Notes under the pieces: generated by a model
What the model saw: the letters and a program-made list of their open reading frames with translations, nothing else
What the model was told of the DNA's origin: nothing
The model's database searches: none
Translations under genes and position numbers: made by a program
In this document: piece after piece, positions 1 through 64,000 of the stretch
Layout: every line of letters begins with the position of its first letter
How positions within the stretch are numbered: position 1 is the first letter of the stretch
Assembly: GCA_038062675.1 (NCBI GenBank)
Contig: JBBTWP010000001.1
Span: 48,920 to 112,919, forward strand
Direction of reading: 5' to 3'
Source: Patescibacteria group bacterium
GTDB lineage: Bacteria > Patescibacteriota > Minisyncoccia > Phycocordibacterales > UBA1550
DNA: 64,000 nt

Positions 1-56
1 ACGCTCTTCTTTGTAAAGATTGCGGTCACGGAACCGCATTAGTGTTTAATAATTAA

Positions 57-299
<243 letters not shown>

Positions 300-309
300 T
301 ACATCATTC

Positions 310-753
310 ATGGAGCAAATCGTAACCGTCTTTGGGGTCAACTGGAAACTCTTCCTGATTCAGGCAGTGAACTTCGGCTTGCTTCTTTTGGTGCTCTATC
401 GTTTCTTGTATCGTCCGGTGCTTGCCATGATCGACACCCGAAAAGCAAAAATAGAAAATGCGGTCAAGGAAGCGGAGCGCATGGAGGGAGAGCTTGGTGA
501 AGCGGAGGCAGAAAAAGCGCGCATCTTGCGTGAAGCGACCCAGAAAGGTAGTTTGCTGATTGACGCTGCAAAGAAACACGCAGAAGCAGAGGAGCATGTG
601 CTTCTCAAGGACGCACACCGCAAGGTGGCGCACCTCGTGAGTGAGGCAGAGCGTCGTACTGCGCGCGAACACGAAGAGATGCTCAAGAGTGTCGAGCGGG
701 AAGTCACACGTATGGCAGTGCTTGCTGCCGAGAATGTCCTCCGCAAATCATAA
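310..753 (+). CDS. atpF: F0F1 ATP synthase subunit b
   Basis: N-terminal TM helix followed by a long charged coiled coil; sits between the c and delta subunits. Confidence 0.85.
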   Translation: MEQIVTVFGVNWKLFLIQAVNFGLLLLVLYRFLYRPVLAMIDTRKAKIENAVKEAERMEGELGEAEAEKARILREATQKGSLLIDAAKKHAEAEEHVLLKDAHRKVAHLVSEAERRTAREHEEMLKSVEREVTRMAVLAAENVLRKS

Positions 754-755
754 TC

Positions 756-1160
756 ATGAAAGCTTTTGAATACGCTGAAGCGCTCCACGGCGCGCTCGAA
801 GGAAAGAATGCGAAAGATGCACACAAGATTTTTGAGCGTTTTGTGGAGGTTGTGCGTGCGCGCGGACACGCGGGACTCCTCCGCCTTATTCCCCGCGAGC
901 TCGACAAGATAGCACTTCGGCGTGAGTCGCAGAACGAAGTGGTGCTCGTGACGGCGGACAAAAAGAGCCACACCAAGTGGTCACACGCCTATGACCACTA
1001 CCGTCGCGAAGGGGTGATCCCGGACGTGAAAGGGGAACGTCATGAGATCGACCCCACCATTGTCGGAGGATTCAAGATTCGCACCAAAAATCTCCTCATC
1101 GACGGCAGTTATCACCGCGCTCTCATCGAATTGTATCGAAACATTATCACTAAGAACTAA
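756..1160 (+). CDS. atpH: F0F1 ATP synthase subunit delta (short OSCP-like)
   Basis: Operon position between b and alpha; OSCP-like C-terminal segment; 134 aa, shorter than the typical delta. Confidence 0.7.
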
Positions 1161-1165
1161 GCACT

Positions 1166-2737
<1,572 letters not shown>

Positions 2738-2750
2738 TTATTAAGCATGT

Positions 2751-5116
<2,366 letters not shown>

Positions 5117-5118
5117 TT

Positions 5119-5355
5119 ATGTTTAAACTCACCGTCGCACAAGTAGATAAAGTGTTGTTCAAAGGGGAGGTGCACCAAGTGACCTGTCCAGGGACCGGCG
5201 GGGATGTGACCATCCTCTCTCACCACGCACCGCTCGTGGCACCGCTTCGTGCAGGCGAGCTTCGTATTGTGGACGCGGGTGGGGTAGTGACACAAATTCC
5301 ACTTGCGGACGGTGTGCTCGAGGTGGGGGGCAATGAGGCGACGGTGTTGCTGTAA
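5119..5355 (+). CDS. atpC: F0F1 ATP synthase subunit epsilon (N-terminal beta-sandwich only)
   Basis: Last gene of the operon; 78 aa, lacks the C-terminal helical hairpin. Confidence 0.75.
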   Translation: MFKLTVAQVDKVLFKGEVHQVTCPGTGGDVTILSHHAPLVAPLRAGELRIVDAGGVVTQIPLADGVLEVGGNEATVLL

Positions 5356-5369
5356 AAGTAATTTTACCG

Positions 5370-5398
5370 TTGACAAGATTCTAGTTTTGCTGTATTTT
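5370..5398 (+). promoter_or_regulatory. sigma70-type promoter (TTGACA-17-TATTTT)
   Basis: TTGACA at 5370-5375, 17-nt spacer, TATTTT at 5393-5398; GGAGGG RBS 8 nt before the GTG at 5428. Confidence 0.5.
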
Positions 5399-5427
5399 AG
5401 CTTCAGACTGAATGGAGGGAAACAACC

Positions 5428-5721
5428 GTGACGCCAGAAACTTTAAGGCTGATGTTGAAAAGAATAGAGAGAAAAAATATACCAATTGAAGTGCGAGTAA
5501 GAGCTCTCGTTGATCATCTTCATCAAAGTTTTTTAGGGCTTGCAGGTGAAGGTATGCAAGCGAGAACAGGAGAGGAGCTTCGAGAGATGTATGTCAAGGC
5601 CCGAAAGATTGCTAGGGTCGCCTTGCGACTCTATCGGTGGTTTCCTAACTCTGCAGATAAAGAAAGGAACGAACTTTTTCGGACTCTTTTTGATGCAGCG
5701 TCTCGCTCTATTAAACAATAA
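5428..5721 (+). CDS. hypothetical small helical protein (97 aa, GTG start)
   Basis: Own promoter and RBS; no recognisable motif. Confidence 0.45.
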   Translation: MTPETLRLMLKRIERKNIPIEVRVRALVDHLHQSFLGLAGEGMQARTGEELREMYVKARKIARVALRLYRWFPNSADKERNELFRTLFDAASRSIKQ

Positions 5722-5744
5722 AGATCATATTAGGATAGATGTAT

Positions 5745-6353
5745 CTATCTTGCCGTTGTGCCTTCGGGTTCAGCGGTTTTTTTTATTTTTTTCAATATGA
5801 GCGGAATCTTTTTGAAATCTTCCTTCAGCACCTCGCGCAAGGAACCATTATAGAGCGCTGCAGCGGGGTGGTAGAGAGGAAGGAAATGTTGCTCTTTCCC
5901 CCACATGGGTGCGGTGATGAGGTTGCCATGCGCAGATGATATTTTTTCATGCGGAAAAAAGTGGTTCATGGCGTGTCGCCCCAGAAAAACAACGAGTTTG
6001 GGTTTGATAAGTTGTATTTCTTCTTCGAGCCAGGGTGCACAAGCGGTGATTTCGTCGGGTGTCGGGTCACGGTTGTCTGGCGGGCGATATTTGACGATGT
6101 TGGTTATGTAGACATCTTCGCGTTTCATGCCGATACTTGCGAGCATTTCAGCGAGAAATTTCCCTGCGGCGCCAATGAACGGTCGCCCCTCTTTGTCTTC
6201 TTTTGCGCCTGGAGCTTCGCCAATGAATACAACATCTGCGGTGGCACTCCCATCTCCACGTACCCCCTGCGTTGCAGTCTTTTTTAATTCGCACATGCAG
6301 TTCGTAAGCCACTTTGTGTGGAGTGCGTCGAGTTGGTCGGTCTTGTTCATCAT
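5745..6353 (-). CDS. uracil-DNA glycosylase, family 4
   Basis: GEAPGAKEDKEGRPFIGAAGKFL family-4 UDG motif plus a C-terminal HPAAALY. Confidence 0.85.
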   Translation of the reverse strand: MMNKTDQLDALHTKWLTNCMCELKKTATQGVRGDGSATADVVFIGEAPGAKEDKEGRPFIGAAGKFLAEMLASIGMKREDVYITNIVKYRPPDNRDPTPDEITACAPWLEEEIQLIKPKLVVFLGRHAMNHFFPHEKISSAHGNLITAPMWGKEQHFLPLYHPAAALYNGSLREVLKEDFKKIPLILKKIKKTAEPEGTTAR

Positions 6354-6356
6354 ACA

Positions 6357-6869
6357 CTACTCTTGGTTTTTGGGCAGATATTGTTTTCCCAGCGAGAACG
6401 GTTCATTCGAAAGTACCATCATCCATTGGTTGCAACTTTTGTGTCCGCTGTGCGAGTCGTGCCAGCGTTCGATAAGCTCAGTTTCCTCGAGCTTAAAGTT
6501 TTTTCCGTTCCAAGGATCGTGCAGGATGATGATACCATCTACGTAGCCTGACACAACGGCGTAGTGCCCGTCATCTTCAGATGGTTCAGTGTAATCAATA
6601 ATAACAGGAAGTCCGAGGTTTATAAAATATCTTATTTCATCAACCGATGAATCCGCGTTTACATAACAATAGAACTTTTGATGGAGCGCTGCGTCAATCA
6701 TGCCCTGGTGGCGGGTCCCCGTTTCATTGTCGGTGCTCGCGTGTTTCGCAATTTTTTTCTCAGTCTTAAAAGTGCCAAGAAATGAAAAAACCATTTTGAG
6801 CGAAGCGGGACCACAGGTGTATTCAGTTTTTTGTTCGTGGTAGGGGACGGTGAGTTTCATATCTTTCAT
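6357..6869 (-). CDS. papain-like cysteine peptidase, C39-like (Peptidase_C39_2)
   Basis: YTCGPASLKMV catalytic-Cys motif and a downstream GHYAVVSGY His motif; 4-bp gap to the downstream UDG gene (6353/6357), so co-transcribed. Confidence 0.6.
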   Translation of the reverse strand: MKDMKLTVPYHEQKTEYTCGPASLKMVFSFLGTFKTEKKIAKHASTDNETGTRHQGMIDAALHQKFYCYVNADSSVDEIRYFINLGLPVIIDYTEPSEDDGHYAVVSGYVDGIIILHDPWNGKNFKLEETELIERWHDSHSGHKSCNQWMMVLSNEPFSLGKQYLPKNQE

Positions 6870-7003
6870 ATTCTACTAAATTAGCCGAATATTTGCCAGC
6901 TGATTATTCTGCGAAATTTCTTGTTTTTATGTTTGATAATTAGCTAAAATTATGAGAATATGGTGTTTGGAGTCTCTGTACAACAATTAATGAGGAGGTC
7001 ATT

Positions 7004-7393
7004 ATGACTGCACATTTATCTCTACTTGCAACACAGACTGGAATTCCATTTGCACTACTTGAGGGCGCACTCCACCCATTGCCAGAAGTTGTCTCACAGG
7101 CAACTACCTGTAATGAGGCACAACTGGAATATTATAGTTCGAGACCGGGGAATCCTGCGCGGCACGCTGCACTGAAAAGATGGATTGCTTTGTGTTTCAC
7201 TATTGATGAAATACGTCAGGCTGCTGGTCAAACACTGCTCGGAAGCCAGGATGAAAGTGATGCGTTGATCAAATGGGCTAGTCTCTACACAACTATTCCG
7301 CAAGCACTCGAAGTTCGTAGTCGTACACGATTGGGGAGTGAGGAGGAGCGCGTTGTGCTTCTTAAAATGATTGAAATACACAACGGGAGATAA
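7004..7393 (+). CDS. hypothetical protein
   Basis: 129-aa ORF with SD-like GAGGAGG upstream, followed by an intrinsic terminator. Confidence 0.45.
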   Translation: MTAHLSLLATQTGIPFALLEGALHPLPEVVSQATTCNEAQLEYYSSRPGNPARHAALKRWIALCFTIDEIRQAAGQTLLGSQDESDALIKWASLYTTIPQALEVRSRTRLGSEEERVVLLKMIEIHNGR

Positions 7394-7399
7394 GTTTTG

Positions 7400-7436
7400 A
7401 AAGCCACCAGAAAATTTCTAGTGGCTTTCCTTTTTT
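7400..7436 (+). terminator. rho-independent terminator
   Basis: aaagccaccag / ctagtggcttt stem followed by a T6 run. Confidence 0.7.
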
Positions 7437-7487
7437 GAAGAAGATTGACTTCGAATGGTTTTCAACATAGAATAAACATAAAATACA

Positions 7488-7913
7488 ATGGAAAATACTG
7501 GATTATTTTACGCAATAGGGGCAGCAGTGGTATGGGGGTTAGTGTACACCATCGACCAGAAGATTCTTTCTGAGGTCTCACCTCTTATGCTTTTGTTCAT
7601 AAATTCAATTGTTACCGTAGTAATCTTGTTGCCGTTTGTATTTTTTACCAACACGAAAACAGTTTTCGAAGTTGGTAAAATGGGGTTGCTGCTTATTCTT
7701 GGGGCTAGCTTGTTAGCAGCCCTCGCAAATTTTTTTATTTTTTCGTCAATCAAATCACTAAACGCTTCGACGGCGTCAATAATCGAAGTCTCATACCCAT
7801 TTTTTGTCGTCCTTTTTAGTTTTATTATTTTTCGTGCAGTTCCCAATATTTATTTTTTTCTCGGTGGAGCACTTATTTTTGCAGGAACGTTTGTCATTAT
7901 TAAGCTTGCATAA
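7488..7913 (+). CDS. EamA-like (DMT superfamily) small membrane transporter
   Basis: Four hydrophobic helices in a 141-aa single EamA-like domain. Confidence 0.55.
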   Translation: MENTGLFYAIGAAVVWGLVYTIDQKILSEVSPLMLLFINSIVTVVILLPFVFFTNTKTVFEVGKMGLLLILGASLLAALANFFIFSSIKSLNASTASIIEVSYPFFVVLFSFIIFRAVPNIYFFLGGALIFAGTFVIIKLA

Positions 7914-7921
7914 AGAATTCC

Positions 7922-8737
7922 ATGATCAACCAAAACCCTAAAAAAGAAAAAAAGGCGCCAGTAAAGGCCGGAGCAGACACTTCATGGAACGCCGTGGCGG
8001 GATGGTATGACACCATGATTGAAAAGGACGATGATACCTACCAAACGAAAGTTATTTTGCCGAACATTGTGCGTGCAATGGGTATTAAAGAGGGAACAAA
8101 AGTGCTCGATGTTGCTTGTGGGCAGGGGTTTTTTAGTCGTGCATTTCGTGCAGCAGGGGCGGAGGTTTCCGGCGTTGATGTGGCAACTACGCTCATAGAT
8201 TTTGCCAAAAAGCAGTCCCCGAAAGAAATTCGTTTTTTTGTACGCTCTGCGGAAGACCTTGTTGTTTTTCAAGATGGGTATTTTGATAAGGTGGTTGTTG
8301 TTTTGGCAATTCAAAATATTGAAGCGCCACACAAGGTCTTTAAAGAGTGCGTACGCGTGCTTGCGCCGGGAGGCAAATTGTATTTGGTAATGAACCATCC
8401 TGCGTTTCGCATTCCCAAGGCGAGCGCATGGGGTTTTGACGACGAAGCAAAAACGCAGTATCGGCGCGTTGACCGTTACATGTCAGAATCAAAAAGTGAA
8501 ATCGACATGAATCCGGGGAGACCTTCGGGTAAGAGAGGGGCGACAACCATTTCGTTTCATCGACCACTCCAATACTATTTTAAAACCCTCGCTAACAGTG
8601 GGTTTGCAGTCGCGCGTCTCGAAGAATGGCTTTCTCATCGAGTGAGCGAGAAGGGTCCGCGGCAAGATGCGGAGGATCGAGCGCGCAAAGAAATCCCATT
8701 GTTCTTGTTTCTTGAAGCGGAGAAGCGAGGGAAATAA
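7922..8737 (+). CDS. class I SAM-dependent methyltransferase
   Basis: Motif I VLDVACGQGFFS; Rossmann-like fold pattern. Confidence 0.75.
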   Translation: MINQNPKKEKKAPVKAGADTSWNAVAGWYDTMIEKDDDTYQTKVILPNIVRAMGIKEGTKVLDVACGQGFFSRAFRAAGAEVSGVDVATTLIDFAKKQSPKEIRFFVRSAEDLVVFQDGYFDKVVVVLAIQNIEAPHKVFKECVRVLAPGGKLYLVMNHPAFRIPKASAWGFDDEAKTQYRRVDRYMSESKSEIDMNPGRPSGKRGATTISFHRPLQYYFKTLANSGFAVARLEEWLSHRVSEKGPRQDAEDRARKEIPLFLFLEAEKRGK

Positions 8738-8752
8738 TGGTAGTATAATTGT

Positions 8753-9745
8753 ATGCTCGGTAATATTATCGGTGTATTGATAGCCATTGTCGCGCTTCTT
8801 GGTGCCGGCGTCGTTTCGTATACATATCTCGAGGAGCGATTTGGTCCCGCCGCGCCAACCGAAGTTGTGTTCAAGGTGGAAACAGAGACTCCCGTAGTGC
8901 AACCAAAAACCTCTGGGGGAAGCACTCAGGGTGTTGTTAATGTGCCGACAATACAAAAGAAGTCTGTTCCAGTGAAATCGAGCACACCCGCTCCAATTGC
9001 GGTTACGCCTCAGAAAGTTGTTGTTCCGGGGCCTTTGCGCGCGGAACCTGTCTCCACACCCTTGCCAAGTGTTATTTTGACGGCGCAGGGCGTGTTTGAG
9101 TATACCAATCGTGCACGCGCCGAAAATGGTGGGTTAGGCGCCTTGACGCATAATGAGACTCTCGACCGTATTGCCATGACGAAACTTCTCGATATGTTTT
9201 CAAAACAATATTTTGAACACATATCGCCGACAGGAGTCGGTCCGAGCGACCTTGCGAAAGCGGCAGGTTATGCGTATGTGGTTGTGGGTGAAAATTTAGC
9301 ACTGGGGAACTTTGCCAATGATTCAAAGTTGGTCGATGCATGGATGGCAAGCCCCGGGCATCGCGCAAATATCTTGAATCCGCGATATCAAGAGATTGGT
9401 ATTGCTGCAGGGAGAGGAATGTATGAAGGGCGCGAAACGTGGCTTGCGGTGCAAAGTTTTGGCATGCCTCTTTCTTCGTGTCCTGCCATTGACGCACAAA
9501 AGAAAATGCAAATTGAAACGAATAATGCCACCATTGCCACGATGCGCATAGATCTTGATGCGAAGAAGGTGCAGATTGATACTACGCCACCGAACAATCC
9601 AAAATACAATGTATATGTGGGTGAGTTTAATGTTATGGTAGTGCCATATAATGCTCTGATTGAATCGAGTCGGATTTTAGTCGAGCAGTATAACAGAGAA
9701 GTAAAGGCATTTAATGACTGCGCTGCTGGAACAGCTACAAGTTAA
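8753..9745 (+). CDS. CAP/SCP (PR-1-like) domain secreted protein with N-terminal anchor
   Basis: N-terminal TM helix; CAP motifs GHRANILNPRYQEIGIA and YAYVVVGENLALG. Confidence 0.7.
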   Translation: MLGNIIGVLIAIVALLGAGVVSYTYLEERFGPAAPTEVVFKVETETPVVQPKTSGGSTQGVVNVPTIQKKSVPVKSSTPAPIAVTPQKVVVPGPLRAEPVSTPLPSVILTAQGVFEYTNRARAENGGLGALTHNETLDRIAMTKLLDMFSKQYFEHISPTGVGPSDLAKAAGYAYVVVGENLALGNFANDSKLVDAWMASPGHRANILNPRYQEIGIAAGRGMYEGRETWLAVQSFGMPLSSCPAIDAQKKMQIETNNATIATMRIDLDAKKVQIDTTPPNNPKYNVYVGEFNVMVVPYNALIESSRILVEQYNREVKAFNDCAAGTATS

Positions 9746-9773
9746 GGGAGTAGTCTTGTGATACACTTTGAAT

Positions 9774-10493
9774 ATGTCGACACTTATTTTTGATATTGAA
9801 ACGGTTGGAGAAGATTTTGATGCGCTAGATTCTGCAACTCAAGACGTGCTCACAAAGTGGATTAAAAAAGAATCCGGAGCTCCTGAACATCAGGATGAAT
9901 ATGAACGGGCTCTACAAGACCTGAAAGACGGACTTGGCTTTTCACCACTTACTGGGCAGATCGTTGCCATCGGCGTTCTAGATGACGAGCGTGACAAAGG
10001 TGCCGTATATTTCGATACAAATGGCAAAAAGATGCCCGACCGCGAGGAAGCCGGAATGAAGTTTAAGGCGATGGGGGAGCGCGAGATGCTTGAAAATTTT
10101 TGGCGGGGAGTTGCCGAATACGATGCGTTTGTAAGTTTTAATGGGCGCGGGTTTGACGTTCCGTTTTTAATGGTTCGTTCGGCAATTTATGGCATCCGCC
10201 CATCCAAGGACTTGATGTCGAATCGATATGTCGGGAGTCAAGATTTTGGTGCGAAACATATCGACCTCTTAGACCAGCTTTCTTTCTATGGTGCGGTGCG
10301 TCGCAAGGGAGGGCTTCATTTGTGGTGCCGAGCTTTTGGCATCGAGAGCCCAAAAGCTTCCGGAGTTACCGGGGACGATGTGAAGAGGCTTTTCACGGGA
10401 GGACATTTTGAGGATATTGCGAAGTATAATGCGGGGGATTTGCGCGCCACACGCGAGCTCTATCATCGCTGGAAGAATTATCTCGCTTTTTAG
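9774..10493 (+). CDS. DEDDy 3'-5' exonuclease, PolB-exonuclease-like (RNase H-like fold)
   Basis: Exo I FDIET, Exo II FNGRGFDVPF, Exo III YNAGDLRAT; ATG at 9774 preferred over the TTG at 9768. Confidence 0.65.
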   Translation: MSTLIFDIETVGEDFDALDSATQDVLTKWIKKESGAPEHQDEYERALQDLKDGLGFSPLTGQIVAIGVLDDERDKGAVYFDTNGKKMPDREEAGMKFKAMGEREMLENFWRGVAEYDAFVSFNGRGFDVPFLMVRSAIYGIRPSKDLMSNRYVGSQDFGAKHIDLLDQLSFYGAVRRKGGLHLWCRAFGIESPKASGVTGDDVKRLFTGGHFEDIAKYNAGDLRATRELYHRWKNYLAF

Positions 10494-10628
10494 TGTTTCG
10501 GGAAAGTTTGTCGCTGGTGGAAAAAGCTTGCACAAAAAACCATTTTATACTACACTCACTCATAGATACAGAACATCGTGTCTGAAAAATAGTTCTTTGT
10601 ATTACAATCAACGACCTTGGAGGTCGCT

Positions 10629-10955
10629 ATGAAAAAGTTTGCATCACTGCTGTGTGCAGCTACTTTACTACTGTCCGTAACATTCGTTCCCACCATCGCT
10701 TCCGCAAGTACCATCAATACGGAACTTGCAAGCAACCCCACCGCCACTATTGCTGAAATCGAGAAGATTGGTTTTCCGATGTCGGATGAAATGGCCGGGG
10801 AGATGAGGGGGGAGTTTACTTGGTACAGTATTGCCCTTGGAATTATTTTTGATAACGCCGTGTTTGGTGCCAATGGAAGTAACATTCGTACTACTTTCTT
10901 TTCGCCGATAATGGCATGTTCTGCAACTGTTTCTGGAAGCGGGTACAGTTGTTGA
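10629..10955 (+). CDS. small secreted protein (signal peptide)
   Basis: MKKFASLLCAATLLLSVTFVPTIASA signal peptide; GGAGG RBS; paired cysteines at the C-terminus. Confidence 0.45.
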   Translation: MKKFASLLCAATLLLSVTFVPTIASASTINTELASNPTATIAEIEKIGFPMSDEMAGEMRGEFTWYSIALGIIFDNAVFGANGSNIRTTFFSPIMACSATVSGSGYSC

Positions 10956-10975
10956 ATTGGTTGTTTTTATGTCCC

Positions 10976-11007
10976 AAACGGGTCGGTTTACCCCGACCCG
11001 TTTTTTT
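10976..11007 (+). terminator. rho-independent terminator
   Basis: aaacgggtcgg-tttacc-ccgacccgttt perfect 11-bp stem plus T7. Confidence 0.85.
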
Positions 11008-11040
11008 ATTAAGATTCTGTATCATAATTTTTTTAAAATA

Positions 11041-11508
11041 ATGCTTAATTTTTTTAATCCCGTAAAAGCTGTTTCGGATTATCAGTCTGGGCTTATTTCA
11101 CAGCGGGGGATTCTTTTCCGAAGATATTTTTTCTTTGGATATATTTTTTTGTCTGTGTTTAGTATATTTTTTTTGCCAGTAACAAAATATGGTCTCTACG
11201 ACACCTTTTTTAGTGCTATTTTTCTTATTTTATATATAGGTGTTCCACTTTTGATAAACACAAAAATAGATGGGGAAAATTTTTACACTCGACTTGCGGT
11301 TGTGCATGTTCCTGTTCTTTTCACTACTTTAATTATCTCTACTATTTTGGCAGTATTAACAGCGGTGGTGGTTATTTTTGTAATACCTACGGTAAACATA
11401 GATGCAGTGGCGTTTTTATTACAAACAGTATTGATGTTTTTTAGTATATTTTTCATGGCGTGGTCTTTTAAAAAATACAAATTGAAAAAACCTCCACAAA
11501 AAATATGA
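11041..11508 (+). CDS. hypothetical polytopic membrane protein
   Basis: Four hydrophobic helices; start chosen downstream of the terminator, start uncertain. Confidence 0.4.
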   Translation: MLNFFNPVKAVSDYQSGLISQRGILFRRYFFFGYIFLSVFSIFFLPVTKYGLYDTFFSAIFLILYIGVPLLINTKIDGENFYTRLAVVHVPVLFTTLIISTILAVLTAVVVIFVIPTVNIDAVAFLLQTVLMFFSIFFMAWSFKKYKLKKPPQKI

Positions 11509-11692
11509 AAAAGATTAAGAAGTTTTTTGCATTGATATTTCAACACATTGTTGTTGCGTTAGTATCGTGGTTTTAGTAGTAACATAATCTGGGTAGAAGA
11601 AATAGTTCATCAATGGAGGGAAATACCTTGCGTTTTAAGCCACAAAAACTGAGTGTTTTGTTTGGAGTGCTTCATCGTGGTACGATACTTGT

Positions 11693-12508
11693 ATGTCTGA
11701 CTTTTATAAACCTCACCGAAAACCCGATTGGAATTATGGCGGTCCGCGCTGGCGTCTCTCTCGTTCAAAGATCGAGCTTTATACAGAGTGCCCTCGGTGT
11801 TTCTTTGTTGACAACAAGCTTGGCACGGCACGCCCTCGTGGACCCGCGTTTACTATCAACATTGCTGTTGACACCTTGCTCAAAAAAGAATTTGATGCGC
11901 ATCGTGTGGGGAAAACTTCTCATCCGCTCATGAAAAAGTATGGTGTTGACGCAGTACCGTTTGCACACAAAAACATGGATACATGGCGAGAGAATTTTGA
12001 GGGAGTGGAGTACAAAGACCCACAAACTGGATTTGTGATTTCGGGTGCAGTGGACGATGTTTGGGTAAACCCCGCCGGCGAGCTCATGGTGGTGGACTAC
12101 AAAGCAACCTCAAAAGAGGGAAGCATAGAAACGCTCGCGGATTCTTCATGGGAAGGGCAGTACAAGCGCCAGATAGGTGTGTATCAGTGGTTGTTGCGCA
12201 AAAACGGTTTTAAGGTTTCAGATACAGGGTATTTTGTGTATGCAAATGCAGGTACCGACAAAAAGGCATTTGATGGGCAGCTTGAGTTTGAGGTCACGCT
12301 GATTCCCTGCAAAGGAGAGACGGAGTGGATTGATACAGTATTGCTCGAAATAAAGAAATGTTTGGAGACCAACGAGATTCCCGAGGTCGGTCCACAATGT
12401 GATTTTTGTAAGTATCGCAAAGCAGCGCGCGATGTACAACAAGATTTTCGTGTAAAGAATACAAAAGAAGCAAAAACCGGAAAAGGAGGGGGAAGTTTGT
12501 TTGAGTAA
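11693..12508 (+). CDS. PD-(D/E)XK nuclease with Cys cluster (Cas4/RecB-like)
   Basis: E-x-DYK motif (ELMVVDYKATSKE); N-terminal CPRC and C-terminal C..C..CDFC cysteines suggest an Fe-S cluster. Confidence 0.6.
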   Translation: MSDFYKPHRKPDWNYGGPRWRLSRSKIELYTECPRCFFVDNKLGTARPRGPAFTINIAVDTLLKKEFDAHRVGKTSHPLMKKYGVDAVPFAHKNMDTWRENFEGVEYKDPQTGFVISGAVDDVWVNPAGELMVVDYKATSKEGSIETLADSSWEGQYKRQIGVYQWLLRKNGFKVSDTGYFVYANAGTDKKAFDGQLEFEVTLIPCKGETEWIDTVLLEIKKCLETNEIPEVGPQCDFCKYRKAARDVQQDFRVKNTKEAKTGKGGGSLFE

Positions 12509-12538
12509 TTTTTACATTCTGAGCTGCGCAATCTTCAT

Positions 12539-15232
12539 ATGTCCACTAACAACACATGGCATTCAAAAAGCTCAACTGATATTTTTCAGGAGCTTCACTC
12601 TGGAGAAGAAGGTTTATCCAAGCTTGAGGCTCTGCGACGCTTGAGCGAGCAGGGGTTGAATAAATTGCCAGACGCTAAAGTGGATGGCATTCTCGTTATT
12701 TTTTTGCGGCAGTTTGAAAGTCCTCTCATTTATATTTTAGTTGCGGCAAGTATTATTGTTTTTTTGATGGGAGAGGTAGTGGACGGAGGAATTATTTTGG
12801 CGGTGTTGCTTTTCAATGCCATTATGGGCACGATTCAGGAAGGGAAAGCGCAAAATACTTTGCGCGCACTTAAGCAGTTTATAGAAACCAAAGCAACTGT
12901 ACTTCGAGAAGGTAAAGAATTAATCGTTCCTGATACGGAGGTTGTGGTAGGGGATATTATTATTTTACGCGAGGGGGAAAAAATTTCTGCTGATGCGCGC
13001 GTAATCCTCGCTCACAATATGAAAATTGACGAAGCTGTGCTCTCGGGGGAATCAGAGCCGACACGAAAAGTTGCGGATACTCTTGAAAGTGTTGACACTT
13101 CGCTCCTCACGCAAAAAAACATGGTACTCAAAGGAACACATGTTGTCTTGGGAAACGGGAAAGCTGTGGTCGTGGCAACAGGGCTCGATACGGCTATGGG
13201 ACGAATCGCGACTGAAATAGCCGCAATCGATACTGAAATCCCTCTGAAGGCAAACATCCGCGCGCTTTCACGACTCGTCATTGTTGCCGTCGCTCTTATC
13301 AGTATCACACTTTTTTTAGTTGGTATTTCTTCGGGAAAATCAGCAAAAGAAATGTTTGCGACCGTAGTCTCCCTTTCCGTGTCCGTCATTCCTGAGGGGT
13401 TGCCAATTGTGATGACGCTGGTTTTGGCGACGGGAGTATGGCGGATGAGTAAGCGCAATGTTTTGGTAAAAAAACTGCATGCGGTGGAATCGCTCGGGCA
13501 AGCGCGCGTGATTGCGGTCGACAAGACAGGAACACTCACTAAAAATGAAATGGTGATTCAAAAAGCGTACGTCGATGGAAATTTTTTTGAAGTCGGGGGT
13601 ATTGGGTATGAACCTACGGGAGATATCCGCCTTCATGGTGCTGTGGTGGACCCCGTAAATCATCCTGAGTTATTATTTGTCGGGAAAATCGCAGCATTTT
13701 GTGCCAATGCCCGCGTTTCATTTTTTCCAGAACGCGAAGAATGGCATGTTGCCGGCGATCCGACGGAAGCCGCAATGCTTATATTTTCACAAAAATTGGG
13801 TTTTCATAAAGACAGTCTTGAGCGGGAGTCGCCACTTGTCGCTGACATACCTTTTGATTATAAACTCAAATACCATGCTGCGGTGCATCAGGTTGATGGT
13901 CAAAAATTGTTGACAGTGGTGGGTGCCGCAGAAGAAGTTCTTTCCTTGTCTACCAAGGTTTGGCGCGAAGGAAAGAGCCACCCTCTTTCTAAACAAGAAA
14001 AAGAAGAGTTTGAATCTATTTTTTTGACGATGTCGGGCGAAGGTCTTCGTGTGGTGGCGATTGCGGAGCGACGTGACGCGCCGGAGTCATTTATTCCAGA
14101 GAATATAAAAGACCTTACTTTTGTTGGATTTTTTGGCATGAAAGATGCACTTCGTACAGAAGTGTTGAATGCGATGGAGGAAGCGACTCTTGCGGGAATT
14201 CGCGTAGTGATGATTACGGGAGACCATAAGGTGACCGCACAGGCAATTGCGACTGAAGCGGGGATTTATCACGAAGGAGATTCAGTGCTGACGGGAGTTG
14301 AAATTGATACCTTTTCCGATAGTGATCTCTTGGAGAAACTTTCCTCAGTTTCAGTTTTCGCGCGCGTGAATCCTGAACACAAACTGCGTATTATTCAAGC
14401 ATATAAAGCACGGGGGGAAGTGGTAGCTATGACGGGCGACGGCGTGAACGACGCGCCGTCTTTAGTTGCAGCAGATCTCGGTGTAGCGATGGGGAAAATC
14501 GGGACCGAGGTGGCAAAAGAAGCGGCAGACATCATTCTTCTTGATGATAATTTTGGGAGTATTGTTGCAGCGGTTGAAGAGGGACGCAGTATTTACAAAA
14601 CTATCAAAAAAGTTATTTTATATCTTTTTGCGACGAGTGCAGGAGAAGTCCTTGCGATTGCGGGTGCACTCGTGCTTGGGTATCCGCTCCTCATCTTGCC
14701 CGCTCAAATCATTTGGCTCAACTTGGTGACCGATGGTTTTTTGGACGTTGCTCTTGCTATGGATCCAAAAGAAAAGGGATTGCTCCGAGGAAACTTTAGC
14801 CGTCCTTCAAAATATCTCGTTGACAAACTTATGGGTCAGAGAATGTTTCTTATGTCAGTCACAATGGCAATCGGAGCACTTTACTTGTTCAACGTCGGGA
14901 ACTTTGAAACCGACCTTGCAAAGGCGATGACGATATCGCTCACTGGTCTTGCTGTCTTTCAGTGGTTCAACGCGTGGAATTGTCGTTCGGAAAAACTCTC
15001 GATATTTCAAATGAACCCTTTCTCCAATATGTTTCTTGTAGGCGCGACGCTGGTCGTTATTTCTCTACAGCTTTTCGCGGTCTATAACCCTATGATGCAA
15101 AAACTTTTGCACACCGTTCCTCTCAGTTTTTCGGAGTGGTTGCTCATTATTCCTGTTGCGCTGTCGATCGTAGTGGTTGAGGAGGTTAGAAAGTTTTTTT
15201 ATCGCAGAGCAAAGCATGGCAAAGTAGAGTAG
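12539..15232 (+). CDS. cation-transporting P-type ATPase (type II, Ca2+/Mg2+-like)
   Basis: DKTGTLT phosphorylation site, TGDGVNDAPSL hinge, 10 TM segments. Confidence 0.9.
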   Translation: MSTNNTWHSKSSTDIFQELHSGEEGLSKLEALRRLSEQGLNKLPDAKVDGILVIFLRQFESPLIYILVAASIIVFLMGEVVDGGIILAVLLFNAIMGTIQEGKAQNTLRALKQFIETKATVLREGKELIVPDTEVVVGDIIILREGEKISADARVILAHNMKIDEAVLSGESEPTRKVADTLESVDTSLLTQKNMVLKGTHVVLGNGKAVVVATGLDTAMGRIATEIAAIDTEIPLKANIRALSRLVIVAVALISITLFLVGISSGKSAKEMFATVVSLSVSVIPEGLPIVMTLVLATGVWRMSKRNVLVKKLHAVESLGQARVIAVDKTGTLTKNEMVIQKAYVDGNFFEVGGIGYEPTGDIRLHGAVVDPVNHPELLFVGKIAAFCANARVSFFPEREEWHVAGDPTEAAMLIFSQKLGFHKDSLERESPLVADIPFDYKLKYHAAVHQVDGQKLLTVVGAAEEVLSLSTKVWREGKSHPLSKQEKEEFESIFLTMSGEGLRVVAIAERRDAPESFIPENIKDLTFVGFFGMKDALRTEVLNAMEEATLAGIRVVMITGDHKVTAQAIATEAGIYHEGDSVLTGVEIDTFSDSDLLEKLSSVSVFARVNPEHKLRIIQAYKARGEVVAMTGDGVNDAPSLVAADLGVAMGKIGTEVAKEAADIILLDDNFGSIVAAVEEGRSIYKTIKKVILYLFATSAGEVLAIAGALVLGYPLLILPAQIIWLNLVTDGFLDVALAMDPKEKGLLRGNFSRPSKYLVDKLMGQRMFLMSVTMAIGALYLFNVGNFETDLAKAMTISLTGLAVFQWFNAWNCRSEKLSIFQMNPFSNMFLVGATLVVISLQLFAVYNPMMQKLLHTVPLSFSEWLLIIPVALSIVVVEEVRKFFYRRAKHGKVE

Positions 15233-15326
15233 GGGTGTTCTCAAGCGCGCGTCCAACGGACTTACGCGACACGATTCCGCAGAATCGAAATTCGCAATTT
15301 ATTTAAAAATGTATATACTATAAGGC

Positions 15327-16364
15327 ATGACCCATCTAAAACCTGAATTTTATTTTTTACTCGTCGTACTCATTGCGACCTCTGTGCTCGCTTTTTTCAT
15401 CTTTCAACCATTTTTGTTTGCGTTGGTGCTGGCAGTTGTGTTTGCGGTTGTATTTAGACCCATCTATGAAAAAATTATGGCGCGAGCACACGTCAATTCT
15501 GGGGTTTCTGCACTCATTACGGTTCTTATTGTTGTTGTATTTATTTTTACTCCGCTCACGCTCATTGGGGTACAGGTGGTTCAGGAAGCGGGAGGGCTTT
15601 ATAGTTCTCTTGCAGAAAATGGTGGAGACGAAGGTCTTTCGGGTGCTCTCGACAAAGGTGTGAACAATTTAAAAACCGCTTTTCCTGTTATGCAGGGGCT
15701 TACCATCAACACTGATCAGTATGCAAAGCAGGGGCTCACGTGGGTTGTAGAGCACCTTGGCTCGATCTTCTCTGATTTTGCAAAGATCATGATGAGCCTC
15801 TTTATTTTCTTGGTGGCGTTGTACTATTTGCTTAAAGACGGCGAGAAGATTAAAAAATTTATTATTGAACTGAGCCCTTTGCGTGACCGAAGCGATGAAG
15901 CTATTTTTAAAAAACTCGAAGGTGCTGCGAATTCCATCGTGAAAGGAAATTTGCTCGTCGCACTGACGCAGGGTATGTTGACTGCGCTTGGATTTTGGAT
16001 TTTTGGTGTTCCGAATGCTGCGCTGTGGGGAAGTGTTGCGGTGATTACGGCAATCATTCCGGGAATTGGAACTGCGCTTGTTCTCACTCCGGCAATCGCT
16101 TTTTTGTTTCTTTCGGGGGCGACGGCTTCGGGCTTCGGGCTTCTTGCGTGGGGGGTGGGAGCGGTGGGCCTTGTAGATAATTTCCTCGGACCAAAACTCG
16201 TAGGTCGTGGCATGCAGCTTCATCCGCTTATCATTCTTCTCTCTGTGCTTGGTGGTATTGCGTTCTTTGGCCCCGTGGGGATTCTTATGGGGCCACTTAC
16301 GGTCAGCTTCCTTTTTGCACTCCTCGAAGTTTATTTTTCGCTCTCAAAAGAGCGACAAGGGTAG
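15327..16364 (+). CDS. AI-2E family transporter (PerM/UPF0118)
   Basis: 8-TM pattern with a conserved central loop (LLKDGEKIKKFI...KGNLLVALTQG). Confidence 0.8.
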   Translation: MTHLKPEFYFLLVVLIATSVLAFFIFQPFLFALVLAVVFAVVFRPIYEKIMARAHVNSGVSALITVLIVVVFIFTPLTLIGVQVVQEAGGLYSSLAENGGDEGLSGALDKGVNNLKTAFPVMQGLTINTDQYAKQGLTWVVEHLGSIFSDFAKIMMSLFIFLVALYYLLKDGEKIKKFIIELSPLRDRSDEAIFKKLEGAANSIVKGNLLVALTQGMLTALGFWIFGVPNAALWGSVAVITAIIPGIGTALVLTPAIAFLFLSGATASGFGLLAWGVGAVGLVDNFLGPKLVGRGMQLHPLIILLSVLGGIAFFGPVGILMGPLTVSFLFALLEVYFSLSKERQG

Positions 16365-16430
16365 GCAAGTGTGGGTGCGGTTATGCACGTATTTGCTCAA
16401 CTATCTATTTTTTGCTAGACTCAACCTATT

Positions 16431-16655
16431 ATGTTTAAAGAATTTTTAATGAAGAAGATGATCAAGAGTCAGCTTAAGGGAGTCCCCGATTCCGAGGTTG
16501 ATCGCATTATTGAGCTTGTTTCAAAAAATCCCGAATTGTTCAAGAAAATCGGCGACGAGATTCAAACAAAGATCAAAGGTGGTCGTTCTCAGCAGGCGGC
16601 AACCATGGAAGTTATGCGCACCTACCAAGCAGAGCTTCAGAAGGTTCTCAAATAA
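16431..16655 (+). CDS. hypothetical small protein
   Basis: 74-aa ORF directly upstream of ychF; no motif. Confidence 0.35.
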   Translation: MFKEFLMKKMIKSQLKGVPDSEVDRIIELVSKNPELFKKIGDEIQTKIKGGRSQQAATMEVMRTYQAELQKVLK

Positions 16656-16657
16656 TT

Positions 16658-17755
16658 ATGGCACTTGCAATCGGTATCGTGGGGCTCCCTAATGTGGGTA
16701 AGTCGACTCTATTTAACGCCCTCACGAAAAAATCTGTCCCGGCGGAGAACTATCCGTTTTGTACTATCGACCCATCGGTAGGTGTCGTTGCAGTGCCCGA
16801 CGAGCGTCTCTATAAACTTGCAGAATTTTCAAAAACAAAAAAAACAATTCCCGCTGCCGTTGAGTTTGTGGACATTGCCGGTTTGGTGAAGGGAGCAAGT
16901 GAGGGTGAAGGTCTGGGCAATCAATTTCTCTCACACATTCGCGAAACAGATGCCATTGCAGAAGTAGTGCGTATCTTTGAAGATGACAACGTGATTCATG
17001 TGCATGGAAAGATAGACCCCGTGTCGGATATTGAGACGATCAACCTCGAACTCATTCTTGCCGACGACCAGACGGTCACCAAACGCCTTGCAAATATTGA
17101 GAAAGACGTGAAGCGTGGGGCGAAAGAAGCAATCAAAGAAAAAGAAGTGCTCACGAAAATTTCTGGAGCACTTAAGAGTGGGAATCTTGCACGCTCCGTT
17201 CCAATGACCGATGAAGAGACTCCGCTCGTGCGCACACTCCACCTCCTCACTATGAAGCCGATTTTGTATGTTTTGAACAAGAAAGCGGGTGGAAAAAACT
17301 TGGATGAAATGGGGGACGAGCGCTACGTAAAGCTCCTCGAGTATATTAAAAGCTTGAATGCACACTACGTGATTGTGGATGCTGGGGTGGAGCACGACCT
17401 TTCGCAACTCGAAGGTGAGGAAAAAGAAATGTTCCGTACAGAACTTGGCGCAAAAGACGATGGCGTGAATGAGCTCATCAAAAAAAGTTATGAGATGCTC
17501 GGACTTGAGGTGTACTTTACCACAGGTGAAGTTGAAACACGTGCGTGGACGATTAAAAAGGGAAGCACTGCACCGGTCGCAGGTATGGCGATTCACACCG
17601 ACTTTAAGGACAAATTCATTCGCGCAGAAGTAGTGTTTTGGAAAGATCTACTCGACGCCGGCTCGTATCCTGCCGCTCGCGAAAAAGGCCAAGTGCGCAT
17701 TGAGGGCAAAGAATACATTGTAAAAGACGGCGATGTGATTGAGTTTCGAGTGTAA
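16658..17755 (+). CDS. ychF: ribosome-binding ATPase YchF
   Basis: GIVGLPNVGKSTLFNALT G1 motif; TGS-like C-terminus. Confidence 0.95.
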   Translation: MALAIGIVGLPNVGKSTLFNALTKKSVPAENYPFCTIDPSVGVVAVPDERLYKLAEFSKTKKTIPAAVEFVDIAGLVKGASEGEGLGNQFLSHIRETDAIAEVVRIFEDDNVIHVHGKIDPVSDIETINLELILADDQTVTKRLANIEKDVKRGAKEAIKEKEVLTKISGALKSGNLARSVPMTDEETPLVRTLHLLTMKPILYVLNKKAGGKNLDEMGDERYVKLLEYIKSLNAHYVIVDAGVEHDLSQLEGEEKEMFRTELGAKDDGVNELIKKSYEMLGLEVYFTTGEVETRAWTIKKGSTAPVAGMAIHTDFKDKFIRAEVVFWKDLLDAGSYPAAREKGQVRIEGKEYIVKDGDVIEFRV

Positions 17756-17762
17756 AAAAACA

Positions 17763-17803
17763 CCCCCAAGACTTAGAGCAAGGGGGCGACCTGTTTTTGT
17801 TTA
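17763..17803 (+). terminator. weak intrinsic terminator
   Basis: ccccc...ggggg stem with a 14-nt loop, followed by tgtttttgttt. Confidence 0.35.
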
Positions 17804-17894
17804 GGTGGTAAGACGAGGTATCCCAGGACACCTCCCACTTGCAAGTCCTCAAGGCTGACTCTGCTTAAAAGTATACATATTTATAATTTTTTGT

Positions 17895-17927
17895 CAAGCA
17901 CCTTGAAGATGGCGATGTGATTGAGCT
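17895..17927 (+). repeat. degenerate in-frame copy of the ychF 3' end (33 bp)
   Basis: gaagatggcgatgtgattgagctttgtgtctag versus ychF 17723-17755 aaagacggcgatgtgattgagtttcgagtgtaa; 15-nt exact core, stop codon conserved. Confidence 0.7.
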
Positions 17928-17955
17928 TTGTGTCTAGGGGTGGTATAATTTTCGT

Positions 17956-19464
17956 ATGAAAATAAGACCCCTCTATCTTTTGTTTGCCATTTTTTTTGGG
18001 ATTCTCTCTTTTAGTTTGTTTTTGAGTGGTTCACTAGGTTATCCTGTTTCTAACCCTTTACTTGCAACGCTCCCAGTTACTTTTTATTCGGTTGTGATGG
18101 CTTCCACTCTTTTTTTTATTGCGCTTTCCCAATCCTACTTAACTTCCTTCTTTATTGCATTTTTTTACTTTTTATATGCATTTCATGGTTTGAAAGAAAA
18201 TGCATTCATCAAATCTACTTTATGGGCTCCTGTCATTCTGATTATGCTTGTATTTTGGGTGAGGTCAAATTCATATGGGTTTGAAGCAATTTTGTTTTTT
18301 GTTATTTTTTATGTAATTTTTCTTTTTTGTTTTGTCGTTGGGGTCATCCAGAGCCTTGTTGCTCGTTTTCGTCGCAAGCCCACTCTTGCGGCAATAGGGA
18401 ACAACTATTCACCGTCAGCGTTCCCCAGCACGTCCTTCGATGTTCGTTCAGGTTTGCCCTTAAATCAACAATACACGCCAACGAGCGTAGGACAAAGTGC
18501 TGGGTTCAAAAGCCCACCTTCGGGAAGTGAGCAATCAGTAAGTAGGTATCGTAGTACGCGTCGTACATTACTATTTGTGTGTATTGTCATTGTTATTTTT
18601 CTTGTTAGTTGGGGAGTTTTTAAACTTTTTGTTGACAAGAATGCTTTTCAAATTGAGAATATTCCACAAAGCAGTGTACTAAGTGGGGGTGAGTCGGTTC
18701 CAAAAGAAGAGGTAAGAAATACTGATGGAGTTTTGCAAAGCAGTATGTTAAAAGAACCCAAAGCAGATAGTAGAGAGCGCCAAATGATGGACTACATAAA
18801 AAAGTCACGAGGGGGCGGGGACAACATTTCAATTATTTCAGCGGCAAGGGATGTTCCAGTAGACTCAAATACTTTATTTTTTTCATTCAAATTTAAAAAT
18901 TTTAAGCAAAATTTGACCCTAGATGTATATGTGGATAAGGAGAAATTATATCACGCAGATGCAAAACAAGTTGGGGCAGAAAAGTGGATCCAATTCAACA
19001 CGATAGGCGTCGCGCCGTATCAAGGGAAAAATGTCATCTTGTCTTTTGTCATTGAGGGGGATAAAGGTTCTGGTTTGCAGATAGACGATTTAATTTTTGC
19101 ACAAGTTGAACCGATCGAGTCGGCAACCAAACTAGTTTCTGATGCCACTTTCGTTATAAGCAATCCTAAAAAAGATCAGGTGGTAAATAGCCCGTTAGTC
19201 GTTGAGGGAAAGGCTGATGCAAAACTATTTCCCGAAGGGTGGTTTCGTGTTAGGTTGACAGACGTCAACTACAGGAATATCGCCAGTGCAAATGCCACTG
19301 CCTCTGTCTATCCATTGGTAGCGGACAAAGACGGGAACATGCCTTTCTATACGAGGCTGGTATTTGATGCGAAAAGCGTTTCTACGGATAGTGGATTTCT
19401 TTTCCTCGACAGTAATGGAAGTGAAAATTTACCAGGCCTGCGCATTCCCGTGAGGTTTAGGTAG
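17956..19464 (+). CDS. membrane protein with C-terminal Gmad2 (GerM-like Ig) domain
   Basis: Five or six N-terminal TM helices; C-terminal VISNPKKDQVVNSPLVVEGKADAKLFPEGWFRVRLTD resembles the Gmad2 fold motif; extended -10 TGGTATAAT upstream. Confidence 0.5.
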   Translation: MKIRPLYLLFAIFFGILSFSLFLSGSLGYPVSNPLLATLPVTFYSVVMASTLFFIALSQSYLTSFFIAFFYFLYAFHGLKENAFIKSTLWAPVILIMLVFWVRSNSYGFEAILFFVIFYVIFLFCFVVGVIQSLVARFRRKPTLAAIGNNYSPSAFPSTSFDVRSGLPLNQQYTPTSVGQSAGFKSPPSGSEQSVSRYRSTRRTLLFVCIVIVIFLVSWGVFKLFVDKNAFQIENIPQSSVLSGGESVPKEEVRNTDGVLQSSMLKEPKADSRERQMMDYIKKSRGGGDNISIISAARDVPVDSNTLFFSFKFKNFKQNLTLDVYVDKEKLYHADAKQVGAEKWIQFNTIGVAPYQGKNVILSFVIEGDKGSGLQIDDLIFAQVEPIESATKLVSDATFVISNPKKDQVVNSPLVVEGKADAKLFPEGWFRVRLTDVNYRNIASANATASVYPLVADKDGNMPFYTRLVFDAKSVSTDSGFLFLDSNGSENLPGLRIPVRFR

Positions 19465-19512
19465 GGACGAGTGAGGGCAACTTAGGCAAGAATACGGTAG
19501 TAATTTTTTACA

Positions 19513-20952
19513 ATGACCATAAATGAAATAGCTCAGCGTCACTATCTTTTAAAAAAAATGAGGAATTTCGTTATTCTCGCCACCATTTTGGCTTCAATGG
19601 GTTTATTTACTTACTACCAATTTTTTTATCATTTAATTTATACTGATCCTCAAAATAAGAATTGTCGTATCGACATTTACCCAAGTTATCATTATGAACA
19701 AGCTGACGTTGCGAGTACCATAGATACAATAAAGGTATATTCACCCGAATATTTTCAAAAAATTTGTCGCTATACGAAGGAGATTAAATATAACGAGTGT
19801 AAAGGTAATCCTCATGTGTGGGGTACTCGTGTAGGGGGTTGTGTCGGTACGTTTGACCAGATATGGCTTACGGATGTCCAAGTAAGTCCAACCATATTGG
19901 TGCACGAGACTTGTCATTTGCATCAAAATTATACATTTACCAAAGAGTTCAGTAAGGGTGATAGGGCAAAAATAGAAGCCGAGTGTTATAGTGAGCAAAA
20001 TAAATTTTTGGACATTATGACAAAAGATATGTCCGCTTCGTCAACCTCGGGCACCGTAATACCTGTCAAAAGTAGCACACCTTTTGATTCAAGAATCGAT
20101 TACATTACTGGAGACGTTCCTGTTGGTGTCGCCTTCGATAATATAACAAACTCAGTGTGGGTATCAAACTGGCGATCTGGAACGGTTAGTAAAATTAATA
20201 ATATTACTGGCGGGAAAGTTGACTACCCTGTTGGTGTTTTGCCGTATGGCGTTACTTTTGATAGTGTAACTAAATCAGTGTGGGTTGCAAGTTGGAGTTC
20301 GGAAGTAGTAAGTAAGGTGGATATTTTTACGGGAACTAAAACTGATTACCCTCTTAAAAGTAGGCCTTTTGGCGTTACTTTTGATTCAGTTACCAATTCT
20401 GTTTGGATTGCAGAATATTACGGCGATATTATTAAAATGAATATTTTTACTGGTTTAAAAGATAGTTATAACACTGAAGAAAGATTTATTAGTTTTCTTT
20501 CTGCGGCATTTGATCCAGTTACTAATTCTATTTGGATAACGAACCAGCATTCTAATTTCGTAATTAAGGTAAATGTATTTACAGGCACCAGAATTAGTTA
20601 TCCCGTCGGGGATGGTCCGTCTGGCTTGGCTTTTGATGGTATAACTAATTCAATATGGGTTGCTAATGCTGGTTCAAATACGGTGAGCAAAATAAATATT
20701 CACACAGGGGCAAGATCTGATTATGCAACCAATTTGAGCCCCGATTCAGTTGCTTTTGACCAAAAAACTAACTCAGTGTGGGTAACAAATAGAGATTCCG
20801 ATAATATCAGTAAGATTAATGTTCGTACTGGAGCTAAGATGGACTATTTTGCTGGAGATCGTCCTAGGGGTGTCGTTTTTGACCCAGTCACTAATTCTGT
20901 TTGGGTTGCGAACTCCGGCTCAAATACTATCAGTAAGATTAAAGTTCAGTAA
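19513..20952 (+). CDS. YVTN-type beta-propeller repeat protein with N-terminal HExxH domain
   Basis: N-terminal TM helix; HETCH motif at about aa 137; about 9 tandem ~42-aa repeats (..TNSVWVAN.GSNTVSKI..). Confidence 0.65.
   Translation: MTINEIAQRHYLLKKMRNFVILATILASMGLFTYYQFFYHLIYTDPQNKNCRIDIYPSYHYEQADVASTIDTIKVYSPEYFQKICRYTKEIKYNECKGNPHVWGTRVGGCVGTFDQIWLTDVQVSPTILVHETCHLHQNYTFTKEFSKGDRAKIEAECYSEQNKFLDIMTKDMSASSTSGTVIPVKSSTPFDSRIDYITGDVPVGVAFDNITNSVWVSNWRSGTVSKINNITGGKVDYPVGVLPYGVTFDSVTKSVWVASWSSEVVSKVDIFTGTKTDYPLKSRPFGVTFDSVTNSVWIAEYYGDIIKMNIFTGLKDSYNTEERFISFLSAAFDPVTNSIWITNQHSNFVIKVNVFTGTRISYPVGDGPSGLAFDGITNSIWVANAGSNTVSKINIHTGARSDYATNLSPDSVAFDQKTNSVWVTNRDSDNISKINVRTGAKMDYFAGDRPRGVVFDPVTNSVWVANSGSNTISKIKVQ
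20090..20945 (+). repeat. tandem ~126-bp coding repeats (YVTN blades)
   Basis: Recurring gtgtgggt..aa...gg..aa unit visible at DNA level inside the CDS. Confidence 0.6.
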
Positions 20953-20989
20953 GTACACAGCTTGCTTCATGGTGTTGCCTTTAAATAAA

Positions 20990-21016
20990 AACGCGAGATG
21001 GGTGACATCTCGCGTT
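20990..21016. terminator. bidirectional terminator between convergent genes
   Basis: aacgcgagatg-ggtga-catctcgcgtt, flanked by an A-tract upstream and a T/A run downstream. Confidence 0.7.
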
Positions 21017-21024
21017 AAATCGTG

Positions 21025-21207
21025 CTAAAAATTAATAAGTGTGTAGTTACACTCTTCAGTGTTGGTGCCTTTTGCTCTGCCACACATAGGACAATGGTTT
21101 TCATCAATCGGACGGGTGAAGTTTTTTATCTCTCCCGTAAAATCCTTGGTGGGGCATTCAAATTTATAGTTGTAATAGCGTCTGGGGGTTACATCAGTTT
21201 CGCTCAT
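21025..21207 (-). CDS. small zinc-ribbon-like protein
   Basis: 60 aa with a CPTK...CPMCG...C cysteine pattern. Confidence 0.4.
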   Translation of the reverse strand: MSETDVTPRRYYNYKFECPTKDFTGEIKNFTRPIDENHCPMCGRAKGTNTEECNYTLINF

Positions 21208-21314
21208 AACATTTCATCCCGTTGAGTTGTGTCTGTTCACAACAGTATCATTAAATATGCGGTAAGCATAGTCTGTCTGAGTCAGTGCACATGTGTTATC
21301 ATTTGTATATCAAT

Positions 21315-21815
21315 ATGGACACAACCTCAAGGAAATATTCGTATCTCGTGGCAGCAATCATTCTTGTGTGGTTGACGTCTCTCGCGGTTTCGCAGCCGTG
21401 GGTGCGTTTTGTTGATGACACGAACCTCATCTTCCATGAGGCGGGGCATGCTATCTTTGGATTTTTTGGAGAAATTGTTGCGCTTCTTGCGGGGTCAGTG
21501 TTTCAGGTTCTACTCCCACTCTCCATTGCCGTCGCTTTTTCTTTGAAGCGAGATTGGTTGGGAGCATTGGTGATGCTCTGGTGGGTGGGCGAGAATATGA
21601 TTGGTGTTGGGCGCTATGTTGCTGACGCGAGCAAGCAGGCGCTTCCGCTTTTGGGTGGCGAGCACGACTGGGCGCTTTTGTTTGCACATGCACCAAATCT
21701 TTTCCCTTACGACACGATGATCGGTGGGGCGGTGCGGAACATTGGTATCGTAATAATGTGCACCTCGGTTCTATTGCTCGTGTTTCTATTTGCGTGGGCA
21801 AAAAATATGGTATAG
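21315..21815 (+). CDS. small membrane protein with HExxH (HEAGH) and LLGGE motifs, putative intramembrane metalloprotease-like
   Basis: IFHEAGHAIFGF lies within the first hydrophobic helix; a later LPLLGGEHDW recalls the M50/S2P LDGG motif; start ambiguous (21285, 21291 or 21315). Confidence 0.4.
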   Translation: MDTTSRKYSYLVAAIILVWLTSLAVSQPWVRFVDDTNLIFHEAGHAIFGFFGEIVALLAGSVFQVLLPLSIAVAFSLKRDWLGALVMLWWVGENMIGVGRYVADASKQALPLLGGEHDWALLFAHAPNLFPYDTMIGGAVRNIGIVIMCTSVLLLVFLFAWAKNMV

Positions 21816-21865
21816 TACGCTGAGTTTGGCAGTGATCTTTTTCATTCACGTAGAGCGAGGTGTTT

Positions 21866-22504
21866 ATGATTGAATTGGAATTATTGGTTGTTGACGGCGA
21901 GGCTGGGTCGTCGCGGGTGATTTTTCAGAAAGCGAAATATTATCCGCGATCTTTTAATCCAGGGTTGGAATCCGCGCTTACAAAAGCATTTAGGTCTTTC
22001 TTGCGGGAAGGTGTTTCGCGGATGGAGCTCAAAACCACACTTGTCCCAGAAGCTCATAGTTTAGATCATTTGGTTACGATTTCCGACGAGACGCTCGCTT
22101 GGATAGGTAGTGACGCACGTTCCTTTGATGGCCTCAAACAACTGAATGGGGTGTACGTCGAGTTTCTTGAATCGTTGTCCCCAGTTATAAGCCTGCTTTC
22201 GTGGCACTTTGCGTCAAACAAAGAGCGATTTCATCCGGGGAGTTTGCGTGCTTTGCGTGCTGTGTCCCGTGTATGTATTTTGTGCAAAGACACACAAGTT
22301 CGCAATAGAAATGCGCAAGAACTCCACAAGCCCTCGGGTGAAGAGTCGGGGTGGCCTCTAGGGTGTCTGAATCCTAATTGTCTTTCGCATAAGATTGAGG
22401 AAGAAATTGATCCCGACTATCAAATCCCAGTGGAGGAGGATACTGCGTCTGATCTCTCATCCCTGGGGCTCGCTATTCGGAAGGCAGCAACAAGGGTAAG
22501 ATAG
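21866..22504 (+). CDS. hypothetical protein
   Basis: RBS GAGG 6 nt before the ATG; no motif; followed by a strong terminator. Confidence 0.45.
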   Translation: MIELELLVVDGEAGSSRVIFQKAKYYPRSFNPGLESALTKAFRSFLREGVSRMELKTTLVPEAHSLDHLVTISDETLAWIGSDARSFDGLKQLNGVYVEFLESLSPVISLLSWHFASNKERFHPGSLRALRAVSRVCILCKDTQVRNRNAQELHKPSGEESGWPLGCLNPNCLSHKIEEEIDPDYQIPVEEDTASDLSSLGLAIRKAATRVR

Positions 22505-22524
22505 TTTTTGTGTGGATGTTCTGG

Positions 22525-22557
22525 GACCGACCGTTGTTATAACGGTCGGTCTTTTTC
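22525..22557 (+). terminator. rho-independent terminator
   Basis: gaccgaccgtt-gttat-aacggtcggtc perfect stem plus T5. Confidence 0.85.
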
Positions 22558-22602
22558 TTGAAACGGTATTCTTTTAAGGTCTTTTAGGGTATACTATGGG
22601 GT

Positions 22603-23583
22603 ATGGAAACTACACAAAACATTTCAAAACCAAAGACGACACCCAAAGATTTTTTTCTTCATTTAGGGGGAGTTGTATTTTTGTATATCAGCGTTGTCAG
22701 CCTTTTAATTCTCTTGTTCAGTATTATTGACCAAGTGTTCCCTAATGAACTTTTTTCCGTTGATCCCTATGCGGGAGGAGTGAGTGTTGCTATGGCGATG
22801 CTTATGGTTGCATTTCCGCTTTGCGTGCTTTTTTTGCGGGCAGTAGTTAGAGCGGAGCGAGAGGACCCTGCGCGCCGCGAGGTTTGGATCCGTAAGGCAT
22901 TTTTGTACTGCACACTTTTTGTTGTCGTGGTTGCTGTTGCCATTGACCTCATTGTGCTCCTCAGTAGTTTTTTTGGTGGAGAAGAAATCACGTTGGGTTT
23001 TGTGCTTAAAGTTCTTTCAATTATTGTTGTGCTCGGCGTAGTCGCTGGCTACTATATTTACGATCTTCGTCAGGGAGAGACTGAAAATGGTGCTCGTATG
23101 CGTATGCGCTATGCGTATGCAGGAGGAGTCTTTATCCTACTGGCGATTTCTTTGGGTTTCTGGGTGATGGGTTCACCCTATACGCAGAGGGAAAAACGTT
23201 TTGACGCAGAGCGTGTACGTAATCTTGAGCAGATTCAGTATTTTGTTTTGAATTATTGGCAAATGAAAGGAAAACTCCCAACAGTACTTAGCGAGATCAA
23301 GGATAATCTTTCAGATACAGTAGCTTTGCTTGACCCTAAGAGCAAGATTCCATATGAGTACATAATGACAGGAAAGCTCTCATTTCAACTTTGTGCAACA
23401 TTTAGCAAAGAGGCGTTAAGGAAAGATATGCTGGGTGCACAGCAACCTGTTATGTATAAAAGTGTCGCAATAAGTGAAAATTGGCAACACGCCGCAGGAA
23501 GGGTGTGCTTTGACCGCACGATTGATCCCGAACTTCACCCTTCGCGAAAAGATTTAATCATGACGGAGCCGGTAATGCGATAG
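22603..23583 (+). CDS. hypothetical membrane protein (5-6 TM plus C-terminal soluble domain)
   Basis: Hydrophobicity pattern; no catalytic motif. Confidence 0.45.
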   Translation: METTQNISKPKTTPKDFFLHLGGVVFLYISVVSLLILLFSIIDQVFPNELFSVDPYAGGVSVAMAMLMVAFPLCVLFLRAVVRAEREDPARREVWIRKAFLYCTLFVVVVAVAIDLIVLLSSFFGGEEITLGFVLKVLSIIVVLGVVAGYYIYDLRQGETENGARMRMRYAYAGGVFILLAISLGFWVMGSPYTQREKRFDAERVRNLEQIQYFVLNYWQMKGKLPTVLSEIKDNLSDTVALLDPKSKIPYEYIMTGKLSFQLCATFSKEALRKDMLGAQQPVMYKSVAISENWQHAAGRVCFDRTIDPELHPSRKDLIMTEPVMR

Positions 23584-23598
23584 TAGTTTTTTAGAGCA

Positions 23599-23638
23599 AC
23601 CAAACTCGCGCTCTTTTGAAGAAGGGCGCGAGTTTGGT
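23599..23638 (+). promoter_or_regulatory. 13-bp inverted repeat overlapping the leuS promoter region
   Basis: accaaactcgcgc...gcgcgagtttggt, immediately followed by the extended -10 TGGTATAAT at 23635-23643. Confidence 0.4.
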
Positions 23639-23652
23639 ATAATGTACTCTAC

Positions 23653-26106
23653 ATGACCCCCTACGACCACAAAACAATAGAAAAGAAGTGGCAGGCCGCA
23701 TGGGAAGCGAAACAGCTCTATCACACGAAGAGCGACTCTCTAAAGCCGAAAGCATACGTACTCGACATGTTCCCGTATCCGTCGGGAGACGGGCTCCATG
23801 TTGGACATCCAAAGGGGTACATTGCAACCGATATTTACTCGCGCATGAAGACTATGCAAGGGTACAATGTGCTTCACCCGATGGGGTGGGATGCGTTTGG
23901 CTTGCCCGCTGAACAATATGCTATTAAAAACAAAGTGCATCCCCGTGTGGCAGTCGACAAAAATGTTGCGCGGTATAAGGAGCAACTTTCGGTAATTGGT
24001 TTTAATTATGATTGGACACGCGAACTCAACACAACCGACCCAGCATTTTATAAATGGACGCAGTGGATCTTTTTGAAAATGTTTGAAAAGGGGCTTGCGT
24101 ATGAATCCTATGAGCCTATTAATTGGTGCCCAACGTGCCAAACGGGGCTTGCGAACGAAGACCTTGATGGTTGCAACTGCGAGCGTTGCGATACGCTGGT
24201 GGTAAAAAAACCAATGCGTCAGTGGGTGCTTCGTATTACAGATTATGCCGATCGTTTACTTGCGGATATTGATGCGCTTAATTGGCCTGTGTCGATAAAA
24301 GAATCTCAAAAGAATTGGATAGGGCGAAGCGAGGGTGCAGAGATTGATTTTGTTGTCGAGGGAAGTGAGAAAAAAATCACCGTGTTCACGACACGCCCCG
24401 ATACGCTCTTTGGGGCGACGTATGTGGTGCTTGCGCCCGAGAGCAAAATTTTGGAAGACCTTAAACAACAAATCCTAAACGGGAACGAAGTTTCTCTGTA
24501 TTGCGAGAGTGCAGGAAAACAAAGCGAGATTGAGCGAACGACCGTGGGGCGAGAGAAGACCGGCGTACGCCTCGATGGAGTGATGGCGATAAATCCGGCA
24601 AACAATGAGAAGCTTCCGGTTTTTGTTGCAGATTATGTTTTAGGGCATTATGGTACGGGTGCTGTGATGGCAGTGCCAGCGCATGATGAGCGGGATTTTG
24701 AGTTTGCGAGAAAGTTTGGACTACGAAACAGAAAGGTTGTGTTTCCGAATCCTCTCGTCAGTGTCCCGAGGAATGCGAAGGATATTGCCATGGGGGTTGT
24801 TGGTGAGTTGCGTGTGGTCACTGAGTGTTTTATGGGAAGTGGTGAGATGGTAAATTCGGATCGTTTTACGGGATTTTTTAATGAAGACGCAAAAAAGCCA
24901 ATCACTGATTTTGTTAAAGGGCGCTGGGTTACGAAATATCGCCTCAAGGATTGGGTCTTTTCGCGTCAACGATATTGGGGAGAACCAATCCCACTCATAC
25001 ACTGCGAGAAGTGTGGCGTAGTTCCTGTGCCCGAAAAAGATTTACCGGTTATACTTCCCAATGTGGAATCCTATGCACCGACAGGGACAGGGGAATCACC
25101 CCTCGCGGATATTTCTGAATGGGTGAACACAACATGTCCAAAGTGTAGTGGGAAAGGGAAGCGTGAGACCAACACTATGCCACAGTGGGCGGGTTCATCG
25201 TGGTACTATTTGCGCTATATTGATCCGAAAAATACCGAGATGCTCGTCGACAAAAAACAAGAAGCATATTGGTCGCCCGTGGATATGTATGTGGGTGGCG
25301 CCGAGCATGCAACGCGTCATCTCATCTACGCGCGTTTCTACCACAAGTTTCTCTACGATATTGGTGTTGTGAATTACGAGGAGCCGTTTAAGCGTCTTCA
25401 AAATGTCGGACTCATTATGGCGGAAGACGGACGCAAAATGAGCAAGCGATGGGGGAATGTGGTAAATCCAGATGATATTGTGGCAACCTATGGTGCTGAC
25501 ACCCTTCGCCTTTATGAAATGTTTATGGGGCCGTTTGGGCAGTCGGTAGTGTGGAGCACAGAGTCTATTATTGGCCCTCGCCGATTCATTGAGCGGGTGT
25601 GGCGACTTGCGGATAATGTGAAAGAGGGAGAAGGTGATGCCAAGCTTGAAGCGGTGCTTCATAAAACAATTAAAAAAGTGGGTGATGATATTGAATCATT
25701 TGGCTTCAATACGGCAATTTCGGCGCTTATGATTTTGGTAAATGAAATGGAAAAAGCGACGCAGGTTTCGCGCGTGCACTACGAAACCTTGCTCCGACTT
25801 TTGGCGCCATTTGCTCCCCATGTCGCTGAAGAACTGTGGTCACATGTTGGCAATGTCGAGTCGATTCATCTTGAATCTTGGCCAGTGTTTGATGCGACAA
25901 AAACTGTTACAAGTCAGGTGGTTATTGCGATTCAAGTGAATGGAAAAGTACGCGACACCATGACGGTTCCTGTTGAAACAGGAGAAGTCTCCGCAAGCAC
26001 TATGGCGCAAGAACGTCCTACTGTAGCAAAATGGATTTTTGGAAAAAAAATAAAGAGGGTAATTTTTGTACCACAAAAACTTTTGAATATTGTGGTAGAG
26101 GAGTAA
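23653..26106 (+). CDS. leuS: leucyl-tRNA synthetase
   Basis: HVGHPKGY HIGH motif, KMSKRWGN KMSKS motif, CP1 editing domain. Confidence 0.95.
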   Translation: MTPYDHKTIEKKWQAAWEAKQLYHTKSDSLKPKAYVLDMFPYPSGDGLHVGHPKGYIATDIYSRMKTMQGYNVLHPMGWDAFGLPAEQYAIKNKVHPRVAVDKNVARYKEQLSVIGFNYDWTRELNTTDPAFYKWTQWIFLKMFEKGLAYESYEPINWCPTCQTGLANEDLDGCNCERCDTLVVKKPMRQWVLRITDYADRLLADIDALNWPVSIKESQKNWIGRSEGAEIDFVVEGSEKKITVFTTRPDTLFGATYVVLAPESKILEDLKQQILNGNEVSLYCESAGKQSEIERTTVGREKTGVRLDGVMAINPANNEKLPVFVADYVLGHYGTGAVMAVPAHDERDFEFARKFGLRNRKVVFPNPLVSVPRNAKDIAMGVVGELRVVTECFMGSGEMVNSDRFTGFFNEDAKKPITDFVKGRWVTKYRLKDWVFSRQRYWGEPIPLIHCEKCGVVPVPEKDLPVILPNVESYAPTGTGESPLADISEWVNTTCPKCSGKGKRETNTMPQWAGSSWYYLRYIDPKNTEMLVDKKQEAYWSPVDMYVGGAEHATRHLIYARFYHKFLYDIGVVNYEEPFKRLQNVGLIMAEDGRKMSKRWGNVVNPDDIVATYGADTLRLYEMFMGPFGQSVVWSTESIIGPRRFIERVWRLADNVKEGEGDAKLEAVLHKTIKKVGDDIESFGFNTAISALMILVNEMEKATQVSRVHYETLLRLLAPFAPHVAEELWSHVGNVESIHLESWPVFDATKTVTSQVVIAIQVNGKVRDTMTVPVETGEVSASTMAQERPTVAKWIFGKKIKRVIFVPQKLLNIVVEE

Positions 26107-26234
26107 CGCTCTACATCACGGAAGGTAGACAAAAATGCGTCTTTTTTGTAAAACGCTTGACTTCTTTCCCCTTTAATGATAAAAAGTAAGTATTATATCA
26201 GAAGGAAATTATTAAATAATCTTTGGTTATCTTT

Positions 26235-27263
26235 ATGTCAGCGATCACATTTAAGCCGAAACAAGTCGTAAAACGCCTCATGGCAATGCTGTCTCCTCGT
26301 GCTTTGGATGTTATTGTTAAACGCTATGGCTTAGGAGAAAGTGTGGATCGTATGACGTTGGAAGGGATTGGCGGTATTTACAATATTACTCGTGAGCGTG
26401 TGCGTCAGATCGAAAATTTTGCATTGACGACCATCAAAAAGTCGGATGCATTTAAAAAAGAAGCCGCTGTTTTCAAAGAGCTTCATGAGCTTATTATTAA
26501 AATGGGTGGCGTTGTTTGCGAAGAGGATTTTTTGATGCACGTTGCAAAAGATGCAAGTACGCAGAACCACCTTGCGCTACTCTTGGTTCTTGGTGATGAG
26601 TTTACGCGCGAGAAGGAAGATGAAAATTTTAGACACCGCTGGGTTGTTGATGATGCAACGTCTATGAAAGTGCACGACGCTTTAAAGGGTCTGTATTCAA
26701 GTCTTTCGAATGAAGATCTTGTGCCCGAGGGAGATATTGTGGGTGTTTTTTTAGGACACTTGAAAGAAGTTTCTGAAGAATACAAAAACGAGGAAATCAT
26801 TAAGCGATGGCTAGGACTTTCTAAGATGGTGGCAAAAAATCCATTGGGAGAGTGGGGTGTTGCGCACTCACCAAATGTAAACGCGCGGGGGATGCGCGAC
26901 TATGCGTATTTGATTATTCGCAAACATGGTTCGCCGATGCATTTTACAGAAGTTGCGAAAGCTATCACGGAAGTTTTTCATCGCAAGGCTCATGTTGCCA
27001 CTTGTCACAACGAACTCATTAAGGACAGTCGTTTTGTGTTGGTAGGACGGGGACTCTATGCGCTCTCTTCGTGGGGGTATGAGAAAGGTGTGGTAAAAGA
27101 TGTGGTTACGAAGATTTTAAAAAAGGAAGGACCACTTACCAAAAAAGAAATCATTGATCGTGTTTTGAAAGAGCGTTATGTAAAAGAGAATACGGTGTTT
27201 GTGAATTTACAGGATACGAAGTTTTTCAAAAAAACAAAAGAAGGAAAGTACGCCTTGATATAA
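26235..27263 (+). CDS. sigma-70 region-4-like HTH domain protein
   Basis: LEGIGGIYNITRERVRQIENFALTTIKK matches a sigma70 region-4 HTH; remainder uncharacterised. Confidence 0.55.
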   Translation: MSAITFKPKQVVKRLMAMLSPRALDVIVKRYGLGESVDRMTLEGIGGIYNITRERVRQIENFALTTIKKSDAFKKEAAVFKELHELIIKMGGVVCEEDFLMHVAKDASTQNHLALLLVLGDEFTREKEDENFRHRWVVDDATSMKVHDALKGLYSSLSNEDLVPEGDIVGVFLGHLKEVSEEYKNEEIIKRWLGLSKMVAKNPLGEWGVAHSPNVNARGMRDYAYLIIRKHGSPMHFTEVAKAITEVFHRKAHVATCHNELIKDSRFVLVGRGLYALSSWGYEKGVVKDVVTKILKKEGPLTKKEIIDRVLKERYVKENTVFVNLQDTKFFKKTKEGKYALI

Positions 27264-27271
27264 CAAGGGTT

Positions 27272-27310
27272 AAAAAAGGGTGCGGAAGGCGAAGCCTTCC
27301 GCACCCTTTT
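27272..27310. terminator. bidirectional rho-independent terminator
   Basis: aaaaagggtgcggaaggc-gaa-gccttccgcaccctttt perfect palindrome with flanking A and T runs. Confidence 0.85.
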
Positions 27311-27330
27311 GCGTTCTCCACTTTTGCGGT

Positions 27331-28626
27331 ATGATAGAAGATATGGAATTTCTTCAAATGTTGGGCTTCCAAGAGCTCTATAACCAAACCCTTTCAATTC
27401 TCGTACCCTTTTTCAAGGCATTCCCTTATTGGGGCCCACTTTTTGTCGCAGGATTCTTTTGGAAAAAATGGAAAGAATATACTCAAGAGCGCTGGATTTC
27501 GGGAATGAAGTGGATCATGCTTGAAATAAAGCTTCCAAAAGAAATTCATAAATCACCCGTGGCGACAGAGTTGTTTTTAAATGCACTCTATCAGACGAGT
27601 CAGGGAAAATGGCTTGATCATGTTTGGAAAGGCCGTGTACGCGATTGGTTTTCACTCGAGATGGTTTCTTTGGAGGGACAGATTAAGTTTTTTATTCGTA
27701 CAACCGAAATTTACAAAAATGTCATCGAAGCTCAGCTTTATGCACAGTATCCTGAAATTGAAATCTATGAAGTTCCTGACTATACACGCTATGTGAATTA
27801 TAAGGGAAAGGAGGGAGACTGGGAGATGATCGGTATAGATTTTAAACTTACGAAAAAGGATTTCTATCCCATAAAAACATACATTGATTACGGTCTTGAT
27901 AAAGAGGGGATAAAAGAGGAGTTTAAGATTGACCCTCTGACGTCGATCATTGAATATCTCGGTTCGGCAGGAAAAGGTGAGCAGATTTGGATTCAGATTC
28001 TGGTGCAGGCGGCACAAAAGCGCCATAAACTCAAAACAGATTTTGAAAAAAAGAAAGCGGGTGAAATGGGCGACTGGAAAGATGAGGCAAGGGAGTGGAT
28101 AGACGAGCGTACAAAACGGAATGAGAAGCCTGAAGAAGGAAAGGCGCCTGCTTTTAAAATGTTGATGATGACAAAAGGAGACACTGAAATAGTTGCCGCC
28201 GTTGAGCGCAGCATGGGTAAGTTTGGGTTTGATTGTGGCATTCGGGCGCTCTATCTTTCCAAAAAAGACAAGTTTAATCCAAGCAACATTCGCGCATTGC
28301 CGGGACTTTTCCGTGCGTTTACGACAAGCAATCTCAATGGGTTTGAAATTAAGCACAACAGTATCGGCTTCGATTATTTTTGGCAAGATTACAATAAAAT
28401 TCGTATTACCAAAAAACGTAAAGAGCAATTTGAAGCGTACAAGCATCGCTCATGGTTTTATGGCGGGCATAGCTTGCTTCATGGCGATGAAAAAGAAAAG
28501 CCATTTGTGTTGACCACAGAAGAGTTGGCAACCATTTTCCACTTTCCGGGGGGAGTTGCTCAGACACCAACCTTTGGTCGTATTCCTTCACGCAAAGCCG
28601 AAGCACCTATCAATCTTCCTATTTAA
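27331..28626 (+). CDS. hypothetical protein with N-terminal TM segment
   Basis: Start placed after the terminator (MIEDMEF...); lysine-rich central region; conserved-looking C-terminus TEELATIFHFPGG. Confidence 0.45.
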   Translation: MIEDMEFLQMLGFQELYNQTLSILVPFFKAFPYWGPLFVAGFFWKKWKEYTQERWISGMKWIMLEIKLPKEIHKSPVATELFLNALYQTSQGKWLDHVWKGRVRDWFSLEMVSLEGQIKFFIRTTEIYKNVIEAQLYAQYPEIEIYEVPDYTRYVNYKGKEGDWEMIGIDFKLTKKDFYPIKTYIDYGLDKEGIKEEFKIDPLTSIIEYLGSAGKGEQIWIQILVQAAQKRHKLKTDFEKKKAGEMGDWKDEAREWIDERTKRNEKPEEGKAPAFKMLMMTKGDTEIVAAVERSMGKFGFDCGIRALYLSKKDKFNPSNIRALPGLFRAFTTSNLNGFEIKHNSIGFDYFWQDYNKIRITKKRKEQFEAYKHRSWFYGGHSLLHGDEKEKPFVLTTEELATIFHFPGGVAQTPTFGRIPSRKAEAPINLPI

Positions 28627-28807
28627 AGAAGTGTTCAGACTAGAATTTAGCATGGACGCTTGCGTTTAATGTCTTTGTGTGTTAGGGTCTATTTTAGATT
28701 GTTCCTTCAATCTCGCGGGTACCGAACCGTACTTGAAAGTGTTTACACACAACGGGACGAGCTAGGTAGTGTATTTTAAGCTCGTTTTTGAACAGGAGGA
28801 AAGTGTT

Positions 28808-29323
28808 ATGGCAAGTGAAGAGGAAAAGTACTACAAGCGGCAAAATGAGCGGGATGCCGAGATAGATGCGCACAATGCTGAGGTGAGGCGGGACCACGAG
28901 CGGTGGGAAAAAGAGAACGCCGAGCGAGAAGAACGAAATGAAAGAGACGCAAATTCAGAATATGGAAGTTCTGATCGCGTTATCTGCACTCACTTCTATA
29001 GAAAAGGTATGCTGGCACGAGAAGTTTGGCGCGCAGATATGACATTTACCGCCAAACATCTTTCGGAGACAACAGTTCGCGGATATCACTTCTGGGCAAT
29101 TCCGTACGTTCAATTGATGCGCAAAAATTCTTTTGCTGAACGCATCATGTTTCCTCTTGCAAAGTGGCGGGCTGAGGAGTTGGGGTATCAAATGGGTGTA
29201 CTTCCGCGTAGTAACTTTAAAGGGAAGGCGGTGCGCTTGATTTTGGAGCCTTTTTGTTGGACGCTCGGTTGTTTTGTGGATCAAAAGGACTGGCGGGTGC
29301 TTGAAGAGGCGAATAAGACCTGA
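28808..29323 (+). CDS. hypothetical protein (charged N-terminus plus W/Y-rich C-domain)
   Basis: AGGAGG RBS before MASEEEKYY. Confidence 0.4.
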   Translation: MASEEEKYYKRQNERDAEIDAHNAEVRRDHERWEKENAEREERNERDANSEYGSSDRVICTHFYRKGMLAREVWRADMTFTAKHLSETTVRGYHFWAIPYVQLMRKNSFAERIMFPLAKWRAEELGYQMGVLPRSNFKGKAVRLILEPFCWTLGCFVDQKDWRVLEEANKT

Positions 29324-29347
29324 CCTTGAGAGATTTTTAGTTAATCT

Positions 29348-29386
29348 AATCGCGTAGACTTTATAGGGTTTACGCGATTTTTTTGT
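29348..29386 (+). terminator. rho-independent terminator
   Basis: aatcgcgta...tacgcgatt stem plus T8. Confidence 0.75.
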
Positions 29387-29415
29387 TTGTGTTGCTGATG
29401 GTGTATAATTTCTTT

Positions 29416-30447
29416 ATGGATCACTTTAGCAATAGGCAATCATATCTTCATCGCGAAGAGCAGGCAGGAAATGCCTTTCAAATTTCTCCAGAGAGTGCTG
29501 AAAAAAATGTGTTCAAAAAAATTCTTTTGGGTATGTCCTTTGTGATTATTTTCGGTGCTTCAATTTCTTTTTTGTGGTCACCACCGTCTGAATTCCCCGA
29601 AAATAAAATTTTTGAAATAAAACACGGTATGACTTTGGGGGAAATTTCTGCTTTTTTGAAAGAAGAACATGTCATTCGTTCGCGTTTTGCATTTGAGTTT
29701 TGTGTCATCTCGTTTCGAGGAGACCGAGGCGCTCTCTCTGGAAACTATCTTTTCAAAGAACCTCTTGGGGCTTGCATGGTTGCCCAAAGAATTGTAAAAG
29801 GTATCTCAGGTATTCCTGCGGTGCGTATTACTATCCCTGAGGGCTCCTCAGTGAAGGAGATTGCGCAGATTCTTGCAAAAAACATGCCAGAATTCGATAC
29901 CGCTCATTTTCTGACTCTCGCAGAAAAGAAGGAAGGATATTTGTTCCCCGATACATATTTCTTTAAAGGAGACACAAGTCCTGAGAAGGTGCTCGAGACA
30001 TTTTTGGAAAATTTTGAGAAGAAATTTAACACCTTAACAAAAATGATTGAACGGTCGGGCAATCGGAATGATTTGGTAATTATGGCATCGATTATCGAAA
30101 AAGAAGCAAGAACGCCTAAGGATCAAGAGATTGTTTCTGGGATTTTATGGAAACGTATTGACATTAAGATGCCTCTTCAGGTTGACGCGCCATTCTATTA
30201 CTTGCTTGGCAAGGAGTCGTCAGAGATCACTCAAAAAGATTTATACATGAAGTCACCCTATAACACCTATCGCAACTTGGGATTACCAATAGCTCCCATT
30301 AGTAATCCAGGGTACACTGCACTACTTGCTGCTGCAGTTCCTCAAGAGTCGCCCTACCTCTTTTATCTTTCGGACAAAGAAGGAATTATTCACTATGCAA
30401 AAAACTTTGAGGAGCACAAGAAAAACAAAGCAAAATATTTGAAGTAA
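29416..30447 (+). CDS. mltG: endolytic murein transglycosylase MltG (YceG family)
   Basis: N-terminal TM anchor; YceG motif IEKEARTPKDQEIVSGILWKRIDIKMPLQVD; extended -10 TGGTGTATAAT at 29397. Confidence 0.8.
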   Translation: MDHFSNRQSYLHREEQAGNAFQISPESAEKNVFKKILLGMSFVIIFGASISFLWSPPSEFPENKIFEIKHGMTLGEISAFLKEEHVIRSRFAFEFCVISFRGDRGALSGNYLFKEPLGACMVAQRIVKGISGIPAVRITIPEGSSVKEIAQILAKNMPEFDTAHFLTLAEKKEGYLFPDTYFFKGDTSPEKVLETFLENFEKKFNTLTKMIERSGNRNDLVIMASIIEKEARTPKDQEIVSGILWKRIDIKMPLQVDAPFYYLLGKESSEITQKDLYMKSPYNTYRNLGLPIAPISNPGYTALLAAAVPQESPYLFYLSDKEGIIHYAKNFEEHKKNKAKYLK

Positions 30448-30500
30448 TAAATCAATATTTTTGACGTTATTGTACGTTTTTGCTATACAGAAGAGGTTAT

Positions 30501-31598
30501 ATGCCAAATAAAAAATCAACAACTTTAAAAAAACGTGTCTTCGTCGCCATGTCAGGGGGTGTAGACAGTTCCGTTGTTGCCGCGCTCTTGGTGAAAGAAG
30601 GGTACGCTGTCACCGGCGTTTTTATGAAAGTGTGGGAGCCTGATTTCTTGCCGTGCACATGGCGAGAAGAGCGACAGGATGCGATGCGTGTTGCCGCGCA
30701 TCTAGGGATACCACTTCTTACGTGGGATTTTGAACGCGAGTACAAAGAGGGTGTTGCCGACTACATGATTCGCGAGTACAAGGCAGGAAGGACCCCCAAT
30801 CCCGACGTGATGTGTAATAAGGAGGTAAAATTCGGTGCGTTTTTCCGTCGGGCTATCGCCATGGGGGCGGACTATGTTGCGACTGGTCATTATGCAAGAA
30901 TTGCGTTTGATCAACAGGAGGGCGTCTGTCGAATGTTTGCCGGAGTTGATGAGACAAAAGATCAGTCATATTTTTTGTGGACACTCGGGCAGGAAGAACT
31001 CAAAAAAACACTTTTCCCTATTGGGGAGTATAAAAAAATGAAAGTGCGGGCAATGGCAAAAAAGTTTGCATTGCCGACGGCAGAAAAAAAAGATAGCCAA
31101 GGGCTTTGCTTTGTGGGCAAGCTCGACATGAAAGATTTTCTTCTCCATTTTATGGAGAAAAAAGAAGGGGTGGTGGTGAATCAGGAAGGGGAACAGATCG
31201 GAACTCATCAAGGTGCATACTTTTATACACTCGGCGAGCGTCGCGGTTTTACGATTACAAAAAAAACGACTACCGAAACTCCTTACTACATTATTGCAAA
31301 AGATCTCGTTCAAAATACTTTGACCGTAGCACATAAAACGTCTGCGAAATCTTTGGAACAAGGAACAAAAGAAATACGAATCGCACAGATGAATGTGTGC
31401 GTAGGGGGTGTTTTCGATACTGAAAAAACCTATACAGCACGAATTCGCTATCATGGAGAGGCTCATGTCTGCAAAGCGCATAACCTGAATGGCACGTCTG
31501 CTATTTTGGAGTTTGAGAAACCTGTCCTTGTTGCTTCAGGGCAGTCTGTGGTGCTTTACGACAACGATGAGTGTGTGGGGGGTGGTATTGTGGAGTAA
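30501..31598 (+). CDS. mnmA: tRNA 2-thiouridine(34) synthase MnmA
   Basis: PP-loop VFVAMSGGVDSSV; catalytic cysteines. Confidence 0.9.
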   Translation: MPNKKSTTLKKRVFVAMSGGVDSSVVAALLVKEGYAVTGVFMKVWEPDFLPCTWREERQDAMRVAAHLGIPLLTWDFEREYKEGVADYMIREYKAGRTPNPDVMCNKEVKFGAFFRRAIAMGADYVATGHYARIAFDQQEGVCRMFAGVDETKDQSYFLWTLGQEELKKTLFPIGEYKKMKVRAMAKKFALPTAEKKDSQGLCFVGKLDMKDFLLHFMEKKEGVVVNQEGEQIGTHQGAYFYTLGERRGFTITKKTTTETPYYIIAKDLVQNTLTVAHKTSAKSLEQGTKEIRIAQMNVCVGGVFDTEKTYTARIRYHGEAHVCKAHNLNGTSAILEFEKPVLVASGQSVVLYDNDECVGGGIVE

Positions 31599-31623
31599 TG
31601 TCTCATTTGAAAGACTTCTTGCA

Positions 31624-32517
31624 ATGTGCGATGATATGGAGGATATGAAAAAAATACATCATAATGACAAAGCTGATGGCGGGGGTGTATGGGTCCTCAA
31701 GAATTCAGGCGAGCGAGAATTGTTTTCTTTAGAAAAACTCAAAAGGTCTCTCGTGCGATCTGGGGCGGATGCAAGTACCGTGGAACGTGTTGCGTCACAT
31801 ATTGTCCTAGAACTCAAGGACAATATGAAAACCTCGGCAATCTACCGCCACGCTTTCTCCATTCTTAAAAAGAATCAATATGTAGTTGCGCTTCGGTATA
31901 GTCTGCGTCGTGCGGTTGCCGATCTCGGTCCTAGTGGGTTTCCGTTTGAAAAGTTTGTTGCAGAAATTTTGAAGAGAAAAGGATATTCTACGCGAACGGG
32001 AATCATCTTGCCGGGGTTTTGTGTTTCTCATGAAGTTGATGTTCTTGCTGAAAAAGATAACAAACATATTTTTATTGAATGTAAATTCCATAATCAAGAG
32101 GGAATGAAAAGCGACGTAAAAGTGGCACTCTATGTGCATGCGCGGTTTCTCGATCTTCAAAAAGGTCACGAAAGAGGAGAACAATCTGCGTCAAGGATCC
32201 ATGAAGGGTGGCTCGTGACTAATACAAAACTCACTCATGATGCGATTCAGTATGCCAATTGCGCCGGACTCAACCTTATTGGTTGGGATTATCCTCACGA
32301 GGGGAACCTTCAAGATTTGATTTTAGAAACAGGAGTGCATCCACTCACATGCCTCATGAGTCTTTCGACTGCTCATAAAAACGAATTATTGCGACAGGGG
32401 ATTGTGATGTGCGTCGATCTCAAAAAGAAAGAGGAATCTTTGCAAAATCTCGGGCTTTCTCAGGAGAAAATTTCGAGTGTTATCAAGGAGGTGAATATGA
32501 TTTGTCGGGAAAACTAG
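31624..32517 (+). CDS. ATP-cone domain fused to Mrr-like restriction endonuclease domain
   Basis: N-terminal VWVLKNSGERELFSLEKLKRSL...VERVASHIVLEL is ATP-cone-like; C-terminal FEKFVAEILKRKGYS...HEVDVLAEKDNKHIFIECKFH is an Mrr_cat-like PD-(D/E)XK core. Confidence 0.6.
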   Translation: MCDDMEDMKKIHHNDKADGGGVWVLKNSGERELFSLEKLKRSLVRSGADASTVERVASHIVLELKDNMKTSAIYRHAFSILKKNQYVVALRYSLRRAVADLGPSGFPFEKFVAEILKRKGYSTRTGIILPGFCVSHEVDVLAEKDNKHIFIECKFHNQEGMKSDVKVALYVHARFLDLQKGHERGEQSASRIHEGWLVTNTKLTHDAIQYANCAGLNLIGWDYPHEGNLQDLILETGVHPLTCLMSLSTAHKNELLRQGIVMCVDLKKKEESLQNLGLSQEKISSVIKEVNMICREN

Positions 32518-32544
32518 ATTTTATTAGCGACGTAGAGCGAGCGA

Positions 32545-32578
32545 AATGAAAAGTGTAATCACTTCTCATTTCCGAGTC
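32545..32578 (+). other. 13-bp inverted repeat hairpin downstream of the Mrr-like gene
   Basis: cgaaatgaaaagtg-taat-cacttctcatttcg; no T-tract. Confidence 0.4.
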
Positions 32579-32620
32579 GAGGATCCTTTATTTATTCGGT
32601 ATATCTGATATTATAGACGT

Positions 32621-33094
32621 ATGGAATCAACAATCAATAACATCGATCTTATTATCAAGCTTGCGCTCGCATTGTTTTTGGGGATGTGTCTGGGTATTGA
32701 GCGCGTTGTTGCAGGAAAAATTGCCGGCATGCGCACCTATGGTCTGGTGACTATGGGGTCAGCTCTTTTTACTATCGTTGGGATTATTGCGGCGGGAGGA
32801 TATGAGTCAACTCTCGCAATCAAGGAATCTATACGTTTAACAGCACAAATTATCACTGGTATTGGGTTTATTGGTGCTGGTCTCATCATTTTTAATGGCG
32901 CAAAAGTTAGCGGAGTTACCACCGCCGCGGGGATTTGGGTTGCAGCCGGAGTTGGCGCGGCTACGGGGTATGGATTATATATTCTTGCAATTATTGCTAC
33001 TGTTTTTGCGCTCATTACATTCACAATTTTGTGGTATGTTGAGGACCGCCTTAAGATATTTATTCGTGCCGAAATAGCAGAGCGAGAAGAATAG
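32621..33094 (+). CDS. MgtC/SapB family membrane protein
   Basis: LALALFLGMCLGIERVVAGKIAGMRTYGLV MgtC signature. Confidence 0.75.
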   Translation: MESTINNIDLIIKLALALFLGMCLGIERVVAGKIAGMRTYGLVTMGSALFTIVGIIAAGGYESTLAIKESIRLTAQIITGIGFIGAGLIIFNGAKVSGVTTAAGIWVAAGVGAATGYGLYILAIIATVFALITFTILWYVEDRLKIFIRAEIAEREE

Positions 33095-33096
33095 TT

Positions 33097-33519
33097 ATGT
33101 GGATTGTCTATGCGTTTTTGTCAGCACTTACTGCCGCACTTGTGGCGATTTTTGCAAAGTTGGGATTGAAAAATATTGATGTTACGCTTGCCACTACAGT
33201 GCGCGCGATTATCATGGGTGTTTTTTTGATTATGGTGGCGATTGTGCTTCGAAAGTTTGATGGGTTTACCCTTGCGTCATTTTCGGTTCGTGAGTGGACA
33301 CTCATTACCTTGTCGGGTATTGCCGGAGCGCTCTCGTGGCTTTTTTATTTTTTCGCTCTCAAGACGGGAACAGCATCACAAGTGGTGGCAATCGACAAAT
33401 TGAGCGTGGTTTTCGTCGTTATTCTCGCCGTGATTTTTCTCGGCGAAGTACTTACATGGAAAACGGCACTCGGTGCGGTATTTATGGCAACAGGAGCAAT
33501 TTTAATGGTCTTAAAATAA
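33097..33519 (+). CDS. EamA-like small membrane transporter
   Basis: 140 aa with 4-5 TM segments in a single EamA domain. Confidence 0.55.
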   Translation: MWIVYAFLSALTAALVAIFAKLGLKNIDVTLATTVRAIIMGVFLIMVAIVLRKFDGFTLASFSVREWTLITLSGIAGALSWLFYFFALKTGTASQVVAIDKLSVVFVVILAVIFLGEVLTWKTALGAVFMATGAILMVLK

Positions 33520-33529
33520 AATCTACACT

Positions 33530-34033
33530 ATGAAAAAACAACAAGAGCTTCATCAACAAATCTGCGACCTGCATCTTCACACGCAAGGAGAGAAAGAATA
33601 CGGTGTGGCATATCGCGAGCATTTTCTTGAGCAATACAAGATCGCAATTCAAGGGATTGATTACACTAGCAAATGGAAGCATTTTGTAAATAATTATTTT
33701 CTCACTATTCATACAGTGCTTCTCGCTGCCATAGGGCTTTCTGTTGCGCGCGATCAAATCATGGCGCCTGTTCTGACACATCAAATTGTTCCGATTATTG
33801 GTGTATTTATGGCGACTGCATGGTGGGTCATGGTGCGAAGTTCCAATGATGTTTTGTCTGCAAAGTTCGCAATTCTTCATTGTATTGAGAAGCATTTACC
33901 ACTCGCAATCTACAAGACCGAATGGGAAATTCTTGGAGCTTTTTCTTCTGCTGCTCGTCGCATTGCCGTCATTGAAGCGATTGTCCCTTTTTTGTTTCTC
34001 GTGTTTTACGGGCTTATTTTAATTTTTTTGTAA
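33530..34033 (+). CDS. hypothetical membrane protein
   Basis: Three hydrophobic segments; no motif. Confidence 0.4.
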   Translation: MKKQQELHQQICDLHLHTQGEKEYGVAYREHFLEQYKIAIQGIDYTSKWKHFVNNYFLTIHTVLLAAIGLSVARDQIMAPVLTHQIVPIIGVFMATAWWVMVRSSNDVLSAKFAILHCIEKHLPLAIYKTEWEILGAFSSAARRIAVIEAIVPFLFLVFYGLILIFL

Positions 34034-34060
34034 AGTGATGGTAATTATATTAAGATAGAC

Positions 34061-35851
34061 ATGATGAATTCACAAGAAATTAGACAGCGATTTCTGGCAT
34101 TTTTTGAGAAGCGGGGGCACGCCATTATTCCCTCGTCACCCCTGGTGCCCGAAAATGACCCTTCAGTGCTTTTTAATACTGCAGGTATGCAACCGCTCGT
34201 GCCGTATCTCATGGGTTCACCCCACCCCAGCGGAGCGCGTCTCGCGGACGCACAGAAGTGTGTGCGCACGGGCGACATCGACGAAATCGGCGACAATACG
34301 CATGTCACCTTTTTTGAAATGCTTGGCAATTGGTCACTCGGCGATTATTTCAAAGACGAGTCTATCAAGTGGAGCTATGAACTTCTAACCTCAAAAGAAG
34401 AAGGGTTTGGGCTTGATCCCAAGCGTCTCTATGTGACGGTGTTTGAAGGGAATGATGATGCTCCGCGTGATGAAGAATCTGCTGCTATTTGGAAAAAGAT
34501 TTTTGCAGACGCAGGGATTTCTGGCGAGCGTATTTATTTTTTGCCCGCAAAGTCAAACTGGTGGAGCCCTGGCGACAATGGTCCCTGTGGTCCTGACACG
34601 GAAATGTTTTATGATGTGACGGGTAAACTGACTGATGGTATGACCAAGGAGGAATACCTTGCAGCCGACGAACGACAAGAGGTGGTAGAGGTCTGGAACA
34701 ATGTGTTCATGGAATACGAGAAAAAAGAGGGCAAGGTGGTAGGTAAACTTGCGCAAAAAAACGTAGATACGGGTTCTGGGCTCGAGCGTATCACGATGGC
34801 AATACAGGGCAAGAACAATATTTTTGATACAGATTTGTTTGTGCCGGTTATGGAGAAAATTAAATCGGGGGCAACGCACTACGACGAGCGGGCAGCGCGC
34901 ATTGTTGCTGACCATATTCGTACTGCGGTGTTTATGATTGGGGATGGAGTACGACCATCGAACACTGACCAAGGGTATATTTTGCGCCGACTTCTCCGCC
35001 GCGCTGTGCGCTTTGCGGATGTTCTGGGGATGCCACAAGGGACTCTTGTTGGTCTTGTGCCGGTATTCGCAGAAAAATACCAGGGAGTCTACAAAAATGT
35101 GGGAGCACAAATAGAGCTTGTCACCAATGAAATTCGTGGTGAGGAGGAGAAGTTCCGAAAGACGCTGGAGCGCGGGATAAAAGAATTTTCGAGGATTCCT
35201 CGCGGTGGTAGTGTGAGTGGGGTGCAAGCAAGTACTATGTTTACCACGTTTGGTTTTCCGTTTGAAATGATTACTGAACTTGCAAAAGAGTCAGGGATCA
35301 CCGTTGACGAAGTCGGTTTCCGTGAAGAAATGAAAAAACACCAAGAGCTTTCTCGCGCCGGTGCAGAGCAAAAATTCAAAGGCGGGCTTGCGGATGCAAA
35401 CGAGACGACGGTGATGCTCCACACTTCGACTCACCTCATGCTTGCAGGGTTGCGCAAATATCTCGGTGACCACGTGCATCAAGCGGGCTCAAACATAACA
35501 GTCGAGCGCACACGTTTCGACTTTACGCATCCGGAAAAGGTATCGCGCGAAACACTCGACAAAGTAGAAGCGTATGTGAATGAAGCAATTGCAAAGAAAT
35601 GTGGCGTAACGATTGAGCAAATGCCAAAAGGTGAGGCGCAAAAAAGGGGAGTTGAGGGGAGTTTTTGGGAAAAATATCCCGATGTGGTCAATGTGTATAT
35701 GGTCAAAGCTTCAGATGGCACTGTGTACTCGCAGGAGCTCTGTGGTGGCCCGCATGTCGAAAGTACCGCAACTATCAAGGGTACATTCAAAATCATCAAA
35801 GAAGAGGCAGTTTCGCAAGGTGTCCGTCGCGTGAAGGCAGTCTTGGTTTAA
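34061..35851 (+). CDS. alaS: alanyl-tRNA synthetase, short form lacking C-terminal domain
   Basis: Class II core (FNTAGMQP, GDYFKDE) and editing HxxxH...CGGPHV motifs; only 596 aa. Confidence 0.9.
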   Translation: MMNSQEIRQRFLAFFEKRGHAIIPSSPLVPENDPSVLFNTAGMQPLVPYLMGSPHPSGARLADAQKCVRTGDIDEIGDNTHVTFFEMLGNWSLGDYFKDESIKWSYELLTSKEEGFGLDPKRLYVTVFEGNDDAPRDEESAAIWKKIFADAGISGERIYFLPAKSNWWSPGDNGPCGPDTEMFYDVTGKLTDGMTKEEYLAADERQEVVEVWNNVFMEYEKKEGKVVGKLAQKNVDTGSGLERITMAIQGKNNIFDTDLFVPVMEKIKSGATHYDERAARIVADHIRTAVFMIGDGVRPSNTDQGYILRRLLRRAVRFADVLGMPQGTLVGLVPVFAEKYQGVYKNVGAQIELVTNEIRGEEEKFRKTLERGIKEFSRIPRGGSVSGVQASTMFTTFGFPFEMITELAKESGITVDEVGFREEMKKHQELSRAGAEQKFKGGLADANETTVMLHTSTHLMLAGLRKYLGDHVHQAGSNITVERTRFDFTHPEKVSRETLDKVEAYVNEAIAKKCGVTIEQMPKGEAQKRGVEGSFWEKYPDVVNVYMVKASDGTVYSQELCGGPHVESTATIKGTFKIIKEEAVSQGVRRVKAVLV

Positions 35852-35914
35852 AGGGCATTCTCCTTATTGTTTATGCACCTATCTCATGCCCGAGCATGCT
35901 ATAAGGTGTAAAAA

Positions 35915-35923
35915 GGGGGGGGG
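35915..35923 (+). repeat. G9 homopolymer abutting the -35 box
   Basis: aaaaGGGGGGGGGttgaca. Confidence 0.8.
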
Positions 35924-35952
35924 TTGACAAATGGTTTGCTAGGTGATATACT
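35924..35952 (+). promoter_or_regulatory. consensus sigma70 promoter TTGACA-17-TATACT
   Basis: Perfect -35 at 35924-35929, 17-nt spacer, TATACT at 35947-35952; about 120-nt leader to the ATG at 36074. Confidence 0.65.
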
Positions 35953-35989
35953 ATTAACAATCTATTAGGAGATCTCAATAGAGCACATT

Positions 35990-36022
35990 GCAGACGTTTG
36001 AGTTGTAATGTCTGTTCTTTTA
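35990..36022 (+). promoter_or_regulatory. terminator-like hairpin within the 5' leader (candidate attenuator)
   Basis: gcagacg...atgtctg stem followed by ttcttttaa. Confidence 0.35.
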
Positions 36023-36073
36023 AACCAAATCGACTGGCGATAAAATCAAAGGCGATATTGCGGAGGATTTACC

Positions 36074-36697
36074 ATGAACGTAAGGTTCTATTTTGGCAGC
36101 AGTAAAAAGGCAATTGCAACTTACTTAAAATTGGGCTCAGACGTCCAAGGACATTATGTTGCGAGCGACGCCGACCCAAGAGACCCGACATTTATCTTGC
36201 GTGAGGAATTGCGTGAGAACATCTCTTTCGTTTCATGCCTCGTCCATCACTCCATCGTATCAAAGTGGCGTCTTCCAGACGGTGTTTCTTTTTGCAATAT
36301 CCCAGGGGTGGTGATTATTCATGATGCCCATCGCATCCCCAACTCTGAAGCTATTGTTAAGGCGCCAACGTGGGAGGCTCTATGTTCAGTATTTGAACAG
36401 CTCGAGAATCCAGAGTTGGTATACACTATGCCAAGGTCTAAATATCTCCTTGAACGTGCTTTGGAAAAGCAAATCGCAGCAGAAAAGGTCATTAAGTGGC
36501 TTCAAATTGATTGCAGTTGGATGAGTCACCGCATTGAATCTGATACAAGCCGTGCCTTGTTGACAGAGAAGGAAATTGGTCGGTTGAAGGCAGAAGTCCA
36601 TCAGTTGAAGCAGGATTTGGCAATTGCTAACAAGCGACCGTGGCGACGGAGTGCGAATTTTGCAAAATCGATTTGGAATCGTATGTGTGTAGAATGA
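36074..36697 (+). CDS. hypothetical protein (alpha/beta N-domain plus C-terminal coiled coil)
   Basis: GCGGAGGA RBS; alternating beta-alpha pattern; C-terminal heptad LTEKEIGRLKAEVHQLKQDLAIANKR. Confidence 0.45.
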   Translation: MNVRFYFGSSKKAIATYLKLGSDVQGHYVASDADPRDPTFILREELRENISFVSCLVHHSIVSKWRLPDGVSFCNIPGVVIIHDAHRIPNSEAIVKAPTWEALCSVFEQLENPELVYTMPRSKYLLERALEKQIAAEKVIKWLQIDCSWMSHRIESDTSRALLTEKEIGRLKAEVHQLKQDLAIANKRPWRRSANFAKSIWNRMCVE

Positions 36698-36757
36698 TGG
36701 GGGGAGTATAACCCTCATCCCCATGGCGGCTTTCTTAGGAAGGTCGCCATTTTTTTG
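36696..36757 (+). terminator. tandem hairpins plus T-tract (terminator)
   Basis: atgggg...ccccat then atggcggc...ggtcgccat followed by T7. Confidence 0.6.
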
Positions 36758-36835
36758 TATCTCTGGGTTGTTATTCACACTTATTTGATTATTATCTTGA
36801 AATAAAATTATTGTGCGTGGTATACTGTAAGAGTA

Positions 36836-38020
36836 ATGGCTTTTTCTTTTTTTTCCGAATCTGAAGATAAATCTCTCGTCCTACTAGTGGATGTTGGGTC
36901 GGGGAGTGTTGGAGGTGCTCTGGTAAGAATTTCTGCGGGAAAACCACCGCACGTTCTTGCTACGGTGCGTCGTAATATTGAATTTCAAAACGCTCTTTCG
37001 TCTGCTCGGTTTCTTCTGACAATGAATAATGCACTCGAGCAGACACTCAAAGATCTTCAGGGGTTCGCGAAAGGGCATGGTGCGCCATCGCAGATTTTTT
37101 GTACCCTCTCATCTCCGTGGTTTATTCTCAAAACTCGGCACTTGCGCGTTGTTCGAGGAGAACCTTTTGAAGTCTCTGAGCGAGTGGTAAAAGAATTTCT
37201 GGATGAAGAGATTTTAAAGTTAAAAGAAGAACTCGCCCTCACATTGCCACCCAAAGAGGTTGAAGTTATTGAAAAGAAAATCATTCAAATGAAATTGAAT
37301 GGTTATGAGCTCAAAAATCCGTATGGTCAAAAAACCTCACAAATGGAAATGGTGGTTGCTATTGGGGTTTCGTCTACGCGAGTTGTTGCGAGCATCAAGC
37401 GAAAAATCGGGCAAATTTTTCATACAAAATCGCTTAGGTTTGGGTCGTTTCCCCTTGTGGCATTCAGCGCCCTTCGTGATATTTTCCCTAACGAAAGGAA
37501 TTTTTTGTTCTTGGACATTACGGGAGAAGCGACTGATGTGTCGCTGGTAGAGCGAGATGTATTGTTGGGGAATTCTCTGTTTCCGCGGGGGAGGAATTTT
37601 TTTGTTCGAGAAATCTCAACTGCGCTTCACACTGTACACGAAGAAGCGGAATCATTATTCAATATGCATGTGCGTGGTGAGCTTGCTGGGCCCAAAAAAG
37701 TTGCAGTTGCAGATATTATTGAGCGTAGTCGTGTTGAATGGTTGGACCGTTTCGAAAAGGCACTCGCAGTCCTCGCAGGAGAAGGCACGCTGCCCCGTAC
37801 GGTGTTCTTTCTTGCAGACGCTGATGTCGCCGCCTTTTTCTCGGAAGTCATCAATGGCGCACAGTCAAAGTTTTTACTTAACAATGGATTTGAGTCACGA
37901 TTCCTGGATGCACTCATCACTATGCAGTTTGTAGGTTTTGAAAGCGGAGTGATTCGTGACCCGTTTTTGGTTGTCCTAGCGCTCCTCGCTCACAAGGAAT
38001 TAACCGCTTCCGAATCCTAG
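36836..38020 (+). CDS. actin-like ATPase fold protein (ASKHA; FtsA/PilM-like)
   Basis: Phosphate-1-like LLVDVGSGSVGGALV and phosphate-2-like FLFLDITGEATDVSLV motifs. Confidence 0.4.
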   Translation: MAFSFFSESEDKSLVLLVDVGSGSVGGALVRISAGKPPHVLATVRRNIEFQNALSSARFLLTMNNALEQTLKDLQGFAKGHGAPSQIFCTLSSPWFILKTRHLRVVRGEPFEVSERVVKEFLDEEILKLKEELALTLPPKEVEVIEKKIIQMKLNGYELKNPYGQKTSQMEMVVAIGVSSTRVVASIKRKIGQIFHTKSLRFGSFPLVAFSALRDIFPNERNFLFLDITGEATDVSLVERDVLLGNSLFPRGRNFFVREISTALHTVHEEAESLFNMHVRGELAGPKKVAVADIIERSRVEWLDRFEKALAVLAGEGTLPRTVFFLADADVAAFFSEVINGAQSKFLLNNGFESRFLDALITMQFVGFESGVIRDPFLVVLALLAHKELTASES

Positions 38021-38041
38021 GAACACATTTATTTTACTACT

Positions 38042-39403
38042 ATGAGCAACGAACAACCACGAAAACCAATTCAAGATATCATGGTTCCTCACCAAGAGCT
38101 TCTTCGTCGACCGGTCTCCACAACAAGTCATGCTAATGTGGTTTTGAGTGCGCGCCCAAAAGAGCCTACTCCTCGCCGAATCGAAAACAACCCTTTTTTT
38201 GCGAAAAATACCGAACCGCGTGAACAGAAAAAAGCAAAAAAATCTGGTTTCTGGTTTCTGGTTCTAGGTGTTGTTGTGCTTCTTGCTGCATTGTTTGGGC
38301 TTGCGGTATTTTTTTCTTCCGCGAACATTGAACTTACTCCTATTTCTAAAAGTGTCGTGCTTGACCATGAATTTTCTGCAACCGCCAATCTGGACGGAGA
38401 TAACCTTGTGTTCGAGTTTGTGAGTTTTTCAGATGAGAAGACAAAAGAAATTCCCGCAACTGTGGAGCAGAAAATCCAGAAAAAAGCGTCAGGGAAGGTC
38501 CTCATCTATAATTCCTACAGTGCAACAAGTCAACGACTTATCAAAAACACTCGCCTCGAGTCTTCTGATCATAAGATTTTTCGAATTGATGAGTCTGTGG
38601 TTGTTCCGGGGGCAAAAGTGAGCACAAAAGCGGGGGAACGAGGCAAAATCGTAGAGCCGGGGAAGGTGGAGGTTGTTGTGTATGCAGATGTGCCCGGCAA
38701 AGAATATAATATTGGCTTGGGGGACTTCACAATTCCCGGATTCAAGGGCGATCCACGCTATACAAAGTTTACCGCACGTTCAAATCCAACCTCTCTTATT
38801 GGTGGAGGGTTTTCTGGCACCATAAAGGTTCCTTCCGAGTCCGCTGTAACGACAGCGCAAAATGAGCTCAGAGAAGAACTCAAGAAGAATGCGATTGATA
38901 AATCGCGCGCACAAATTCCTGAAAATAAATCCTTTTTTCCGGGGAGCGTTATTATGAAATTTGAAGAAGTCCCTCAAGATTTTTCAGCTGATTCGGTGGC
39001 AAAAATATCTCTTCGCGCCAGCACATCAATATTTTTCTTTGACACCGAGTCACTTACCAAAAAAATTATCGGAAAGGCGATTCCTCAAGAATCCGCAAAA
39101 CCTCTTGCCGTCTCTAGTATTGGATCAATCTCATTCGCATTCCTTGACCCTGTCGATAATGTGGTGCTCTCTGACTTAAAGCATGTTCGCTTTAAGCTCT
39201 CGGGGGAAGCGTCGTTTGTAGGAAATATCGATACTGAAAAATTGCGGGCACTTTTAGCGGGGAAAACAAGAGAAGAATCTTTTACGGTTATTAAAAATCA
39301 AAACAATGTTGAAAAAATGAATTTTATCATTCGGCCATTTTGGCAAAAGAGACTTCCTCTGGATCCTCAGAAAATATTTGTTAAAGTTTTGATCCCAAAC
39401 TAA
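38042..39403 (+). CDS. single-pass membrane protein with large extracytoplasmic domain
   Basis: Cytoplasmic N-terminus of about 75 aa, TM helix FWFLVLGVVVLLAALFGLAVFF, about 360-aa beta-rich external region. Confidence 0.4.
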   Translation: MSNEQPRKPIQDIMVPHQELLRRPVSTTSHANVVLSARPKEPTPRRIENNPFFAKNTEPREQKKAKKSGFWFLVLGVVVLLAALFGLAVFFSSANIELTPISKSVVLDHEFSATANLDGDNLVFEFVSFSDEKTKEIPATVEQKIQKKASGKVLIYNSYSATSQRLIKNTRLESSDHKIFRIDESVVVPGAKVSTKAGERGKIVEPGKVEVVVYADVPGKEYNIGLGDFTIPGFKGDPRYTKFTARSNPTSLIGGGFSGTIKVPSESAVTTAQNELREELKKNAIDKSRAQIPENKSFFPGSVIMKFEEVPQDFSADSVAKISLRASTSIFFFDTESLTKKIIGKAIPQESAKPLAVSSIGSISFAFLDPVDNVVLSDLKHVRFKLSGEASFVGNIDTEKLRALLAGKTREESFTVIKNQNNVEKMNFIIRPFWQKRLPLDPQKIFVKVLIPN

Positions 39404-39463
39404 TCTATTCGAGCGTTTACCTATTGACGGCGCAAGTATTATTTGATACCATAAAAGTTCGCA

Positions 39464-39682
39464 ATGGCAGAAACAGAAAAAGTTGAGGAATTAGTACAAG
39501 GGGAGGTCATCGAAGCCCTCCCCAGCACTATGTTTCGTGTTCAGTTTCCTGACGGAAACGTACTCATAAGTTACCTTGCGGGCAAGATGCGATTTAATCG
39601 TATCAAGGTTTTAGTGGGGGATAAAGTGTTTGTAAAAATTGACCCCTATGGCGGTAAAGGACGCATTGTAAAACGCCTTTAG
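39464..39682 (+). CDS. infA: translation initiation factor IF-1
   Basis: 72-aa S1-like OB fold (GKMRFNRIKVLVGDKV). Confidence 0.9.
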   Translation: MAETEKVEELVQGEVIEALPSTMFRVQFPDGNVLISYLAGKMRFNRIKVLVGDKVFVKIDPYGGKGRIVKRL

Positions 39683-39842
39683 TTTGCAGCACAAAAGGGG
39701 TTTTTGTAGAAACTTGGTCTATGGTATTGCATTTAATTTCAATTTGCTGTAGACTAGGAAAATCGTTTTGTTTAATGACCCCATTAGATTGCCGATCTTA
39801 GTAGTTTAGTTAGGTCGGGAGTCTAAGGGTTTTTTATGTGAT

Positions 39843-39956
39843 ATGAAAGTACGAGCATCAGTAAAAAAAATTTGTGTGAAATGCAAGACGGTCAAACGAG
39901 CCAATCGTGTTCGTGTTATTTGTGCTGACCCCCGCCACAAACAACGTCAAGGTTAA
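39843..39956 (+). CDS. rpmJ: 50S ribosomal protein L36
   Basis: [37 protein letters not shown]; below the ORF-track length cutoff, found by eye. Confidence 0.85.
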
Positions 39957-39994
39957 GATTTTCATTATTACTAACACTATTATTTAGGTCATAT

Positions 39995-40375
39995 ATGCGT
40001 ATTCTTGGAGTTACAATACCGGATGAAAAACGATTGGAAATTAGCCTGACTTCCGTCTATGGCATCGGGCGTCCTCGTGCAAAAAAAATTCTTGACGAGG
40101 TGGCAATCGAATACAACAAGCGGGCAAAGGAGCTCACTCCGGACGAAGAAGGAAAAATTCGTAAAGCTATTGAAGTTTTCACTCTCGAAGGAGACCTTAA
40201 GCGAGAAATTTCAGTTTCCATTAAACGCTTGAAGGACATTAAGGCATATCGTGGAGTTCGCCACATGAAGAAACTTCCTGTTCGCGGACAACGCACCAAG
40301 ACAAATTCTCGAACGGTCCGCGGGAATATGCGCAAGACCATGGGTAGCGGTCGTCGCAAAGCCGAGAAGAAATAA
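39995..40375 (+). CDS. rpsM: 30S ribosomal protein S13
   Basis: MRILGVTIPDEKRLEISLTSVYGIGRPRAKKIL. Confidence 0.95.
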   Translation: MRILGVTIPDEKRLEISLTSVYGIGRPRAKKILDEVAIEYNKRAKELTPDEEGKIRKAIEVFTLEGDLKREISVSIKRLKDIKAYRGVRHMKKLPVRGQRTKTNSRTVRGNMRKTMGSGRRKAEKK

Positions 40376-40402
40376 ACATACCAAACAGCATACAATAGTA
40401 TT

Positions 40403-40837
40403 ATGGGAAAAAAACGAATTATCAAAAAAGAAGGACAAAGCGTTGATCAGGGATTGGTATCTCGCGCTCTTGGACGTCAGGCAAAAAAGAAACACGTTGC
40501 AGGAACGCTTTTTGTGCAATCAACGTACAACAACACGAAAGTACTCCTTTCAGACAAGAAGGGGAATGCGCTTGCGTGGTCTTCGAGTGGCTCGCTTGGT
40601 TTCAAGGGAGCAAAGAAAGGAACTCCATTCGCAGCAGCAAAAGTTGGCGAATTGGTTGGAGAGCGCGCTGTCATCATGGGCATTAAAGAGGTTGACGTGG
40701 TGGTAAAGGGTGTTGGATCAGGTCGCGAGAGTTCAATTCGTGCCTTTAACTCAAAAGGTATCGACATTACGCTTATCCGCGACATGACCCCTGTTCCTCA
40801 CAACGGACCAAAGCCAAAGAAGCCCCGAAGAATTTAA
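40403..40837 (+). CDS. rpsK: 30S ribosomal protein S11
   Basis: Conserved S11 core (TFNNTKVLLSD...GSLGFKGAKKGTPFAA). Confidence 0.95.
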   Translation: MGKKRIIKKEGQSVDQGLVSRALGRQAKKKHVAGTLFVQSTYNNTKVLLSDKKGNALAWSSSGSLGFKGAKKGTPFAAAKVGELVGERAVIMGIKEVDVVVKGVGSGRESSIRAFNSKGIDITLIRDMTPVPHNGPKPKKPRRI

Positions 40838-40853
40838 TATATTATTATACATT

Positions 40854-41468
40854 ATGAGCAGAGTTACCTGTAAAATTTGTCGTCGACTTGGAGAATCAAT
40901 TTGTGGCCGCGAAAAGTGTGCTTTTAAGAAGCGCCCGTATCCGCCAGGAAAGTTGCTTTCTGAGAAGAAGCATCGTGCAACGTTGACCGACTTCGGTCGC
41001 CAGCTTCGTGAGACGCAAAAGGTGCGCAATACTTACGGGCTCAGTGAAAAGCAGTTTAGTAATTACGTAAAAGAAGCTTCCGGAAAACAGGGAGTGAATC
41101 CTTCTGAATATCTTTTTGAAGCACTTGAGTCTCGTCTCGACAACGCCGTCTTTCGTGCTGGCTTTGCTCCTGCTCGCTCTGTGGCGCGTCAAATCGTAAA
41201 TCACGGACATATTACGGTAAATGGTCGTCGCACCAACATCCCTTCACGCCGGCTAAAGCTGGGCGACATCCTCACTATTCGCGAGGGAAGTAAAAAATCC
41301 AAACTTTTTGAAGGAATTTCTGAGAAGTTGAAAAATACACCAGCAGCGACAACATGGATGAAGATTGACGCAGAGAAACAAACGGCACACTTCCAAGGCA
41401 AACCAAAGCTTGGACAGGTGGAACAAGCATTTAATCTTACTGCCATTGTTGAATTTTATAGCCGTTAA
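40854..41468 (+). CDS. rpsD: 30S ribosomal protein S4
   Basis: N-terminal C4 zinc finger plus S4 domain. Confidence 0.95.
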   Translation: MSRVTCKICRRLGESICGREKCAFKKRPYPPGKLLSEKKHRATLTDFGRQLRETQKVRNTYGLSEKQFSNYVKEASGKQGVNPSEYLFEALESRLDNAVFRAGFAPARSVARQIVNHGHITVNGRRTNIPSRRLKLGDILTIREGSKKSKLFEGISEKLKNTPAATTWMKIDAEKQTAHFQGKPKLGQVEQAFNLTAIVEFYSR

Positions 41469-41539
41469 TGGGCGATAAGAAAAAGAGTTGCATTTATTAA
41501 ATAAATAAGGTATAGTTTCATTGTTTAAATTACATCATC

Positions 41540-42505
41540 ATGCTCGACTATAACATCACATTGCCGTCAAAACCAAAGGTTCTTGCGGAAGATAATTTTA
41601 AAGGAAGTTATGAAATTGAGGGCTTGTACCCTGGGTATGGTCACACGTTGGGCAATTCACTTCGTCGCATTATTTTGTCGTCACTTTTGGGTGCCGCTAT
41701 TACAACGGTAAAAATTGAAGGCGCAGCTCATGAATTTTCTACACTTGAAGGTGTCAAAGAAGATGTAATCACCATCTTGCTCAATTTGAAAAAAGTTCGC
41801 TTTAAACTTGCAACTGTTGAACCACAAGTAGTTACTCTTTCGGTAAAAGGCGCAAAAACAGTAACTGCCGGAGATATTACGGTTGGTGGACAGGTTGAAG
41901 TGTTGAATCCAGAGTTGCCTCTCGCAACACTTACCGACAAGAACGCATCTCTCACTATTGAAATCACTGTTGCAAAGGGCTTCGGATATGTTTCAAAAGA
42001 GGTGCATCAGAAAGACAAGGTTGATATTGGCACTATTGCTGTTGATGCAATTTTTACACCTATTCGTCGTGTGAACTATGAAGTTGATAACATGCGCGTT
42101 GGTGATCGTACAGACTACAATCGTTTGAAAATCAGTATTGAAACTGATGGCACTATTACCCCTCGTCGCGCACTCGAGTCTTCTATTGAGATCATGATTA
42201 ATCAGCTCAAGGCGGTTATCGGTTTTATTGAGCATGATGAAGCAGCAGAAACCACTGAAACTGTCTCGGAGGAAAAGGGAACTAAAAAAGATCCTGCTGA
42301 TAGCGAATTTCTCAAAACACGTATTGAGAGCCTTGACCTTTCTACGCGTACCGCCAATGCACTTGCTCATGCAAATGTTCGTACTGTGGGCGGTCTTGCG
42401 CGAAAGAGCGAGGAAGACCTTCTTGAGATCGACGGATTGGGCGACAAAGGAATTCAGGAGATTAAGCGCGTTCTTGGTTCACACAACCTCGTGCTCCGCA
42501 ATTAA
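41540..42505 (+). CDS. rpoA: DNA-directed RNA polymerase subunit alpha
   Basis: alpha-NTD GYGHTLGNSLRRILLSS; alpha-CTD helix-hairpin-helix. Confidence 0.95.
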   Translation: MLDYNITLPSKPKVLAEDNFKGSYEIEGLYPGYGHTLGNSLRRIILSSLLGAAITTVKIEGAAHEFSTLEGVKEDVITILLNLKKVRFKLATVEPQVVTLSVKGAKTVTAGDITVGGQVEVLNPELPLATLTDKNASLTIEITVAKGFGYVSKEVHQKDKVDIGTIAVDAIFTPIRRVNYEVDNMRVGDRTDYNRLKISIETDGTITPRRALESSIEIMINQLKAVIGFIEHDEAAETTETVSEEKGTKKDPADSEFLKTRIESLDLSTRTANALAHANVRTVGGLARKSEEDLLEIDGLGDKGIQEIKRVLGSHNLVLRN

Positions 42506-42528
42506 CATAAAGAAATTAAGTTACCATT

Positions 42529-42888
42529 ATGAAACACCACAAGTCGATGAGAAAATTTGGACGAGATCACGCAGGACGCGTAGCGCTTTTTCGTTCGCTC
42601 GCGCTCGCACTTATTGATCACGAGCAAATCAAGACCACTGAAGCGCGCGCAAAAGAACTCCGCCCACTCATTGAAAGCATGGTGACACGCGGACGTAAAA
42701 CAGACCTTGCTTCACGCCGCCTTCTTATTGCTCGCTTGGGCGGTGTTTCTGGCGAGGCTGGAGCAAAAAAACTCATTGAAGAAATCGCACCACGTTACGC
42801 CACTCGTCCGGGCGGATATACGCGCATTATTAAACTGCCTCGTCGAGGTGGGGACGCAAGCCCGATGGCAGTTATTGAATTTGTATAA
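42529..42888 (+). CDS. rplQ: 50S ribosomal protein L17
   Basis: KFGRDHAGRVALFRSLA... Confidence 0.9.
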   Translation: MKHHKSMRKFGRDHAGRVALFRSLALALIDHEQIKTTEARAKELRPLIESMVTRGRKTDLASRRLLIARLGGVSGEAGAKKLIEEIAPRYATRPGGYTRIIKLPRRGGDASPMAVIEFV

Positions 42889-42895
42889 TAATTTT

Positions 42896-43240
42896 ATGGA
42901 ACACACGATTGACGCAACAGGAAAATCTGTAGGACGCATCGCCACCGAGGCGGCGTCGGTTCTCATGGGTAAAACCTCACCAACATTCCAGAGGAATTTG
43001 GTCGCCGATGTTCAGGTGGTTATTCAGAATGCATCAAAGGCAACAATTGCTCCCCGCAAAAGAAAGGAAGTTCACATGAAGCTCTATTCTGGTTACCCAG
43101 GAGGACTTAAAGAACGCACTATTGCTAAAACAATCGAAACAAAAGGCTACAGTGAGGTGTTTGTTCACGCAATCAGTCGCATGATTCCTCGCAATCGCCT
43201 TCACAAGGAGCGAATGAAACGTTTAATGGTTACTGAATAA
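42896..43240 (+). CDS. rplM: 50S ribosomal protein L13
   Basis: IDATGKSVGRIATEAASVLMGK; in-frame ATG at 42896. Confidence 0.9.
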   Translation: MEHTIDATGKSVGRIATEAASVLMGKTSPTFQRNLVADVQVVIQNASKATIAPRKRKEVHMKLYSGYPGGLKERTIAKTIETKGYSEVFVHAISRMIPRNRLHKERMKRLMVTE

Positions 43241-43241
43241 T

Positions 43242-43715
43242 ATGACTACTACCACAGAAAAAAAAATAAAAACGACAAGCGAGGCCGTAAAAACGCCTGC
43301 AGTCAAGGCAGTAAAGAAGGCGAGTGCTCGTTATATTGAAGCAGTAGGACGTCGTAAGACTTCTACGGCACGCGTACGTATAACTCCAGCAACAAAAGAA
43401 AGTGTCATCGTGAATAGCAAAACTGTTCCTGTTTATTTTCCTACCGCTGAAATGCAATTTATTGTGAATGATCCATTGGTTAAATCAAAAGTTGCAGAAA
43501 AATTTTTAATTACGGTAGTTGTTCGCGGAGGAGGAATCCACTCTCAAGCAGAAGCGTTTCGTCATGGACTTTCGCGTGCATTGGTCAAGTATGACGAGGA
43601 GACAAGAACTCGTTTAAAGAAACTTGGATTCTTGAAACGCGATCCTCGCATGAAAGAGCGCCGAAAGTTCGGTCTCAAAAAGGCCCGCAAGGCACCACAA
43701 TGGTCAAAGCGTTAA
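43242..43715 (+). CDS. rpsI: 30S ribosomal protein S9
   Basis: GRRKTSTARVR...GGGIHSQAEAFRHGLSRAL...KRDPRMKERRKFGLKKARKAPQWSKR. Confidence 0.9.
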   Translation: MTTTTEKKIKTTSEAVKTPAVKAVKKASARYIEAVGRRKTSTARVRITPATKESVIVNSKTVPVYFPTAEMQFIVNDPLVKSKVAEKFLITVVVRGGGIHSQAEAFRHGLSRALVKYDEETRTRLKKLGFLKRDPRMKERRKFGLKKARKAPQWSKR

Positions 43716-43745
43716 TTTACCCCCTACGCTCGACAATATCGAAAA

Positions 43746-43780
43746 AAAAGAGAAATTATCAAAAGTAGTTTCTCTTTTTT
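43746..43780 (+). terminator. rho-independent terminator
   Basis: aaaagagaaa...tttctctttt stem plus T-run. Confidence 0.6.
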
Positions 43781-43813
43781 CGTGAGGCATGATACGATAA
43801 GAAATGAACTACT

Positions 43814-44461
43814 ATGAATGATACAAACGATGATTTTAAAGGAAAAACACTCTCAGAAGACGCTCAAAACAGCAATGTTGCACAACCGCTTGACACCATG
43901 ACAGATGGTATATATAGTGATGATGTGCAGTTTGAGTCAACCGATGAGAGTGGCGAAAACCAGGCGCTCGTTTTGAAGAAAATGCGTGAAAAACTTCACA
44001 CATGCGAGTCGGAAAAGAAGGAATATCTCGATGGTTGGCAACGCATGCGCGCTGATTTTGCAAACGCTCGCAAAGAAGAAGATGCACGGCGCGGAGACTT
44101 GATAAAATTTGCTTCAGAAGGGCTCGTGGAAGACATGCTCCCCATTCTCGACAGTTTTGGAATGGCATTTGCCAACAAAGAATCATGGGAAAAAGTTGAT
44201 GCAAATTGGCGCAAAGGAGTTGAGTATATTCACAGTCAACTTCTCTCAGTTCTTGAGTCTCGTGGGCTTGCTCCCATCGGCATGGTAGGGGAAAAAGTAG
44301 ATCCGCGATTGCACATTGCGATTGATGTCATTCCCACTAAAGACGAAAAACAAGAAGATGTAGTTGCAGAAGTTATACAAAAAGGATACCGGCTTCATAG
44401 CAAAGTTATTCGTCCCGCAAAAGTAAAAGTATTCGGACATCTTGAAAAAGATTCACAATAA
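43814..44461 (+). CDS. grpE: nucleotide exchange factor GrpE
   Basis: Coiled coil plus conserved GrpE C-terminus (YLDGWQRMRADFANARKE). Confidence 0.9.
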   Translation: MNDTNDDFKGKTLSEDAQNSNVAQPLDTMTDGIYSDDVQFESTDESGENQALVLKKMREKLHTCESEKKEYLDGWQRMRADFANARKEEDARRGDLIKFASEGLVEDMLPILDSFGMAFANKESWEKVDANWRKGVEYIHSQLLSVLESRGLAPIGMVGEKVDPRLHIAIDVIPTKDEKQEDVVAEVIQKGYRLHSKVIRPAKVKVFGHLEKDSQ

Positions 44462-44504
44462 TAAAGTCGAATTTTAATCATTTTAAACAATTACGAACAA
44501 ACAT

Positions 44505-46409
44505 ATGGCAAAAATTTTAGGCATTGATCTTGGCACAACAAACTCTGCAATGGCAATCATTGAGGGAGGTGAACCGCGCATTGTGGAGAATATTGAAGGA
44601 GTGCGCACTACACCATCCGTTATTACGGTTTCAAAGAGTGGAGAGCGTCTTGTGGGGCTCTTGGCGAAGCGTCAAGCAGTTACCAATCCAAAGAACACCT
44701 TGTATGGTGTGAAGCGTTTGATCGGCCACACCTTTGAAGACGATGGTGTGCAGCGCGATAAAAAGACTTCACCGTTTGCCATTGAGCGTTCGGAAGACGG
44801 TGGGGTGAAGGTAAAAATGGGGGACCGATTGTATCGCCCTGAGGAGATTTCTGCTATGGTGCTCCAGAAGCTCAAGCAAGATGCTGAGGCAAAGCTTGGC
44901 GAAAAAATTACCGAGGCGGTGATTACGGTACCTGCATATTTTAACGATTCTCAGCGCAAGGCAACAAAAGATGCTGGGCAGATTGCCGGTTTTGACGTAA
45001 AGCGCATCATCAACGAGCCTACTGCAGCGGCACTTGCATACGGTTTTAATAAAAAGAAAGATGAAAAGATTGTCGTCTATGACTTTGGTGGAGGAACGTT
45101 CGACGTTTCCGTGCTTGAGGTTGGTGATGATGTAATTGAAGTGAAGTCGACCGATGGTGATGTGCACATGGGCGGAGAAGACATTGATCAAAAAATCATT
45201 CGCTTTATTGCGGACGAATTTAAAAAGGAGTCCGGTATCGATGTTTCAAATGACATCATGGCCCTTCAGCGCCTCAAAGAAGCGGCAGAGAAAGCAAAGC
45301 ATGAGCTCTCGACTACTCTCGACGCGGAGATTAACATTCCGTTCATCACCTCAACAGCAGAAGGTCCTCAGCACTTACAGCTTAAAATGTCGCGCACTAA
45401 ACTCGAAGAACTCGCGCGTGAGTATATAGACAAATCAATCGAGATCACCAAGCGTGCTCTCGCGGCGTCACCGTTCAAAAAAGAAGACATCAATGAAATC
45501 ATCATGGTGGGTGGACAGACGCGCATGCCGGCGATTGTTAACGCTGTAAAAGAACTCTTCGGCAAGGAGCCTAATCGCTCAATCAATCCGGACGAAGTGG
45601 TGGCTATTGGTGCGGCTATTCAAGCAGGTATTCTTCAGGGAGACGTAAAGGATGTGTTGCTCTTGGATGTTATCCCACTTTCTCTCGGCATTGAAACATT
45701 TGGCAATGTGGCAACTAAACTTATTGAAAAAAATACAACAATCCCTGCGTCGCGTTCGCAAGTTTTCTCTACAGCTTCTGACAATCAAACTTCTGTTGAA
45801 ATTCATGTGGTGCAAGGCGAGCGTCCTATGGCACCCGACAACAAATCTCTCGGACGATTCATTCTTGATGGCATTCCGCCATCTCCGCGTGGACTTCCGC
45901 AAGTGGAAGTTACCTTTGATGTGGACGCAAACGGTATTCTTCAGGTGAAAGCAAAAGAAAAAACAACCGGCAAGGAACAGTCTATTCGTATCGAGGCAAG
46001 TTCGGGCTTGACCAAGGACGACATTGCGCGCATGCAAAAAGAAGCTGAGATGAATGCGGCAGAGGATGCAAAGAAGCGCGATGCAGCTGAAGTGAAGAAT
46101 ACTCTTGAGCAACTTGTGTATACCGCAGAAAAATCATTGCGCGATGGTGGCGATAAAGTTCCTGCTGATATTAAAACTGCAGTTGAAGGAAAGCTTGCGC
46201 TTGCAAAGACGGCAAGTGTCGGTTCAAACATTGAAGAAATGAAAAAAGCATCCGGTGAACTTTCAGCTGAACTTCAAAAGATTGGCGAGGCGATGATGAA
46301 AAACCAAGAAGCGCCAAAAGAGGGCACGCAAGGTGCGCCTGAAGCGAAGGATGGTGAAGGAACCGTGCGTGATGCAAACTACACAGAGGGGGAGGAGGGG
46401 AAAAAGTAG
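44505..46409 (+). CDS. dnaK: molecular chaperone DnaK (Hsp70)
   Basis: [17 protein letters not shown] and [13 protein letters not shown] motifs. Confidence 0.97.
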
Positions 46410-46423
46410 GACGCTCGGCTCGT

Positions 46424-46501
46424 TTGGTTTGAAATGCACGCATAATTTTTTGCTAAAAATTTGCTCTGCTCGCGCCGTCGCGCTGTGCAAGGCATTTCAA
46501 A
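46424..46501 (+). promoter_or_regulatory. 12-bp long-range inverted repeat in the dnaK-dnaJ spacer
   Basis: ggtttgaaatgc ... gcatttcaaacc, 54 nt apart; not CIRCE. Confidence 0.35.
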
Positions 46502-46553
46502 CCAAAGAGCCTCGCTTTAAGGTTGGATACACAGGAAACCTCCGAACACTGAA

Positions 46554-47630
46554 ATGGCAAAAGATTATTACAAAATATTGGGGGTAGATAAAAAGGCAAG
46601 CGCGGACGAAATTAAAAAAGCGTTCCGTAAGCTCGCGCACCAGCATCACCCCGACAAAGGGGGTGATGAGAAGAAGTTCAAGGAAGCCAGCGAAGCGTAC
46701 CAAGTGCTCTCGGACGACAAAAAGCGTGCCTCGTATGATACGTATGGAGAAGCGGGGGCGCAAGGGTTTGGTGGGCACGGAGGAGGGCAGGGTTTCGATC
46801 CTTCAGGCTTCGGTGGTTTTAACACGCAGGGGTTTAGTGGCGATATTGACCTCAATGACATTTTCGGAGAGTTTTTTGGCGGTGGACGCCGAACGGCTCC
46901 TGAAAAGCGTCGTGGGCGAGATGTTTCTGTTGACCTTGAAGTTTCTTTTTCCGAAGCAATTTTCGGCGTGAAGCGCAAGGTGCTCATCACCAAAACTTCT
47001 TCTTGCACCACGTGTGATGGTACGGGCGCAAAGAGTGGTACTCCAATGAAGACCTGCGCCACCTGTGAAGGAAAGGGGAGTATTGAGGAAACAAAACGTT
47101 CGTTCTTGGGCGTCTTTTCACAAACACGCGAATGTTCGACATGTGCTGGTGTGGGGAAAATCCCTGAACAAAAATGTGCGGAATGCAAAGGACATGGCGT
47201 GCTTCGTCGTGAGAGTGAGCTTACCATTGAAATTCCAGCAGGTATCCAACATGGAGAGATGGTGCGCCTTTCTGGCGCGGGGGAGGCGATACAGAATGGA
47301 ACTTCGGGTGACTTGTATGTGAGAATCCGTGTCGCCCCACACAAAGTATTCCATCGTGAGGGACAAAATCTCGTTATGCATCTTTCAGTGAAATTCACTG
47401 ACGCTATTTTGGGCGCCGAATATCCAATAGAAACATTGGACGGCAAAATAGATTTGTCGATTCCGAAAGGGGTGTCGTCGGGTGAGGTTCTGCGTGTGCG
47501 CGGCAAGGGGGTGCCCATGGGCGCCAAGCATCGTGGTGACCTCCTCATAAAACTTGAAATAAAAACCCCCACCAAACTTTCCCGCCAAGCACTCAAGCTT
47601 GTTGAGGGGTTGAGAGGGGAGGGGGTGTAG
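46554..47630 (+). CDS. dnaJ: molecular chaperone DnaJ
   Basis: J-domain HPD motif; G/F region; four CxxCxGxG repeats. Confidence 0.95.
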
Positions 47631-47643
47631 GGGAACTAATGTT

Positions 47644-48711
47644 ATGGTAAAAAATTATGCACTTAAGTGGATTAAAGATATGACACCATACTCCCCTCCG
47701 CTGGGCGGTAGGTTGAATTTTTCTGGCGACTTACTTGATTTTAATGAGAGAGTGACGACGCCGTCAAAAAAAGTAACAACAGCACTCATCGCATTTTTTC
47801 GCAAAGGAAAGATACAGAGGTACCCAGAATATGCTGATTTGCAAGAGAAGATTTCTAAATATGCAAAGGTGCTTGCAAATCAGGTAATGATTACAAACGG
47901 TTCTGACCACGGCATTGACGTTATTTTTCGGACTTTTGTTGGTAAAAATGACACCATTGTAATACCTGCGCCAACTTTCCCAATGTTTATGCAGTACGCA
48001 CAGATGATAGGGTGTCGAGTTGCAAAAGTTCCCTACGAGAAAATAGACTTCAAGTTTCCCGCGGCAGAAATTCTTCAATTGCTTAAAAACAAGAATCCCA
48101 AGCTTATTATTATCTGTAATCCAAATAATCCAACAGGCAGTGTTATTTCAATGAAAGATATTGAGGTAATCGTACTAAAGGCTCCTGATTCGATTTTTAT
48201 GATAGACGAGGCATACTTTGAGTTTTCGGGGATAAGCGCAACCTCGCTTCTTAAGAAATTCCCGAACATCGTCATCGTCAGAACTTTCTCCAAGGCTTTT
48301 GGGCTTGCATCACTACGTATAGGATATGTTATCGCCAGCGAGCAACACATTGAAGAGATGATGAAAGTTCGTGGGCCATACGCCGTAAACATGGCTGCAC
48401 ATATTGCAGCAAATGCCGCGCTTGATGATATTGAGGATATGAAAATGTATGTGCAAGAAGTAATGACAAAAGCAAAACCTCTTCTCGAAACATTTTTCAA
48501 AAAAAATAGTATTCCATTTTATAAATCTGGAGCAAATTTTATACTCTTCGAACCCAAAAATAAACAAGAAGTATATGAGCATTTTAAAAAGAACGATATC
48601 TTAGTTCGCCCACAGCGCGCCCCAGAGATACAAGACATGCTTCGCGTGAGTATTGGAACCGTTAAGCAGATGAACCGATTTATTAAGGTATATTCACAAT
48701 TATTGGGTTAG
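47644..48711 (+). CDS. class I/II PLP-dependent aminotransferase, HisC-like
   Basis: NPNNPTG motif and RTFSKAFGLASLRIGY PLP-lysine motif. Confidence 0.8.
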   Translation: MVKNYALKWIKDMTPYSPPLGGRLNFSGDLLDFNERVTTPSKKVTTALIAFFRKGKIQRYPEYADLQEKISKYAKVLANQVMITNGSDHGIDVIFRTFVGKNDTIVIPAPTFPMFMQYAQMIGCRVAKVPYEKIDFKFPAAEILQLLKNKNPKLIIICNPNNPTGSVISMKDIEVIVLKAPDSIFMIDEAYFEFSGISATSLLKKFPNIVIVRTFSKAFGLASLRIGYVIASEQHIEEMMKVRGPYAVNMAAHIAANAALDDIEDMKMYVQEVMTKAKPLLETFFKKNSIPFYKSGANFILFEPKNKQEVYEHFKKNDILVRPQRAPEIQDMLRVSIGTVKQMNRFIKVYSQLLG

Positions 48712-48748
48712 AAAAATCGCTAACGAATGGGCACTTGACAAGTAGCCG

Positions 48749-48785
48749 CATAAAAAGGTATGCTCTTTACATGGTAGTAGCGCTC
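48749..48785 (+). promoter_or_regulatory. TTGACAAGT...CATAAAA promoter-like motif, copy 1
   Basis: cacttgacaagtagccgcataaaaaggtatgct; the same motif recurs at 50636 and 51235. Confidence 0.4.
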
Positions 48786-48875
48786 AAAAGCATCTTTGTC
48801 GGATATTCATATAGCTATTATAGCTCACGCAGATGAGACTTGTTTAAGGTGCTGAAAAAATAATTTCAACCTCTC

Positions 48876-48908
48876 AAACTGGCCTCATCCGAGGCCAGTT
48901 TGTTCTTT
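48876..48908 (+). terminator. rho-independent terminator
   Basis: aaactggcctc-atcc-gaggccagttt plus T-run. Confidence 0.8.
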
Positions 48909-48948
48909 ATACGATTAAAATCGGATTATAATTTATAGGAGGTGTGCC

Positions 48949-49641
48949 ATGTTTGTTGCGAACTCTCTTGATGGAGGTATTTGCAAAATATCAGATTGGT
49001 CCGAGCAGCTGGCTACGCTTACTCGGACTGCCTGGACAGGTAAAGATGGTAAATGTTATTTTCCTTACCTACCCCTTACTACAAAGGAACATTGGGAACA
49101 ATCTGTGCTTAAGCAATGGGAAAGTAATGAGATGGTTTCATGGGTTCTAGTTTCAGGCCATGGGCGAATCCTTGCTCACGTGGCTGTTGTTAAAAGGCAC
49201 GGATATCACGAGCTCGGTAGGTTTGTTGCTTATCCTGATAGTCCTAAAAATGCAGTCACCAGTCTTTGTTATGAAGCGATGAGCTACGTTTCAGTTATTG
49301 GAGACCCCGTACTTGTTGAAACGACTCAGGCTCACACTGCTTCGCAATTTATTTGCGAGAAGATTGGGCTCAGATTTGCGGGCATTGGATTTCTTTCCGT
49401 TGTTGATGATATATCGTGGGACATAATTTACTACGATAATCTCGATGTTGAAGATTTTGTTCCGCAAGAAGGTATTCTCGGGGACCCCCTCCGTAAACCA
49501 GTTGTTCGTCTACCAGAGCATAAAGACAGACTTGAGATAGTTCGCGGAATTCTTTCTTGTGAGCAGGGTGGAGATATTCCACCATCAAAATTTCATGTCT
49601 TGCCACATCGACTTGAAGTAGTTCGATTAATCGTTAGTTAA
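48949..49641 (+). CDS. hypothetical protein, possibly GNAT-fold N-domain
   Basis: Strong SD AGGAGGTG; GNAT-like segment ...HGYHELGRF...QFICEKIGLRFAGIG; weak call. Confidence 0.35.
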   Translation: MFVANSLDGGICKISDWSEQLATLTRTAWTGKDGKCYFPYLPLTTKEHWEQSVLKQWESNEMVSWVLVSGHGRILAHVAVVKRHGYHELGRFVAYPDSPKNAVTSLCYEAMSYVSVIGDPVLVETTQAHTASQFICEKIGLRFAGIGFLSVVDDISWDIIYYDNLDVEDFVPQEGILGDPLRKPVVRLPEHKDRLEIVRGILSCEQGGDIPPSKFHVLPHRLEVVRLIVS

Positions 49642-49671
49642 CTTGTTTTTTGGGTTAAAATATAGTATAAT

Positions 49672-49703
49672 AGCATGGAGATTCAAATCTCCATGCTATT
49701 TTT
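49672..49703 (+). terminator. hairpin plus T-run abutting the next start codon
   Basis: agcatggagat-tcaa-atctccatgct-attttt, then the ATG at 49704. Confidence 0.6.
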
Positions 49704-50639
49704 ATGACAGAAATTGAAGAATTATTGATTGAGCTTGTAAAGATACCATCTGTCTCTGGGCAGGAGAAAAAGGTCGGTGACTTTATTATTTCACAATTAG
49801 CTGATATAAAAGGTCTGAAAATTCAAAAACAGAAAGTTAGCAAGGATAGATTTAATTTAGTTGTTAAAAAGGGCAAGTCAAAAAAATGGCTAGTTGCTCA
49901 CATGGATACAGTTCCAGGAAACTTGCCTTGTCGTATAACAAAAGACAAAATATTTGGACGTGGTGCTTGTGACAATAAGCAAAGCATCGCTGCCTCCATT
50001 ATCCTTGCCCGCCAACTAGAAAATATTAATATTCTTTTTACGGTCGGAGAAGAGGTTGATTTTTCAGGAGCACAGAAGGCTTTCGAGAAAAGAACATGTG
50101 GAGACGCTGAGCTCGTAGTTGTGCAAGAACCTACTTGCTTCAAGATAATTACTGGTCAATGTGGCGTTATAGCTTTTTCAATTGAAACTACTGGACGAGA
50201 GCAACATTCGAGTCTGGATAAACCAAATAATGCTATTCATAAACTTTCTGAAGTTCTTTCCACCTTAATCAAGAAAAACTGGGCGGCTTTTAATATAGGA
50301 ATAATAGGAGGAGGGATTGCAGAAAATGTTGTTGCTGGTAGTGCTCGTGCGATGATCTCAGTTCGACCTCGTGATGCAAAAGAGCAAAAAGAAATTATGT
50401 TTGAACTAAAACGGCTACCTGCAAAAGTTGTTATTAATAAAAATATTCCCTCTTTTCGTTGTAATCTAGGTTATCCAGAGGCAATAGCCACTCATTTCTC
50501 TGAAATGGGATTTTTCAAGAATAGTATCCAATTTGGTGCTGGTGATATTCGGAATGCGCACACACAACAAGAATATATTCTGCGAAAAGATTTAAATATT
50601 TTACCAAAAAAATTATTAGAAATTTTATCGCGTCATTGA
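49704..50639 (+). CDS. M20 family metallopeptidase/deacylase (ArgE/DapE-like)
   Basis: VAHMDTVPG metal site and GRGACDNKQSIAA motif. Confidence 0.75.
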   Translation: MTEIEELLIELVKIPSVSGQEKKVGDFIISQLADIKGLKIQKQKVSKDRFNLVVKKGKSKKWLVAHMDTVPGNLPCRITKDKIFGRGACDNKQSIAASIILARQLENINILFTVGEEVDFSGAQKAFEKRTCGDAELVVVQEPTCFKIITGQCGVIAFSIETTGREQHSSLDKPNNAIHKLSEVLSTLIKKNWAAFNIGIIGGGIAENVVAGSARAMISVRPRDAKEQKEIMFELKRLPAKVVINKNIPSFRCNLGYPEAIATHFSEMGFFKNSIQFGAGDIRNAHTQQEYILRKDLNILPKKLLEILSRH

Positions 50640-50711
50640 CAAGTTCGTCATAAAATGTGAGGATAGCAGGGTGTTAAGGGTCAGTTCGTTAATGTTTTTA
50701 AGGAGATAAGC
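50629..50711 (+). promoter_or_regulatory. duplicated promoter/leader copy A (TTGACAAGT..CATAAAATGTGAG..AATGTTTTTAAGGAGATA)
   Basis: About 75% identical to 51228-51312, including the identical RBS region. Confidence 0.55.
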
Positions 50712-51146
50712 ATGAAGGTATTATTTATTTGCAAAAATAATCAATTCCGTAGCCAAATGGCTGCGTCAATATACAATCAGATAACGGGAACGGAAGATGC
50801 CGATTCTGCTGGTACATATGTCGGTTCTGTTGCTGTGCCAGAGGGGACTGTTATTGAGGGTTACTTTCGCACCCCCGACTTCTTTGAACTTATGGAGGAG
50901 AATGGGATGAACATAAGGGGCAATCGTACAAAAAAGCTTTTACCCGAAATGATCGAAAGTGCCAGCATTGTTGTTTCGATTGTGCAAGAACCGTTTATTC
51001 CAGATTTTCTACGTAACAATGAAAAAGTAATATGGTGGGGAATAGCCGATCCTTCCTTTGCTACACGCGAGGTCTCAGAAAAAACATACAGTGAGATAAA
51101 AAGCTTGGTTGAACAACTCGTTTCATCTGAGGGTGCGAGTCTCTAA
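50712..51146 (+). CDS. low-molecular-weight phosphotyrosine phosphatase / ArsC-like
   Basis: P-loop CKNNQFRS (CX5R-S) at the N-terminus. Confidence 0.75.
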   Translation: MKVLFICKNNQFRSQMAASIYNQITGTEDADSAGTYVGSVAVPEGTVIEGYFRTPDFFELMEENGMNIRGNRTKKLLPEMIESASIVVSIVQEPFIPDFLRNNEKVIWWGIADPSFATREVSEKTYSEIKSLVEQLVSSEGASL

Positions 51147-51182
51147 TAAAAACGCGGAATATTTCCGAAGTTCTTTTCAGAA

Positions 51183-51209
51183 GCCAGCAGAAATGCTGGT
51201 TTCTTTTTA
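51183..51209 (+). terminator. rho-independent terminator
   Basis: ccagca-gaaa-tgctgg plus tttcttttt. Confidence 0.6.
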
Positions 51210-51227
51210 TACATTGGAGCCAAAATT

Positions 51228-51312
51228 TTACCTATTGACAAGTTGAACATAAAATGTGAGTATTGCGTAGGAGTCGGAGTTATTTTAAGCAATGTTTTTA
51301 AAGGAGATAGAC
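51228..51312 (+). promoter_or_regulatory. duplicated promoter/leader copy B
   Basis: Shares ttgacaagtt, cataaaatgtgag and aatgtttttaaaggagata with copy A. Confidence 0.55.
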
Positions 51313-52560
51313 ATGAAGAAACTTGATATATTCGACAATTTAGTAGGTCGTGGCTTTGTAAAACAGTGTTCAAACGAGACTGCTTTACGCGAGCTGTTCG
51401 GTAAAGGACCGTTGGTCTTTTACGCTGGATTTGATCCAACAGCCGACAGTCTTCATGTGGGCAGTTTGGTTCCAATAATGGCGATGGCCCACATCCAGAG
51501 AGCTGGGCATACTCCGATATGTATTGTTGGGGGAGGCACGGCATTAATTGGTGACCCAAGCGGCAAAACAGAAACACGTCGCATGTTGACCGTAAATGAG
51601 ATCGACCACAACAAGGAAGGTCTCTTTGGGCAACTGCAGCGGTACTTGTCGTTTGGCGAAGGGAAAGGAATGATACTCAATAATGCCGACTGGCTTGTTG
51701 GGTTGAAATATATCGAATTCCTTCGAGACATTGGCCGTTACTTTAAGGTGAATGAAATGATACGAGTAGAATCGTATCGCCTTCGTCTTGAACGGCAGGA
51801 AGGATTGTCGTTTATCGAGTTTAACTATCAGCTACTTCAAGCGTATGACTTTTTGGAACTTCATGATCGTTACGGTTGTGTGTTGCAGATTGGCGGTGAC
51901 GATCAATGGGGGAATATGGTCGCTGGTACTGGGTTAATTCGGCAAGTTCGAAAGGCCGAGGCTCATGTTTTGACCTTCCCATTGCTTGAAACAGCAAACG
52001 GAAGGAAAATGGGCAAGACTGAGAATGGCACCATTTGGCTTGATGCAACAAAAACTGCGCCATATGACTTTTATCAGTACTGGAGAAATACTGATGACCG
52101 GGATGTAATTAAGTTTTTAAAGCTTTTTACGTTCTTGTCCTCGGAGGAAATAAGTCAGTACGAGAAGTTGAGTGGTGCGGAGCTTAAGCCCGCAAAAGAG
52201 CGCCTTGCATTTGAGGCTACAAAAATTACCCATGGAGAGCAGGCAGCAAAGGATTCAGCAGAGGCTGCTTCTCAGTTATTCGGTAATTCTAGTGGTTTGA
52301 ATTCAAACGCGGTGCCAACTGTTGAAATTAGGCAAGCCGTTCTTGCTCAGGGTGTCTCTGTTCCTGACTTGTTCAGGCTTGCTGGGCTAGTAAAAGGTAC
52401 TTCTGAGGCTCGGCGCCTTGCAGACCAAGGAGGTGCTTATGTTAATGAAAAGCGCGTTACGTCTGATCAGATGTTCTATAAATCTGATATGGTTGATGGT
52501 GTGCTACTTCTCCGACAAGGGAAAAAGCACTACTGTCGTGTGGTACTAGCTCTTGAATAG
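51313..52560 (+). CDS. tyrS: tyrosyl-tRNA synthetase
   Basis: HVGS(L) HIGH variant, KMGKT KMSKS motif, S4-like C-terminus. Confidence 0.9.
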   Translation: MKKLDIFDNLVGRGFVKQCSNETALRELFGKGPLVFYAGFDPTADSLHVGSLVPIMAMAHIQRAGHTPICIVGGGTALIGDPSGKTETRRMLTVNEIDHNKEGLFGQLQRYLSFGEGKGMILNNADWLVGLKYIEFLRDIGRYFKVNEMIRVESYRLRLERQEGLSFIEFNYQLLQAYDFLELHDRYGCVLQIGGDDQWGNMVAGTGLIRQVRKAEAHVLTFPLLETANGRKMGKTENGTIWLDATKTAPYDFYQYWRNTDDRDVIKFLKLFTFLSSEEISQYEKLSGAELKPAKERLAFEATKITHGEQAAKDSAEAASQLFGNSSGLNSNAVPTVEIRQAVLAQGVSVPDLFRLAGLVKGTSEARRLADQGGAYVNEKRVTSDQMFYKSDMVDGVLLLRQGKKHYCRVVLALE

Positions 52561-52569
52561 AGGTGCCAA

Positions 52570-53451
52570 ATGAGGAAAATAAAAGTTGGATATCTGGGGC
52601 CTGGTACTAATACTTTTGGGTACCAGGCCCTCCAGAAGTTTTTTGCAGGGAAAGGCTTCAAAAACATCGAGGCGGTGGCATTTACAAACCACAGCGAAGT
52701 GTGTTTAGCGGTCGGCAATATGGAAGTTGACTACGGTGTTGTTGCGATTGAGAATGTTATTGACGGGGTTGTGGCGGAGACTATCCGCGCTATTGAAAGT
52801 GTTGACAGTCACCTCGGCCTAAAAATCTGGGGCGAAGTCATCCTGTCGATAGAACTATTCTACATGAGCAAGAGTGGGGATGAATCACTTGTAAAAAAAC
52901 TCCTCTCTCATCCGACAGCTATTGGGCAATGCCGAAAGTTGGTATCCATGCTTCAAGAGCGTGGAATTCCAATCGAGGTACAGCCCTCGACATCTCGTGG
53001 TGCTGAGCTTGCATCAAGTGATTCTGAGGTTGCAGCACTTGCTTCCAAAGTTGCCCTAAGGAACTTTGGACTTAAGCTTATTCGCAAAGAGTCTGTTACT
53101 GACTACAAGAACAGTGCTACACGGTTCTGGGTTCTTGGAAAGGAGCATGCACGACTTGGCGAGGATACGGCATTAAAGTTTAAAACATGCTTCCTTGCCA
53201 ACCTTGAGCAAACAGCATCAGGAGTGCTTCATAAGACGCTTGGAGTTTTTGCAGAAAAAGGGATTAGCGTTCTCCTTGTGTACCCTAGCCCTATTTTGGG
53301 GAAAAAATGGGAATACACGTTTGTTCTTGAAGTAGGCGGTCATGTTTCGGAATCACGCATGATTGAGGCGTGGGAAGATTTTCGAAAACTTGGCATATCG
53401 CTCTTACCCCTGCGTTTCTTGGGGTCTTATCTTGATACAACATCAGGATGA
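52570..53451 (+). CDS. pheA: prephenate dehydratase with ACT domain
   Basis: PDT domain (VGYLGPGTNTFGYQA) plus C-terminal ACT. Confidence 0.85.
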   Translation: MRKIKVGYLGPGTNTFGYQALQKFFAGKGFKNIEAVAFTNHSEVCLAVGNMEVDYGVVAIENVIDGVVAETIRAIESVDSHLGLKIWGEVILSIELFYMSKSGDESLVKKLLSHPTAIGQCRKLVSMLQERGIPIEVQPSTSRGAELASSDSEVAALASKVALRNFGLKLIRKESVTDYKNSATRFWVLGKEHARLGEDTALKFKTCFLANLEQTASGVLHKTLGVFAEKGISVLLVYPSPILGKKWEYTFVLEVGGHVSESRMIEAWEDFRKLGISLLPLRFLGSYLDTTSG

Positions 53452-53454
53452 AAA

Positions 53455-53487
53455 AAACCGGGTTGAAATATACCCGGTTTTTCTTTT
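53455..53487 (+). terminator. rho-independent terminator
   Basis: aaccgggt-tgaaatat-acccggtt plus T5. Confidence 0.8.
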
Positions 53488-53522
53488 GCTAGTTAACCTC
53501 CTGTTTTGAGGTGTATTTTGAC

Positions 53523-53892
53523 TGTACTATTCACGGGCGCAGGGGAAGCTATTCAGAATGGCACGGCAGGTGACTTGTATGTCAGAATTCACGTCGCCCC
53601 ACATAAAGTATTCCATCGTGAGGGACAAAATCTCGTTATGCATCTTTCAGTGAAATTCACTGACGCTATTTTGGGCGCCGAATATCCAATAGAAACATTG
53701 GACGGCAAAATAGATTTGTCGATTCCGAAAGGGGTGTCGTCGGGTGAGGTTCTGCGTGTGCGCGGCAAAGGGGTGCCCATGGGCGCCAAGCACCGTGGCG
53801 ACCTCCTTATAAAGCTTGAAATAAAAACCCCCACCAAACTTTCCCGCCAAGCACTCAAGCTTGTTGAAGAACTGCGGGGGGAAGGTGTATAA
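53523..53892 (+). pseudogene. truncated duplicate of the dnaJ 3' end (C-terminal domain fragment)
   Basis: About 95% nt identity to 47270-47630, including a ~170-nt identical core; no J-domain or zinc finger. Confidence 0.85.
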
Positions 53893-53895
53893 TGA

Positions 53896-54585
53896 ATGTA
53901 CATGAATTTATTTTCTTGGACCCCGTTTATTTTGCAGACAATGGTATACCCGTTCACATGGGTCGGGTTAAGATTTTTTACACACATTCGTATCTTGGGA
54001 GAAGAAAATTTAGTGGGACATACACAAGGAGTAATCTTTGCTGTTAATCATCTCAGTGAACTTGACCCAATTCTAATCCCTGCAACACTGAATCCTTTTT
54101 CTCCTTTAATGCCTATGTTTTATACCGCTCGTGAGCGGTTTTTTTATGAAAAAAAAGGGCTTGCACAGTATTTTTATGGAGGCACCTTTTTTAAACTTTG
54201 GGGAGCATACACTGCGTATGTTGGGACAGGGGATCTCGCTTTGTCGCTTAGGCACCATATTCGCATTCTGAAAAAAGGAAAGAGCGTATGCATTTTCCCT
54301 GAGGGAGGTAAAATTCCAGAAGGAGTTATTATTGAGGGGAAAACCGGTGTTGCGTATTTGTTGTGGAGAACAGGGGTGCCAGTAATTCCTGTTGCTATGC
54401 GCGGACACTATAAAATGACTTCTCGAGAGTTTTGTGCGCGTACGCGCACAATCACGGTTTCATATGGAAAACCCATCACAAAGCAAGAACTTTTTAATTT
54501 GCGCCCAGATCCTGGGGTGGTACCCACGCGAGAAGAACTTCGTACTGCCACACATATCATTATGTCGCGTATTCGTGAGATGTAA
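53896..54585 (+). CDS. plsC: 1-acyl-sn-glycerol-3-phosphate acyltransferase (LPLAT family)
   Basis: NHLSELD (HX4D) and FPEGG motifs. Confidence 0.8.
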   Translation: MYMNLFSWTPFILQTMVYPFTWVGLRFFTHIRILGEENLVGHTQGVIFAVNHLSELDPILIPATLNPFSPLMPMFYTARERFFYEKKGLAQYFYGGTFFKLWGAYTAYVGTGDLALSLRHHIRILKKGKSVCIFPEGGKIPEGVIIEGKTGVAYLLWRTGVPVIPVAMRGHYKMTSREFCARTRTITVSYGKPITKQELFNLRPDPGVVPTREELRTATHIIMSRIREM

Positions 54586-54683
54586 AAAGATTTTTTTGTT
54601 TATGAATGCAAAGTAGGATTCTGTTTGGTATAATAGAGGAGGAGAATATAAGTCAAATTATTTTTTTAAATTAATCTACAAAA

Positions 54684-56318
54684 ATGCTTAGTCAGGAAGC
54701 CCTCCAAAAAATTTTAGGCATCAAAGAAGATGTGTATGTTACTCCAGAAGAAATGGCTGACAAGCTAAACATCACTTTTTTTCCGTATGACCCTAGATCC
54801 GCTAGTGCTCAAGTGTTGAAATTTTTACAACAACTGGAAAAGACTTTCTTGGAATTAAATGTAAATATCGTTCCGTATGAAAAAGCGCTCGTTAAAATTC
54901 CAACGAGGAAAATTTTAAAGAAAGTATATCTTCTGTCTCTTAATAATCTTTTTTATGTACTTGAAAAGATTACAGGAAGGGGTTCTGGTCGAAATTATGT
55001 TGAACTTTCAGCGATAAAAAAAATGCTCTTGAGACCAAAGAGAGTGAAGGCCGGCATTTCGATTATTGCTATAGCCAATGAGAAGGCAGGGGAGTTGCCA
55101 ATTGATTATACTTCGAGTTTTCGACACAGTTCTGTTGTGACGGTGCTCGATATGCCAAGTAATATCTCAAAAGAGTCTACTTTCCATGAACATTTTGATA
55201 CGGCAATGTCTTTGTTTGCACAACATATGACCAATATTGTGATTGGAGTGAACCAAAAAGAATGGATACTATATAATTTTAATGCTTCTCATCCAGTATA
55301 TCCGCTTCATGAAAATTTCAAGGCTAACATTTTGAAGGCGTTGATTTCAAAAATTGTTGCACCGATTATGCCATACCGTTTTTCTGATTTTGCAGCCACC
55401 TCCGAGCATTTTAAAGTAACTGATGAGCCATACAAAAGTCTTGTTGCGGATTTTTTGGCAAGTGGAGAACTCCTCGAAAAAGCTTCTCTTTATCCGAAAG
55501 GAAAAAAAATAAATGATTTGCCATTTCGGAATGAGTTTTATAAATTGGTAGGTAAAATACATTTGGATAATAGAAGTGGGATGAGCTATGGGTTTCTTGC
55601 GTTGCAGATGCCGGTGAATGTTACGCCTGCAGTTCTCTTTGAAAAATCTCCAGAAAAAGAATTTTTCATGAATACAAAAAAAGATTATATAGTAAAGGAA
55701 GATGGAACAATTTTTATTGCAGTAGAATTGTCGCAAGCAAAGTATGTTGTAAAAGTTCCTGATATTTTTGTATTGTCTCAAAAATCTGGTTCTGATAAAA
55801 CAAATTTTAATCCAGACAAAGATTTGATCAGGCTTGGCTTGGTTAAGGGGGCGATGGTTCTTGCGACGCCGGAAGGTCTGGTCCTTACTTCGGATTTTAA
55901 GCCTTCTTTTGACACCAAAGTCATTCTTGCTCATGCGGTGGGGAATGCAATTGTTGCCTCGCTATTGAAAGTGGTTGAAAAAGAATCCAAGTTTGTGGAT
56001 ATGCTTGAAGCGCGGGGTATGGCACTTGTGCATTGGCATGGATATGTGAATCAGAAATTTATCCCTGACAATTTCCATGTACATGGTGCGGGGAATCCGC
56101 ATGTTTCTTGTTCTTCTCCACAATCTGCCCTTTATGCTATTGATGGAAAATTACGAGCTTTTTCTCACGCGCTCACAGAAGGAGTTGGCTATTTGGGCGA
56201 TGTGCACATTGAGCCACACCATGGAACAAACATGACTTTCCCGTCGCTTGAGGCGTTTGGGAGGTTTGTAACGAGTGGTCCAGAAGTCACATCCTTGGGT
56301 AATAAGTATCTCCACTAA
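54684..56318 (+). CDS. hypothetical 544-aa soluble protein
   Basis: No recognisable motif; His-rich C-terminus; 5-nt gap to the downstream histidine kinase. Confidence 0.5.
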   Translation: MLSQEALQKILGIKEDVYVTPEEMADKLNITFFPYDPRSASAQVLKFLQQLEKTFLELNVNIVPYEKALVKIPTRKILKKVYLLSLNNLFYVLEKITGRGSGRNYVELSAIKKMLLRPKRVKAGISIIAIANEKAGELPIDYTSSFRHSSVVTVLDMPSNISKESTFHEHFDTAMSLFAQHMTNIVIGVNQKEWILYNFNASHPVYPLHENFKANILKALISKIVAPIMPYRFSDFAATSEHFKVTDEPYKSLVADFLASGELLEKASLYPKGKKINDLPFRNEFYKLVGKIHLDNRSGMSYGFLALQMPVNVTPAVLFEKSPEKEFFMNTKKDYIVKEDGTIFIAVELSQAKYVVKVPDIFVLSQKSGSDKTNFNPDKDLIRLGLVKGAMVLATPEGLVLTSDFKPSFDTKVILAHAVGNAIVASLLKVVEKESKFVDMLEARGMALVHWHGYVNQKFIPDNFHVHGAGNPHVSCSSPQSALYAIDGKLRAFSHALTEGVGYLGDVHIEPHHGTNMTFPSLEAFGRFVTSGPEVTSLGNKYLH

Positions 56319-56323
56319 TATTT

Positions 56324-58024
56324 ATGGATATTCTTTCAGAAATAAATTATTACAGTTTTGCACTACTTCTTGGCGGGGTGGTTGCCTTAGTTTCTGGTAT
56401 CAGTGTTTATTTGAAAAGTGAAAAAGGAGAACAGTACGGTGTATGGTTATTGTTGAACATTAGTAGCGCGGTATGGAGTTTTGGATACTTTATAATGATT
56501 CTTGCAAAGAGTGATAAAATCGCCTTGTGGAGTAATTGGATGCTCCATTTTGGTGCAATTTTTATCCCAGTTCTGTATTTTTTGTTCATTATTTTTATAA
56601 CAGACGCATATAAAAAATACAGACGATATATATATGTTGGAGTTATTTTTTTACTTTTCTTTTTAATCACTAACACAACAACGTTTTTTGTGAAAGGGGT
56701 TTTACCAAAATATGTTTTTAATTACGCTCCTGACGCCGGACCCCTATACCCATATTTTACGGCCTACTTCTTTTTCTTTATTGGACTTGCTATCTTCATT
56801 TTGATATTAAAAATTTTAAGGACTGAAGGTCAAGAAGCTTTGCGTTTAAAATATATTCTGTGGTCTTCTATCGCAGGGTTTCTTGGTGGGGGAAGTGTAT
56901 TCTTTTTAACATTCAACGTGGACATACCACCATATCCTTTGATTGCATTCTCTCTTTACCCGTTAATTATCGATTACGCAATTCTTAAACACAATCTTTT
57001 TAGTATTAAGGTTATTCTTGTTGAGCTTGCTGTTTTTCTTTTGAACTTATTTTTGTTCCTCAATGTTTTGACTTTTAATAGCATAGACAGCTTTATTCTT
57101 AACGGATCAGTATTTTTGGCTACTCTCATTTTTAGTGTGTTACTTTTGCGAACGATTTATAAAGACATTCGAATACGTGAGAGGGTTTCGGAGTTGGCAA
57201 AGCAAATGATGGTCGCCAATGACCGGTTGAGGTATATGGAAAAACAAAAAACAGAATTTGTTTCCATTGCGTCTCACCAGTTGCGTACGCCCCTCACGGT
57301 TATTAAGGGATATGTGTCCATGATTAGAGAGGGGACGTTTGGACCTCTTTCTGAGAGTGCTCGTGATGCAATGGACAAATTGCATAAATCCAGCGAAAAA
57401 ATGGTGGAACTTGTGGAAGACCTCCTAACGGTTTCTCGGTTGGAACAGAAGCGCGCAGTGCTTCGCTTTGAGGTTACTGACGTTGTGCGTATGATGCGCA
57501 ACATTATCGCCGGAGTGGAAGACGAGGCTGATCATGTGGGGCTTAAAATGTCCCTTGTTGCGCCGGCGGACATGAAATTTCTTTCTATGATCGATGAGAA
57601 AAAGTTTATTCAAGCAATAAAACATATCTTGGATAATGCCATTCGATATACAAATCCACCCGGTTTTGTGCGTATTGTGATTTCAAAAAGCACTCTGCCG
57701 GGAATGATTCGAATTTCTATTTCAGACACCGGCATGGGGATGACTGAAGAAAAATTGCGATCTCTTTCGGAACAACTTGATTTCAAGGCAAGTGCGGTGG
57801 TTGCCAGACTTAAGACAATAATGCCAAAAACAAAGCACCAGCCCGGAGAGGTTCTCGGTCAATCGGAGGTAAAAAATGCGCCAACAGGAGACAAGACAGT
57901 AGGGGTAGGTCTCTACATCGCTAAAGAGATCATCTCTGCACATCGAGGCAATATTTGGGCAAAATCCGAGGGCCTGAATAAAGGAACTACGGTTATTGTG
58001 GAAATTCCCGAGGTGAAGAATTAA
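56324..58024 (+). CDS. sensor histidine kinase with 7TM N-terminal domain
   Basis: Seven or eight TM helices; HisKA H-box SIASHQLRTPLT; HATPase N, G1 and G2 boxes. Confidence 0.85.
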   Translation: MDILSEINYYSFALLLGGVVALVSGISVYLKSEKGEQYGVWLLLNISSAVWSFGYFIMILAKSDKIALWSNWMLHFGAIFIPVLYFLFIIFITDAYKKYRRYIYVGVIFLLFFLITNTTTFFVKGVLPKYVFNYAPDAGPLYPYFTAYFFFFIGLAIFILILKILRTEGQEALRLKYILWSSIAGFLGGGSVFFLTFNVDIPPYPLIAFSLYPLIIDYAILKHNLFSIKVILVELAVFLLNLFLFLNVLTFNSIDSFILNGSVFLATLIFSVLLLRTIYKDIRIRERVSELAKQMMVANDRLRYMEKQKTEFVSIASHQLRTPLTVIKGYVSMIREGTFGPLSESARDAMDKLHKSSEKMVELVEDLLTVSRLEQKRAVLRFEVTDVVRMMRNIIAGVEDEADHVGLKMSLVAPADMKFLSMIDEKKFIQAIKHILDNAIRYTNPPGFVRIVISKSTLPGMIRISISDTGMGMTEEKLRSLSEQLDFKASAVVARLKTIMPKTKHQPGEVLGQSEVKNAPTGDKTVGVGLYIAKEIISAHRGNIWAKSEGLNKGTTVIVEIPEVKN

Positions 58025-58154
58025 AAATCCTTGACGCCCCCTCGATGGTAATAAATGCCAGAAATTTGACTTAAAAGCCTTGTTTTGGAGGGTTTGCAGT
58101 GGATTTGAAGGTTTCCCTTGCAATTTCTTTTATTTTGTGTAGAATAAAGGGACT

Positions 58155-58472
58155 ATGAATTTTGCAGTAATCCAGACAGGCGGTAAACAATACAAGGTCG
58201 CTCCGGGCGAAATGCTCACGATTGAGAAGCTTCCGGGCGACTTTAAAAAAGGGGACAAGATTGTTTTTGATCAGGTTCTCTTGGTCAACGACGGCTCAAA
58301 GACTCTTGTTGGAGCACCACTTGTTTCTGGGGCAACCGTCGAAGCTGATTTTGAGGAGAATGGCCGTGGTAAAAAAGTCATTGTCATTCACTATCGCCAA
58401 AAGAGCCGTCATTTTAAAAAGAACGGACATCGTCAGCCTTACACAAAAGTAAAGATAAGTGCAATTAAGTAA
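58155..58472 (+). CDS. rplU: 50S ribosomal protein L21
   Basis: MNFAVIQTGGKQYKV. Confidence 0.9.
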   Translation: MNFAVIQTGGKQYKVAPGEMLTIEKLPGDFKKGDKIVFDQVLLVNDGSKTLVGAPLVSGATVEADFEENGRGKKVIVIHYRQKSRHFKKNGHRQPYTKVKISAIK

Positions 58473-58482
58473 ATAACTCTGC

Positions 58483-58510
58483 AAAAAAAATCGGCTCACG
58501 CCGATTTTTT
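58483..58510 (+). terminator. rho-independent terminator
   Basis: aaaatcggc-tcac-gccgatttttt. Confidence 0.8.
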
Positions 58511-58529
58511 AGTATGACGAGTTTGTAAA

Positions 58530-59534
58530 TTGCATGCTATGATGGGAGTTGTGAAATATCGTCTTTTTTACATTTCAGGGATAGTTACGGCTGTTGGGCT
58601 TCTGTCCGCGTTTTTGTGGGGTGGCACAAAGGCACTTTTTATAACGGGACTTTTAGCGATACTAGAAGTAACGTTGTCTTTCGATAATGCGGTGGTGAAT
58701 GCGAAGATATTAAAACGCATGAATGCCCTCTGGCAGGAGCGTTTTTTGACGTGGGGGATTTTGGTTGCGGTATTTGGGACACGCGTATTCCTCCCTATTC
58801 TTATTGTGGCGGCGAGCGTCGGAGCTTCGCCTTGGGTTATCGCAACTCTTGCGGTCAATGATTCTGTTCAGTATGCCAAGCTGGTGGCAGATGCGCATTA
58901 TGCCATCGGAGCCTTTGGCGGAATATTTCTCCTTCTTGTATCATTGAAATATTTTTTTGATGCAGAAAAAAATGTACATTGGATTTCCGCTGTCGAGCGA
59001 CGACTGGCAAGGTGGGGGAGTATCGAGGCGATTGAAATCGCACTTGCTCTTGTTGGCATTGCGGTGCTCTCAGTGCTTGTTGACTCAACCCACCAATCAA
59101 CGGTGCTGTTTTCAGGGCTCATTGGCGCAATTCTCTTTATTGTCATCGAGGGTGTTGCAAGCTCGTTTGATGTGGAAGCAAAGGGTGTTGCTGGGAGCAG
59201 TATCGCACTTTTTTTGTATTTAAATGTACTCGATTCGGCATTTTCTTTAGATGGTGTGGTGGGTGCGTTTGCCCTTTCTTCTGACTTGGTAGTGATTGGC
59301 ATCGGGCTTGGCATTGGTGCGTTCTTTGTCCGCTCTCTGACAGTATTTTTTGTGCGTGAGCGCATGCTCGATACGTTGGTATATCTTGAACACGGAGCGC
59401 ATTGGGCAATATTTGGGCTTGCAATGACGATGCTCGGTGGACTTTTGGTGCCTATTAACGAAGTGATCATCGGGCTCATCGGGTTTGTGTTTATTGTGCT
59501 CGCGTATGTTTCGTCAAAAAAAGCACTGCGGTAG
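58530..59534 (+). CDS. DUF475/TerC-family integral membrane protein
   Basis: LSFDNAVVNA signature; 8-9 TM helices. Confidence 0.6.
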   Translation: MHAMMGVVKYRLFYISGIVTAVGLLSAFLWGGTKALFITGLLAILEVTLSFDNAVVNAKILKRMNALWQERFLTWGILVAVFGTRVFLPILIVAASVGASPWVIATLAVNDSVQYAKLVADAHYAIGAFGGIFLLLVSLKYFFDAEKNVHWISAVERRLARWGSIEAIEIALALVGIAVLSVLVDSTHQSTVLFSGLIGAILFIVIEGVASSFDVEAKGVAGSSIALFLYLNVLDSAFSLDGVVGAFALSSDLVVIGIGLGIGAFFVRSLTVFFVRERMLDTLVYLEHGAHWAIFGLAMTMLGGLLVPINEVIIGLIGFVFIVLAYVSSKKALR

Positions 59535-59557
59535 GTAGATTAAGGTTTAGGCTGGGG

Positions 59558-60169
59558 CTATCCCCGATTTTTGAGCGCGTGGCGGAGGGTTTCGGAGTCG
59601 GAGTACTCGAGCTCGGTACCGGTGGAGAGACCGCGTCCAAGGGTGGTGATTTTGAGCCCATGTTTCTGCGTTAGTGGTTCAAGTGTCTTGGCGACATAGT
59701 CGCGGGTAAAATCGCCCTCAACGTTCGCAGAAAGGGCAAGGATGACTTCAGAGAGGCCTTCTTTTGTGCCGTGCTCGATGCGCGCCAGAAGCTCGCGGAT
59801 GCGAATTTTTGACGCTGGGTCGCGCTCAAGGACGGGGATGGTGCCACCAAGCACAAAATATCGTCCCGCATGTCCGCCGCTGCGGCGCATGTTTTCCATG
59901 TCGGAGTCTTTTTCAATAACCAAAAGTGCGCTTGGGTCAGCATCGCTTGAACATATGTCGCATATGGTTCCGTTGTTTTTGTGCGGATAAAAGCGAAAAC
60001 ATGATGAGCATTGTGCAATATTATTTTTGAGGTCGCCAATTTCGCGCACCAAGCTTTCGAGAAAACGCGGATCTTGAGCAAGGAGAAAATACACAAAGCG
60101 TTTTGCTTGGCGTGTCCCAATGCCGGGGAACTTCATAAATAAACTCGCAAGATTTTCGATGGTACTCAT
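59558..60169 (-). CDS. recR: recombination protein RecR
   Basis: HhH, C4 zinc finger and Toprim pattern. Confidence 0.9.
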   Translation of the reverse strand: MSTIENLASLFMKFPGIGTRQAKRFVYFLLAQDPRFLESLVREIGDLKNNIAQCSSCFRFYPHKNNGTICDICSSDADPSALLVIEKDSDMENMRRSGGHAGRYFVLGGTIPVLERDPASKIRIRELLARIEHGTKEGLSEVILALSANVEGDFTRDYVAKTLEPLTQKHGLKITTLGRGLSTGTELEYSDSETLRHALKNRG

Positions 60170-60184
60170 ACGGTGCCGCAGAAA

Positions 60185-61585
60185 TTAAAAATCATCAACA
60201 TTTCCCCCCGCACGGCTCATGCTCCCCGGATTGTAGTCGTGTTGCTTGTCGAGAGAAACAAACGTTGATTTTTCTTGATCGAAAAAAAGCTCAACTTCAC
60301 CAACGGGGCCGTTGCGGTGCTTTTCAACGATGATTTGGGCGATATTCGGCTTGTCAGAGTTCTCGTTGTATTTATCGTCGCGGTGGATGAAAATAACCAC
60401 ATCGGCGTCTTGTTCGATAGAACCTGAGTCGCGAAGGTCGGAGAGGCGAGGACGGTCACGACGTGTTTCAATGGCACGAGAGAGCTGTGAGAGGGCAATA
60501 ACGGGCACATCGAGGTCTTTGGCGAGCCCTTTCAAGGAACGCGAGATTTCGGTCACTTGGTTCACCATAGAGTCGTAGTGTTTTGCGGTACCCATAAGCT
60601 GGAGGTAGTCGATAATAATAAGTCCCAGTCCGTGCTCACTTTTCAGCTTTCGTGCGGCGGAACGCATCTTCATGATAGTGTTTCCTGCTTGGTCGTCGAT
60701 GAAAATAGGCGCCTTAGAGAGACGGTCAAGGGAGTTCCGGAGTTTATCGAAGTCTTCGTCAAGCGAAAGTTTTCCGGTGCGAAGTTTCCATGCGTTGACG
60801 CGGGACTCGGCTGCAAGCATGCGGTCGACAAGTTGCTGAGTGTTCATTTCGAGAGAAAAAATACCGACAGGAACTTTGTATTGAATCGCAGCTTGTCGTG
60901 CGATGTCGAGCGCGAGTGTCGTCTTTCCCATAGAGGGACGTGCTGCAAGGATGATAAGATCGGATTTTTGAAAACCGGAAAGAAGTGTATCGAGGGCAGG
61001 GAAACCACTAGGGACTCCGCGGAGCTCGCTTCCTTCTTTGTGCATTTTGTCGAGTCGATCCCACGCCTCTTCCAGTGTGTCTTTAATGTTGACGAATTTT
61101 TTGGTGACGCTCGCGTTGGTGATGGAGTAAATTTTTTTCTCCGCTTCATCCAAAACATTTTCAATCTCTTCTGCTTCATTATAGCCAAGCTCGGAAATGT
61201 GCTCGGCCGCTTCAATGAGTGTGCGCAGGATGTATTTGCGCTGAACCATCTCGGCATAGTATTTTGCGTTGGTCGAAGAGGGGACAGAGTCAGTAAGCTC
61301 GGCAAGATAGCTTCCTCCACCAATGCCATCAAACTTACCTCGCTCTTTGAGGCGTGCCGACACCGAAAGAAGGTCGATAGGTTCATGTCGCGTATGAAGC
61401 TCGATCATGGCATCGAAAAGCATGCGATGCTTTTCGACATAAAATGACTCACGGGTGAGAACATCGGCAACGTCGTACATTCCTTCAGGGCGGATCATGA
61501 GCGACCCAAGAAGGGCTTTTTCTGAGTCGATGTTCTGTGGAGGAATGCGGAGCTCTCTGGATTTAAACTGTTGTTTGGTTGCCAT
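60185..61585 (-). CDS. dnaB: replicative DNA helicase DnaB
   Basis: Walker A GKTT; conserved DnaB N-terminus. Confidence 0.95.
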   Translation of the reverse strand: MATKQQFKSRELRIPPQNIDSEKALLGSLMIRPEGMYDVADVLTRESFYVEKHRMLFDAMIELHTRHEPIDLLSVSARLKERGKFDGIGGGSYLAELTDSVPSSTNAKYYAEMVQRKYILRTLIEAAEHISELGYNEAEEIENVLDEAEKKIYSITNASVTKKFVNIKDTLEEAWDRLDKMHKEGSELRGVPSGFPALDTLLSGFQKSDLIILAARPSMGKTTLALDIARQAAIQYKVPVGIFSLEMNTQQLVDRMLAAESRVNAWKLRTGKLSLDEDFDKLRNSLDRLSKAPIFIDDQAGNTIMKMRSAARKLKSEHGLGLIIIDYLQLMGTAKHYDSMVNQVTEISRSLKGLAKDLDVPVIALSQLSRAIETRRDRPRLSDLRDSGSIEQDADVVIFIHRDDKYNENSDKPNIAQIIVEKHRNGPVGEVELFFDQEKSTFVSLDKQHDYNPGSMSRAGGNVDDF

Positions 61586-61601
61586 AGGGTCTATTCTAGC
61601 A

Positions 61602-61623
61602 TACCGCCCCTTGGGGCGGTATG
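61602..61623. other. perfect 9-bp GC-rich palindrome hairpin between dnaB and the SBP gene
   Basis: ataccgcccc-ttgg-ggcggtat. Confidence 0.5.
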
Positions 61624-61690
61624 GAGGAGTGGGGGAAAGTTGGTGGAAAAGAGGGGGATAGTGGTAGAAACCCCACGTTAACTTGAATTC

Positions 61691-62683
61691 CTACTGTATA
61701 ACCTTAGTAGCAGCACCCAAGGTTTCCTGATTGAGCGGAATTCCCAGTGCTTTGGCGTTAGAAACACTAATGATATATTCAATTTTTTCGGGTTGTTCGA
61801 AAGGAATCACTCCAGGGTTTTCTCCTGAAAGCACTTTGTTTGCTATTCGTGCCAAGGAACGTCCCATTTCGCCATAGTCTGGCCCATATGAAGCAAACGC
61901 TCCACTCTTAATTGCCGTTTCGTCAGGCATAATCATAGGGAGTTTTTCTTCGAGCGATCTCTTCAGGAAAAGGTCTGCCTTTGAAAAGAGCGACCCGTGA
62001 GGGTAGAACAAAATGGCGTCGAATTCCTTTTTTGTAATTTTGTTGAGAACGTTTTGGAGGTCATCCTTGCTCGGGTTTGTGAGTGGAAATTCTGTTAGGG
62101 TGACGCCAAGCTGGGGTGCTTGAGCATTTGCAATAGGTCGTGCCTTTTTTGTGGGCCCGCATGTAGTGTCGTACACAATAGCTATTTTTTTTATGCTCGG
62201 GATTGCTTTTTTGAGCAACTCAATTCGTTTTGGAGTGAGCTCGATGTTTTGTTGAGAAATTCCTGCCAGATTGAAGCCCGAACCTTGGAGTGTTTTAACA
62301 TACCCGTGTTCAACAGGATCACCAAGGGCTGTTAAAACCGCAATAGTTTTAGTTTTAGCAGTTATTTTGAAAGTAGGACCAGAGCTGATGGTTGTGATGA
62401 TGGCGGGGTTTTGAGCAATAGCCTCGTCTATGTATTGATCGAGCTTATCTTTGTCTCCTAGAGCATCTTTATAGGTGATGTTGACATTACCGTCGGGGCG
62501 AGAAGCTTTTAACGTTTTTATAAAATTGTCGAGAAAAATGCCGTACGTTTCACCACCCGGATTAATGACATACACTTGTTGTGCGGTTTGTTTTTTTGTA
62601 ACTGCACCTGTTTGTGACTTATAGATGTAAAATCCACCGCCGGTAAGTAGAAGTATTCCTAATAAAACAAAAAATTTTTTCAT
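61691..62683 (-). CDS. ABC transporter substrate-binding protein (ABC_sub_bind/BMP-like)
   Basis: N-terminal anchor MKKFFVLLGILLL; periplasmic-binding-protein fold pattern. Confidence 0.7.
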   Translation of the reverse strand: MKKFFVLLGILLLTGGGFYIYKSQTGAVTKKQTAQQVYVINPGGETYGIFLDNFIKTLKASRPDGNVNITYKDALGDKDKLDQYIDEAIAQNPAIITTISSGPTFKITAKTKTIAVLTALGDPVEHGYVKTLQGSGFNLAGISQQNIELTPKRIELLKKAIPSIKKIAIVYDTTCGPTKKARPIANAQAPQLGVTLTEFPLTNPSKDDLQNVLNKITKKEFDAILFYPHGSLFSKADLFLKRSLEEKLPMIMPDETAIKSGAFASYGPDYGEMGRSLARIANKVLSGENPGVIPFEQPEKIEYIISVSNAKALGIPLNQETLGAATKVIQ

Positions 62684-62740
62684 GATGCTGATTTATAAAT
62701 ATATCCACTGCTTATAGTAATACTTAAGTCTAACATGCAA

Positions 62741-62750
62741 GGGGGGGGGG
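62741..62750. repeat. G10/C10 homopolymer abutting a minus-strand -35 (TTGCAT)
   Basis: The minus strand reads CCCCCCCCCCttgcat-17-ctataa, upstream of the SBP gene. Confidence 0.75.
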
Positions 62751-62762
62751 TATTCAAAGTTT

Positions 62763-64000
62763 TTATTTGTGGATAAGTTTTGAAACCTTTTGTTCTTCTC
62801 CTGTGTCGATGACATCATAACCAAGAGCTTGAATGTTTGCACGTAGTTCGTCAGAACGAGACCAATTTTTGGTGAGACGGGCTTCTTTGCGTGCAGTGAG
62901 GAGTGTTTGAATTTCGGGGGGCACGACAATATATTTGGGTTCGTTTATGGAAAGCTGAAGTCCAAGGGCACGGTCGAAATCGAGAAGTGTCGCTGTTTTG
63001 TCGGCAGGAGAAAGTGCTTCACTTTTTGCGACTTCCCACGCAAGCGCGAGGGCGCGCGGGGTGTCGAGGTCGTTGGCGATAATCTCAGCAAAGCGCGCAC
63101 GATATTCTGCATGTATTATGCCTGATTCTGTCCCCAGATGAGTTTTGAGGCGCCCGAGGGCGGTCTGTGCTCCCTCAAGCGCTTCCCATGTGAAGTTTGC
63201 CTTTGAGCGATAGTGTGCTGTTAGAGTCCAGTAACGAAAAGCGAGGGGGTCAATGCTGTGTTCGATGACCATTTTAAGGGTGGTGAAATTGCCGAGCGAT
63301 TTCGACATTTTTTGTCCGTCAACGGTGAGGAATTCTTCATGTAACCAAAGTTTTGAAAATAGTTTTCCTGTCGCCGCTTCGGACTGAGCTATTTCGTTGG
63401 TGTGGTGGGGGAAAATAAGGTCAACGCCACCAGTGTGAATGTCGAGCGTTTCGCCGAGCTCGGCAAGTGCCATGGCGGAGCATTCAACGTGCCAGCCCGG
63501 ACGACCGCGCCCAAACGATGCTGCAAACACATTTTCGCCGTCGTCTTCAGTCCAAAATTTCCAAAGTGCAAAGTCCCGTGGATCTTTCTTTTCGTATTCG
63601 TCGGTTTCGATGCGAGATTGCGTTTCAGCGCTGAGGTCGAGGCGTGCGAGAGCTCCATACCCTTTGGATTTTTTTATATCAAAATAGACGCCATTGGGGG
63701 TTGTGTAGGCGTATTCGTCTCGCAAGAGTTTTTCAATGAGGGCGACCATTCCACCAACGTGGTCGGTGGCTCGTGGGAGTGCGTGGGGGGTTTTTATGTT
63801 GAGATGTGCGAGGTCCGCGAGAAATAAATTTTCATAACGACGCGTAAGGTCGCCCATAGTCGTCCCTTCTTCGCGACTTCTTGCTATGATCTTGTCGTCA
63901 ATATCGGTGATATTCATCACTTGCTTGACCATATAATTGGAATACTCAAGAGTACGCCTGAGAAGGTCGTTGGTGATGAACGTGCGTAGATTTCCAATAT
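62763..64000 (-). CDS. cysS: cysteinyl-tRNA synthetase (5' end outside the window)
   Basis: Translation continues past 63932 as ...IGNLRTFITNDLLRRTLEYSNYMVKQVMNITDIDDKI (HIGH region); KMSKSLGN present. Confidence 0.9.
   Translation of the reverse strand, partial: IGNLRTFITNDLLRRTLEYSNYMVKQVMNITDIDDKIIARSREEGTTMGDLTRRYENLFLADLAHLNIKTPHALPRATDHVGGMVALIEKLLRDEYAYTTPNGVYFDIKKSKGYGALARLDLSAETQSRIETDEYEKKDPRDFALWKFWTEDDGENVFAASFGRGRPGWHVECSAMALAELGETLDIHTGGVDLIFPHHTNEIAQSEAATGKLFSKLWLHEEFLTVDGQKMSKSLGNFTTLKMVIEHSIDPLAFRYWTLTAHYRSKANFTWEALEGAQTALGRLKTHLGTESGIIHAEYRARFAEIIANDLDTPRALALAWEVAKSEALSPADKTATLLDFDRALGLQLSINEPKYIVVPPEIQTLLTARKEARLTKNWSRSDELRANIQALGYDVIDTGEEQKVSKLIHK

Follow-up and report, generated by a model that had tools for sequence, protein, structure and literature searches.

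The window, i.e. the whole stretch of 64 kb that was analysed, comes from a groundwater bacterium of the Paceibacteria (Parcubacteria/CPR). At 9774-12508 it carries four open reading frames on the plus strand, all of which were confirmed: a stand-alone exonuclease, two small genes and a second nuclease that resembles Cas4. Their positions and motifs are compiled in Table 1. The surroundings are those of an ordinary chromosome. The neighbours are housekeeping genes, namely those of ATP synthase, uracil-DNA glycosylase (UDG), a methyltransferase, a CAP-domain protein, a P-type ATPase, YchF, LeuRS, MnmA, AlaRS, DnaK/J, TyrRS and DnaB.

Table 1. Genes, motifs and other features of the nuclease region, with positions in the window.
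Feature	Position	Strand	Remarks
Stand-alone PolB-exonuclease-like DEDDy 3'-5' exonuclease (predicted)	9774-10493	+	239 aa; PF10108 match
Exonuclease, ExoI motif DIE	9792-9800	+	
Exonuclease, ExoII motif NGRGFD	10140-10157	+	
Exonuclease, ExoIII motif YNAGD	10425-10439	+	
Small signal-peptide-like ORF	10629-10955	+	108 aa; hydrophobic segment at residues 3-27
Intrinsic-terminator-like hairpin	10976-11003	+	11-bp stem with 7 G-C pairs, then T-run
Polytopic membrane protein	11041-11508	+	155 aa; ~4 hydrophobic segments (hydropathy)
Stand-alone Cas4/RecB-fold PD-(D/E)XK nuclease	11693-12508	+	271 aa; PF12705 match
Nuclease, CPRC (C33, C36)	11789-11800	+	
Nuclease, DD motif	12053-12058	+	
Nuclease, D-Y-K motif	12095-12103	+	
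Nuclease, QxxxY motif	12170-12184	+	
Nuclease, CDFC (C236, C239)	12398-12409	+	
Nuclease, C-terminal SLFE tail	12494-12505	+	

The first gene, for which a TTG at 9768 is an alternative start, encodes a member of the PF10108 family (DNA_pol_B_exo2). It matches this profile with 75.6 bits (E 5.6e-21) at a cut-off of 24, and it also matches PF13482. The three exo motifs, which an earlier sequence-only reading of the region had considered intact, are so indeed: D9, E11, N125, D130, Y220 and D224 do not vary across 20 homologues. In fold comparison the protein comes nearest to the exonuclease domains of family-B polymerases, and a fold of this kind has been described for the PF10108 cluster (PMC3985635). 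With its score, its DEDDy residues and its fold, it shows no defining difference from that family. There are 4,971 homologues, the best 120 of which share 65-100% identity. The enzyme presumably removes nucleotides from 3' ends.

The other nuclease is a single-domain protein. It exceeds the Pfam gathering cut-off of PF12705 (22) with 52.5 bits (E 8.7e-14), and the best 120 of its ~7,900 homologues all bear this domain. The motifs and the fold of the RecB-type PD-(D/E)XK nucleases are present, the active site D...D-x-K...QxxxY is intact, its catalytic residues are without variation in 86 orthologues, and an N-terminal W-N-Y-G-G segment is invariant. Neither phmmer nor profile searches yielded a significantly similar solved structure; the protein was therefore placed by fold comparison alone.

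The nuclease had been credited with two cysteine clusters in the manner of Cas4 and AddB, an N-terminal CPRC and a C-terminal C..C..CDFC. CPRC and CDFC proved to be conserved: C33, C36 and C236 are kept in all 86 orthologues, C239 in 85 of them. C206 and C223 are found in 20/86 and 72/86, respectively, and were rejected as ligands of a metal cluster for their poor conservation. Since only the cysteines of CPRC and CDFC are conserved, the arrangement is 2+2 (CxxC...CxxC). The pattern of Cas4 and AddB, in contrast, consists of one N-terminal cysteine plus CX2CX5C, and no cysteine is found five residues after C239. The four conserved cysteines likely hold one metal centre, which may be an Fe-S cluster, as in Cas4, AddB, Dna2 and EXO5, or zinc. 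In the wider family, 99 of 110 full-length representatives retain the catalytic and cysteine residues; one representative lacks all four cysteines at once. The nuclease would be a 5'-3' exonuclease on single strands or a flap endonuclease. For both enzymes we infer DNA rather than RNA as the substrate and, likewise, the polarity of cleavage.

A C-terminal tail of the type '...LF', as present in the window, occurs in 25 of 71 orthologues versus 2 of 1,238 other ORFs of the same loci (Fisher p = 8e-32). The clamp-binding consensus is QL[SD]LF. The tail fits it partly, and two thirds of the orthologues do without the tail.

Between the nucleases, a small secreted-type peptide with cysteines (residues 97 and 108, in the mature region) and a polytopic membrane protein had been read from the sequence, and these ORFs are present as described. 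The peptide belongs to no Pfam or PADLOC family, and the membrane protein to no known family. A longer version of the latter (183 aa, start at 10957) was rejected; it overlaps the hairpin, and public gene calls start at 11041. The hairpin itself is strong, follows directly 3' of the small ORF and would split the transcripts of exonuclease and nuclease in this genome. A conserved arrangement of four genes, as had been suggested, was not found, and a four-gene operon was rejected: neither middle ORF has a tblastn match in ~160 related loci, and the terminator lies between the two. Both were seen only on contigs with an identical exonuclease gene. They are insertions, unrelated to the nucleases and outside any conserved unit.

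The lack of a CRISPR context can be confirmed. There is no CRISPR repeat array in the whole 64 kb, an Rfam search of the window gave no match, and a Pfam scan of its ~45 larger ORFs revealed neither cas1 nor cas2. Nor were cas families detected in the inspected related loci, among their Pfam-annotated genes, or in the cluster representatives scanned. No helicase lies by the nucleases, as had been stated; the sole one found in the window is the replicative DnaB at 60185-61585.

How closely the two nucleases belong together depends on the side from which one looks. Of 80 nuclease-centred species loci, only 2 contain the exonuclease at a distance of up to 10 kb, and an obligate partnership is therefore unsupported. 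Among 82 exonuclease-centred loci, the nuclease adjoins the exonuclease in 14-16, in several arrangements, and is the commonest neighbour family; in close relatives the gap measures 24-80 bp. None of the 240 listed homologues (the best 120 for each nuclease) fuses the two domains. In a neighbour-joining tree of the orthologues, the exonuclease-linked nuclease genes form three groups; as this is an approximate distance method applied to a short protein, independent origins of the linkage are not claimed. Neither of the findings by which the sequence-only reading would have been refuted was made: the four cysteines are kept, and some further genomes likewise have the two nucleases together.

Elsewhere the nuclease comes after MnmA and an ATP-cone/Mrr protein, often near Ogt-like or UDG genes. 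Among 71 species loci, 60 encode a protein with ATP-cone and Mrr_cat domains at most four genes upstream of the nuclease; 42 have the gene of an Ogt-like alkyltransferase, of Ung or of a family-4-type UDG at most four genes away, and 17 have HD_4 genes near by. No helicase cluster is among the conserved neighbours in these 71 loci. In one Nomurabacteria genome the gene of a UMPH-1 nucleotidase follows the nuclease. The exonuclease is found in relatives beside PolX and RarA, or beside RecA, UvrB, TatD and UvrA. Recurrent clusters in the fetched exonuclease loci are TatD (7), UvrB (5), a Pif1-like helicase (5) and LexA (4). In its five loci the Pif1-like helicase neighbours the exonuclease, not the nuclease. 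All these neighbourhoods are a weak signal, since CPR genomes are small and syntenic and the loci sampled are not phylogenetically independent of one another.

In the Paceibacteria/Parcubacteria (CPR), the genes of both nucleases are chromosomal and strongly conserved, with ~55-85% identity. The best 120 homologues of the Cas4-like enzyme share 67-87% identity and, where named, all belong to Parcubacteria/Paceibacteria; at least 597 GTDB species representatives possess it. At 50% identity the Paceibacteria family collapses into one representative, which has the top score; the next full-length match scores far lower. With 56-71%, the identity of the Cas4-like enzyme runs parallel to the 63-84% of the conserved GTPase YchF, measured at the same loci. 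A repair enzyme would not usually be conserved nearly as well as YchF. By tblastn, no homologue was detected in 50,697 phage records, and a phage origin was rejected on these grounds. The conservation pattern of both genes is consistent with vertical inheritance, and the Paceibacteria nuclease behaves like a core chromosomal gene and not like part of a CRISPR or defence system.

The nuclease resembles Cas4, yet differs from it in several respects. Of the three profiles proposed for checking, PF12705 and PF10108 are exceeded by the respective enzymes, but the Cas4 profile PF01930 yields 17.2 bits versus a cut-off of 22.7; TIGR00372, another Cas4 model, yields 33.5 versus 65. The nuclease is ~60 residues longer than Cas4, with its invariant W-N-Y-G-G and its optional '...LF' tail, and the cas1/cas2 genes and the CRISPR array with which Cas4 is associated were not found, the genes among the ORFs scanned and the array in the 64 kb. 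From AddB/AdnB, Dna2, EXO5, the cluster-less MGME1, RecE and lambda exonuclease it differs as a stand-alone protein with another cysteine pattern. In AddAB, RecBCD and AdnAB such a domain is fused to, or in an operon with, an SF1 helicase, which is not the case for this single domain of 271 residues. Solo Cas4 proteins are over-represented in CPR genomes (Hudaiberdiev et al. 2017, PMC5704561).

Also related in kind are DUF2779 and COG2251, which fuse a Cas4-like nuclease to a DEDD/RNase H-like exonuclease (PMC3985635), with MMSYN1_0389 of JCVI-syn3.0, a quasi-essential Cas4-DEDD fusion, as an example (PMC13621843). DUF2779 (PF11074) and COG2251 share with our pair the two enzyme types, including a DEDD domain of the Tyr type, the occurrence in reduced genomes and a role thought to lie beyond immunity. 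Here, however, there are two separate genes, adjacent only in some lineages, and neither nuclease matches PF11074 at E <= 0.1. MMSYN1_0389 keeps two cysteines, whereas the nuclease family keeps four. In the protein P0289 (858 aa), a DUF2779 domain precedes a member of the nuclease family (44% identity, hhalign E 4e-55). The exonuclease was not accepted as a homologue of the DUF2779 domain, on the weak negative of an hhalign probability of 0.2 against P0289 from a shallow profile (Neff 1.8).

We rather favour, with some confidence, the view that the window contains two separate, vertically inherited housekeeping nucleases of DNA maintenance and not a CRISPR remnant or an anti-phage island. The stand-alone exonuclease, with the fold of a proofreading domain of family-B polymerases, would trim 3' ends; the solo Cas4-like nuclease would act with the opposite polarity, 5'-3', on single strands or flaps. 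Together they may process DNA ends or flaps of opposite polarity in repair, recombination or replication, and the '...LF' tail of about a third of the orthologues may recruit the nuclease to a hub protein, e.g., the sliding clamp. In the lineage of the window, the nuclease gene lies next to that of the exonuclease; in this genome they are parted by the insertion of two small genes that are unrelated, one of which has a terminator of its own. The uncharacterised DNA-processing role considered from the sequence thus is plausible. Some findings do not fit smoothly: the wider-family fusions point several ways, the terminator parts the two genes, and YchF-like conservation is unusual. If the role in DNA maintenance holds, a very strongly conserved predicted nuclease of a large uncultivated bacterial class has been identified. 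Its function would inform how very small genomes keep their DNA; the putative CxxC...CxxC metal site, the putative '...LF' recruitment motif and the recurrent link to a PolB-type exonuclease are directly testable, and for this link there is a parallel in a quasi-essential gene of JCVI-syn3.0 that has no assigned role.

A more specific version is tentative and, in our view, rather unlikely. The nuclease and the exonuclease could correspond to the two halves of the DUF2779 Cas4-DEDD fusion, which is quasi-essential in the minimal Mycoplasma cell. They would then form a module for DNA ends and flaps of both polarities, a so far unrecognised and near-essential route of DNA maintenance in reduced genomes, guided to the replisome by the tail. 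If this were true, the module might replace RecBCD, AddAB or RecJ, or it might bring Okazaki fragments to maturity, a task of Dna2, Pif1 and the PolB exonuclease in eukaryotes.

Also unlikely is a function in nucleotide salvage, in which two exonucleases of opposite polarity would degrade imported or damaged DNA to mononucleotides, with the ATP-cone/Mrr nuclease perhaps as a sensor of the pool. In the general view, CPR bacteria do not make nucleotides de novo. The frequent ATP-cone gene upstream, the UMPH-1 nucleotidase, the HD_4 neighbours, the wider-family fusions of the nuclease to HD_4 and NUDIX and the TatD genes that often neighbour the exonuclease fit this idea. The synteny block, however, also holds unrelated housekeeping genes, and the adjacency of the ATP-cone gene may therefore be inherited order. 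Moreover, Ogt, UDG, UvrB, PolX, LexA and Pif1 as neighbours point to repair and not to catabolism, and a tail of the recruitment type suits a targeted enzyme more than a bulk degrader.

That the nuclease is instead a 5'-end-dependent exoribonuclease or RNA processor, functionally like DXO/Rai1, appears quite improbable, although it would explain a conservation like that of translation and RNA housekeeping genes. The NUDIX, HD_4 and TIR fusions of the wider family point to nucleotide metabolism, to RNA 5'-end processing and to defence alike.

Of the same family-wide evidence, one representative fused to GYF and TIR domains may be quoted for defence. Defence functions are indeed known for certain solo or accessory members of the Cas4 family, e.g., ACE1 with Argonaute, and the Cas4 models of PADLOC-DB 2.0 match the nuclease with E 3e-11 to 5e-3. 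Nevertheless, it is very improbable that the orphan Cas4-like nuclease, be it alone or together with the exonuclease and the small genes, makes up an anti-phage or anti-plasmid system. The PADLOC matches are at the domain level only: nothing was seen in the exonuclease, the two small ORFs and nine of the ten neighbours, the tenth having a generic methyltransferase-domain match (mad2), and co-located components of a system were not found among these 14 proteins. The nuclease, strongly conserved as it is, sits in stable housekeeping synteny, the middle genes are not conserved, and phage homologues, a CRISPR array and, in the scanned ORFs, cas genes are missing. The defence island of the sequence-only reading therefore had to be given up.

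Casposons and phages are known to carry Cas4-like nucleases and PolB-related genes. A remnant of a mobile element (a prophage, a casposon or a plasmid-derived recombination module) that carries the two nucleases can nonetheless be practically dismissed: for it speak this occurrence (PMC5704561) and a GC content slightly lower at 10-12 kb (0.414), which coincides with the inserted small ORFs; against it, that no phage homologue, integrase, polymerase or terminal repeat was found, that the genes flanking the pair recur in related genomes, and that both genes are conserved as expected of vertical inheritance.

Orphan 'cas4' matches in Patescibacteria are sometimes taken as partial CRISPR or defence systems. 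The Cas4-like nuclease of Paceibacteria offers a correction, as it behaves like a core gene and is most likely not a CRISPR remnant.

The sequence-only reading had named a PolB-type DEDDy exonuclease and a Cas4/RecB-fold nuclease of the PD-(D/E)XK type, and both domain calls were right. The exonuclease belongs to PF10108 (DNA_pol_B_exo2; E 5.6e-21, 75.6 bits, cut-off 24). It is also matched by PF13482; these scores clearly exceed those of other DEDD nucleases (ExoI 15.0, Pol III epsilon 14.0). Twenty homologues all retain its catalytic D9, E11, D130, Y220 and D224. The best 120 of its 4,971 homologues show 65-100% identity; an identical protein is known from Hainich groundwater metagenomes, on a 265-kb contig assigned to a Patescibacteria group bacterium. 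The nuclease matches PF12705 with 52.5 bits (cut-off 22), while the Cas4 models stay below their cut-offs (PF01930, 17.2 versus 22.7; TIGR00372, 33.5 versus 65). Sequence searches with it detected no solved structure.

Features of the two nuclease genes, the ORFs between them and the ATP-cone/Mrr_cat gene
Feature	Position	Strand	Description
Exonuclease	9774-10493	+	239 aa; alternative TTG start 9768
Exo motifs of exonuclease	9792-9800; 10140-10157; 10425-10439	+	DIE; NGRGFD; YNAGD
Small ORF	within 10629-11508 (first of two)	+	108 aa; secreted-type; N-terminal hydrophobic segment, two Cys in mature part
Terminator-like hairpin	10976-11003		Strong; 11-bp stem, 7 G-C pairs, T-run; 3' of 108-aa ORF
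Membrane protein	11041 (probable start) to 11508	+	155 aa; polytopic, ~4 hydrophobic segments
Nuclease	11693-12508	+	271 aa
Nuclease tail	12494-12505		Tail motif; the protein ends ...GGGSLFE
ATP-cone/Mrr_cat ORF	31489-32517		As listed, overlaps mnmA end by ~110 bp; remains at the old site, which lacks the nuclease

The active site of the nuclease (D121, D122, D135, K137, Q160, Y164) is retained in all 86 orthologues. Of the cysteine clusters proposed earlier, only part stood: every orthologue has C33, C36 and C236, and 85 of the 86 have C239, but C206 (20/86) and C223 (72/86) are not conserved. Of 110 full-length representatives from the wider family, 99 show the signature in full. In one representative all four cysteines are gone at once, as would be expected of a single unit. 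The four may hold a single metal centre, Fe-S or Zn. Cas4, AddB, Dna2 and EXO5 have one N-terminal cysteine plus CX2CX5C, whereas the nuclease displays a 2+2 pattern, CxxC...CxxC. It has fold and active site in common with Cas4. Four features of Cas4 membership were tested, and it lacks three of them: a score above the cut-off, the cysteine pattern and the association with CRISPR. That no CRISPR context exists had been seen correctly: the whole 64-kb window contains no repeat array, no Rfam match and no tRNA, and none of the ORFs scanned was a cas gene. The protein is a Cas4-like PF12705 member, predicted to work like a Cas4/EXO5/Dna2-type nuclease; it should not be filed under Cas4.

The window is chromosomal and densely packed with genes, almost all of which lie on the plus strand. 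It encodes ATP synthase subunits, UDG, a methyltransferase, a CAP-domain protein, a P-type ATPase, an AI-2E transporter, YchF and LeuRS, further a sigma-like HARE-HTH protein, YceG, MnmA, the ATP-cone/Mrr_cat protein and MgtC, and finally AlaRS, DnaK, DnaJ, TyrRS, a histidine kinase and DnaB.

The four-gene arrangement proposed for the two nucleases and the ORFs between them did not survive. The closest relatives have ATP synthase ... UDG ... methyltransferase - CAP - exonuclease - nuclease ... YchF, with 24-80 bp between the nuclease genes and without the small ORFs. The latter belong to no known family (Pfam, PADLOC), and tblastn of both against about 160 related loci gave no match. They are inserted between genes that adjoin each other in relatives; through the terminator after the 108-aa ORF, the insertion would also split the two nuclease transcripts. 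The membrane ORF was also listed with 183 aa (start 10957). The hairpin then falls inside its 5' end, which favours 11041 as the probable true start, in line with public gene calls. In layout, the small ORFs are reminiscent of a small toxin or bacteriocin next to its immunity protein, a reading that no finding supports. Located 4 kb upstream is a Peptidase_C39 gene that stands alone (6357-6869, minus strand).

Co-location of the nucleases in relatives is partial. In 16 of 82 exonuclease-centred loci the nuclease, the most frequent neighbour family of the exonuclease, lies within 8 kb, but only 2 of 80 nuclease-centred species loci have the exonuclease within 10 kb; the sampled loci are phylogenetically non-independent, and the rough NJ tree cannot establish independent juxtapositions. 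Around the exonuclease, the nuclease is found downstream on the same strand (+33 to +5,225 bp), immediately upstream (-2 bp), farther upstream (-1,365 bp) or on the opposite strand (+982 bp). The methyltransferase and CAP genes, which precede the exonuclease in the window, are missing from the loci of the last-named kinds and from the +5,225 bp locus. The linkage is read as real but loose, and only some members of the lineage conserve it. Most species have the nuclease elsewhere, in the order YceG - MnmA - ATP-cone/Mrr_cat (- DUF7282/MgtC) - nuclease - 86-aa Ogt-like alkyltransferase. The window has the YceG-MnmA-ATP-cone/Mrr_cat block at 29.4-33.1 kb with the nuclease slot empty; in this lineage the nuclease is thus found next to the exonuclease, at a distance of about 19 kb. 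Half-size (~140 aa) EamA-family transporter genes are present at 7488-7913 and 33097-33519, and one of them occupies this slot.

Among about 7,900 homologues of the nuclease, the best 120 show 67-87% identity, and their named sources are Nomurabacteria, Yonathbacteria, Paceibacterota or Parcubacteria. A scan with one genome per GTDB species detected it in at least 597 species. In loci that encode YchF as well, it trails YchF by only a few points in identity to the window (56-71% versus 63-84%). A search of 1.84 billion representatives (50% identity) shows the Paceibacteria family as a single top-scoring one (477 bits; next full-length match, 344 bits); at E <= 1e-3 there are 2,330 more distant clusters, against 383 at E <= 1e-30. 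In 50,697 phage records tblastn found no homologue. Judged by sequence conservation, this is the pattern expected of vertically inherited core genes, unlike defence or mobile genes, and both nucleases would belong to the former. According to a published study (PMC5704561), CPR genomes are enriched in solo Cas4-type genes of unknown function, and the evolution of solo-cas4 genes as a whole is mostly vertical. New here are the 2+2 cysteine variant, a terminal motif, the near-YchF conservation, the repair-gene neighbourhoods and a parallel to DUF2779.

The best-supported reading is that of two stand-alone housekeeping nucleases of predicted opposite polarity, which Paceibacteria would use for the repair, recombination or replication of their DNA. 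In 42 of 71 loci, a gene for an Ogt-like alkyltransferase, for Ung or for a family-4-type UDG is found within four genes of the nuclease; the ATP-cone/Mrr_cat protein lies within four genes upstream in 60 of these Paceibacteria loci, an HD_4 protein nearby in 17. The exonuclease is accompanied by PolX and RarA or located between RecA and UvrB-TatD-UvrA, and TatD (7), UvrB (5), a Pif1-like helicase (5) and LexA (4) recur in its sampled loci. In several Patescibacteria metagenome contigs (L093, L096, L168 and others) it is directly followed by a Pif1-like helicase with a C-terminal HTH_40; LexA is near it in others (L099, L100). The ATP-cone/Mrr_cat protein (neighbour cluster c2 in L004-L084) has ~280-340 aa and combines a nucleotide-sensing with a restriction-endonuclease-like domain; the overlap with mnmA implies that its true start in the window is probably later.

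About one third of the nuclease orthologues end in a variable Lys/Glu/Ser/Thr-rich charged tail with the terminus [ST]xLF or GLF[DG]. The motif occurs in 25 of 71 orthologues (including loci L018, L030, L033, L035-L040 and L047-L059) versus 2 of 1,238 other ORFs in the loci of these orthologues (Fisher p = 8e-32). Recruitment peptides typically pair a conserved terminal motif with a linker that is not conserved, and the tail is likely one, by prediction clamp-binding-like or SSB-tail-like. Its terminus is similar to the last part of the bacterial clamp-binding motif, QL[SD]LF, and, less closely, to the acidic, Phe-ending tail of the SSB type.

That the two proteins make up a split, near-essential Cas4-DEDD end-processing module of reduced-genome bacteria is rather unlikely. 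Domain fusions give the pairing of the two nuclease types a precedent, which also counts as a clue to their function: DUF2779 and COG2251, families of RNase H-like exonucleases, occur fused to Cas4-like domains (PMC3985635), and MMSYN1_0389, a DUF2779 protein with a Cas4-like and a Tyr-type DEDD domain, is quasi-essential to the minimal cell JCVI-syn3.0, with a supposed role that goes beyond immunity (PMC13621843). COG2251 falls within PF13482, a family that the window exonuclease matches too. In P0289, a natural 858-aa protein of a Deltaproteobacteria MAG, DUF2779 precedes a member of the nuclease family. The exonuclease profile, however, does not align to its DUF2779 part, so the precedent is an analogy, not demonstrated homology.

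Roles of the nuclease in nucleotide metabolism, RNA processing or defence are of low probability; they are kept alive by fusions to NUDIX (P0244, 392 aa, 46-member cluster), HD_4 (P0261, 415 aa) and GYF plus TIR (P0274, 489 aa). The defence unit suggested earlier is supported neither by PADLOC, which found nothing on the exonuclease and the two small ORFs and no defence component in ten neighbours except one generic methyltransferase-domain match, nor by the conservation of both genes in the lineage.

A NUDIX match also lies between the synthetase domains of a 945-aa LeuRS (L001, 10941-12807, Nomurabacteria CG1_02_43_90); the window LeuRS (23653-26106, 817 aa) is devoid of it. Up to ~59.5 kb (1-59500) nearly all genes are on the plus strand and GC skew is positive throughout; the last four large ORFs (59558-63932), including dnaB (60185-61585), are on the minus strand, and the sign of the skew there is unchanged.

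Follow-up and report, generated by a model that had tools for sequence, protein, structure and literature searches.

A non-coding copy of the ychF 3′ end downstream of ychF in a Patescibacteria genome: a probable relic of phage-type integration

Introduction

Why should the last codons of a housekeeping GTPase gene recur, stop codon included, in the non-coding DNA a short distance behind that gene? The question is raised by ychF in a 64,000-nucleotide stretch of a Patescibacteria genome (the window in what follows). For Patescibacteria (the candidate phyla radiation) very few phages have been tied to hosts, and their mode of integration is little known. An earlier note, made from the sequence of the window, had proposed that DNA was inserted at the gene 3′ end with regeneration of the tail, possibly leaving the footprint of a small element. 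That proposal is backed here by evidence from other Patescibacteria, from a phage and from a lysogen.

Results

The ychF gene (16658–17755, plus strand) is intact and encodes a redox-regulated ATPase YchF of 365 aa, as judged from its open reading frame and the Pfam domains MMR_HSR1 and YchF-GTPase_C. The protein ends in the consensus ...KDGDVIEFRV*, and an EF[RK][VI] ending is found in all 120 of the 120 closest YchF homologues. The last 10 codons and the stop make up the functional copy 1 (aaagacggcgatgtgattgagtttcgagtgtaa, 17723–17755, plus strand). Copy 2 (gaagatggcgatgtgattgagctttgtgtctag), a non-coding version of this tail, lies in the same orientation at 17905–17937; both strings had been quoted correctly in the earlier note, but copy 2 had been placed 10 bases off, at 17895–17927. 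The spacing from copy 1 to copy 2 is accordingly 182 nt and not the 172 nt given there, with 149 nt (17756–17904) between them. The copies are identical at 26 of 33 bases and share, as had been claimed, a 15-nt exact core (GGCGATGTGATTGAG), found at 17729–17743, where the crossover would have taken place, and at 17911–17925 (both plus strand).

Read in the tail frame, copy 2 gives EDGDVIELCV*; it is without a usable start and has an in-frame stop 6 codons upstream. The seven differences (copy 1/copy 2: a/g, c/t, t/c, c/t, a/t, g/c and a/g) comprise three non-synonymous and four synonymous changes. An ELCV ending was absent among the 120 closest YchF homologues, and copy 2 is thus regarded as a decaying copy. 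Its final 12 nt match the ychF tail at only 7 of 12 positions, and they align about equally well with a promoter-like stretch that follows the ychF terminator in the relative L089 and in the 149 nt between the copies, an observation that counts against integration. Given this likeness, conservation of the stop codon of copy 2, which is indeed present, may be coincidental. A possible third and more decayed tail copy, of uncertain status, was seen at 17779–17811 (plus strand, 21/33, with TAA in the same register); a match of at least 21/33 was obtained in just 1 of 3000 shuffles.

Chance similarity and assembly artefact are excluded as the source of the repeat. Such an origin might be suspected for a repeat of only 33 nt whose last 12 nt agree so poorly. 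Against it, when the 600 nt downstream of ychF were dinucleotide-shuffled 3000 times, the best 33-nt match did not exceed 21, compared with the 26 observed, so that the simulation proposed earlier as a refuting check never reached an equally good match. When the whole window was shuffled 100 times, two of the shuffled sequences contained a 15-mer direct repeat within 300 nt. When other gene-tail duplicates were sought at the 33-nt scale, as had been suggested for the whole genome, ychF was the only one of 62 window genes with a tail copy of this grade (runner-up, 20/33). The intergenic region is identical in six contigs that come from different samples and were built with different assemblers.

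Insert X, as the 149 nt between the copies (17756–17904) are called here, contains no open reading frame of note and is interpreted as either a vestige of an integrated element or a miniature element. The first 55 nt past the ychF stop are common to the window and L089. Within them, a hairpin on the plus strand (CCCCC, 14-nt loop, GGGGG; 17763–17786), followed by TTTTT at 17794–17798, is probably the ychF terminator; it is as weak as the earlier note had described it (−11.8 kcal/mol, z = −1.1), and a terminator scan reported none, leaving this hairpin uncalled. A 22-nt motif, GAGGTATCCCAGGACACCTCCC (17815–17836, plus strand), occupies the same place in L087 and L089. On the minus strand, a promoter-like site, TTGACA-16-TATACT (11/12; 17870–17897), has its −35 box a few nt from copy 2 and faces inward. 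The insert had been said to hold promoter-like sequence for the next gene; the sequence exists, but it points back to ychF.

Neither the window nor the scanned metagenomes yielded a second copy of X; in the latter, the 22-nt motif was matched in one contig only, from the same sample series. No terminal inverted repeats bounding the insert were found. X folded on both strands gave z values of about −1 and no stable fold; the window gave no match to Rfam at the gathering score, a search of 17600–18100 at E values up to 10 returned noise only, and a tRNA/tmRNA scan of the whole window returned nothing. A structured small RNA gene in the insert was rejected on these grounds. No integrase or recombinase was detected in the insert or around the copies, and this lack of a recombinase is an observation against integration.

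The promoter of the next gene overlaps copy 2 (17921–17949, plus strand). Its −35 box, TTGAGC, starts at 17921 inside the copy and is separated by a 17-nt spacer from an extended −10 element, TGGTATAAT, which ends at 17949. The ATG of the gene, at 17956, lies only 6 nt past the −10 element, and its mRNA is for this reason probably leaderless. TGGTATAAT also stands upstream of the genes at 23635 and 54626; it is the −10 consensus of this genome in general.

Copy 2 is the first feature of a 3371-bp segment (17909–21279, plus strand) that is missing in L087. It is followed by the genes for a 502-aa near-orphan membrane or surface protein (17956–19464) and a 479-aa NHL-repeat protein (19513–20952), and by segment Y (20982–21280), which comprises a terminator and a small minus-strand Zn-ribbon open reading frame. 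The only relative of the 502-aa protein that was found is encoded after an RRM-protein gene and not beside ychF. Segment Y directly follows the ychF stop in L088 and in L093/L094 and is therefore likely the ancestral neighbour of ychF. A search of the right-hand end of this 3.4-kb segment gave no third tail copy.

Comparison with L087 placed the boundaries of shared DNA precisely. The two ychF genes differ at 130 of 1090 positions (12%), 116 of them third codon positions, and these differences are evenly spread up to 17728; over 17729–17908, which covers the last 27 nt of ychF and X (that is, one core plus X), there are none. This block has been shared horizontally, and recently. Complete identity beside 12% divergence in ychF is as expected if the DNA right of the crossover is recent element DNA. 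L087 departs from the window exactly between 17908 and 17909; in L087, X is joined directly to the promoter of its next gene and no second tail copy is present, an arrangement that simple integration does not predict. A recent arrival of X would also imply a displaced tail that still looks functional, yet copy 2 carries three non-synonymous changes.

Comparing the DNA downstream of ychF in relatives, a check that the earlier note had put forward, showed that ychF is followed by other DNA, with no tail copy, in the close relatives L088, L090, L093/L094, L097 and L099, which can be taken as unoccupied sites. The region behind ychF is hypervariable among close relatives.

Free elements carrying the ychF tail were sought in viral contigs. 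Two phage contigs from IMG/VR (L100 and L101), which encode portal, terminase, Sak4-like, O-like and RusA proteins, carry an isolated mimic of the ychF tail, GATGGGGATGTTATGGAGTTTAAGATATAA (DGDVMEFKI*), in which a stop codon replaces the ychF Lys codon; a terminator and phage genes follow. In the phage IMGVR_UViG_3300027913_000597, a gene (MGNGAYWWVALDN...) starts about 75 nt from the mimic. A TTGACA-17-TATTAT site, read by eye, adjoins the mimic in this putative attP, much like the inward-facing TTGACA site of the window. No integrase was seen in the phage, both contigs of which end about 100 nt past the mimic.

The phage was found with a degenerate tail pattern from which the Lys codon had been omitted. 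The full 33-nt degenerate pattern including that codon had no match in the viral contigs, and a second, differently relaxed pattern run over the viral collection had none beyond the same two contigs. For the first pattern, the number of viral matches expected by chance is about 0.3–0.7, by a back-of-envelope calculation that assumes some 5 × 10^10 to 10^11 bases, and the weight of the phage evidence consequently rests on the lysogen junction described below. When the 28 nt after the mimic were searched against the viral contigs for an integrated form of this phage, only the same two contigs were returned, and no tail mimic was seen in the viral contigs (L104–L110) with distant relatives of the phage's first gene.

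The junction is found in L113 (ERZ926232 k127_9789), a 110-kb host contig with the gene order DHO_dh, PGI, YchF, whose YchF is 70% identical to that of the window. A homologue of the phage's first gene lies 154 nt past this ychF and is followed by AAA_24 and Phage_rep_O genes. The stretch homologous between L113 and the phage opens precisely at AAGATGG inside ychF and extends past the stop codon into the phage genes; the left edge of copy 2 in the window is this same AAGATGG (AAGAYGG) boundary. X aligned to the arms of the L100/L113 phage and lysogen gave no significant similarity, which is an observation against integration.

L002, L003, L008 and L111/L112 likewise have non-genic tail copies, on the same strand and cut off on the left at the same place; all aligned tail copies have AAGAYGG as their common left boundary. 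The junction (T/A)GAAGATGG is present in most of the non-genic copies, that of the window included. The small cargo between tail copies varies: L003 has a DUF6881 gene there, and L111 a 68-aa gene that is provided with a promoter of its own. L111, a 569-kb contig (ERZ15185090 NODE_3), carries a three-copy tail array that leads into a prophage. No ychF was found within 4.3 kb upstream of this array, an observation that also runs against integration.

Discussion

The reading that we favour, with a probability of roughly 0.65, is that copy 2 is the displaced 3′ end of ychF, an attR-like relic left by the Campbell-type insertion of a phage-related element, most likely mediated by an integrase. An element of this kind would insert within the last ~10 codons of ychF and would carry its own copy of those codons and the stop. 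After crossover in the common core, ychF would read into the tail supplied by the element, keeping the gene intact; copy 1 would then be the attL-like junction, and the DNA right of about 17729 would derive from the element. The host's original tail, the older of the two copies under this scheme, would have been displaced downstream as copy 2, where it would have drifted to ELCV* while still providing the −35 box for the promoter of the next gene. The 149 nt would be the surviving part of the element, with the ychF terminator in a left arm and the inward-facing promoter in a right arm, or alternatively a miniature element of little more than attP.

Prophage e14 at E. coli icd offers the closest parallel. 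There too an element inserts in a protein gene with an essential or housekeeping role, within its 3′ end, a near-identical replacement end keeps the gene intact, and the displaced end becomes a non-functional downstream direct repeat. At ychF, att-like direct repeats containing the gene end bracket the insert, ychF itself is intact and ends in the consensus, and the displaced copy has no coding role; the lysogen junction falls at the repeat boundary, and sites that appear unoccupied are seen in close relatives. A free element with an attP mimic is known from the related phage of L100/L101, though not for X itself. No integrase gene lies by the att site in the window, as is expected of a remnant, and the locus as an autonomous element is excluded. 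It differs from e14/icd in its target, ychF in Patescibacteria, in the size of the duplicated piece (only about 33 nt) and in what is left of the element, 149 nt with no integrase. The earlier note had raised the possibility of a recurrent mechanism in the lineage; classical Campbell-type integration into a gene end, as at icd, suffices.

Two further kinds of locus invite comparison. CIMEs, the cis-mobilizable elements of Streptococcus thermophilus, are flanked by att sites, lack recombination genes of their own and derive from integrative elements. X resembles them as a short att-bounded stretch at the site of a larger element family: the att repeats bound it and it has no recombinase. The identity of the block 17729–17908 in L087, beside 12% divergence in ychF, would fit its recent transfer as a unit, but L087 has no second att copy. 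Tandem accretion at one att site likewise resembles the three-copy array of L111. X is, however, far smaller at 149 nt and carries no cargo. At tRNA genes, serial integration of phages and genomic islands leaves arrays of tRNA-gene 3′ fragments. As at ychF, one conserved 3′ end is reused as attB and decaying partial copies lie downstream; here, in contrast, the end is that of a protein gene, and what the copies keep is the frame and stop rather than an acceptor stem.

Integration at gene ends is thus a known mechanism, but the ychF 3′ end was not found described as its target. Our search of the literature for ychF as a 3′-end integration site returned only sites upstream of ychF in pneumococci, where attB of prophages and satellite prophages adjoins the gene (PMC8637289, PMC10383233). 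These sites are alike in that ychF neighbours a phage attachment site; they differ in being intergenic and upstream of ychF, not in its 3′ end, and in showing no gene-end duplication. A search for Patescibacteria prophage attachment sites returned nothing specific.

Several other origins for copy 2 were weighed. It is unlikely, in our estimation, that the locus is the scar of a homology-facilitated illegitimate recombination, by which the 3.4-kb segment (promoter, 502-aa gene, 479-aa gene and Y) would have been imported from a donor that had it directly after ychF. Its right end would have recombined in the homologous region of a 176-aa gene, and its left end would be an illegitimate joint at an AAG microhomology with the end of X, bringing along the donor's last 30 nt of ychF. 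Several features fit such an import. The window minus L087 is exactly 17909–21279, with copy 2 first in that segment; the joint has a 3-nt microhomology (...TTGAAG/ATGG versus ...AAAAG/ATGG in ychF); and the segment ends with Y, the usual neighbour of ychF in L088 and L093, within a hypervariable region. A random joint, however, would not be expected to hit the very AAGAYGG boundary seen in the phage attP, in the lysogen and in copies from four further genomes. No genome with ychF followed by the 502-aa gene was found in a search made via the 502-aa protein, itself a near-orphan, and the sole relative of that protein sits behind the RRM-protein gene. The inward-facing promoter by the copy and the start of the fully identical block at the core would also be left unexplained.

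Distinctly less probable is a local tandem duplication of a unit of ychF tail, terminator and downstream promoter, kept for its function, after which copy 2 would have lost its terminator and become the core promoter of the 502-aa gene, while copy 1 kept its coding role and its promoter decayed (TGGTAAGAC at 17807–17815). Copy 2 does include the −35 box of a good promoter of the extended −10 type, and the 3′ part of copy 2 with this promoter (CTTTGTGTCTAGGGGTGGTATAAT) agrees with the post-terminator sequence of L089 (GTTTTTGTCTAGGTGGTATAAT) in 21 of 23 positions when a single 2-nt gap is allowed and is also similar to 17793–17815 of the window. Part of that likeness is generic, since TGGTATAAT is the general −10 consensus of the genome, and a duplication would account neither for the same tail copies before unrelated DNA in other lineages nor for what is seen in the phage and the lysogen.

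A diversity-generating retroelement, with its template and variable repeats, or the footprint of a MITE-like transposon can be all but dismissed. Diversity-generating retroelements are frequent in Patescibacteria genomes, and a repeat at a gene 3′ end with a copy just downstream recalls their layout; the seven mismatches, however, are not adenine-specific in either direction, the repeat is of 33 nt in a housekeeping GTPase, where one of some 100 nt or more in a variable-protein gene would be expected, and none of the neighbouring genes was found to encode a reverse transcriptase. The MITE idea of the earlier note had called for a search for the insert elsewhere, and it fails: X is single-copy in the window, its 22-nt motif recurs in one metagenome contig and it has no terminal inverted repeats. 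To our knowledge, a 33-nt duplication is also far longer than known target-site duplications.

Within the integration reading, it is conceivable, though unlikely, that X plus one core (182 bp, 17729–17910) is a still-mobile mini-element, a near-bare attP with a terminator and a promoter, which phages that target ychF would mobilize in trans through their integrase. It would spread between Patescibacteria lineages and seed arrays of small gene cassettes behind ychF, of which the DUF6881 gene (L003) and the 68-aa gene (L111) would be examples. If so, X would correspond to a MITE or a cassette platform, but one that depends on an integrase and is fixed to the end of a housekeeping gene.

A conserved attachment site within the ten final codons of ychF could have practical uses. 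The tail mimic could assign uncultured phage contigs to Patescibacteria hosts, and the site could mark a variable hot spot that collects small accessory genes in very small genomes. It would also give a simple account of duplicated gene tails, which pipelines may call pseudogenes or misassemblies. For general biology it would be a further example of a known strategy and no new principle.

The earlier note had linked the ychF repeat to a similar duplication at dnaJ and proposed one mechanism for both. The dnaJ duplication is real: the last 356 nt of the gene (47274–47629) recur at 53536–53891 with 92.4% identity, and an acyltransferase gene lies at 53896. It is invisible at the 33-nt scale used for the 62 window genes and surfaced only in a self-BLAST of the window. 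A common mechanism is not borne out. The dnaJ repeats flank 5.9 kb of housekeeping-type genes, including that for TyrRS, among which no recombinase was found. With its long repeat, mostly synonymous differences, housekeeping cargo and lack of a recombinase, the dnaJ case differs in kind and looks more like a homology-driven event.

A second copy of the ychF tail lies downstream of the gene

The ychF gene occupies 16658–17755 on the plus strand, and its last 10 codons and stop (17723–17755, copy 1) occur a second time at 17905–17937 (copy 2), a spacing of 182 nt with 149 nt of DNA between (X, 17756–17904). The two copies are identical at 26 of 33 positions and share an exact 15-nt core, GGCGATGTGATTGAG; when copy 2 is read in the tail frame, as EDGDVIELCV*, four of the seven differences are silent and three alter the amino acid. 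Because an in-frame stop lies six codons upstream, copy 2 is not part of any gene. The earlier note had correctly reported the tail copy and its exact core, but its coordinates for the copy lie 10 nt to the left of the true ones. Chance similarity, which that note had named as one outcome that would undo its claim, was rejected: when the 600 nt beyond ychF were shuffled 3000 times with dinucleotide composition preserved, the best 33-nt match never exceeded 21/33. Shuffling the whole window 100 times produced a 15-mer direct repeat within 300 nt in two cases, and ychF is the only one of 62 window genes with such a tail copy (runner-up, 20/33). An assembly artefact was ruled out by six contigs, from different samples and assemblers, in which the intergenic region behind ychF is identical.

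Tail copies with a common boundary occur in other Patescibacteria

When about 37 ychF loci of Patescibacteria, taken from species-representative genomes, were surveyed, three further cases came up (L002, L003 and L008), each with a second, non-genic tail copy on the same strand 285–340 nt downstream, stop in register, and with different DNA between the copies. At L003 (5099–5416) a complete DUF6881 gene (96 aa, E = 2e-30) sits exactly between tail and copy, starting 10 nt past the ychF stop and ending on a stop codon inside the tail copy, an arrangement that resembles a single-gene cassette. On a 569-kb host contig (ENA ERZ15185090 NODE_3; L111 4311–4865, L112) three tail copies form an array, with uvrA and a TrmB-like gene upstream and no ychF within 4.3 kb in that direction. 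Copy A is frame-broken, copy B reads EDGGLIEFKV*, and the phage-borne copy C (EDGGVIEFKI*) is followed by a prophage; B and C are separated by a 68-aa gene that has a promoter of its own, TTGACA-17-TATACT. When 13 tails and copies were aligned, they showed a single common left boundary, AAGAYGG, at which most non-genic copies, the window's included, have (T/A)GAAGATGG.

A phage carries the ychF tail

A degenerate tail pattern searched in a viral collection led to one phage (contigs L100 and L101; portal, terminase, Sak4-like, O-like and RusA genes); a second, relaxed pattern gave no further match there. This phage carries an isolated mimic of the ychF tail, GATGGGGATGTTATGGAGTTTAAGATATAA, with TAA in place of the ychF Lys codon, an inward-facing TTGACA-17-TATTAT promoter a few nt upstream, and a terminator followed by early phage genes downstream. 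Through a homologue of the phage's first gene a 110-kb host contig (L113) was reached, which contains, in this order, YchF (70% identical to the window's), 154 nt, the homologue, AAA_24 and Phage_rep_O. Its homology to the phage begins exactly at AAGATGG in ychF and runs through the stop into the phage. On this alignment, a family of temperate Patescibacteria phages integrates into the ychF 3′ end, supplying the last ~10 codons. An integrase was seen nowhere, the phage contigs ending too early to show one, and X has no significant similarity to the arms of the identified phage.

Among known systems, the nearest parallel to the window's ychF repeat is prophage e14, which sits in icd and goes with the icdC pseudogene (PMC13626634). 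In pneumococci, the phage sites known near ychF lie in intergenic DNA upstream of the gene (PMC8637289, PMC10383233). A literature search found no description of the ychF 3′ end as a Patescibacteria phage attachment site. The ychF tail site would serve chiefly as a marker for host assignment and for hot spots of accessory genes in candidate-phyla-radiation bacteria.

Relatives differ widely in the DNA that follows ychF

The exact YchF protein was found in Hainich groundwater assemblies, and its relatives are Patescibacteria, with Yonathbacteria-type matches at 84–98% identity. The DNA 3′ of ychF is hypervariable even between close relatives. In L088 (96% at the amino acid level) and L093/L094 (88%) a terminator and a minus-strand Zn-ribbon ORF directly follow the ychF stop; the window counterpart of this segment is at 20982–21280. 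This Zn-ribbon-like ORF of ~60 aa (...CPTKDF...CPMCGK...; L088 1222–1530, L093 4599–4885) is the usual ychF neighbour in the clade and had no Pfam match. The relative L087 (98%) has the window's 153 nt behind ychF and then skips to window position 21280; it contains X and lacks the second tail copy. The window's extra segment of 3371 bp (17909–21279) starts exactly with copy 2. In ychF the two differ at 130 of 1090 positions (116 of them third codon positions), evenly spread up to 17728, and not at all over 17729–17908, which is one core plus X. Since this stretch is identical while ychF diverges, it was recently exchanged between the two lineages.

In five other relatives (L089, L090, L095, L097 and L099) the neighbours differ and there is no tail copy. 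L095 (87%) has an inserted two-gene module after ychF (4902–5399), which includes a weak match to a ParE toxin, and L097 has the MacB gene directly in this place instead, a further indication that small accessory modules accumulate here. In L089 (90%) the ychF terminator is followed, within 2744–2850, by an extended −10 promoter, TTGTCTAGGTGGTATAAT, and this in turn by a perfect 8-bp hairpin, the conserved motif GAGGTATCCCAGGACACCTCCC and a T-run, possibly forming a small transcription unit of ~95 nt; the window equivalent (17794–17846) has a degenerate promoter (TGGTAAGAC) and no hairpin. Elsewhere in the window, the 479-aa NHL-repeat gene has internal repeats with a 123-nt period over 20134–20947, with exact 15–16-mers at 20247/20370 and 20805/20928.

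Anatomy of the insert and the adjoining promoter

Past the ychF stop, X contains a weak hairpin followed by a T-run (17763–17798), a 22-nt motif conserved in two relatives (17815–17836) and, on the minus strand, a strong promoter-like site, TTGACA-16-TATACT (17897 to 17870), directed back at ychF. The next gene's promoter overlaps copy 2, with the −35 (TTGAGC) inside it, a 17-nt spacer, an extended −10 TGGTATAAT and, six nt past the −10, an ATG at 17956. TGGTATAAT also occurs upstream of genes at 23635 and 54626 in the window's genome. At 17944–17958 and 23635–23655, in front of the 502-aa gene and the gene at 23653, it lies only 6–9 nt ahead of the ATG with no Shine-Dalgarno sequence, and the mRNAs of these two genes are probably leaderless. 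The 12 nt at the 3′ end of copy 2 match a promoter-like stretch after the ychF terminator (L089, X) about as closely as they match the tail end.

The earlier note had raised the possibility of a MITE-like element. X has no second copy within the window, matches no tRNA or Rfam family and gives no fold stabler than shuffled sequence on either strand, and a scan of metagenomes located its 22-nt motif in a single contig, which belongs to the same sample series. X is thus neither a MITE nor an evident small RNA; a diversity-generating retroelement likewise failed its tests. A possible third, older tail copy (17779–17811; 21/33, TAA in register) overlaps the right half of the terminator hairpin, a level of at least 21/33 being reached in 1 of 3000 shuffles. 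A 10-nt palindrome, ACTTGCAAGT, is shared by X (17836–17845) and the arm of phage origin that follows ychF in lysogen L113 (~4909–4918); a shuffled sequence scored equally in 5 of 200 trials, and the palindrome could be either a binding site for a protein or coincidental.

Interpretation of the repeat

The reading that fits best takes copy 2 as the original ychF tail, displaced and left as an attR-like relic of an attachment site. X and the part of copy 1 that starts at the core would then be element-derived DNA, X being either a heavily deleted remnant (left arm with terminator, right arm with inward promoter) or a miniature att-only element. This accounts for the repeat boundary, for the contrast between ychF, whose consensus tail is intact, and copy 2, whose ELCV* is drifting, for the inward-facing promoter adjoining copy 2 and for the identity to L087 from the core onward. 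The apparent age of copy 2 is greater than expected from the recent spread of X.

The main competing explanation, a scar of homology-facilitated illegitimate recombination brought in with the 3.4-kb segment, is consistent with the L087 breakpoint and with a 3-nt microhomology there; we consider it unlikely, since it leaves both the recurrent boundary and the phage evidence unexplained and the donor arrangement was not found. Local functional duplication of tail and promoter is more improbable still, as the cases in other lineages would be left unaccounted for.

The dnaJ duplication

The last 356 nt of dnaJ (47274–47629) are repeated 6.26 kb downstream at 53536–53891 with 92.4% identity. Of 28 mismatches, 23 fall on third codon positions and none within the central 164 nt; 3 of 119 amino acids are changed. 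The intervening 5.9 kb carries genes for an aminotransferase, an M20 peptidase, a low-molecular-weight phosphatase, TyrRS and prephenate dehydratase, and for no recombinase. The earlier note had likened the two cases to each other; the duplication is real and the layout is shared, a gene end duplicated around inserted DNA, but the proposed common mechanism is not supported, as the long homology and housekeeping cargo at dnaJ point rather to a homology-driven single-crossover event.

Follow-up and report, generated by a model that had tools for sequence, protein, structure and literature searches.

In Helicobacter pylori, T/A tracts that adjoin the -35 elements of sabA and other genes have been demonstrated experimentally to act as rheostats by aligning UP-like elements (Aberg et al., 2014; PMC4081817). 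In Bordetella, homopolymeric C/G tracts are present in or next to the promoters of fim2, fim3, fimX, and fimN, and a further tract is located 5 nt upstream of the -35 element of bhuR (Gogol et al., 2007; PMC1891110). In Campylobacter, Neisseria, and Bordetella, G/C tracts of 9-10 nucleotides belong to the length range that slips frequently (PMC1891110; PMC8355987). Our literature search yielded no paper that ties the Patescibacteria or the Candidate Phyla Radiation (CPR) to homopolymer phase variation. Here we describe a G9 and a G10/C10 tract in the genome of a groundwater Patescibacterium. They represent a real and non-random feature of a known kind, the promoter-proximal homopolymeric tract.

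The window, by which we mean the entire stretch of 64,000 nucleotides that was analyzed, belongs to a Patescibacteria MAG that was obtained at the Hainich groundwater observatory, well H41 (ENA contig Hain_H41_01um_R3_22, 265 kb); the encoded proteins carry NCBI locus tags of the AAB552_ series under the name "Patescibacteria group bacterium". Judged by a comparison of the AlaRS protein, the closest reference genomes are Yonathbacteria/Paceibacteria-type MAGs, with at most 71% identity. The window has a G+C content of 45% and a GC skew that is constantly positive on the + strand, and a rough gene set of 66 genes leaves 91% of it coding and 8.8% (5,620 bases) intergenic. A crude test recovered a Shine-Dalgarno-like sequence in only 13 of these 66 genes, and in many genes the ATG is preceded by a TAnnnT hexamer at a distance of 5-10 nt (e.g., 17956, 23653, 36836, 15327, and 60185); the scarcity of Shine-Dalgarno sequences and the many -10-like hexamers close to the ATG suggest that leaderless mRNAs are widespread in the window. 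Three good promoters, located upstream of genes whose starts are at 5428, 39464, and 51292, have the sequence TTTACC-NN directly 5' of TTGAC(A/G) in common (ttttaccgTTGACA, tttacctaTTGACG, and ttttacctaTTGACA), and this sequence may represent a motif that the organism conserves as an extended -35 or upstream element.

The G9 homopolymer (35915-35923, + strand) is followed, with a gap of 0 nt, by a sigma-70-type promoter (35924-35952, + strand), so that the elements of this site are arranged in the order AAAAA-GGGGGGGGG-TTGACA-aatggtttgctaggTGa-TATACT. The promoter consists of a -35 element at 35924-35929, a 17-nt spacer, and an extended -10 element of the form TG-n-TATACT, with the TG at 35944-35945 and the -10 hexamer at 35947-35952; transcription is predicted to start near position 35959. 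Relative to this predicted start, G9 extends from about -44 to -36, the position of a proximal UP element, and the A5 run directly 5' of it (35910-35914) lies at -49 to -45. The stop codon of the AlaRS gene is separated from the -35 element by 72 nt. Our promoter scan credited the site with 11/12 and with the extended -10 TG, the top score among all upstream regions of the window. The first-pass annotation had reported a G9 tract abutting TTGACA-17-TATACT at exactly these positions (35915-35952) and had regarded this promoter as the strongest-looking one in the window; both observations proved to be correct.

The site-1 promoter is conserved in a relative represented by the locus L009, whose AlaRS is 85% identical and whose overall nucleotide identity amounts to about 83%. 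The orthologous promoter reads TTGACA-17-TATAAT and is embedded in the same TAGGTGATATA context; the tract is absent, and GGTA (...CCTTGGTA) is found in place of the G9 of the window. Since L009 possesses this promoter without the tract, the promoter is older than the tract and works without it, and the tracts are recent gains.

The transcription unit served by this promoter is predicted to begin with a 5' leader of 115 nt (35959-36073, + strand), in which GGAGG is positioned 7 nt before the ATG. Its sole gene codes for a 207-aa ORFan (36074-36697, + strand), and this monocistronic unit is closed by an intrinsic terminator with a 12-bp stem followed by T7 (36723-36757, + strand). The genes 3' of the unit possess their own promoter (TTGAAA-18-TATACT). 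The leader is 93-97% identical to that of L009, against a background of about 83%. When the leader is considered together with the first ~57 codons of the ORFan (35959-36244), identity to L009 is 90-97%, and the C-terminal third of the protein is nearly unalignable. A search of positions 35850-36300 against Rfam returned only a chance snoRNA match at the E-value threshold (E = 9.8), and a search of the whole window returned nothing at the gathering threshold. Folding of the 115-nt leader revealed no excess stability (z = -0.2), and a 22-nt probe from its conserved part had no match in metagenomes. A hairpin followed by TCTTTT is present in the leader at 35990-36021 and could represent an attenuator.

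We found a single homolog of the 207-aa ORFan, with 56% identity, in 5.8 billion sequences, and nothing significant in Pfam, PHROGs, PADLOC, or PDB sequences; an AlphaFold2 model built from the resulting two-sequence alignment was unusable (pLDDT 48). Both a signal peptide and a transmembrane segment are absent from the protein. This bears on the earlier proposal that the units downstream of both tracts encode envelope or surface proteins. Since the neighboring genes have their own promoter, the envelope label does not apply to the gene under the control of the site-1 promoter, whose product looks like a cytoplasmic ORFan, unlike the products of typical contingency genes. The proposal holds for site 2, where the downstream gene encodes a substrate-binding protein (PF04392) that has a hydrophobic segment at its N-terminus.

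The second tract (62741-62750) is a G10 run on the + strand and a C10 run on the - strand, which is the strand of the downstream gene; it lies 12 nt 3' of the CysRS stop codon. Read on the gene strand, the order of this site is GAATA-CCCCCCCCCC-TTGCAT-(18 nt)-TATAAG-(27 nt)-ATG. The candidate promoter TTGCAT-18-TATAAG (62711-62740, - strand) abuts the tract with a gap of 0 nt, its TTGCAT hexamer being located at 62740-62735 and its TATAAG hexamer at 62716-62711; 22 nt separate the CysRS stop codon from the -35-like hexamer. By consensus this promoter is weak: TTGCAT agrees with TTGACA at three of six positions and shares only TTG with it, our promoter scanner called no promoter at site 2 (the score remained below threshold), and other weak promoters are located nearer to the ATG of the binding-protein gene. 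The first-pass annotation had correctly placed a G10/C10 tract next to TTGCAT. Its TTGCAT-17-CTATAA promoter did not stand, as CTATAA matches TATAAT at one of six positions and the scanner was silent; TATAAG at a spacing of 18 fits better, yet the T that is conserved at the last position is missing. Both the tract and the TTG-hexamer next to it are thus real, and the promoter, as judged by consensus, is a candidate only. Nor are the two loci strictly alike, as had been suggested, because the sense strand carries G at site 1 and C at site 2. An AAATAAAAA stretch precedes C10 by 7-15 nt; AT-rich spacers often contain runs like this one and like the A5 run of site 1.

The gene downstream of site 2 (61691-62683, - strand) encodes an ABC-type substrate-binding protein of the PF04392 family and is not preceded by a Shine-Dalgarno sequence. 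It has no adjacent permease or ATPase genes, and the genes for DnaB and RecR come next. Three more PF04392 paralogs are arranged in tandem and followed by a gene for a dCache_1 protein (L097, 3552-8046), and the PF04392 substrate-binding proteins of this genome are orphans that have neither a permease nor an ATPase as neighbor. In a relative (L012, 10001-16290), the genes that come after the PF04392 homolog code for dCache, PAS, and histidine-kinase proteins. The PF04392 proteins encoded here may, from such gene neighborhoods, be sensor partners rather than components of transporters. Between the binding-protein gene and dnaB, the minus strand contains a perfect hairpin, ATACCGCCCC-AA-GGGGCGGTAT (61601-61622), which overlaps the TG-TAGAAT -10 element of an apparently leaderless dnaB promoter and could function as a terminator, an operator, or both.

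Relatives from unrelated samples keep both gene orders, that of AlaRS and the ORFan and that of CysRS and the binding protein. In L010, a binding protein with 77% identity is encoded downstream of CysRS, and its promoter (TTGCGT-18-TATAAT) has no C tract before it. The positional orthology between site 2 and this promoter is ambiguous since automatic alignment pairs a C4 run in the L010 spacer with the C10 of the window. The more distant homologs L011 and L012 are likewise devoid of any tract. A genome-contig search with the substrate-binding protein found no relative. In a different Patescibacterium from the same well (H41-bin144; L045, 8361-8425), C8 and G8 flank a scaffold gap of 10 N just upstream of the AlaRS gene; these runs may form a long hairpin with a G:C stem, at which the assembly was interrupted.

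Within the window, G/C runs comprise 13 G6 runs, one C6 run, none of 7 or 8 nucleotides, and then one run each of 9 and 10. G9 and G10 are therefore the only G/C runs of at least 7 in 64 kb, and both are intergenic. Analytic estimates from composition models of order 1-5, with the tracts masked, predict 0.05-0.5 runs of at least 9 nucleotides in the window. Among 80 related Patescibacteria loci (1.33 Mb) we counted 515, 66, 6, 4, and 0 G/C runs with lengths of 5, 6, 7, 8, and at least 9, respectively. These run counts in the window and in its relatives demonstrate that the tracts are not compositional noise and are unusual even for this lineage. In being longer than composition predicts and within the slippage-prone range (at least 8-9 G/C), they resemble the tracts of phase-variable promoters.

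A third tract was found when we extended the contig by 17.5 kb beyond the window (L097 and L098): a G8 run at positions 2916-2923 of L097, on the same contig and about 5.9 kb before window position 1. It consists of G on the + strand, is intergenic, and is separated by 2 nt from the tRNA-Pro(CGG)-like gene that follows it; our promoter scan called no promoter-like site near it. With this run included, we count 3 tracts of at least 8 over about 82 kb for this genome versus 4 in 1.33 Mb of relatives, and 2 of the 3 stand directly before a recognizable or candidate promoter. In the served sequence, 100 N (L097, 2987-3086) replace the 3' part of the tRNA-Pro-like gene. Between these N and position 3310, an element of roughly 75 nt, aaatcccggcatcccgactgcgagtgaagcgagtagtcgggatgagcgagcattgctcgcgYccggatttgaa, is present twice before tRNA-Val; it may correspond to duplicated tRNA 3' ends or to an unusual tRNA-linked repeat.

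Both tracts are reproducible. G9 is identical in all six assemblies (L001-L004, L096, and the window), and C10 is identical in five of six (L005, L006, L008, L098, and L099), the sixth, L007, ending inside the tract; the assemblies that carry the tracts derive from at least five runs or samples. At the consensus level, no indel was detected in any overlap between assemblies despite their SNP micro-diversity, and the length polymorphism among strains or within a population that characterizes phase-variable promoters was not found. The comparison of tract lengths proposed by the first-pass annotation hence revealed no variation, even among SNP-distinct contigs. A fixed tract length and relatives that lack the tract, which is the outcome it had named beforehand as speaking against its own suggestion, is what we observed as far as the assemblies show. 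L007, a Logan contig from run ERR3858136, has its position 1 at window position 62748 and ends in the tract as C8. The position of this break is too precise to be random; heterogeneous tract lengths could have caused it, as could a drop in coverage or errors in the homopolymer.

When we scanned metagenome contigs for G(>=9)-TTGACA, at least 120 loci were obtained. Among the 120 matches listed, 24 (20%) carry TAnnnT at a distance of 16-18 nt, a proportion estimated at roughly 5-8% by chance. In an unrelated organism, two loci that are 97.4% identical (L119, 5508-5522, and L201) differ in having G9 versus G10 directly before TTGACA-17-TATTTT. The junction is followed, at a distance of about 230 nt, by a predicted membrane-protein gene, which, by eye, we take to resemble a gene for a polyprenyl glycosylphosphotransferase. 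The metagenome matches and the G9/G10 pair indicate that the arrangement recurs and can vary; they are not direct evidence on the locus in the window.

The reading that we tentatively prefer, with slightly less than even confidence, is that the tracts are recently expanded simple repeats and that the site-1 tract, by virtue of its UP position, is a candidate analogue tuner of promoter strength. In this scenario, poly(G:C) simple-sequence repeats would have expanded recently in one Patescibacteria species, each in the short non-coding gap that separates a housekeeping aminoacyl-tRNA synthetase gene from the transcription unit following it. At site 1, the tract would have been added directly upstream of a pre-existing strong sigma-70-type promoter. 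G9 would thereby fill the region from -44 to -36, in which the alpha-CTD normally contacts A/T-rich UP DNA, and A5 would be displaced to -49 to -45. A G:C block at the proximal UP subsite is expected to weaken alpha-CTD contacts. The promoter is independent of the tract, and its strength would probably change modestly with tract length: with every G that is added or removed, the upstream A-tract would change its distance from the core promoter and its rotational position, and the effect would be analogue and rheostat-type, not on/off. The same geometry would exist at site 2 only if TTGCAT-18-TATAAG really functions as a promoter. Consensus lengths are fixed (G9 and C10) in the aquifer population that was sampled. 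We infer both the effect of the tracts on transcription and their hypermutability.

Two functional proposals of the first-pass annotation, phase variation and an UP-element-like tuning device, have to be revised. Both tracts lie upstream of the -35 element and outside the -35/-10 spacer; they do not alter promoter geometry in the manner of a phase-variable promoter, and since the -35/-10 spacing is independent of tract length, a classical on/off promoter switch is excluded. UP elements are A/T-rich at -40 to -60 (AAAWWTWTTTT..AAA); the region from -44 to -36 of site 1 is occupied by G9, the opposite of this consensus, and A5 is displaced from the proximal UP position. We also ruled out four other interpretations of the tracts. 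A G-quadruplex cannot arise from one run of 9-10 G, the complementary arm and the T-run needed for a part in intrinsic termination of the upstream synthetase genes are missing, and on the opposite strand the promoter scan matched no promoter, be it antisense or divergent. The tract also does not mark the boundary of an inserted cassette, as L009 has the same gene in the same place without it.

That the tracts are a sequencing or assembly artifact, either a two-color Illumina poly-G product or a chimeric join at a homopolymer, is effectively refuted. Poly-G artifacts are common, several of the metagenome matches are poly-G runs at contig ends, and L007 ends in its tract; however, independent assemblies, which stem from five or more runs or samples, have both tracts in an internal position and at the same length, the flanking gene order is the same in relatives from unrelated samples, and 9-10 nt is far shorter than the assembly k-mer, so that the tracts cannot cause a join. 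The tracts are genuine, and the earlier suggestion that a fixed length and tract-free relatives would point to a homopolymer artifact is excluded by their reproducibility and by the conserved gene order. The presence of two promoter-like sites with the same arrangement in one window had also raised the idea of a lineage-specific architecture, in which a G/C tract 5' of the -35 element would be a recognized element of Patescibacteria promoters. Against this stand about 40 other upstream regions of the window, none of which has a G/C run before its best -35 element, and the 1.33 Mb from 80 relatives, in which no G/C run reaches 9 nucleotides and TTG follows runs of at least 5 in 2.1% of the cases, compared to a background of 2.2%. 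Since the tract is absent from the other promoters of the window and from the orthologous promoters of relatives, a lineage-wide architecture is refuted. The main rival of the tuner reading, a serious possibility that we nevertheless hold in some doubt, is a neutral by-product: strand-biased slippage or mutation would expand G runs that survive where they are harmless, with no regulatory role, and adjacency to a -35 element would follow from the very short intergenic spacers with their few unconstrained bases. All three tracts indeed have their G residues on the + strand, which is richer in G along its whole length, and G6 runs show the same bias (13 to 1); the G8 tract is away from any recognizable promoter, tract lengths are fixed across assemblies, and relatives function without tracts. 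With 22 nt between stop codon and hexamer, abutment is not very improbable at site 2, but at site 1, where 72 nt are available, the tract abuts the -35 element exactly. TTG follows two of the three tracts against a background of 2.2% per side, which corresponds to a nominal probability of about 0.5% in a test that is post hoc. Furthermore, the window contains no G7 or G8 run and hence no continuum of expanding tracts, and from established knowledge of UP elements, G9 in place of the proximal UP region is unlikely to be wholly without effect on a strong promoter.

The tracts might also be true contingency loci, hypermutable in vivo, with G8, G9, and G10 sub-populations that would express the ORFan and the binding protein differently and with assemblies that would report the modal allele. 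We rate this as quite improbable. In its favor, the tract lengths of 9-10 are within the high-frequency slippage range mentioned above, and the unrelated metagenome locus with the same G-tract/TTGACA junction has G9 in one and G10 in the other of two 97%-identical strains. The end of L007 inside the C tract (as C8) would fit a graph branch between alleles of different length, a random break there being very unlikely among contigs of roughly 9 kb, yet a coverage drop or poly-G/C errors could explain this break equally well. The six plus five assemblies, SNP-distinct contigs included, show no consensus length differences at all, and our literature search found no link between the Patescibacteria or CPR and homopolymer phase variation.

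To our knowledge, repeat-based expression diversity has so far been documented mainly in host-adapted pathogens. If the tracts vary and tune, ultra-small, regulator-poor CPR bacteria would use simple-sequence repeats to generate expression diversity at the population level. In its strongest form, which we consider unlikely, this would make the tracts heritable, slippage-driven expression tuners, and no contingency or rheostat locus would have been described before them from the Candidate Phyla Radiation; the tracts would have accumulated specifically in this species, before a lineage-restricted ORFan and an orphan binding protein. A positive result in CPR would be of modest novelty, given that the literature search found no such link. 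As it stands, the locus offers a pair of well-documented promoter-adjacent homopolymers whose function is a candidate only.

Among the systems described, the sabA rheostat of H. pylori is alike in having a homopolymer at the upstream edge of the -35 element and outside the spacer (0 nt from the -35 element at site 1 and 0 nt from the candidate TTGCAT at site 2), with A-runs further upstream, and in the graded effect that would be expected from the alignment of upstream DNA with the alpha subunits of RNA polymerase. A5 at site 1 and AAATAAAAA near C10 at site 2 might correspond to the upstream A-boxes or UP-like elements of sabA-type promoters, whose phasing depends on tract length, but runs of this kind are frequent in AT-rich spacers. 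In contrast to sabA, the tracts described here are composed of G:C and not of T/A, no length variation among strains was seen, and their host is an environmental Patescibacterium, not a host-adapted pathogen. The E. coli UP element shares the promoter coordinates (-38 to -59); its consensus is A/T-rich, whereas G9 is the opposite and probably displaces UP-like DNA. With the poly-G loci of Campylobacter, Neisseria, and Haemophilus, our tracts share their nature as G/C runs (8-13 nucleotides in these loci), the length gap above background, and the small genome; the tracts of these pathogens, however, are mostly coding or located in the promoter spacer, act in an on/off fashion, and have a documented variation that we did not observe here. 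The Bordetella tracts resemble ours as intergenic C/G tracts at promoters that exceed the expectation from composition, that often precede genes for exported or periplasmic proteins, and whose presence or length varies from one related species to another. The tracts of the fim genes, placed between the site of the activator BvgA and the -10 element, alter promoter geometry and are polymorphic among strains, whereas the tract described here is located upstream of the -35 element, has no known activator associated with it, and is of fixed length in the sampled population.

Follow-up and report, generated by a model that had tools for sequence, protein, structure and literature searches.

A predicted structured 5′ untranslated leader upstream of an accessory gene in Candidatus Yonathbacteria

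Terminator riboswitches and transcription attenuators, such as the trp, T-box, PyrR and TRAP leaders, combine a strong promoter with a long leader in which a hairpin and a T-run precede the Shine-Dalgarno (SD) sequence. In the ompA, aprE and ermC mRNAs, 5′ stem-loops protect against 5′-end-dependent decay, and in a further group of leaders, including the ROSE and fourU thermometers, translational riboswitches and the ermC/cat leaders, the SD is masked by pairing. To our knowledge, little work has addressed native cis-regulatory RNAs in the phylum Patescibacteria. Here we describe a leader from Candidatus Yonathbacteria (Patescibacteria) in Hainich groundwater that shares the first of these layouts, with promoter, hairpin, T tract and SD following one another in the order expected of an attenuator. 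A sequence-only reading of this DNA had proposed a candidate riboswitch or attenuator; in such a model the hairpin and its U tract would form a conditional intrinsic terminator, at which a ligand, a protein or the ribosome decides on read-through. Were such a switch real, it would be among the first native cis-regulatory RNAs tied to a gene of Patescibacteria and a starting point for studying an accessory gene that is otherwise an orphan.

The locus lies in a 64,000-nt stretch of DNA (the window, by which we mean the whole stretch analysed) on a 265-kb ENA contig, and the window's FtsA-like and AlaRS proteins group with those of Yonathbacteria MAGs. Its promoter, on the plus strand at 35924-35952, is the top-scoring promoter match within 34500-37500 and is of the sigma-70 type (TTGACA-17-TATACT, matched at 11 of 12 positions), with the -35 TTGACA at 35924-35929, a spacer of 17 nt, the -10 TATACT at 35947-35952 and an extended -10 TG (TGaTATACT). 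The counterpart in a relative, L001 (Logan SRR34294545), reads TTGACA-17-TATAAT and has a TG in the equivalent position. From the end of the -10 to the ATG at 36074 there are 121 nt, and a plus-strand SD, GGAGGA (36062-36067), lies 6 nt 5′ of this ATG. Based on the position of the -10, we infer that transcription starts near 35959, which would give a 5′ untranslated leader of ~115 nt (35959-36073, plus strand). The sequence-only reading had placed the -10 about 120 nt before the ATG and described a strong promoter feeding a long leader; both descriptions hold, and each of the elements it listed (promoter, hairpin, T-rich tail, ribosome-binding site and ATG) was recovered at its coordinates. 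Immediately 5′ of the -35 hexamer is a G9 homopolymer (35915-35923), a run that four further Hainich assemblies from this organism (L002-L005) share unchanged and that L001 lacks.

Promoter and leader are part of an accessory cassette of ~0.94 kb (35852-36795, plus strand), made up of a variable spacer, the promoter, the leader, the gene orf207 and a terminator. The cassette extends from the alaS stop codon to the promoter of an FtsA-like gene (36836-38020), whose separate, conserved promoter lies at 36797-36826. In L001, the sole other assembly with the cassette, the order from alaS to orf207 is as in the window. In L016 the cassette is absent and the alaS stop is followed by 15 nt and then by the identical FtsA-like promoter, the FtsA-like gene itself having 92% nucleotide identity to that of the window; L010, also without the cassette, has alaS, 35 nt and then the FtsA-like gene. 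More distant Yonathbacteria carry different genes 5′ of the FtsA-like gene. Judged by its presence and absence in relatives, the ~0.94 kb at 35852-36795 is an autonomous present-or-absent unit. No regulator gene was found inside it.

We compared synteny 5′ of the FtsA-like gene in L010, L011, L013, L014, L015 and L016. Downstream, the Yonathbacteria order is kept (FtsA-like gene, a 450-aa protein, infA, rpsM, rpsK, rpsD, rpoA, rplQ), and the gene 5′ of the FtsA-like gene varies almost every time, being alaS, rpsP, a reversed 210-aa ORF or another gene. By this comparison of gene order, the site 5′ of the FtsA-like gene is a synteny breakpoint that accumulates accessory DNA. The 210-aa gene found there in L013 and L015 was considered as a relative of orf207 and rejected as unrelated.

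orf207 (36074-36697, plus strand) encodes a 207-aa protein of no known family. When 5.8 billion protein clusters were searched by word index, only orf207 itself and one 56%-identical protein were returned, and exhaustive HMMER comparison with 1.84 billion representatives gave only orf207 itself and one 5975-aa protein. The latter, a giant protein of the representative library with ~47 near-identical repeats of ~126 residues each, was rejected as a homologue: its 260 bits are the sum over 47 near-identical repeats, one of which shares 12 of 39 residues with orf207. There was no match to orf207 in Pfam, NCBIfam, PHROG, PADLOC (best score just 13.6 bits) or the PDB, no match to orf207 or the cassette in phage, plasmid or viral collections, and no confirmed match in protein-pattern scans of metagenome and viral contigs. 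The AlphaFold model (pLDDT 48) was too poor for a structure search. We also rejected a type III toxin-antitoxin system (ToxIN-like), which would have tandem RNA repeats of ~34-36 nt before the terminator and a ToxN/AbiQ-family toxin, as a repeat finder detected no direct repeats in 35900-36100 and orf207 matched neither a Pfam nor a PADLOC family.

Compared with L001, codons 1-135 of orf207 in the window have a dN/dS of ~0.33-0.35 and indels are in frame; orf207 is therefore probably a real coding gene. Its N-terminal 135 residues are conserved in L001, and the C-terminal ~70, predicted to be helical, are unrelated (window 36480-36697 compared with L001 6410-6636). The gene thus appears, from this alignment, to be modular with a swapped tail. 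The L001 copy also has an in-frame insertion of six codons that resembles a local duplication (EWRLM/SKWRL). Downstream of orf207 is a strong intrinsic terminator on the plus strand (36723-36757), consisting of a 12-pair stem (36723-36750) and T7, with an energy of -18.9 kcal/mol (z = -4.9) and conserved in L001. The sequence-only reading had the promoter controlling several genes; with this terminator after orf207 and a separate promoter for the next gene, it serves a single one.

The leader differs from its surroundings in the window, where most good intergenic sigma-70-like promoters end 2-14 nt before start codons (17921-17956, 23616-23653, 36797-36836, 39424-39464, 7445-7488 and 53864-53896), an arrangement that implies leaderless or near-leaderless mRNAs. 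For the FtsA-like gene, the spacing from promoter to ATG is kept in L001, L011, L012 and L016. In a survey of 55 plus-strand gene starts, most had no recognisable SD and a strong SD was present at ~6 (5428, 7004, 36074, 48949, 50712 and 52570). Only the orf207 cassette and the region at 48735-48949 combine a long distance between promoter and start with a strong SD in the window. The leader is therefore unusual for this genome, which fits a separately acquired autonomous cassette as well as a dedicated regulator. The main value of the locus lies in this contrast: most genes of this genome lack an SD and most promoters sit right at the start codon, and the inserted cassette combines a long leader with a strong SD and a consensus promoter.

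Three further sites lie elsewhere in the window. At 48735-48764 is a promoter, TTGACA-18-TATGCT, followed 7 nt later by the ATG of a 21-codon ORF, MVVALKSIFVGYSYSYYSSRR (48772-48837), and at 48875-48902 a strong hairpin with a T tract (-20.7 kcal/mol) lies 5′ of the gene at 48949; the stretch 48735-48910 may form a leaderless unit for a small protein or a small RNA, or merely hold the terminator of the upstream gene. An intergenic, promoter-like minus-strand site at 17897-17870 (TTGACA-16-TATACT, 11 of 12 positions) points away from the plus-strand promoter at 17921; as no minus-strand gene lies downstream of it, its product may be an antisense or small RNA. Finally, a very stable hairpin at 27277-27307 (-28.3 kcal/mol, AGGGUGCGGAAGGC...GCCUUCCGCACCCU), is located 3′ of a gene that ends at 27263, in the intergenic gap, and overlaps the GTG (27280) at which the following ORF nominally starts. 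This hairpin probably terminates the gene ending at 27263, in which case the next gene probably starts further downstream.

Prefix (co-transcriptional) and constrained folding predicted three hairpins, P1, P2 and P3, independently for the window and L001. Folded as a whole, the leader (-23.0 kcal/mol) is not more structured than its shuffles (-22.3 ± 3.5, z = -0.2). P2, the terminator-like hairpin (35990-36015, plus strand), pairs GCAGACGUU (35990-35998) with AAUGUCUGU (36007-36015) across a loop of 8 nt. Its nine pairs include three G-C and two G-U, the base of the stem being rich in A-U/G-U, and it folds with a predicted -10.4 kcal/mol (z = -3.1 relative to shuffles). The sequence 3′ of P2, TCTTTTAAAC (36016-36025), begins with the T-rich tail TCTTTT (36016-36021, plus strand), which reads TCTTTC in L001. 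When the leader was shuffled 1000 times with its dinucleotides preserved, 19 shuffles contained a hairpin and T tract at least as stable as P2, so the element is locally unusual; window-wide, dozens of matches as good as P2 are found inside coding sequence.

The rarity of this element among leader shuffles would suit a transcription attenuator, as would the full conservation of the P2 stems in L001, where both substitutions are located in the loop. However, at about -10 kcal/mol P2 falls short of the real intergenic terminators of the window, which have G+C-rich stems and range from -14 to -28 kcal/mol, and its U tract, interrupted in the window (UCUUUU), becomes shorter through the sole tail substitution in L001 (UCUUUC). 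The terminator-like hairpin that had been noted before the ribosome-binding site is thus present together with its TCTTTT, but it is far weaker than the terminators this genome uses elsewhere.

The remaining components of a terminating switch were sought by homology and by folding. Rfam scans of the whole window gave no match at the gathering score and, at E ≤ 1, a single unrelated snoRNA match outside the leader; in 35800-36200, at E ≤ 10, there were just two spurious snoRNA matches (16 and 12.6 bits). The Infernal/Rfam scan that the sequence-only reading had called for hence assigned the leader to no family, even at the permissive threshold, and this counts against a riboswitch or attenuator. 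Prediction of alternative terminator and antiterminator folds, likewise proposed at the outset, revealed no upstream competitor of P2 in either the window or L001. With either P2 arm blocked, the most favourable remaining fold as far as the U tract was 8-10 kcal/mol worse, and the only alternative partner of the P2 5′ arm, at 36023-36036, lies 3′ of the U tract and therefore cannot serve as an antiterminator. Only ~30 nt are available 5′ of P2; they form a variable stem-loop, are the least conserved part of the leader and, judged by their sequence, would be poor material for an aptamer. No sensor (aptamer, tRNA or protein site, or leader peptide) and no ORF was found upstream of P2, and T-box and leader-peptide attenuation layouts were rejected on this basis and on the lack of an Rfam match.

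Pattern searches gave a similar picture: the P2 hairpin pattern had four chance matches in 185,579 species genomes, with no similarity in the flanks, and none in viral contigs. Literature searches on leaderless genes, riboswitches and SDs in Patescibacteria yielded nothing relevant to this locus. With no Rfam match, no antiterminator, no upstream sensor and a weak hairpin, the riboswitch or attenuator layout read from the order of the elements is not supported by these sequence and folding tests, and we regard a conditional terminator as improbable.

P1 (35961-35982, plus strand) is predicted to begin 2-3 nt from the 5′ end of the transcript. L001 and the window differ in both its loop and its 5′ arm, with the pairing retained or extended and one C-G pair changed to U-G: the 21 nt after the -10 are strongly diverged in L001, still pair with the unchanged P1 3′ arm, and form extra pairs there, including G-U. 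P1 has a predicted energy of -4.2 kcal/mol in the window, and its L001 version reaches -11.0 kcal/mol (z = -6.4).

The same positions could be read as DNA, namely as a palindromic operator, TYTATT-N10-AATAGA (35961-35982), that overlaps the start site and would be recognised by a repressor dimer. Repressor operators are typically located just 3′ of the -10, where P1 also lies, and L001 retains the half-sites and their 10-bp spacing with a different spacer sequence. Even so, we consider an operator very improbable, because the added complementarity in L001 depends on G-U pairs that extend into the spacer (-11 kcal/mol), which a DNA site would not need; furthermore, the left half-site is altered in L001, and the cassette has no regulator gene.

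P1 and P2 together might alternatively delimit a short RNA of ~60 nt, ending at the U tract, as the main product of the promoter, with the mRNA arising by read-through. Promoter, two hairpins and U tract are laid out suitably for such an RNA. Against this, P2 is a weak terminator, P1 varies in sequence, conservation within the leader is highest 3′ of P2, and no Rfam family was matched; we find this reading barely credible.

P3 is an imperfect hairpin (36027-36070, plus strand) in which 36027-36042 pairs with 36056-36070. It was predicted in both sequences at about -8 kcal/mol and is not significant against shuffles (z from -0.3 to -0.65). P3 covers four of the six SD bases, and G36062, G36063, G36066 and A36067 have a low probability of being unpaired in both the window and L001. 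A tandem AAATC(N3-4)GGCGATA repeat at 36027-36057 overlaps P3 and is under the threshold of the repeat finder; we treat it as chance, and a pattern of two AAATC-N-GGCGATA units had no match in JGI metagenomes. The leader also contains a possible plus-strand upstream ORF of 11 codons, MSVLLNQIDWR (36008-36043), of doubtful status. It is in frame with orf207 and intact in L001 with one Leu-to-Ser change; it has no SD, and its ATG lies within the P2 3′ arm. An antisense 40-aa ORF (36191-36069) and an open frame 0 through the leader had no independent support; both are intact in L001 because the DNA is near-identical.

An alternative helix between 35991-36004, in the P2 5′ arm, and 36023-36036, on the anti-SD strand, was predicted in both sequences, ~4.7-4.9 kcal/mol above the P2 state. 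Together with the partial pairing of the SD in the ensemble, and with an upstream ORF that is intact in both genomes and overlaps the P2 3′ arm and the anti-SD strand, this helix would be compatible with a translational switch of an undescribed, lineage-restricted class. In such a switch P2 and P3 would mask the SD, or the P2 5′ arm would capture the anti-SD strand, and the trigger may be temperature, a ligand, a protein, for which the orf207 product is a candidate, or, in the manner of ermC/cat attenuation, ribosomes on the 11-codon upstream ORF. However, neither strand of this helix varies between the two genomes, and comparable alternatives are easily found in any 115-nt RNA. P3 is weak and not significant, and the upstream ORF lacks an SD, has its AUG buried in P2 and carries a non-synonymous change as its sole substitution. 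A switch of this kind is, in our assessment, distinctly improbable.

The sequence-only reading had named a lack of conservation in relatives among the points that would count against it; the leader is kept in the sole known relative that carries the cassette. Between the window and L001, 96 of 100 positions at 35974-36073 are identical and the promoter hexamers are retained, and neither the 3′ half of orf207 nor the DNA 5′ of the -35 can be aligned. Two of the four differences fall in the P2 loop, one in the linker and one in the apical region of P3, all at positions predicted to be unpaired; with ~44% of positions unpaired, such a distribution would arise by chance with a probability of ~0.04. 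With two distinct sequences (n = 2), covariation analysis found no compensatory change, 31 of 32 pairs being invariant.

Flanking genes differ between the window and L001 at 0.32-0.57 of synonymous sites, and the leader (4/100) is less diverged than the synonymous sites of the alaS 3′ end (25/67, p = 3e-8) and of orf207 codons 61-135 (18/48, p = 3e-7). There is no significant difference between the leader and the synonymous sites of the first 60 codons of orf207 (5/38, 0.13; p = 0.11). Identity is mosaic along the 6.8-kb synteny block, with perfectly identical runs of 104 nt (30921-31024) and 95 nt (31260-31354) in mnmA despite an overall synonymous divergence of 0.32 in that gene. The alignment thus suggests recombination between these Yonathbacteria lineages. 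Given the mosaic pattern and the low divergence of codons 1-60, a recently shared or recombined block from ~35974 to ~36245 would explain the similarity of the leader about as well as selection on RNA.

In a rival reading the leader has no dedicated function: it would then be a spacer with incidental hairpins, and its similarity to L001 would reflect recent ancestry or recombination from the promoter to codon ~57. The low divergence that continues into codons 1-60 (0.13, against 0.32-0.57 in flanking genes), the mosaic identity with its perfect 95-104-nt runs in mnmA, and a whole-leader fold at z = -0.2 are in line with this view, as is the cassette itself, which is an indel among close relatives with a swapped 3′ half and so has a history of recombination. 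However, a mere spacer would not readily account for the 21 diverged nt after the -10 that still pair with the unchanged P1 3′ arm, for four substitutions that all avoid the predicted stems, or for a P2 that is unusual for the composition of the leader (19/1000 shuffles), and a leader of 115 nt is costly and atypical in a compact, largely leaderless genome. The diverged but pairing P1 and the stem-avoiding substitutions lean the comparison towards RNA structure, and we regard a functionless spacer as unlikely, if deserving of serious weight.

We therefore tentatively place first, at somewhat less than an even chance, an account in which the region is the 5′ UTR of a self-contained accessory unit, with three hairpins of which P1 stabilises the transcript and P3 dampens translation. 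If the leader starts near 35959 and folds in vivo as predicted, P1 would, by analogy with known 5′ stem-loops, most likely shield the transcript from 5′-end-dependent decay. Since alaS has no obvious terminator, transcripts that read through from it would not have P1 at their 5′ end. P2 would be a conserved small hairpin and at most a weak pause site or leaky terminator, and P3, in the folding model, would hold part of the strong SD in a helix with sequence 5′ of it, thereby damping translation initiation. With P1 stabilising and P3 damping initiation in this model, control is taken to be post-transcriptional and, if there is any, would act on mRNA stability and ribosome access and not through a metabolite-sensing terminator switch. 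On present evidence, the element is best read as an ordinary, lineage-restricted structured 5′ UTR of an accessory gene.

Compared with described systems, the leader resembles the trp, T-box, PyrR and TRAP leaders in layout, but it lacks their aptamer-sized conserved region, upstream leader peptide and predicted antiterminator; its hairpin is weak, its interrupted U tract degrades further in L001, and it is known from two genomes only. The cassette as a whole recalls phage morons, which are likewise monocistronic, have their own strong promoter and terminator, carry an orphan gene and are present or absent between conserved genes; as an autonomous unit of this kind it occurs in the window and L001 and is absent from L016 and L010. 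Unlike morons, however, it is flanked by housekeeping genes (alaS on one side; the FtsA-like gene, infA and ribosomal protein genes on the other) and not by prophage genes, and no phage or mobile-element context was found in phage, plasmid and viral collections.

Among SD-masking leaders, P3 likewise pairs part of the SD, and here too a pairing of the anti-SD strand with the P2 5′ arm, mutually exclusive with this masking, is predicted and a short upstream ORF runs over the masking strand. The leader nevertheless has neither the U(U/C)GCU motif of ROSE elements nor the four-U motif of fourU thermometers, and in contrast to established SD-masking leaders its P3 helix is not significant against shuffles and has no known inducer. 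In ermC/cat attenuation the upstream ORF precedes the masking strand, whereas here it overlaps that strand, has no ribosome-binding site and has its AUG paired in P2. With regard to the 5′ stabilisers of E. coli ompA, B. subtilis aprE and ermC, the P1 of the window is weak (-4.2 kcal/mol) and the 5′ end is predicted from the -10; P1 is likewise placed near the (predicted) 5′ end, and its stem is likewise maintained despite sequence drift between relatives. By their resemblance to 5′ stabilisers and SD-masking leaders, stabilisation of the transcript and damping of its translation would be the likeliest roles of this leader.
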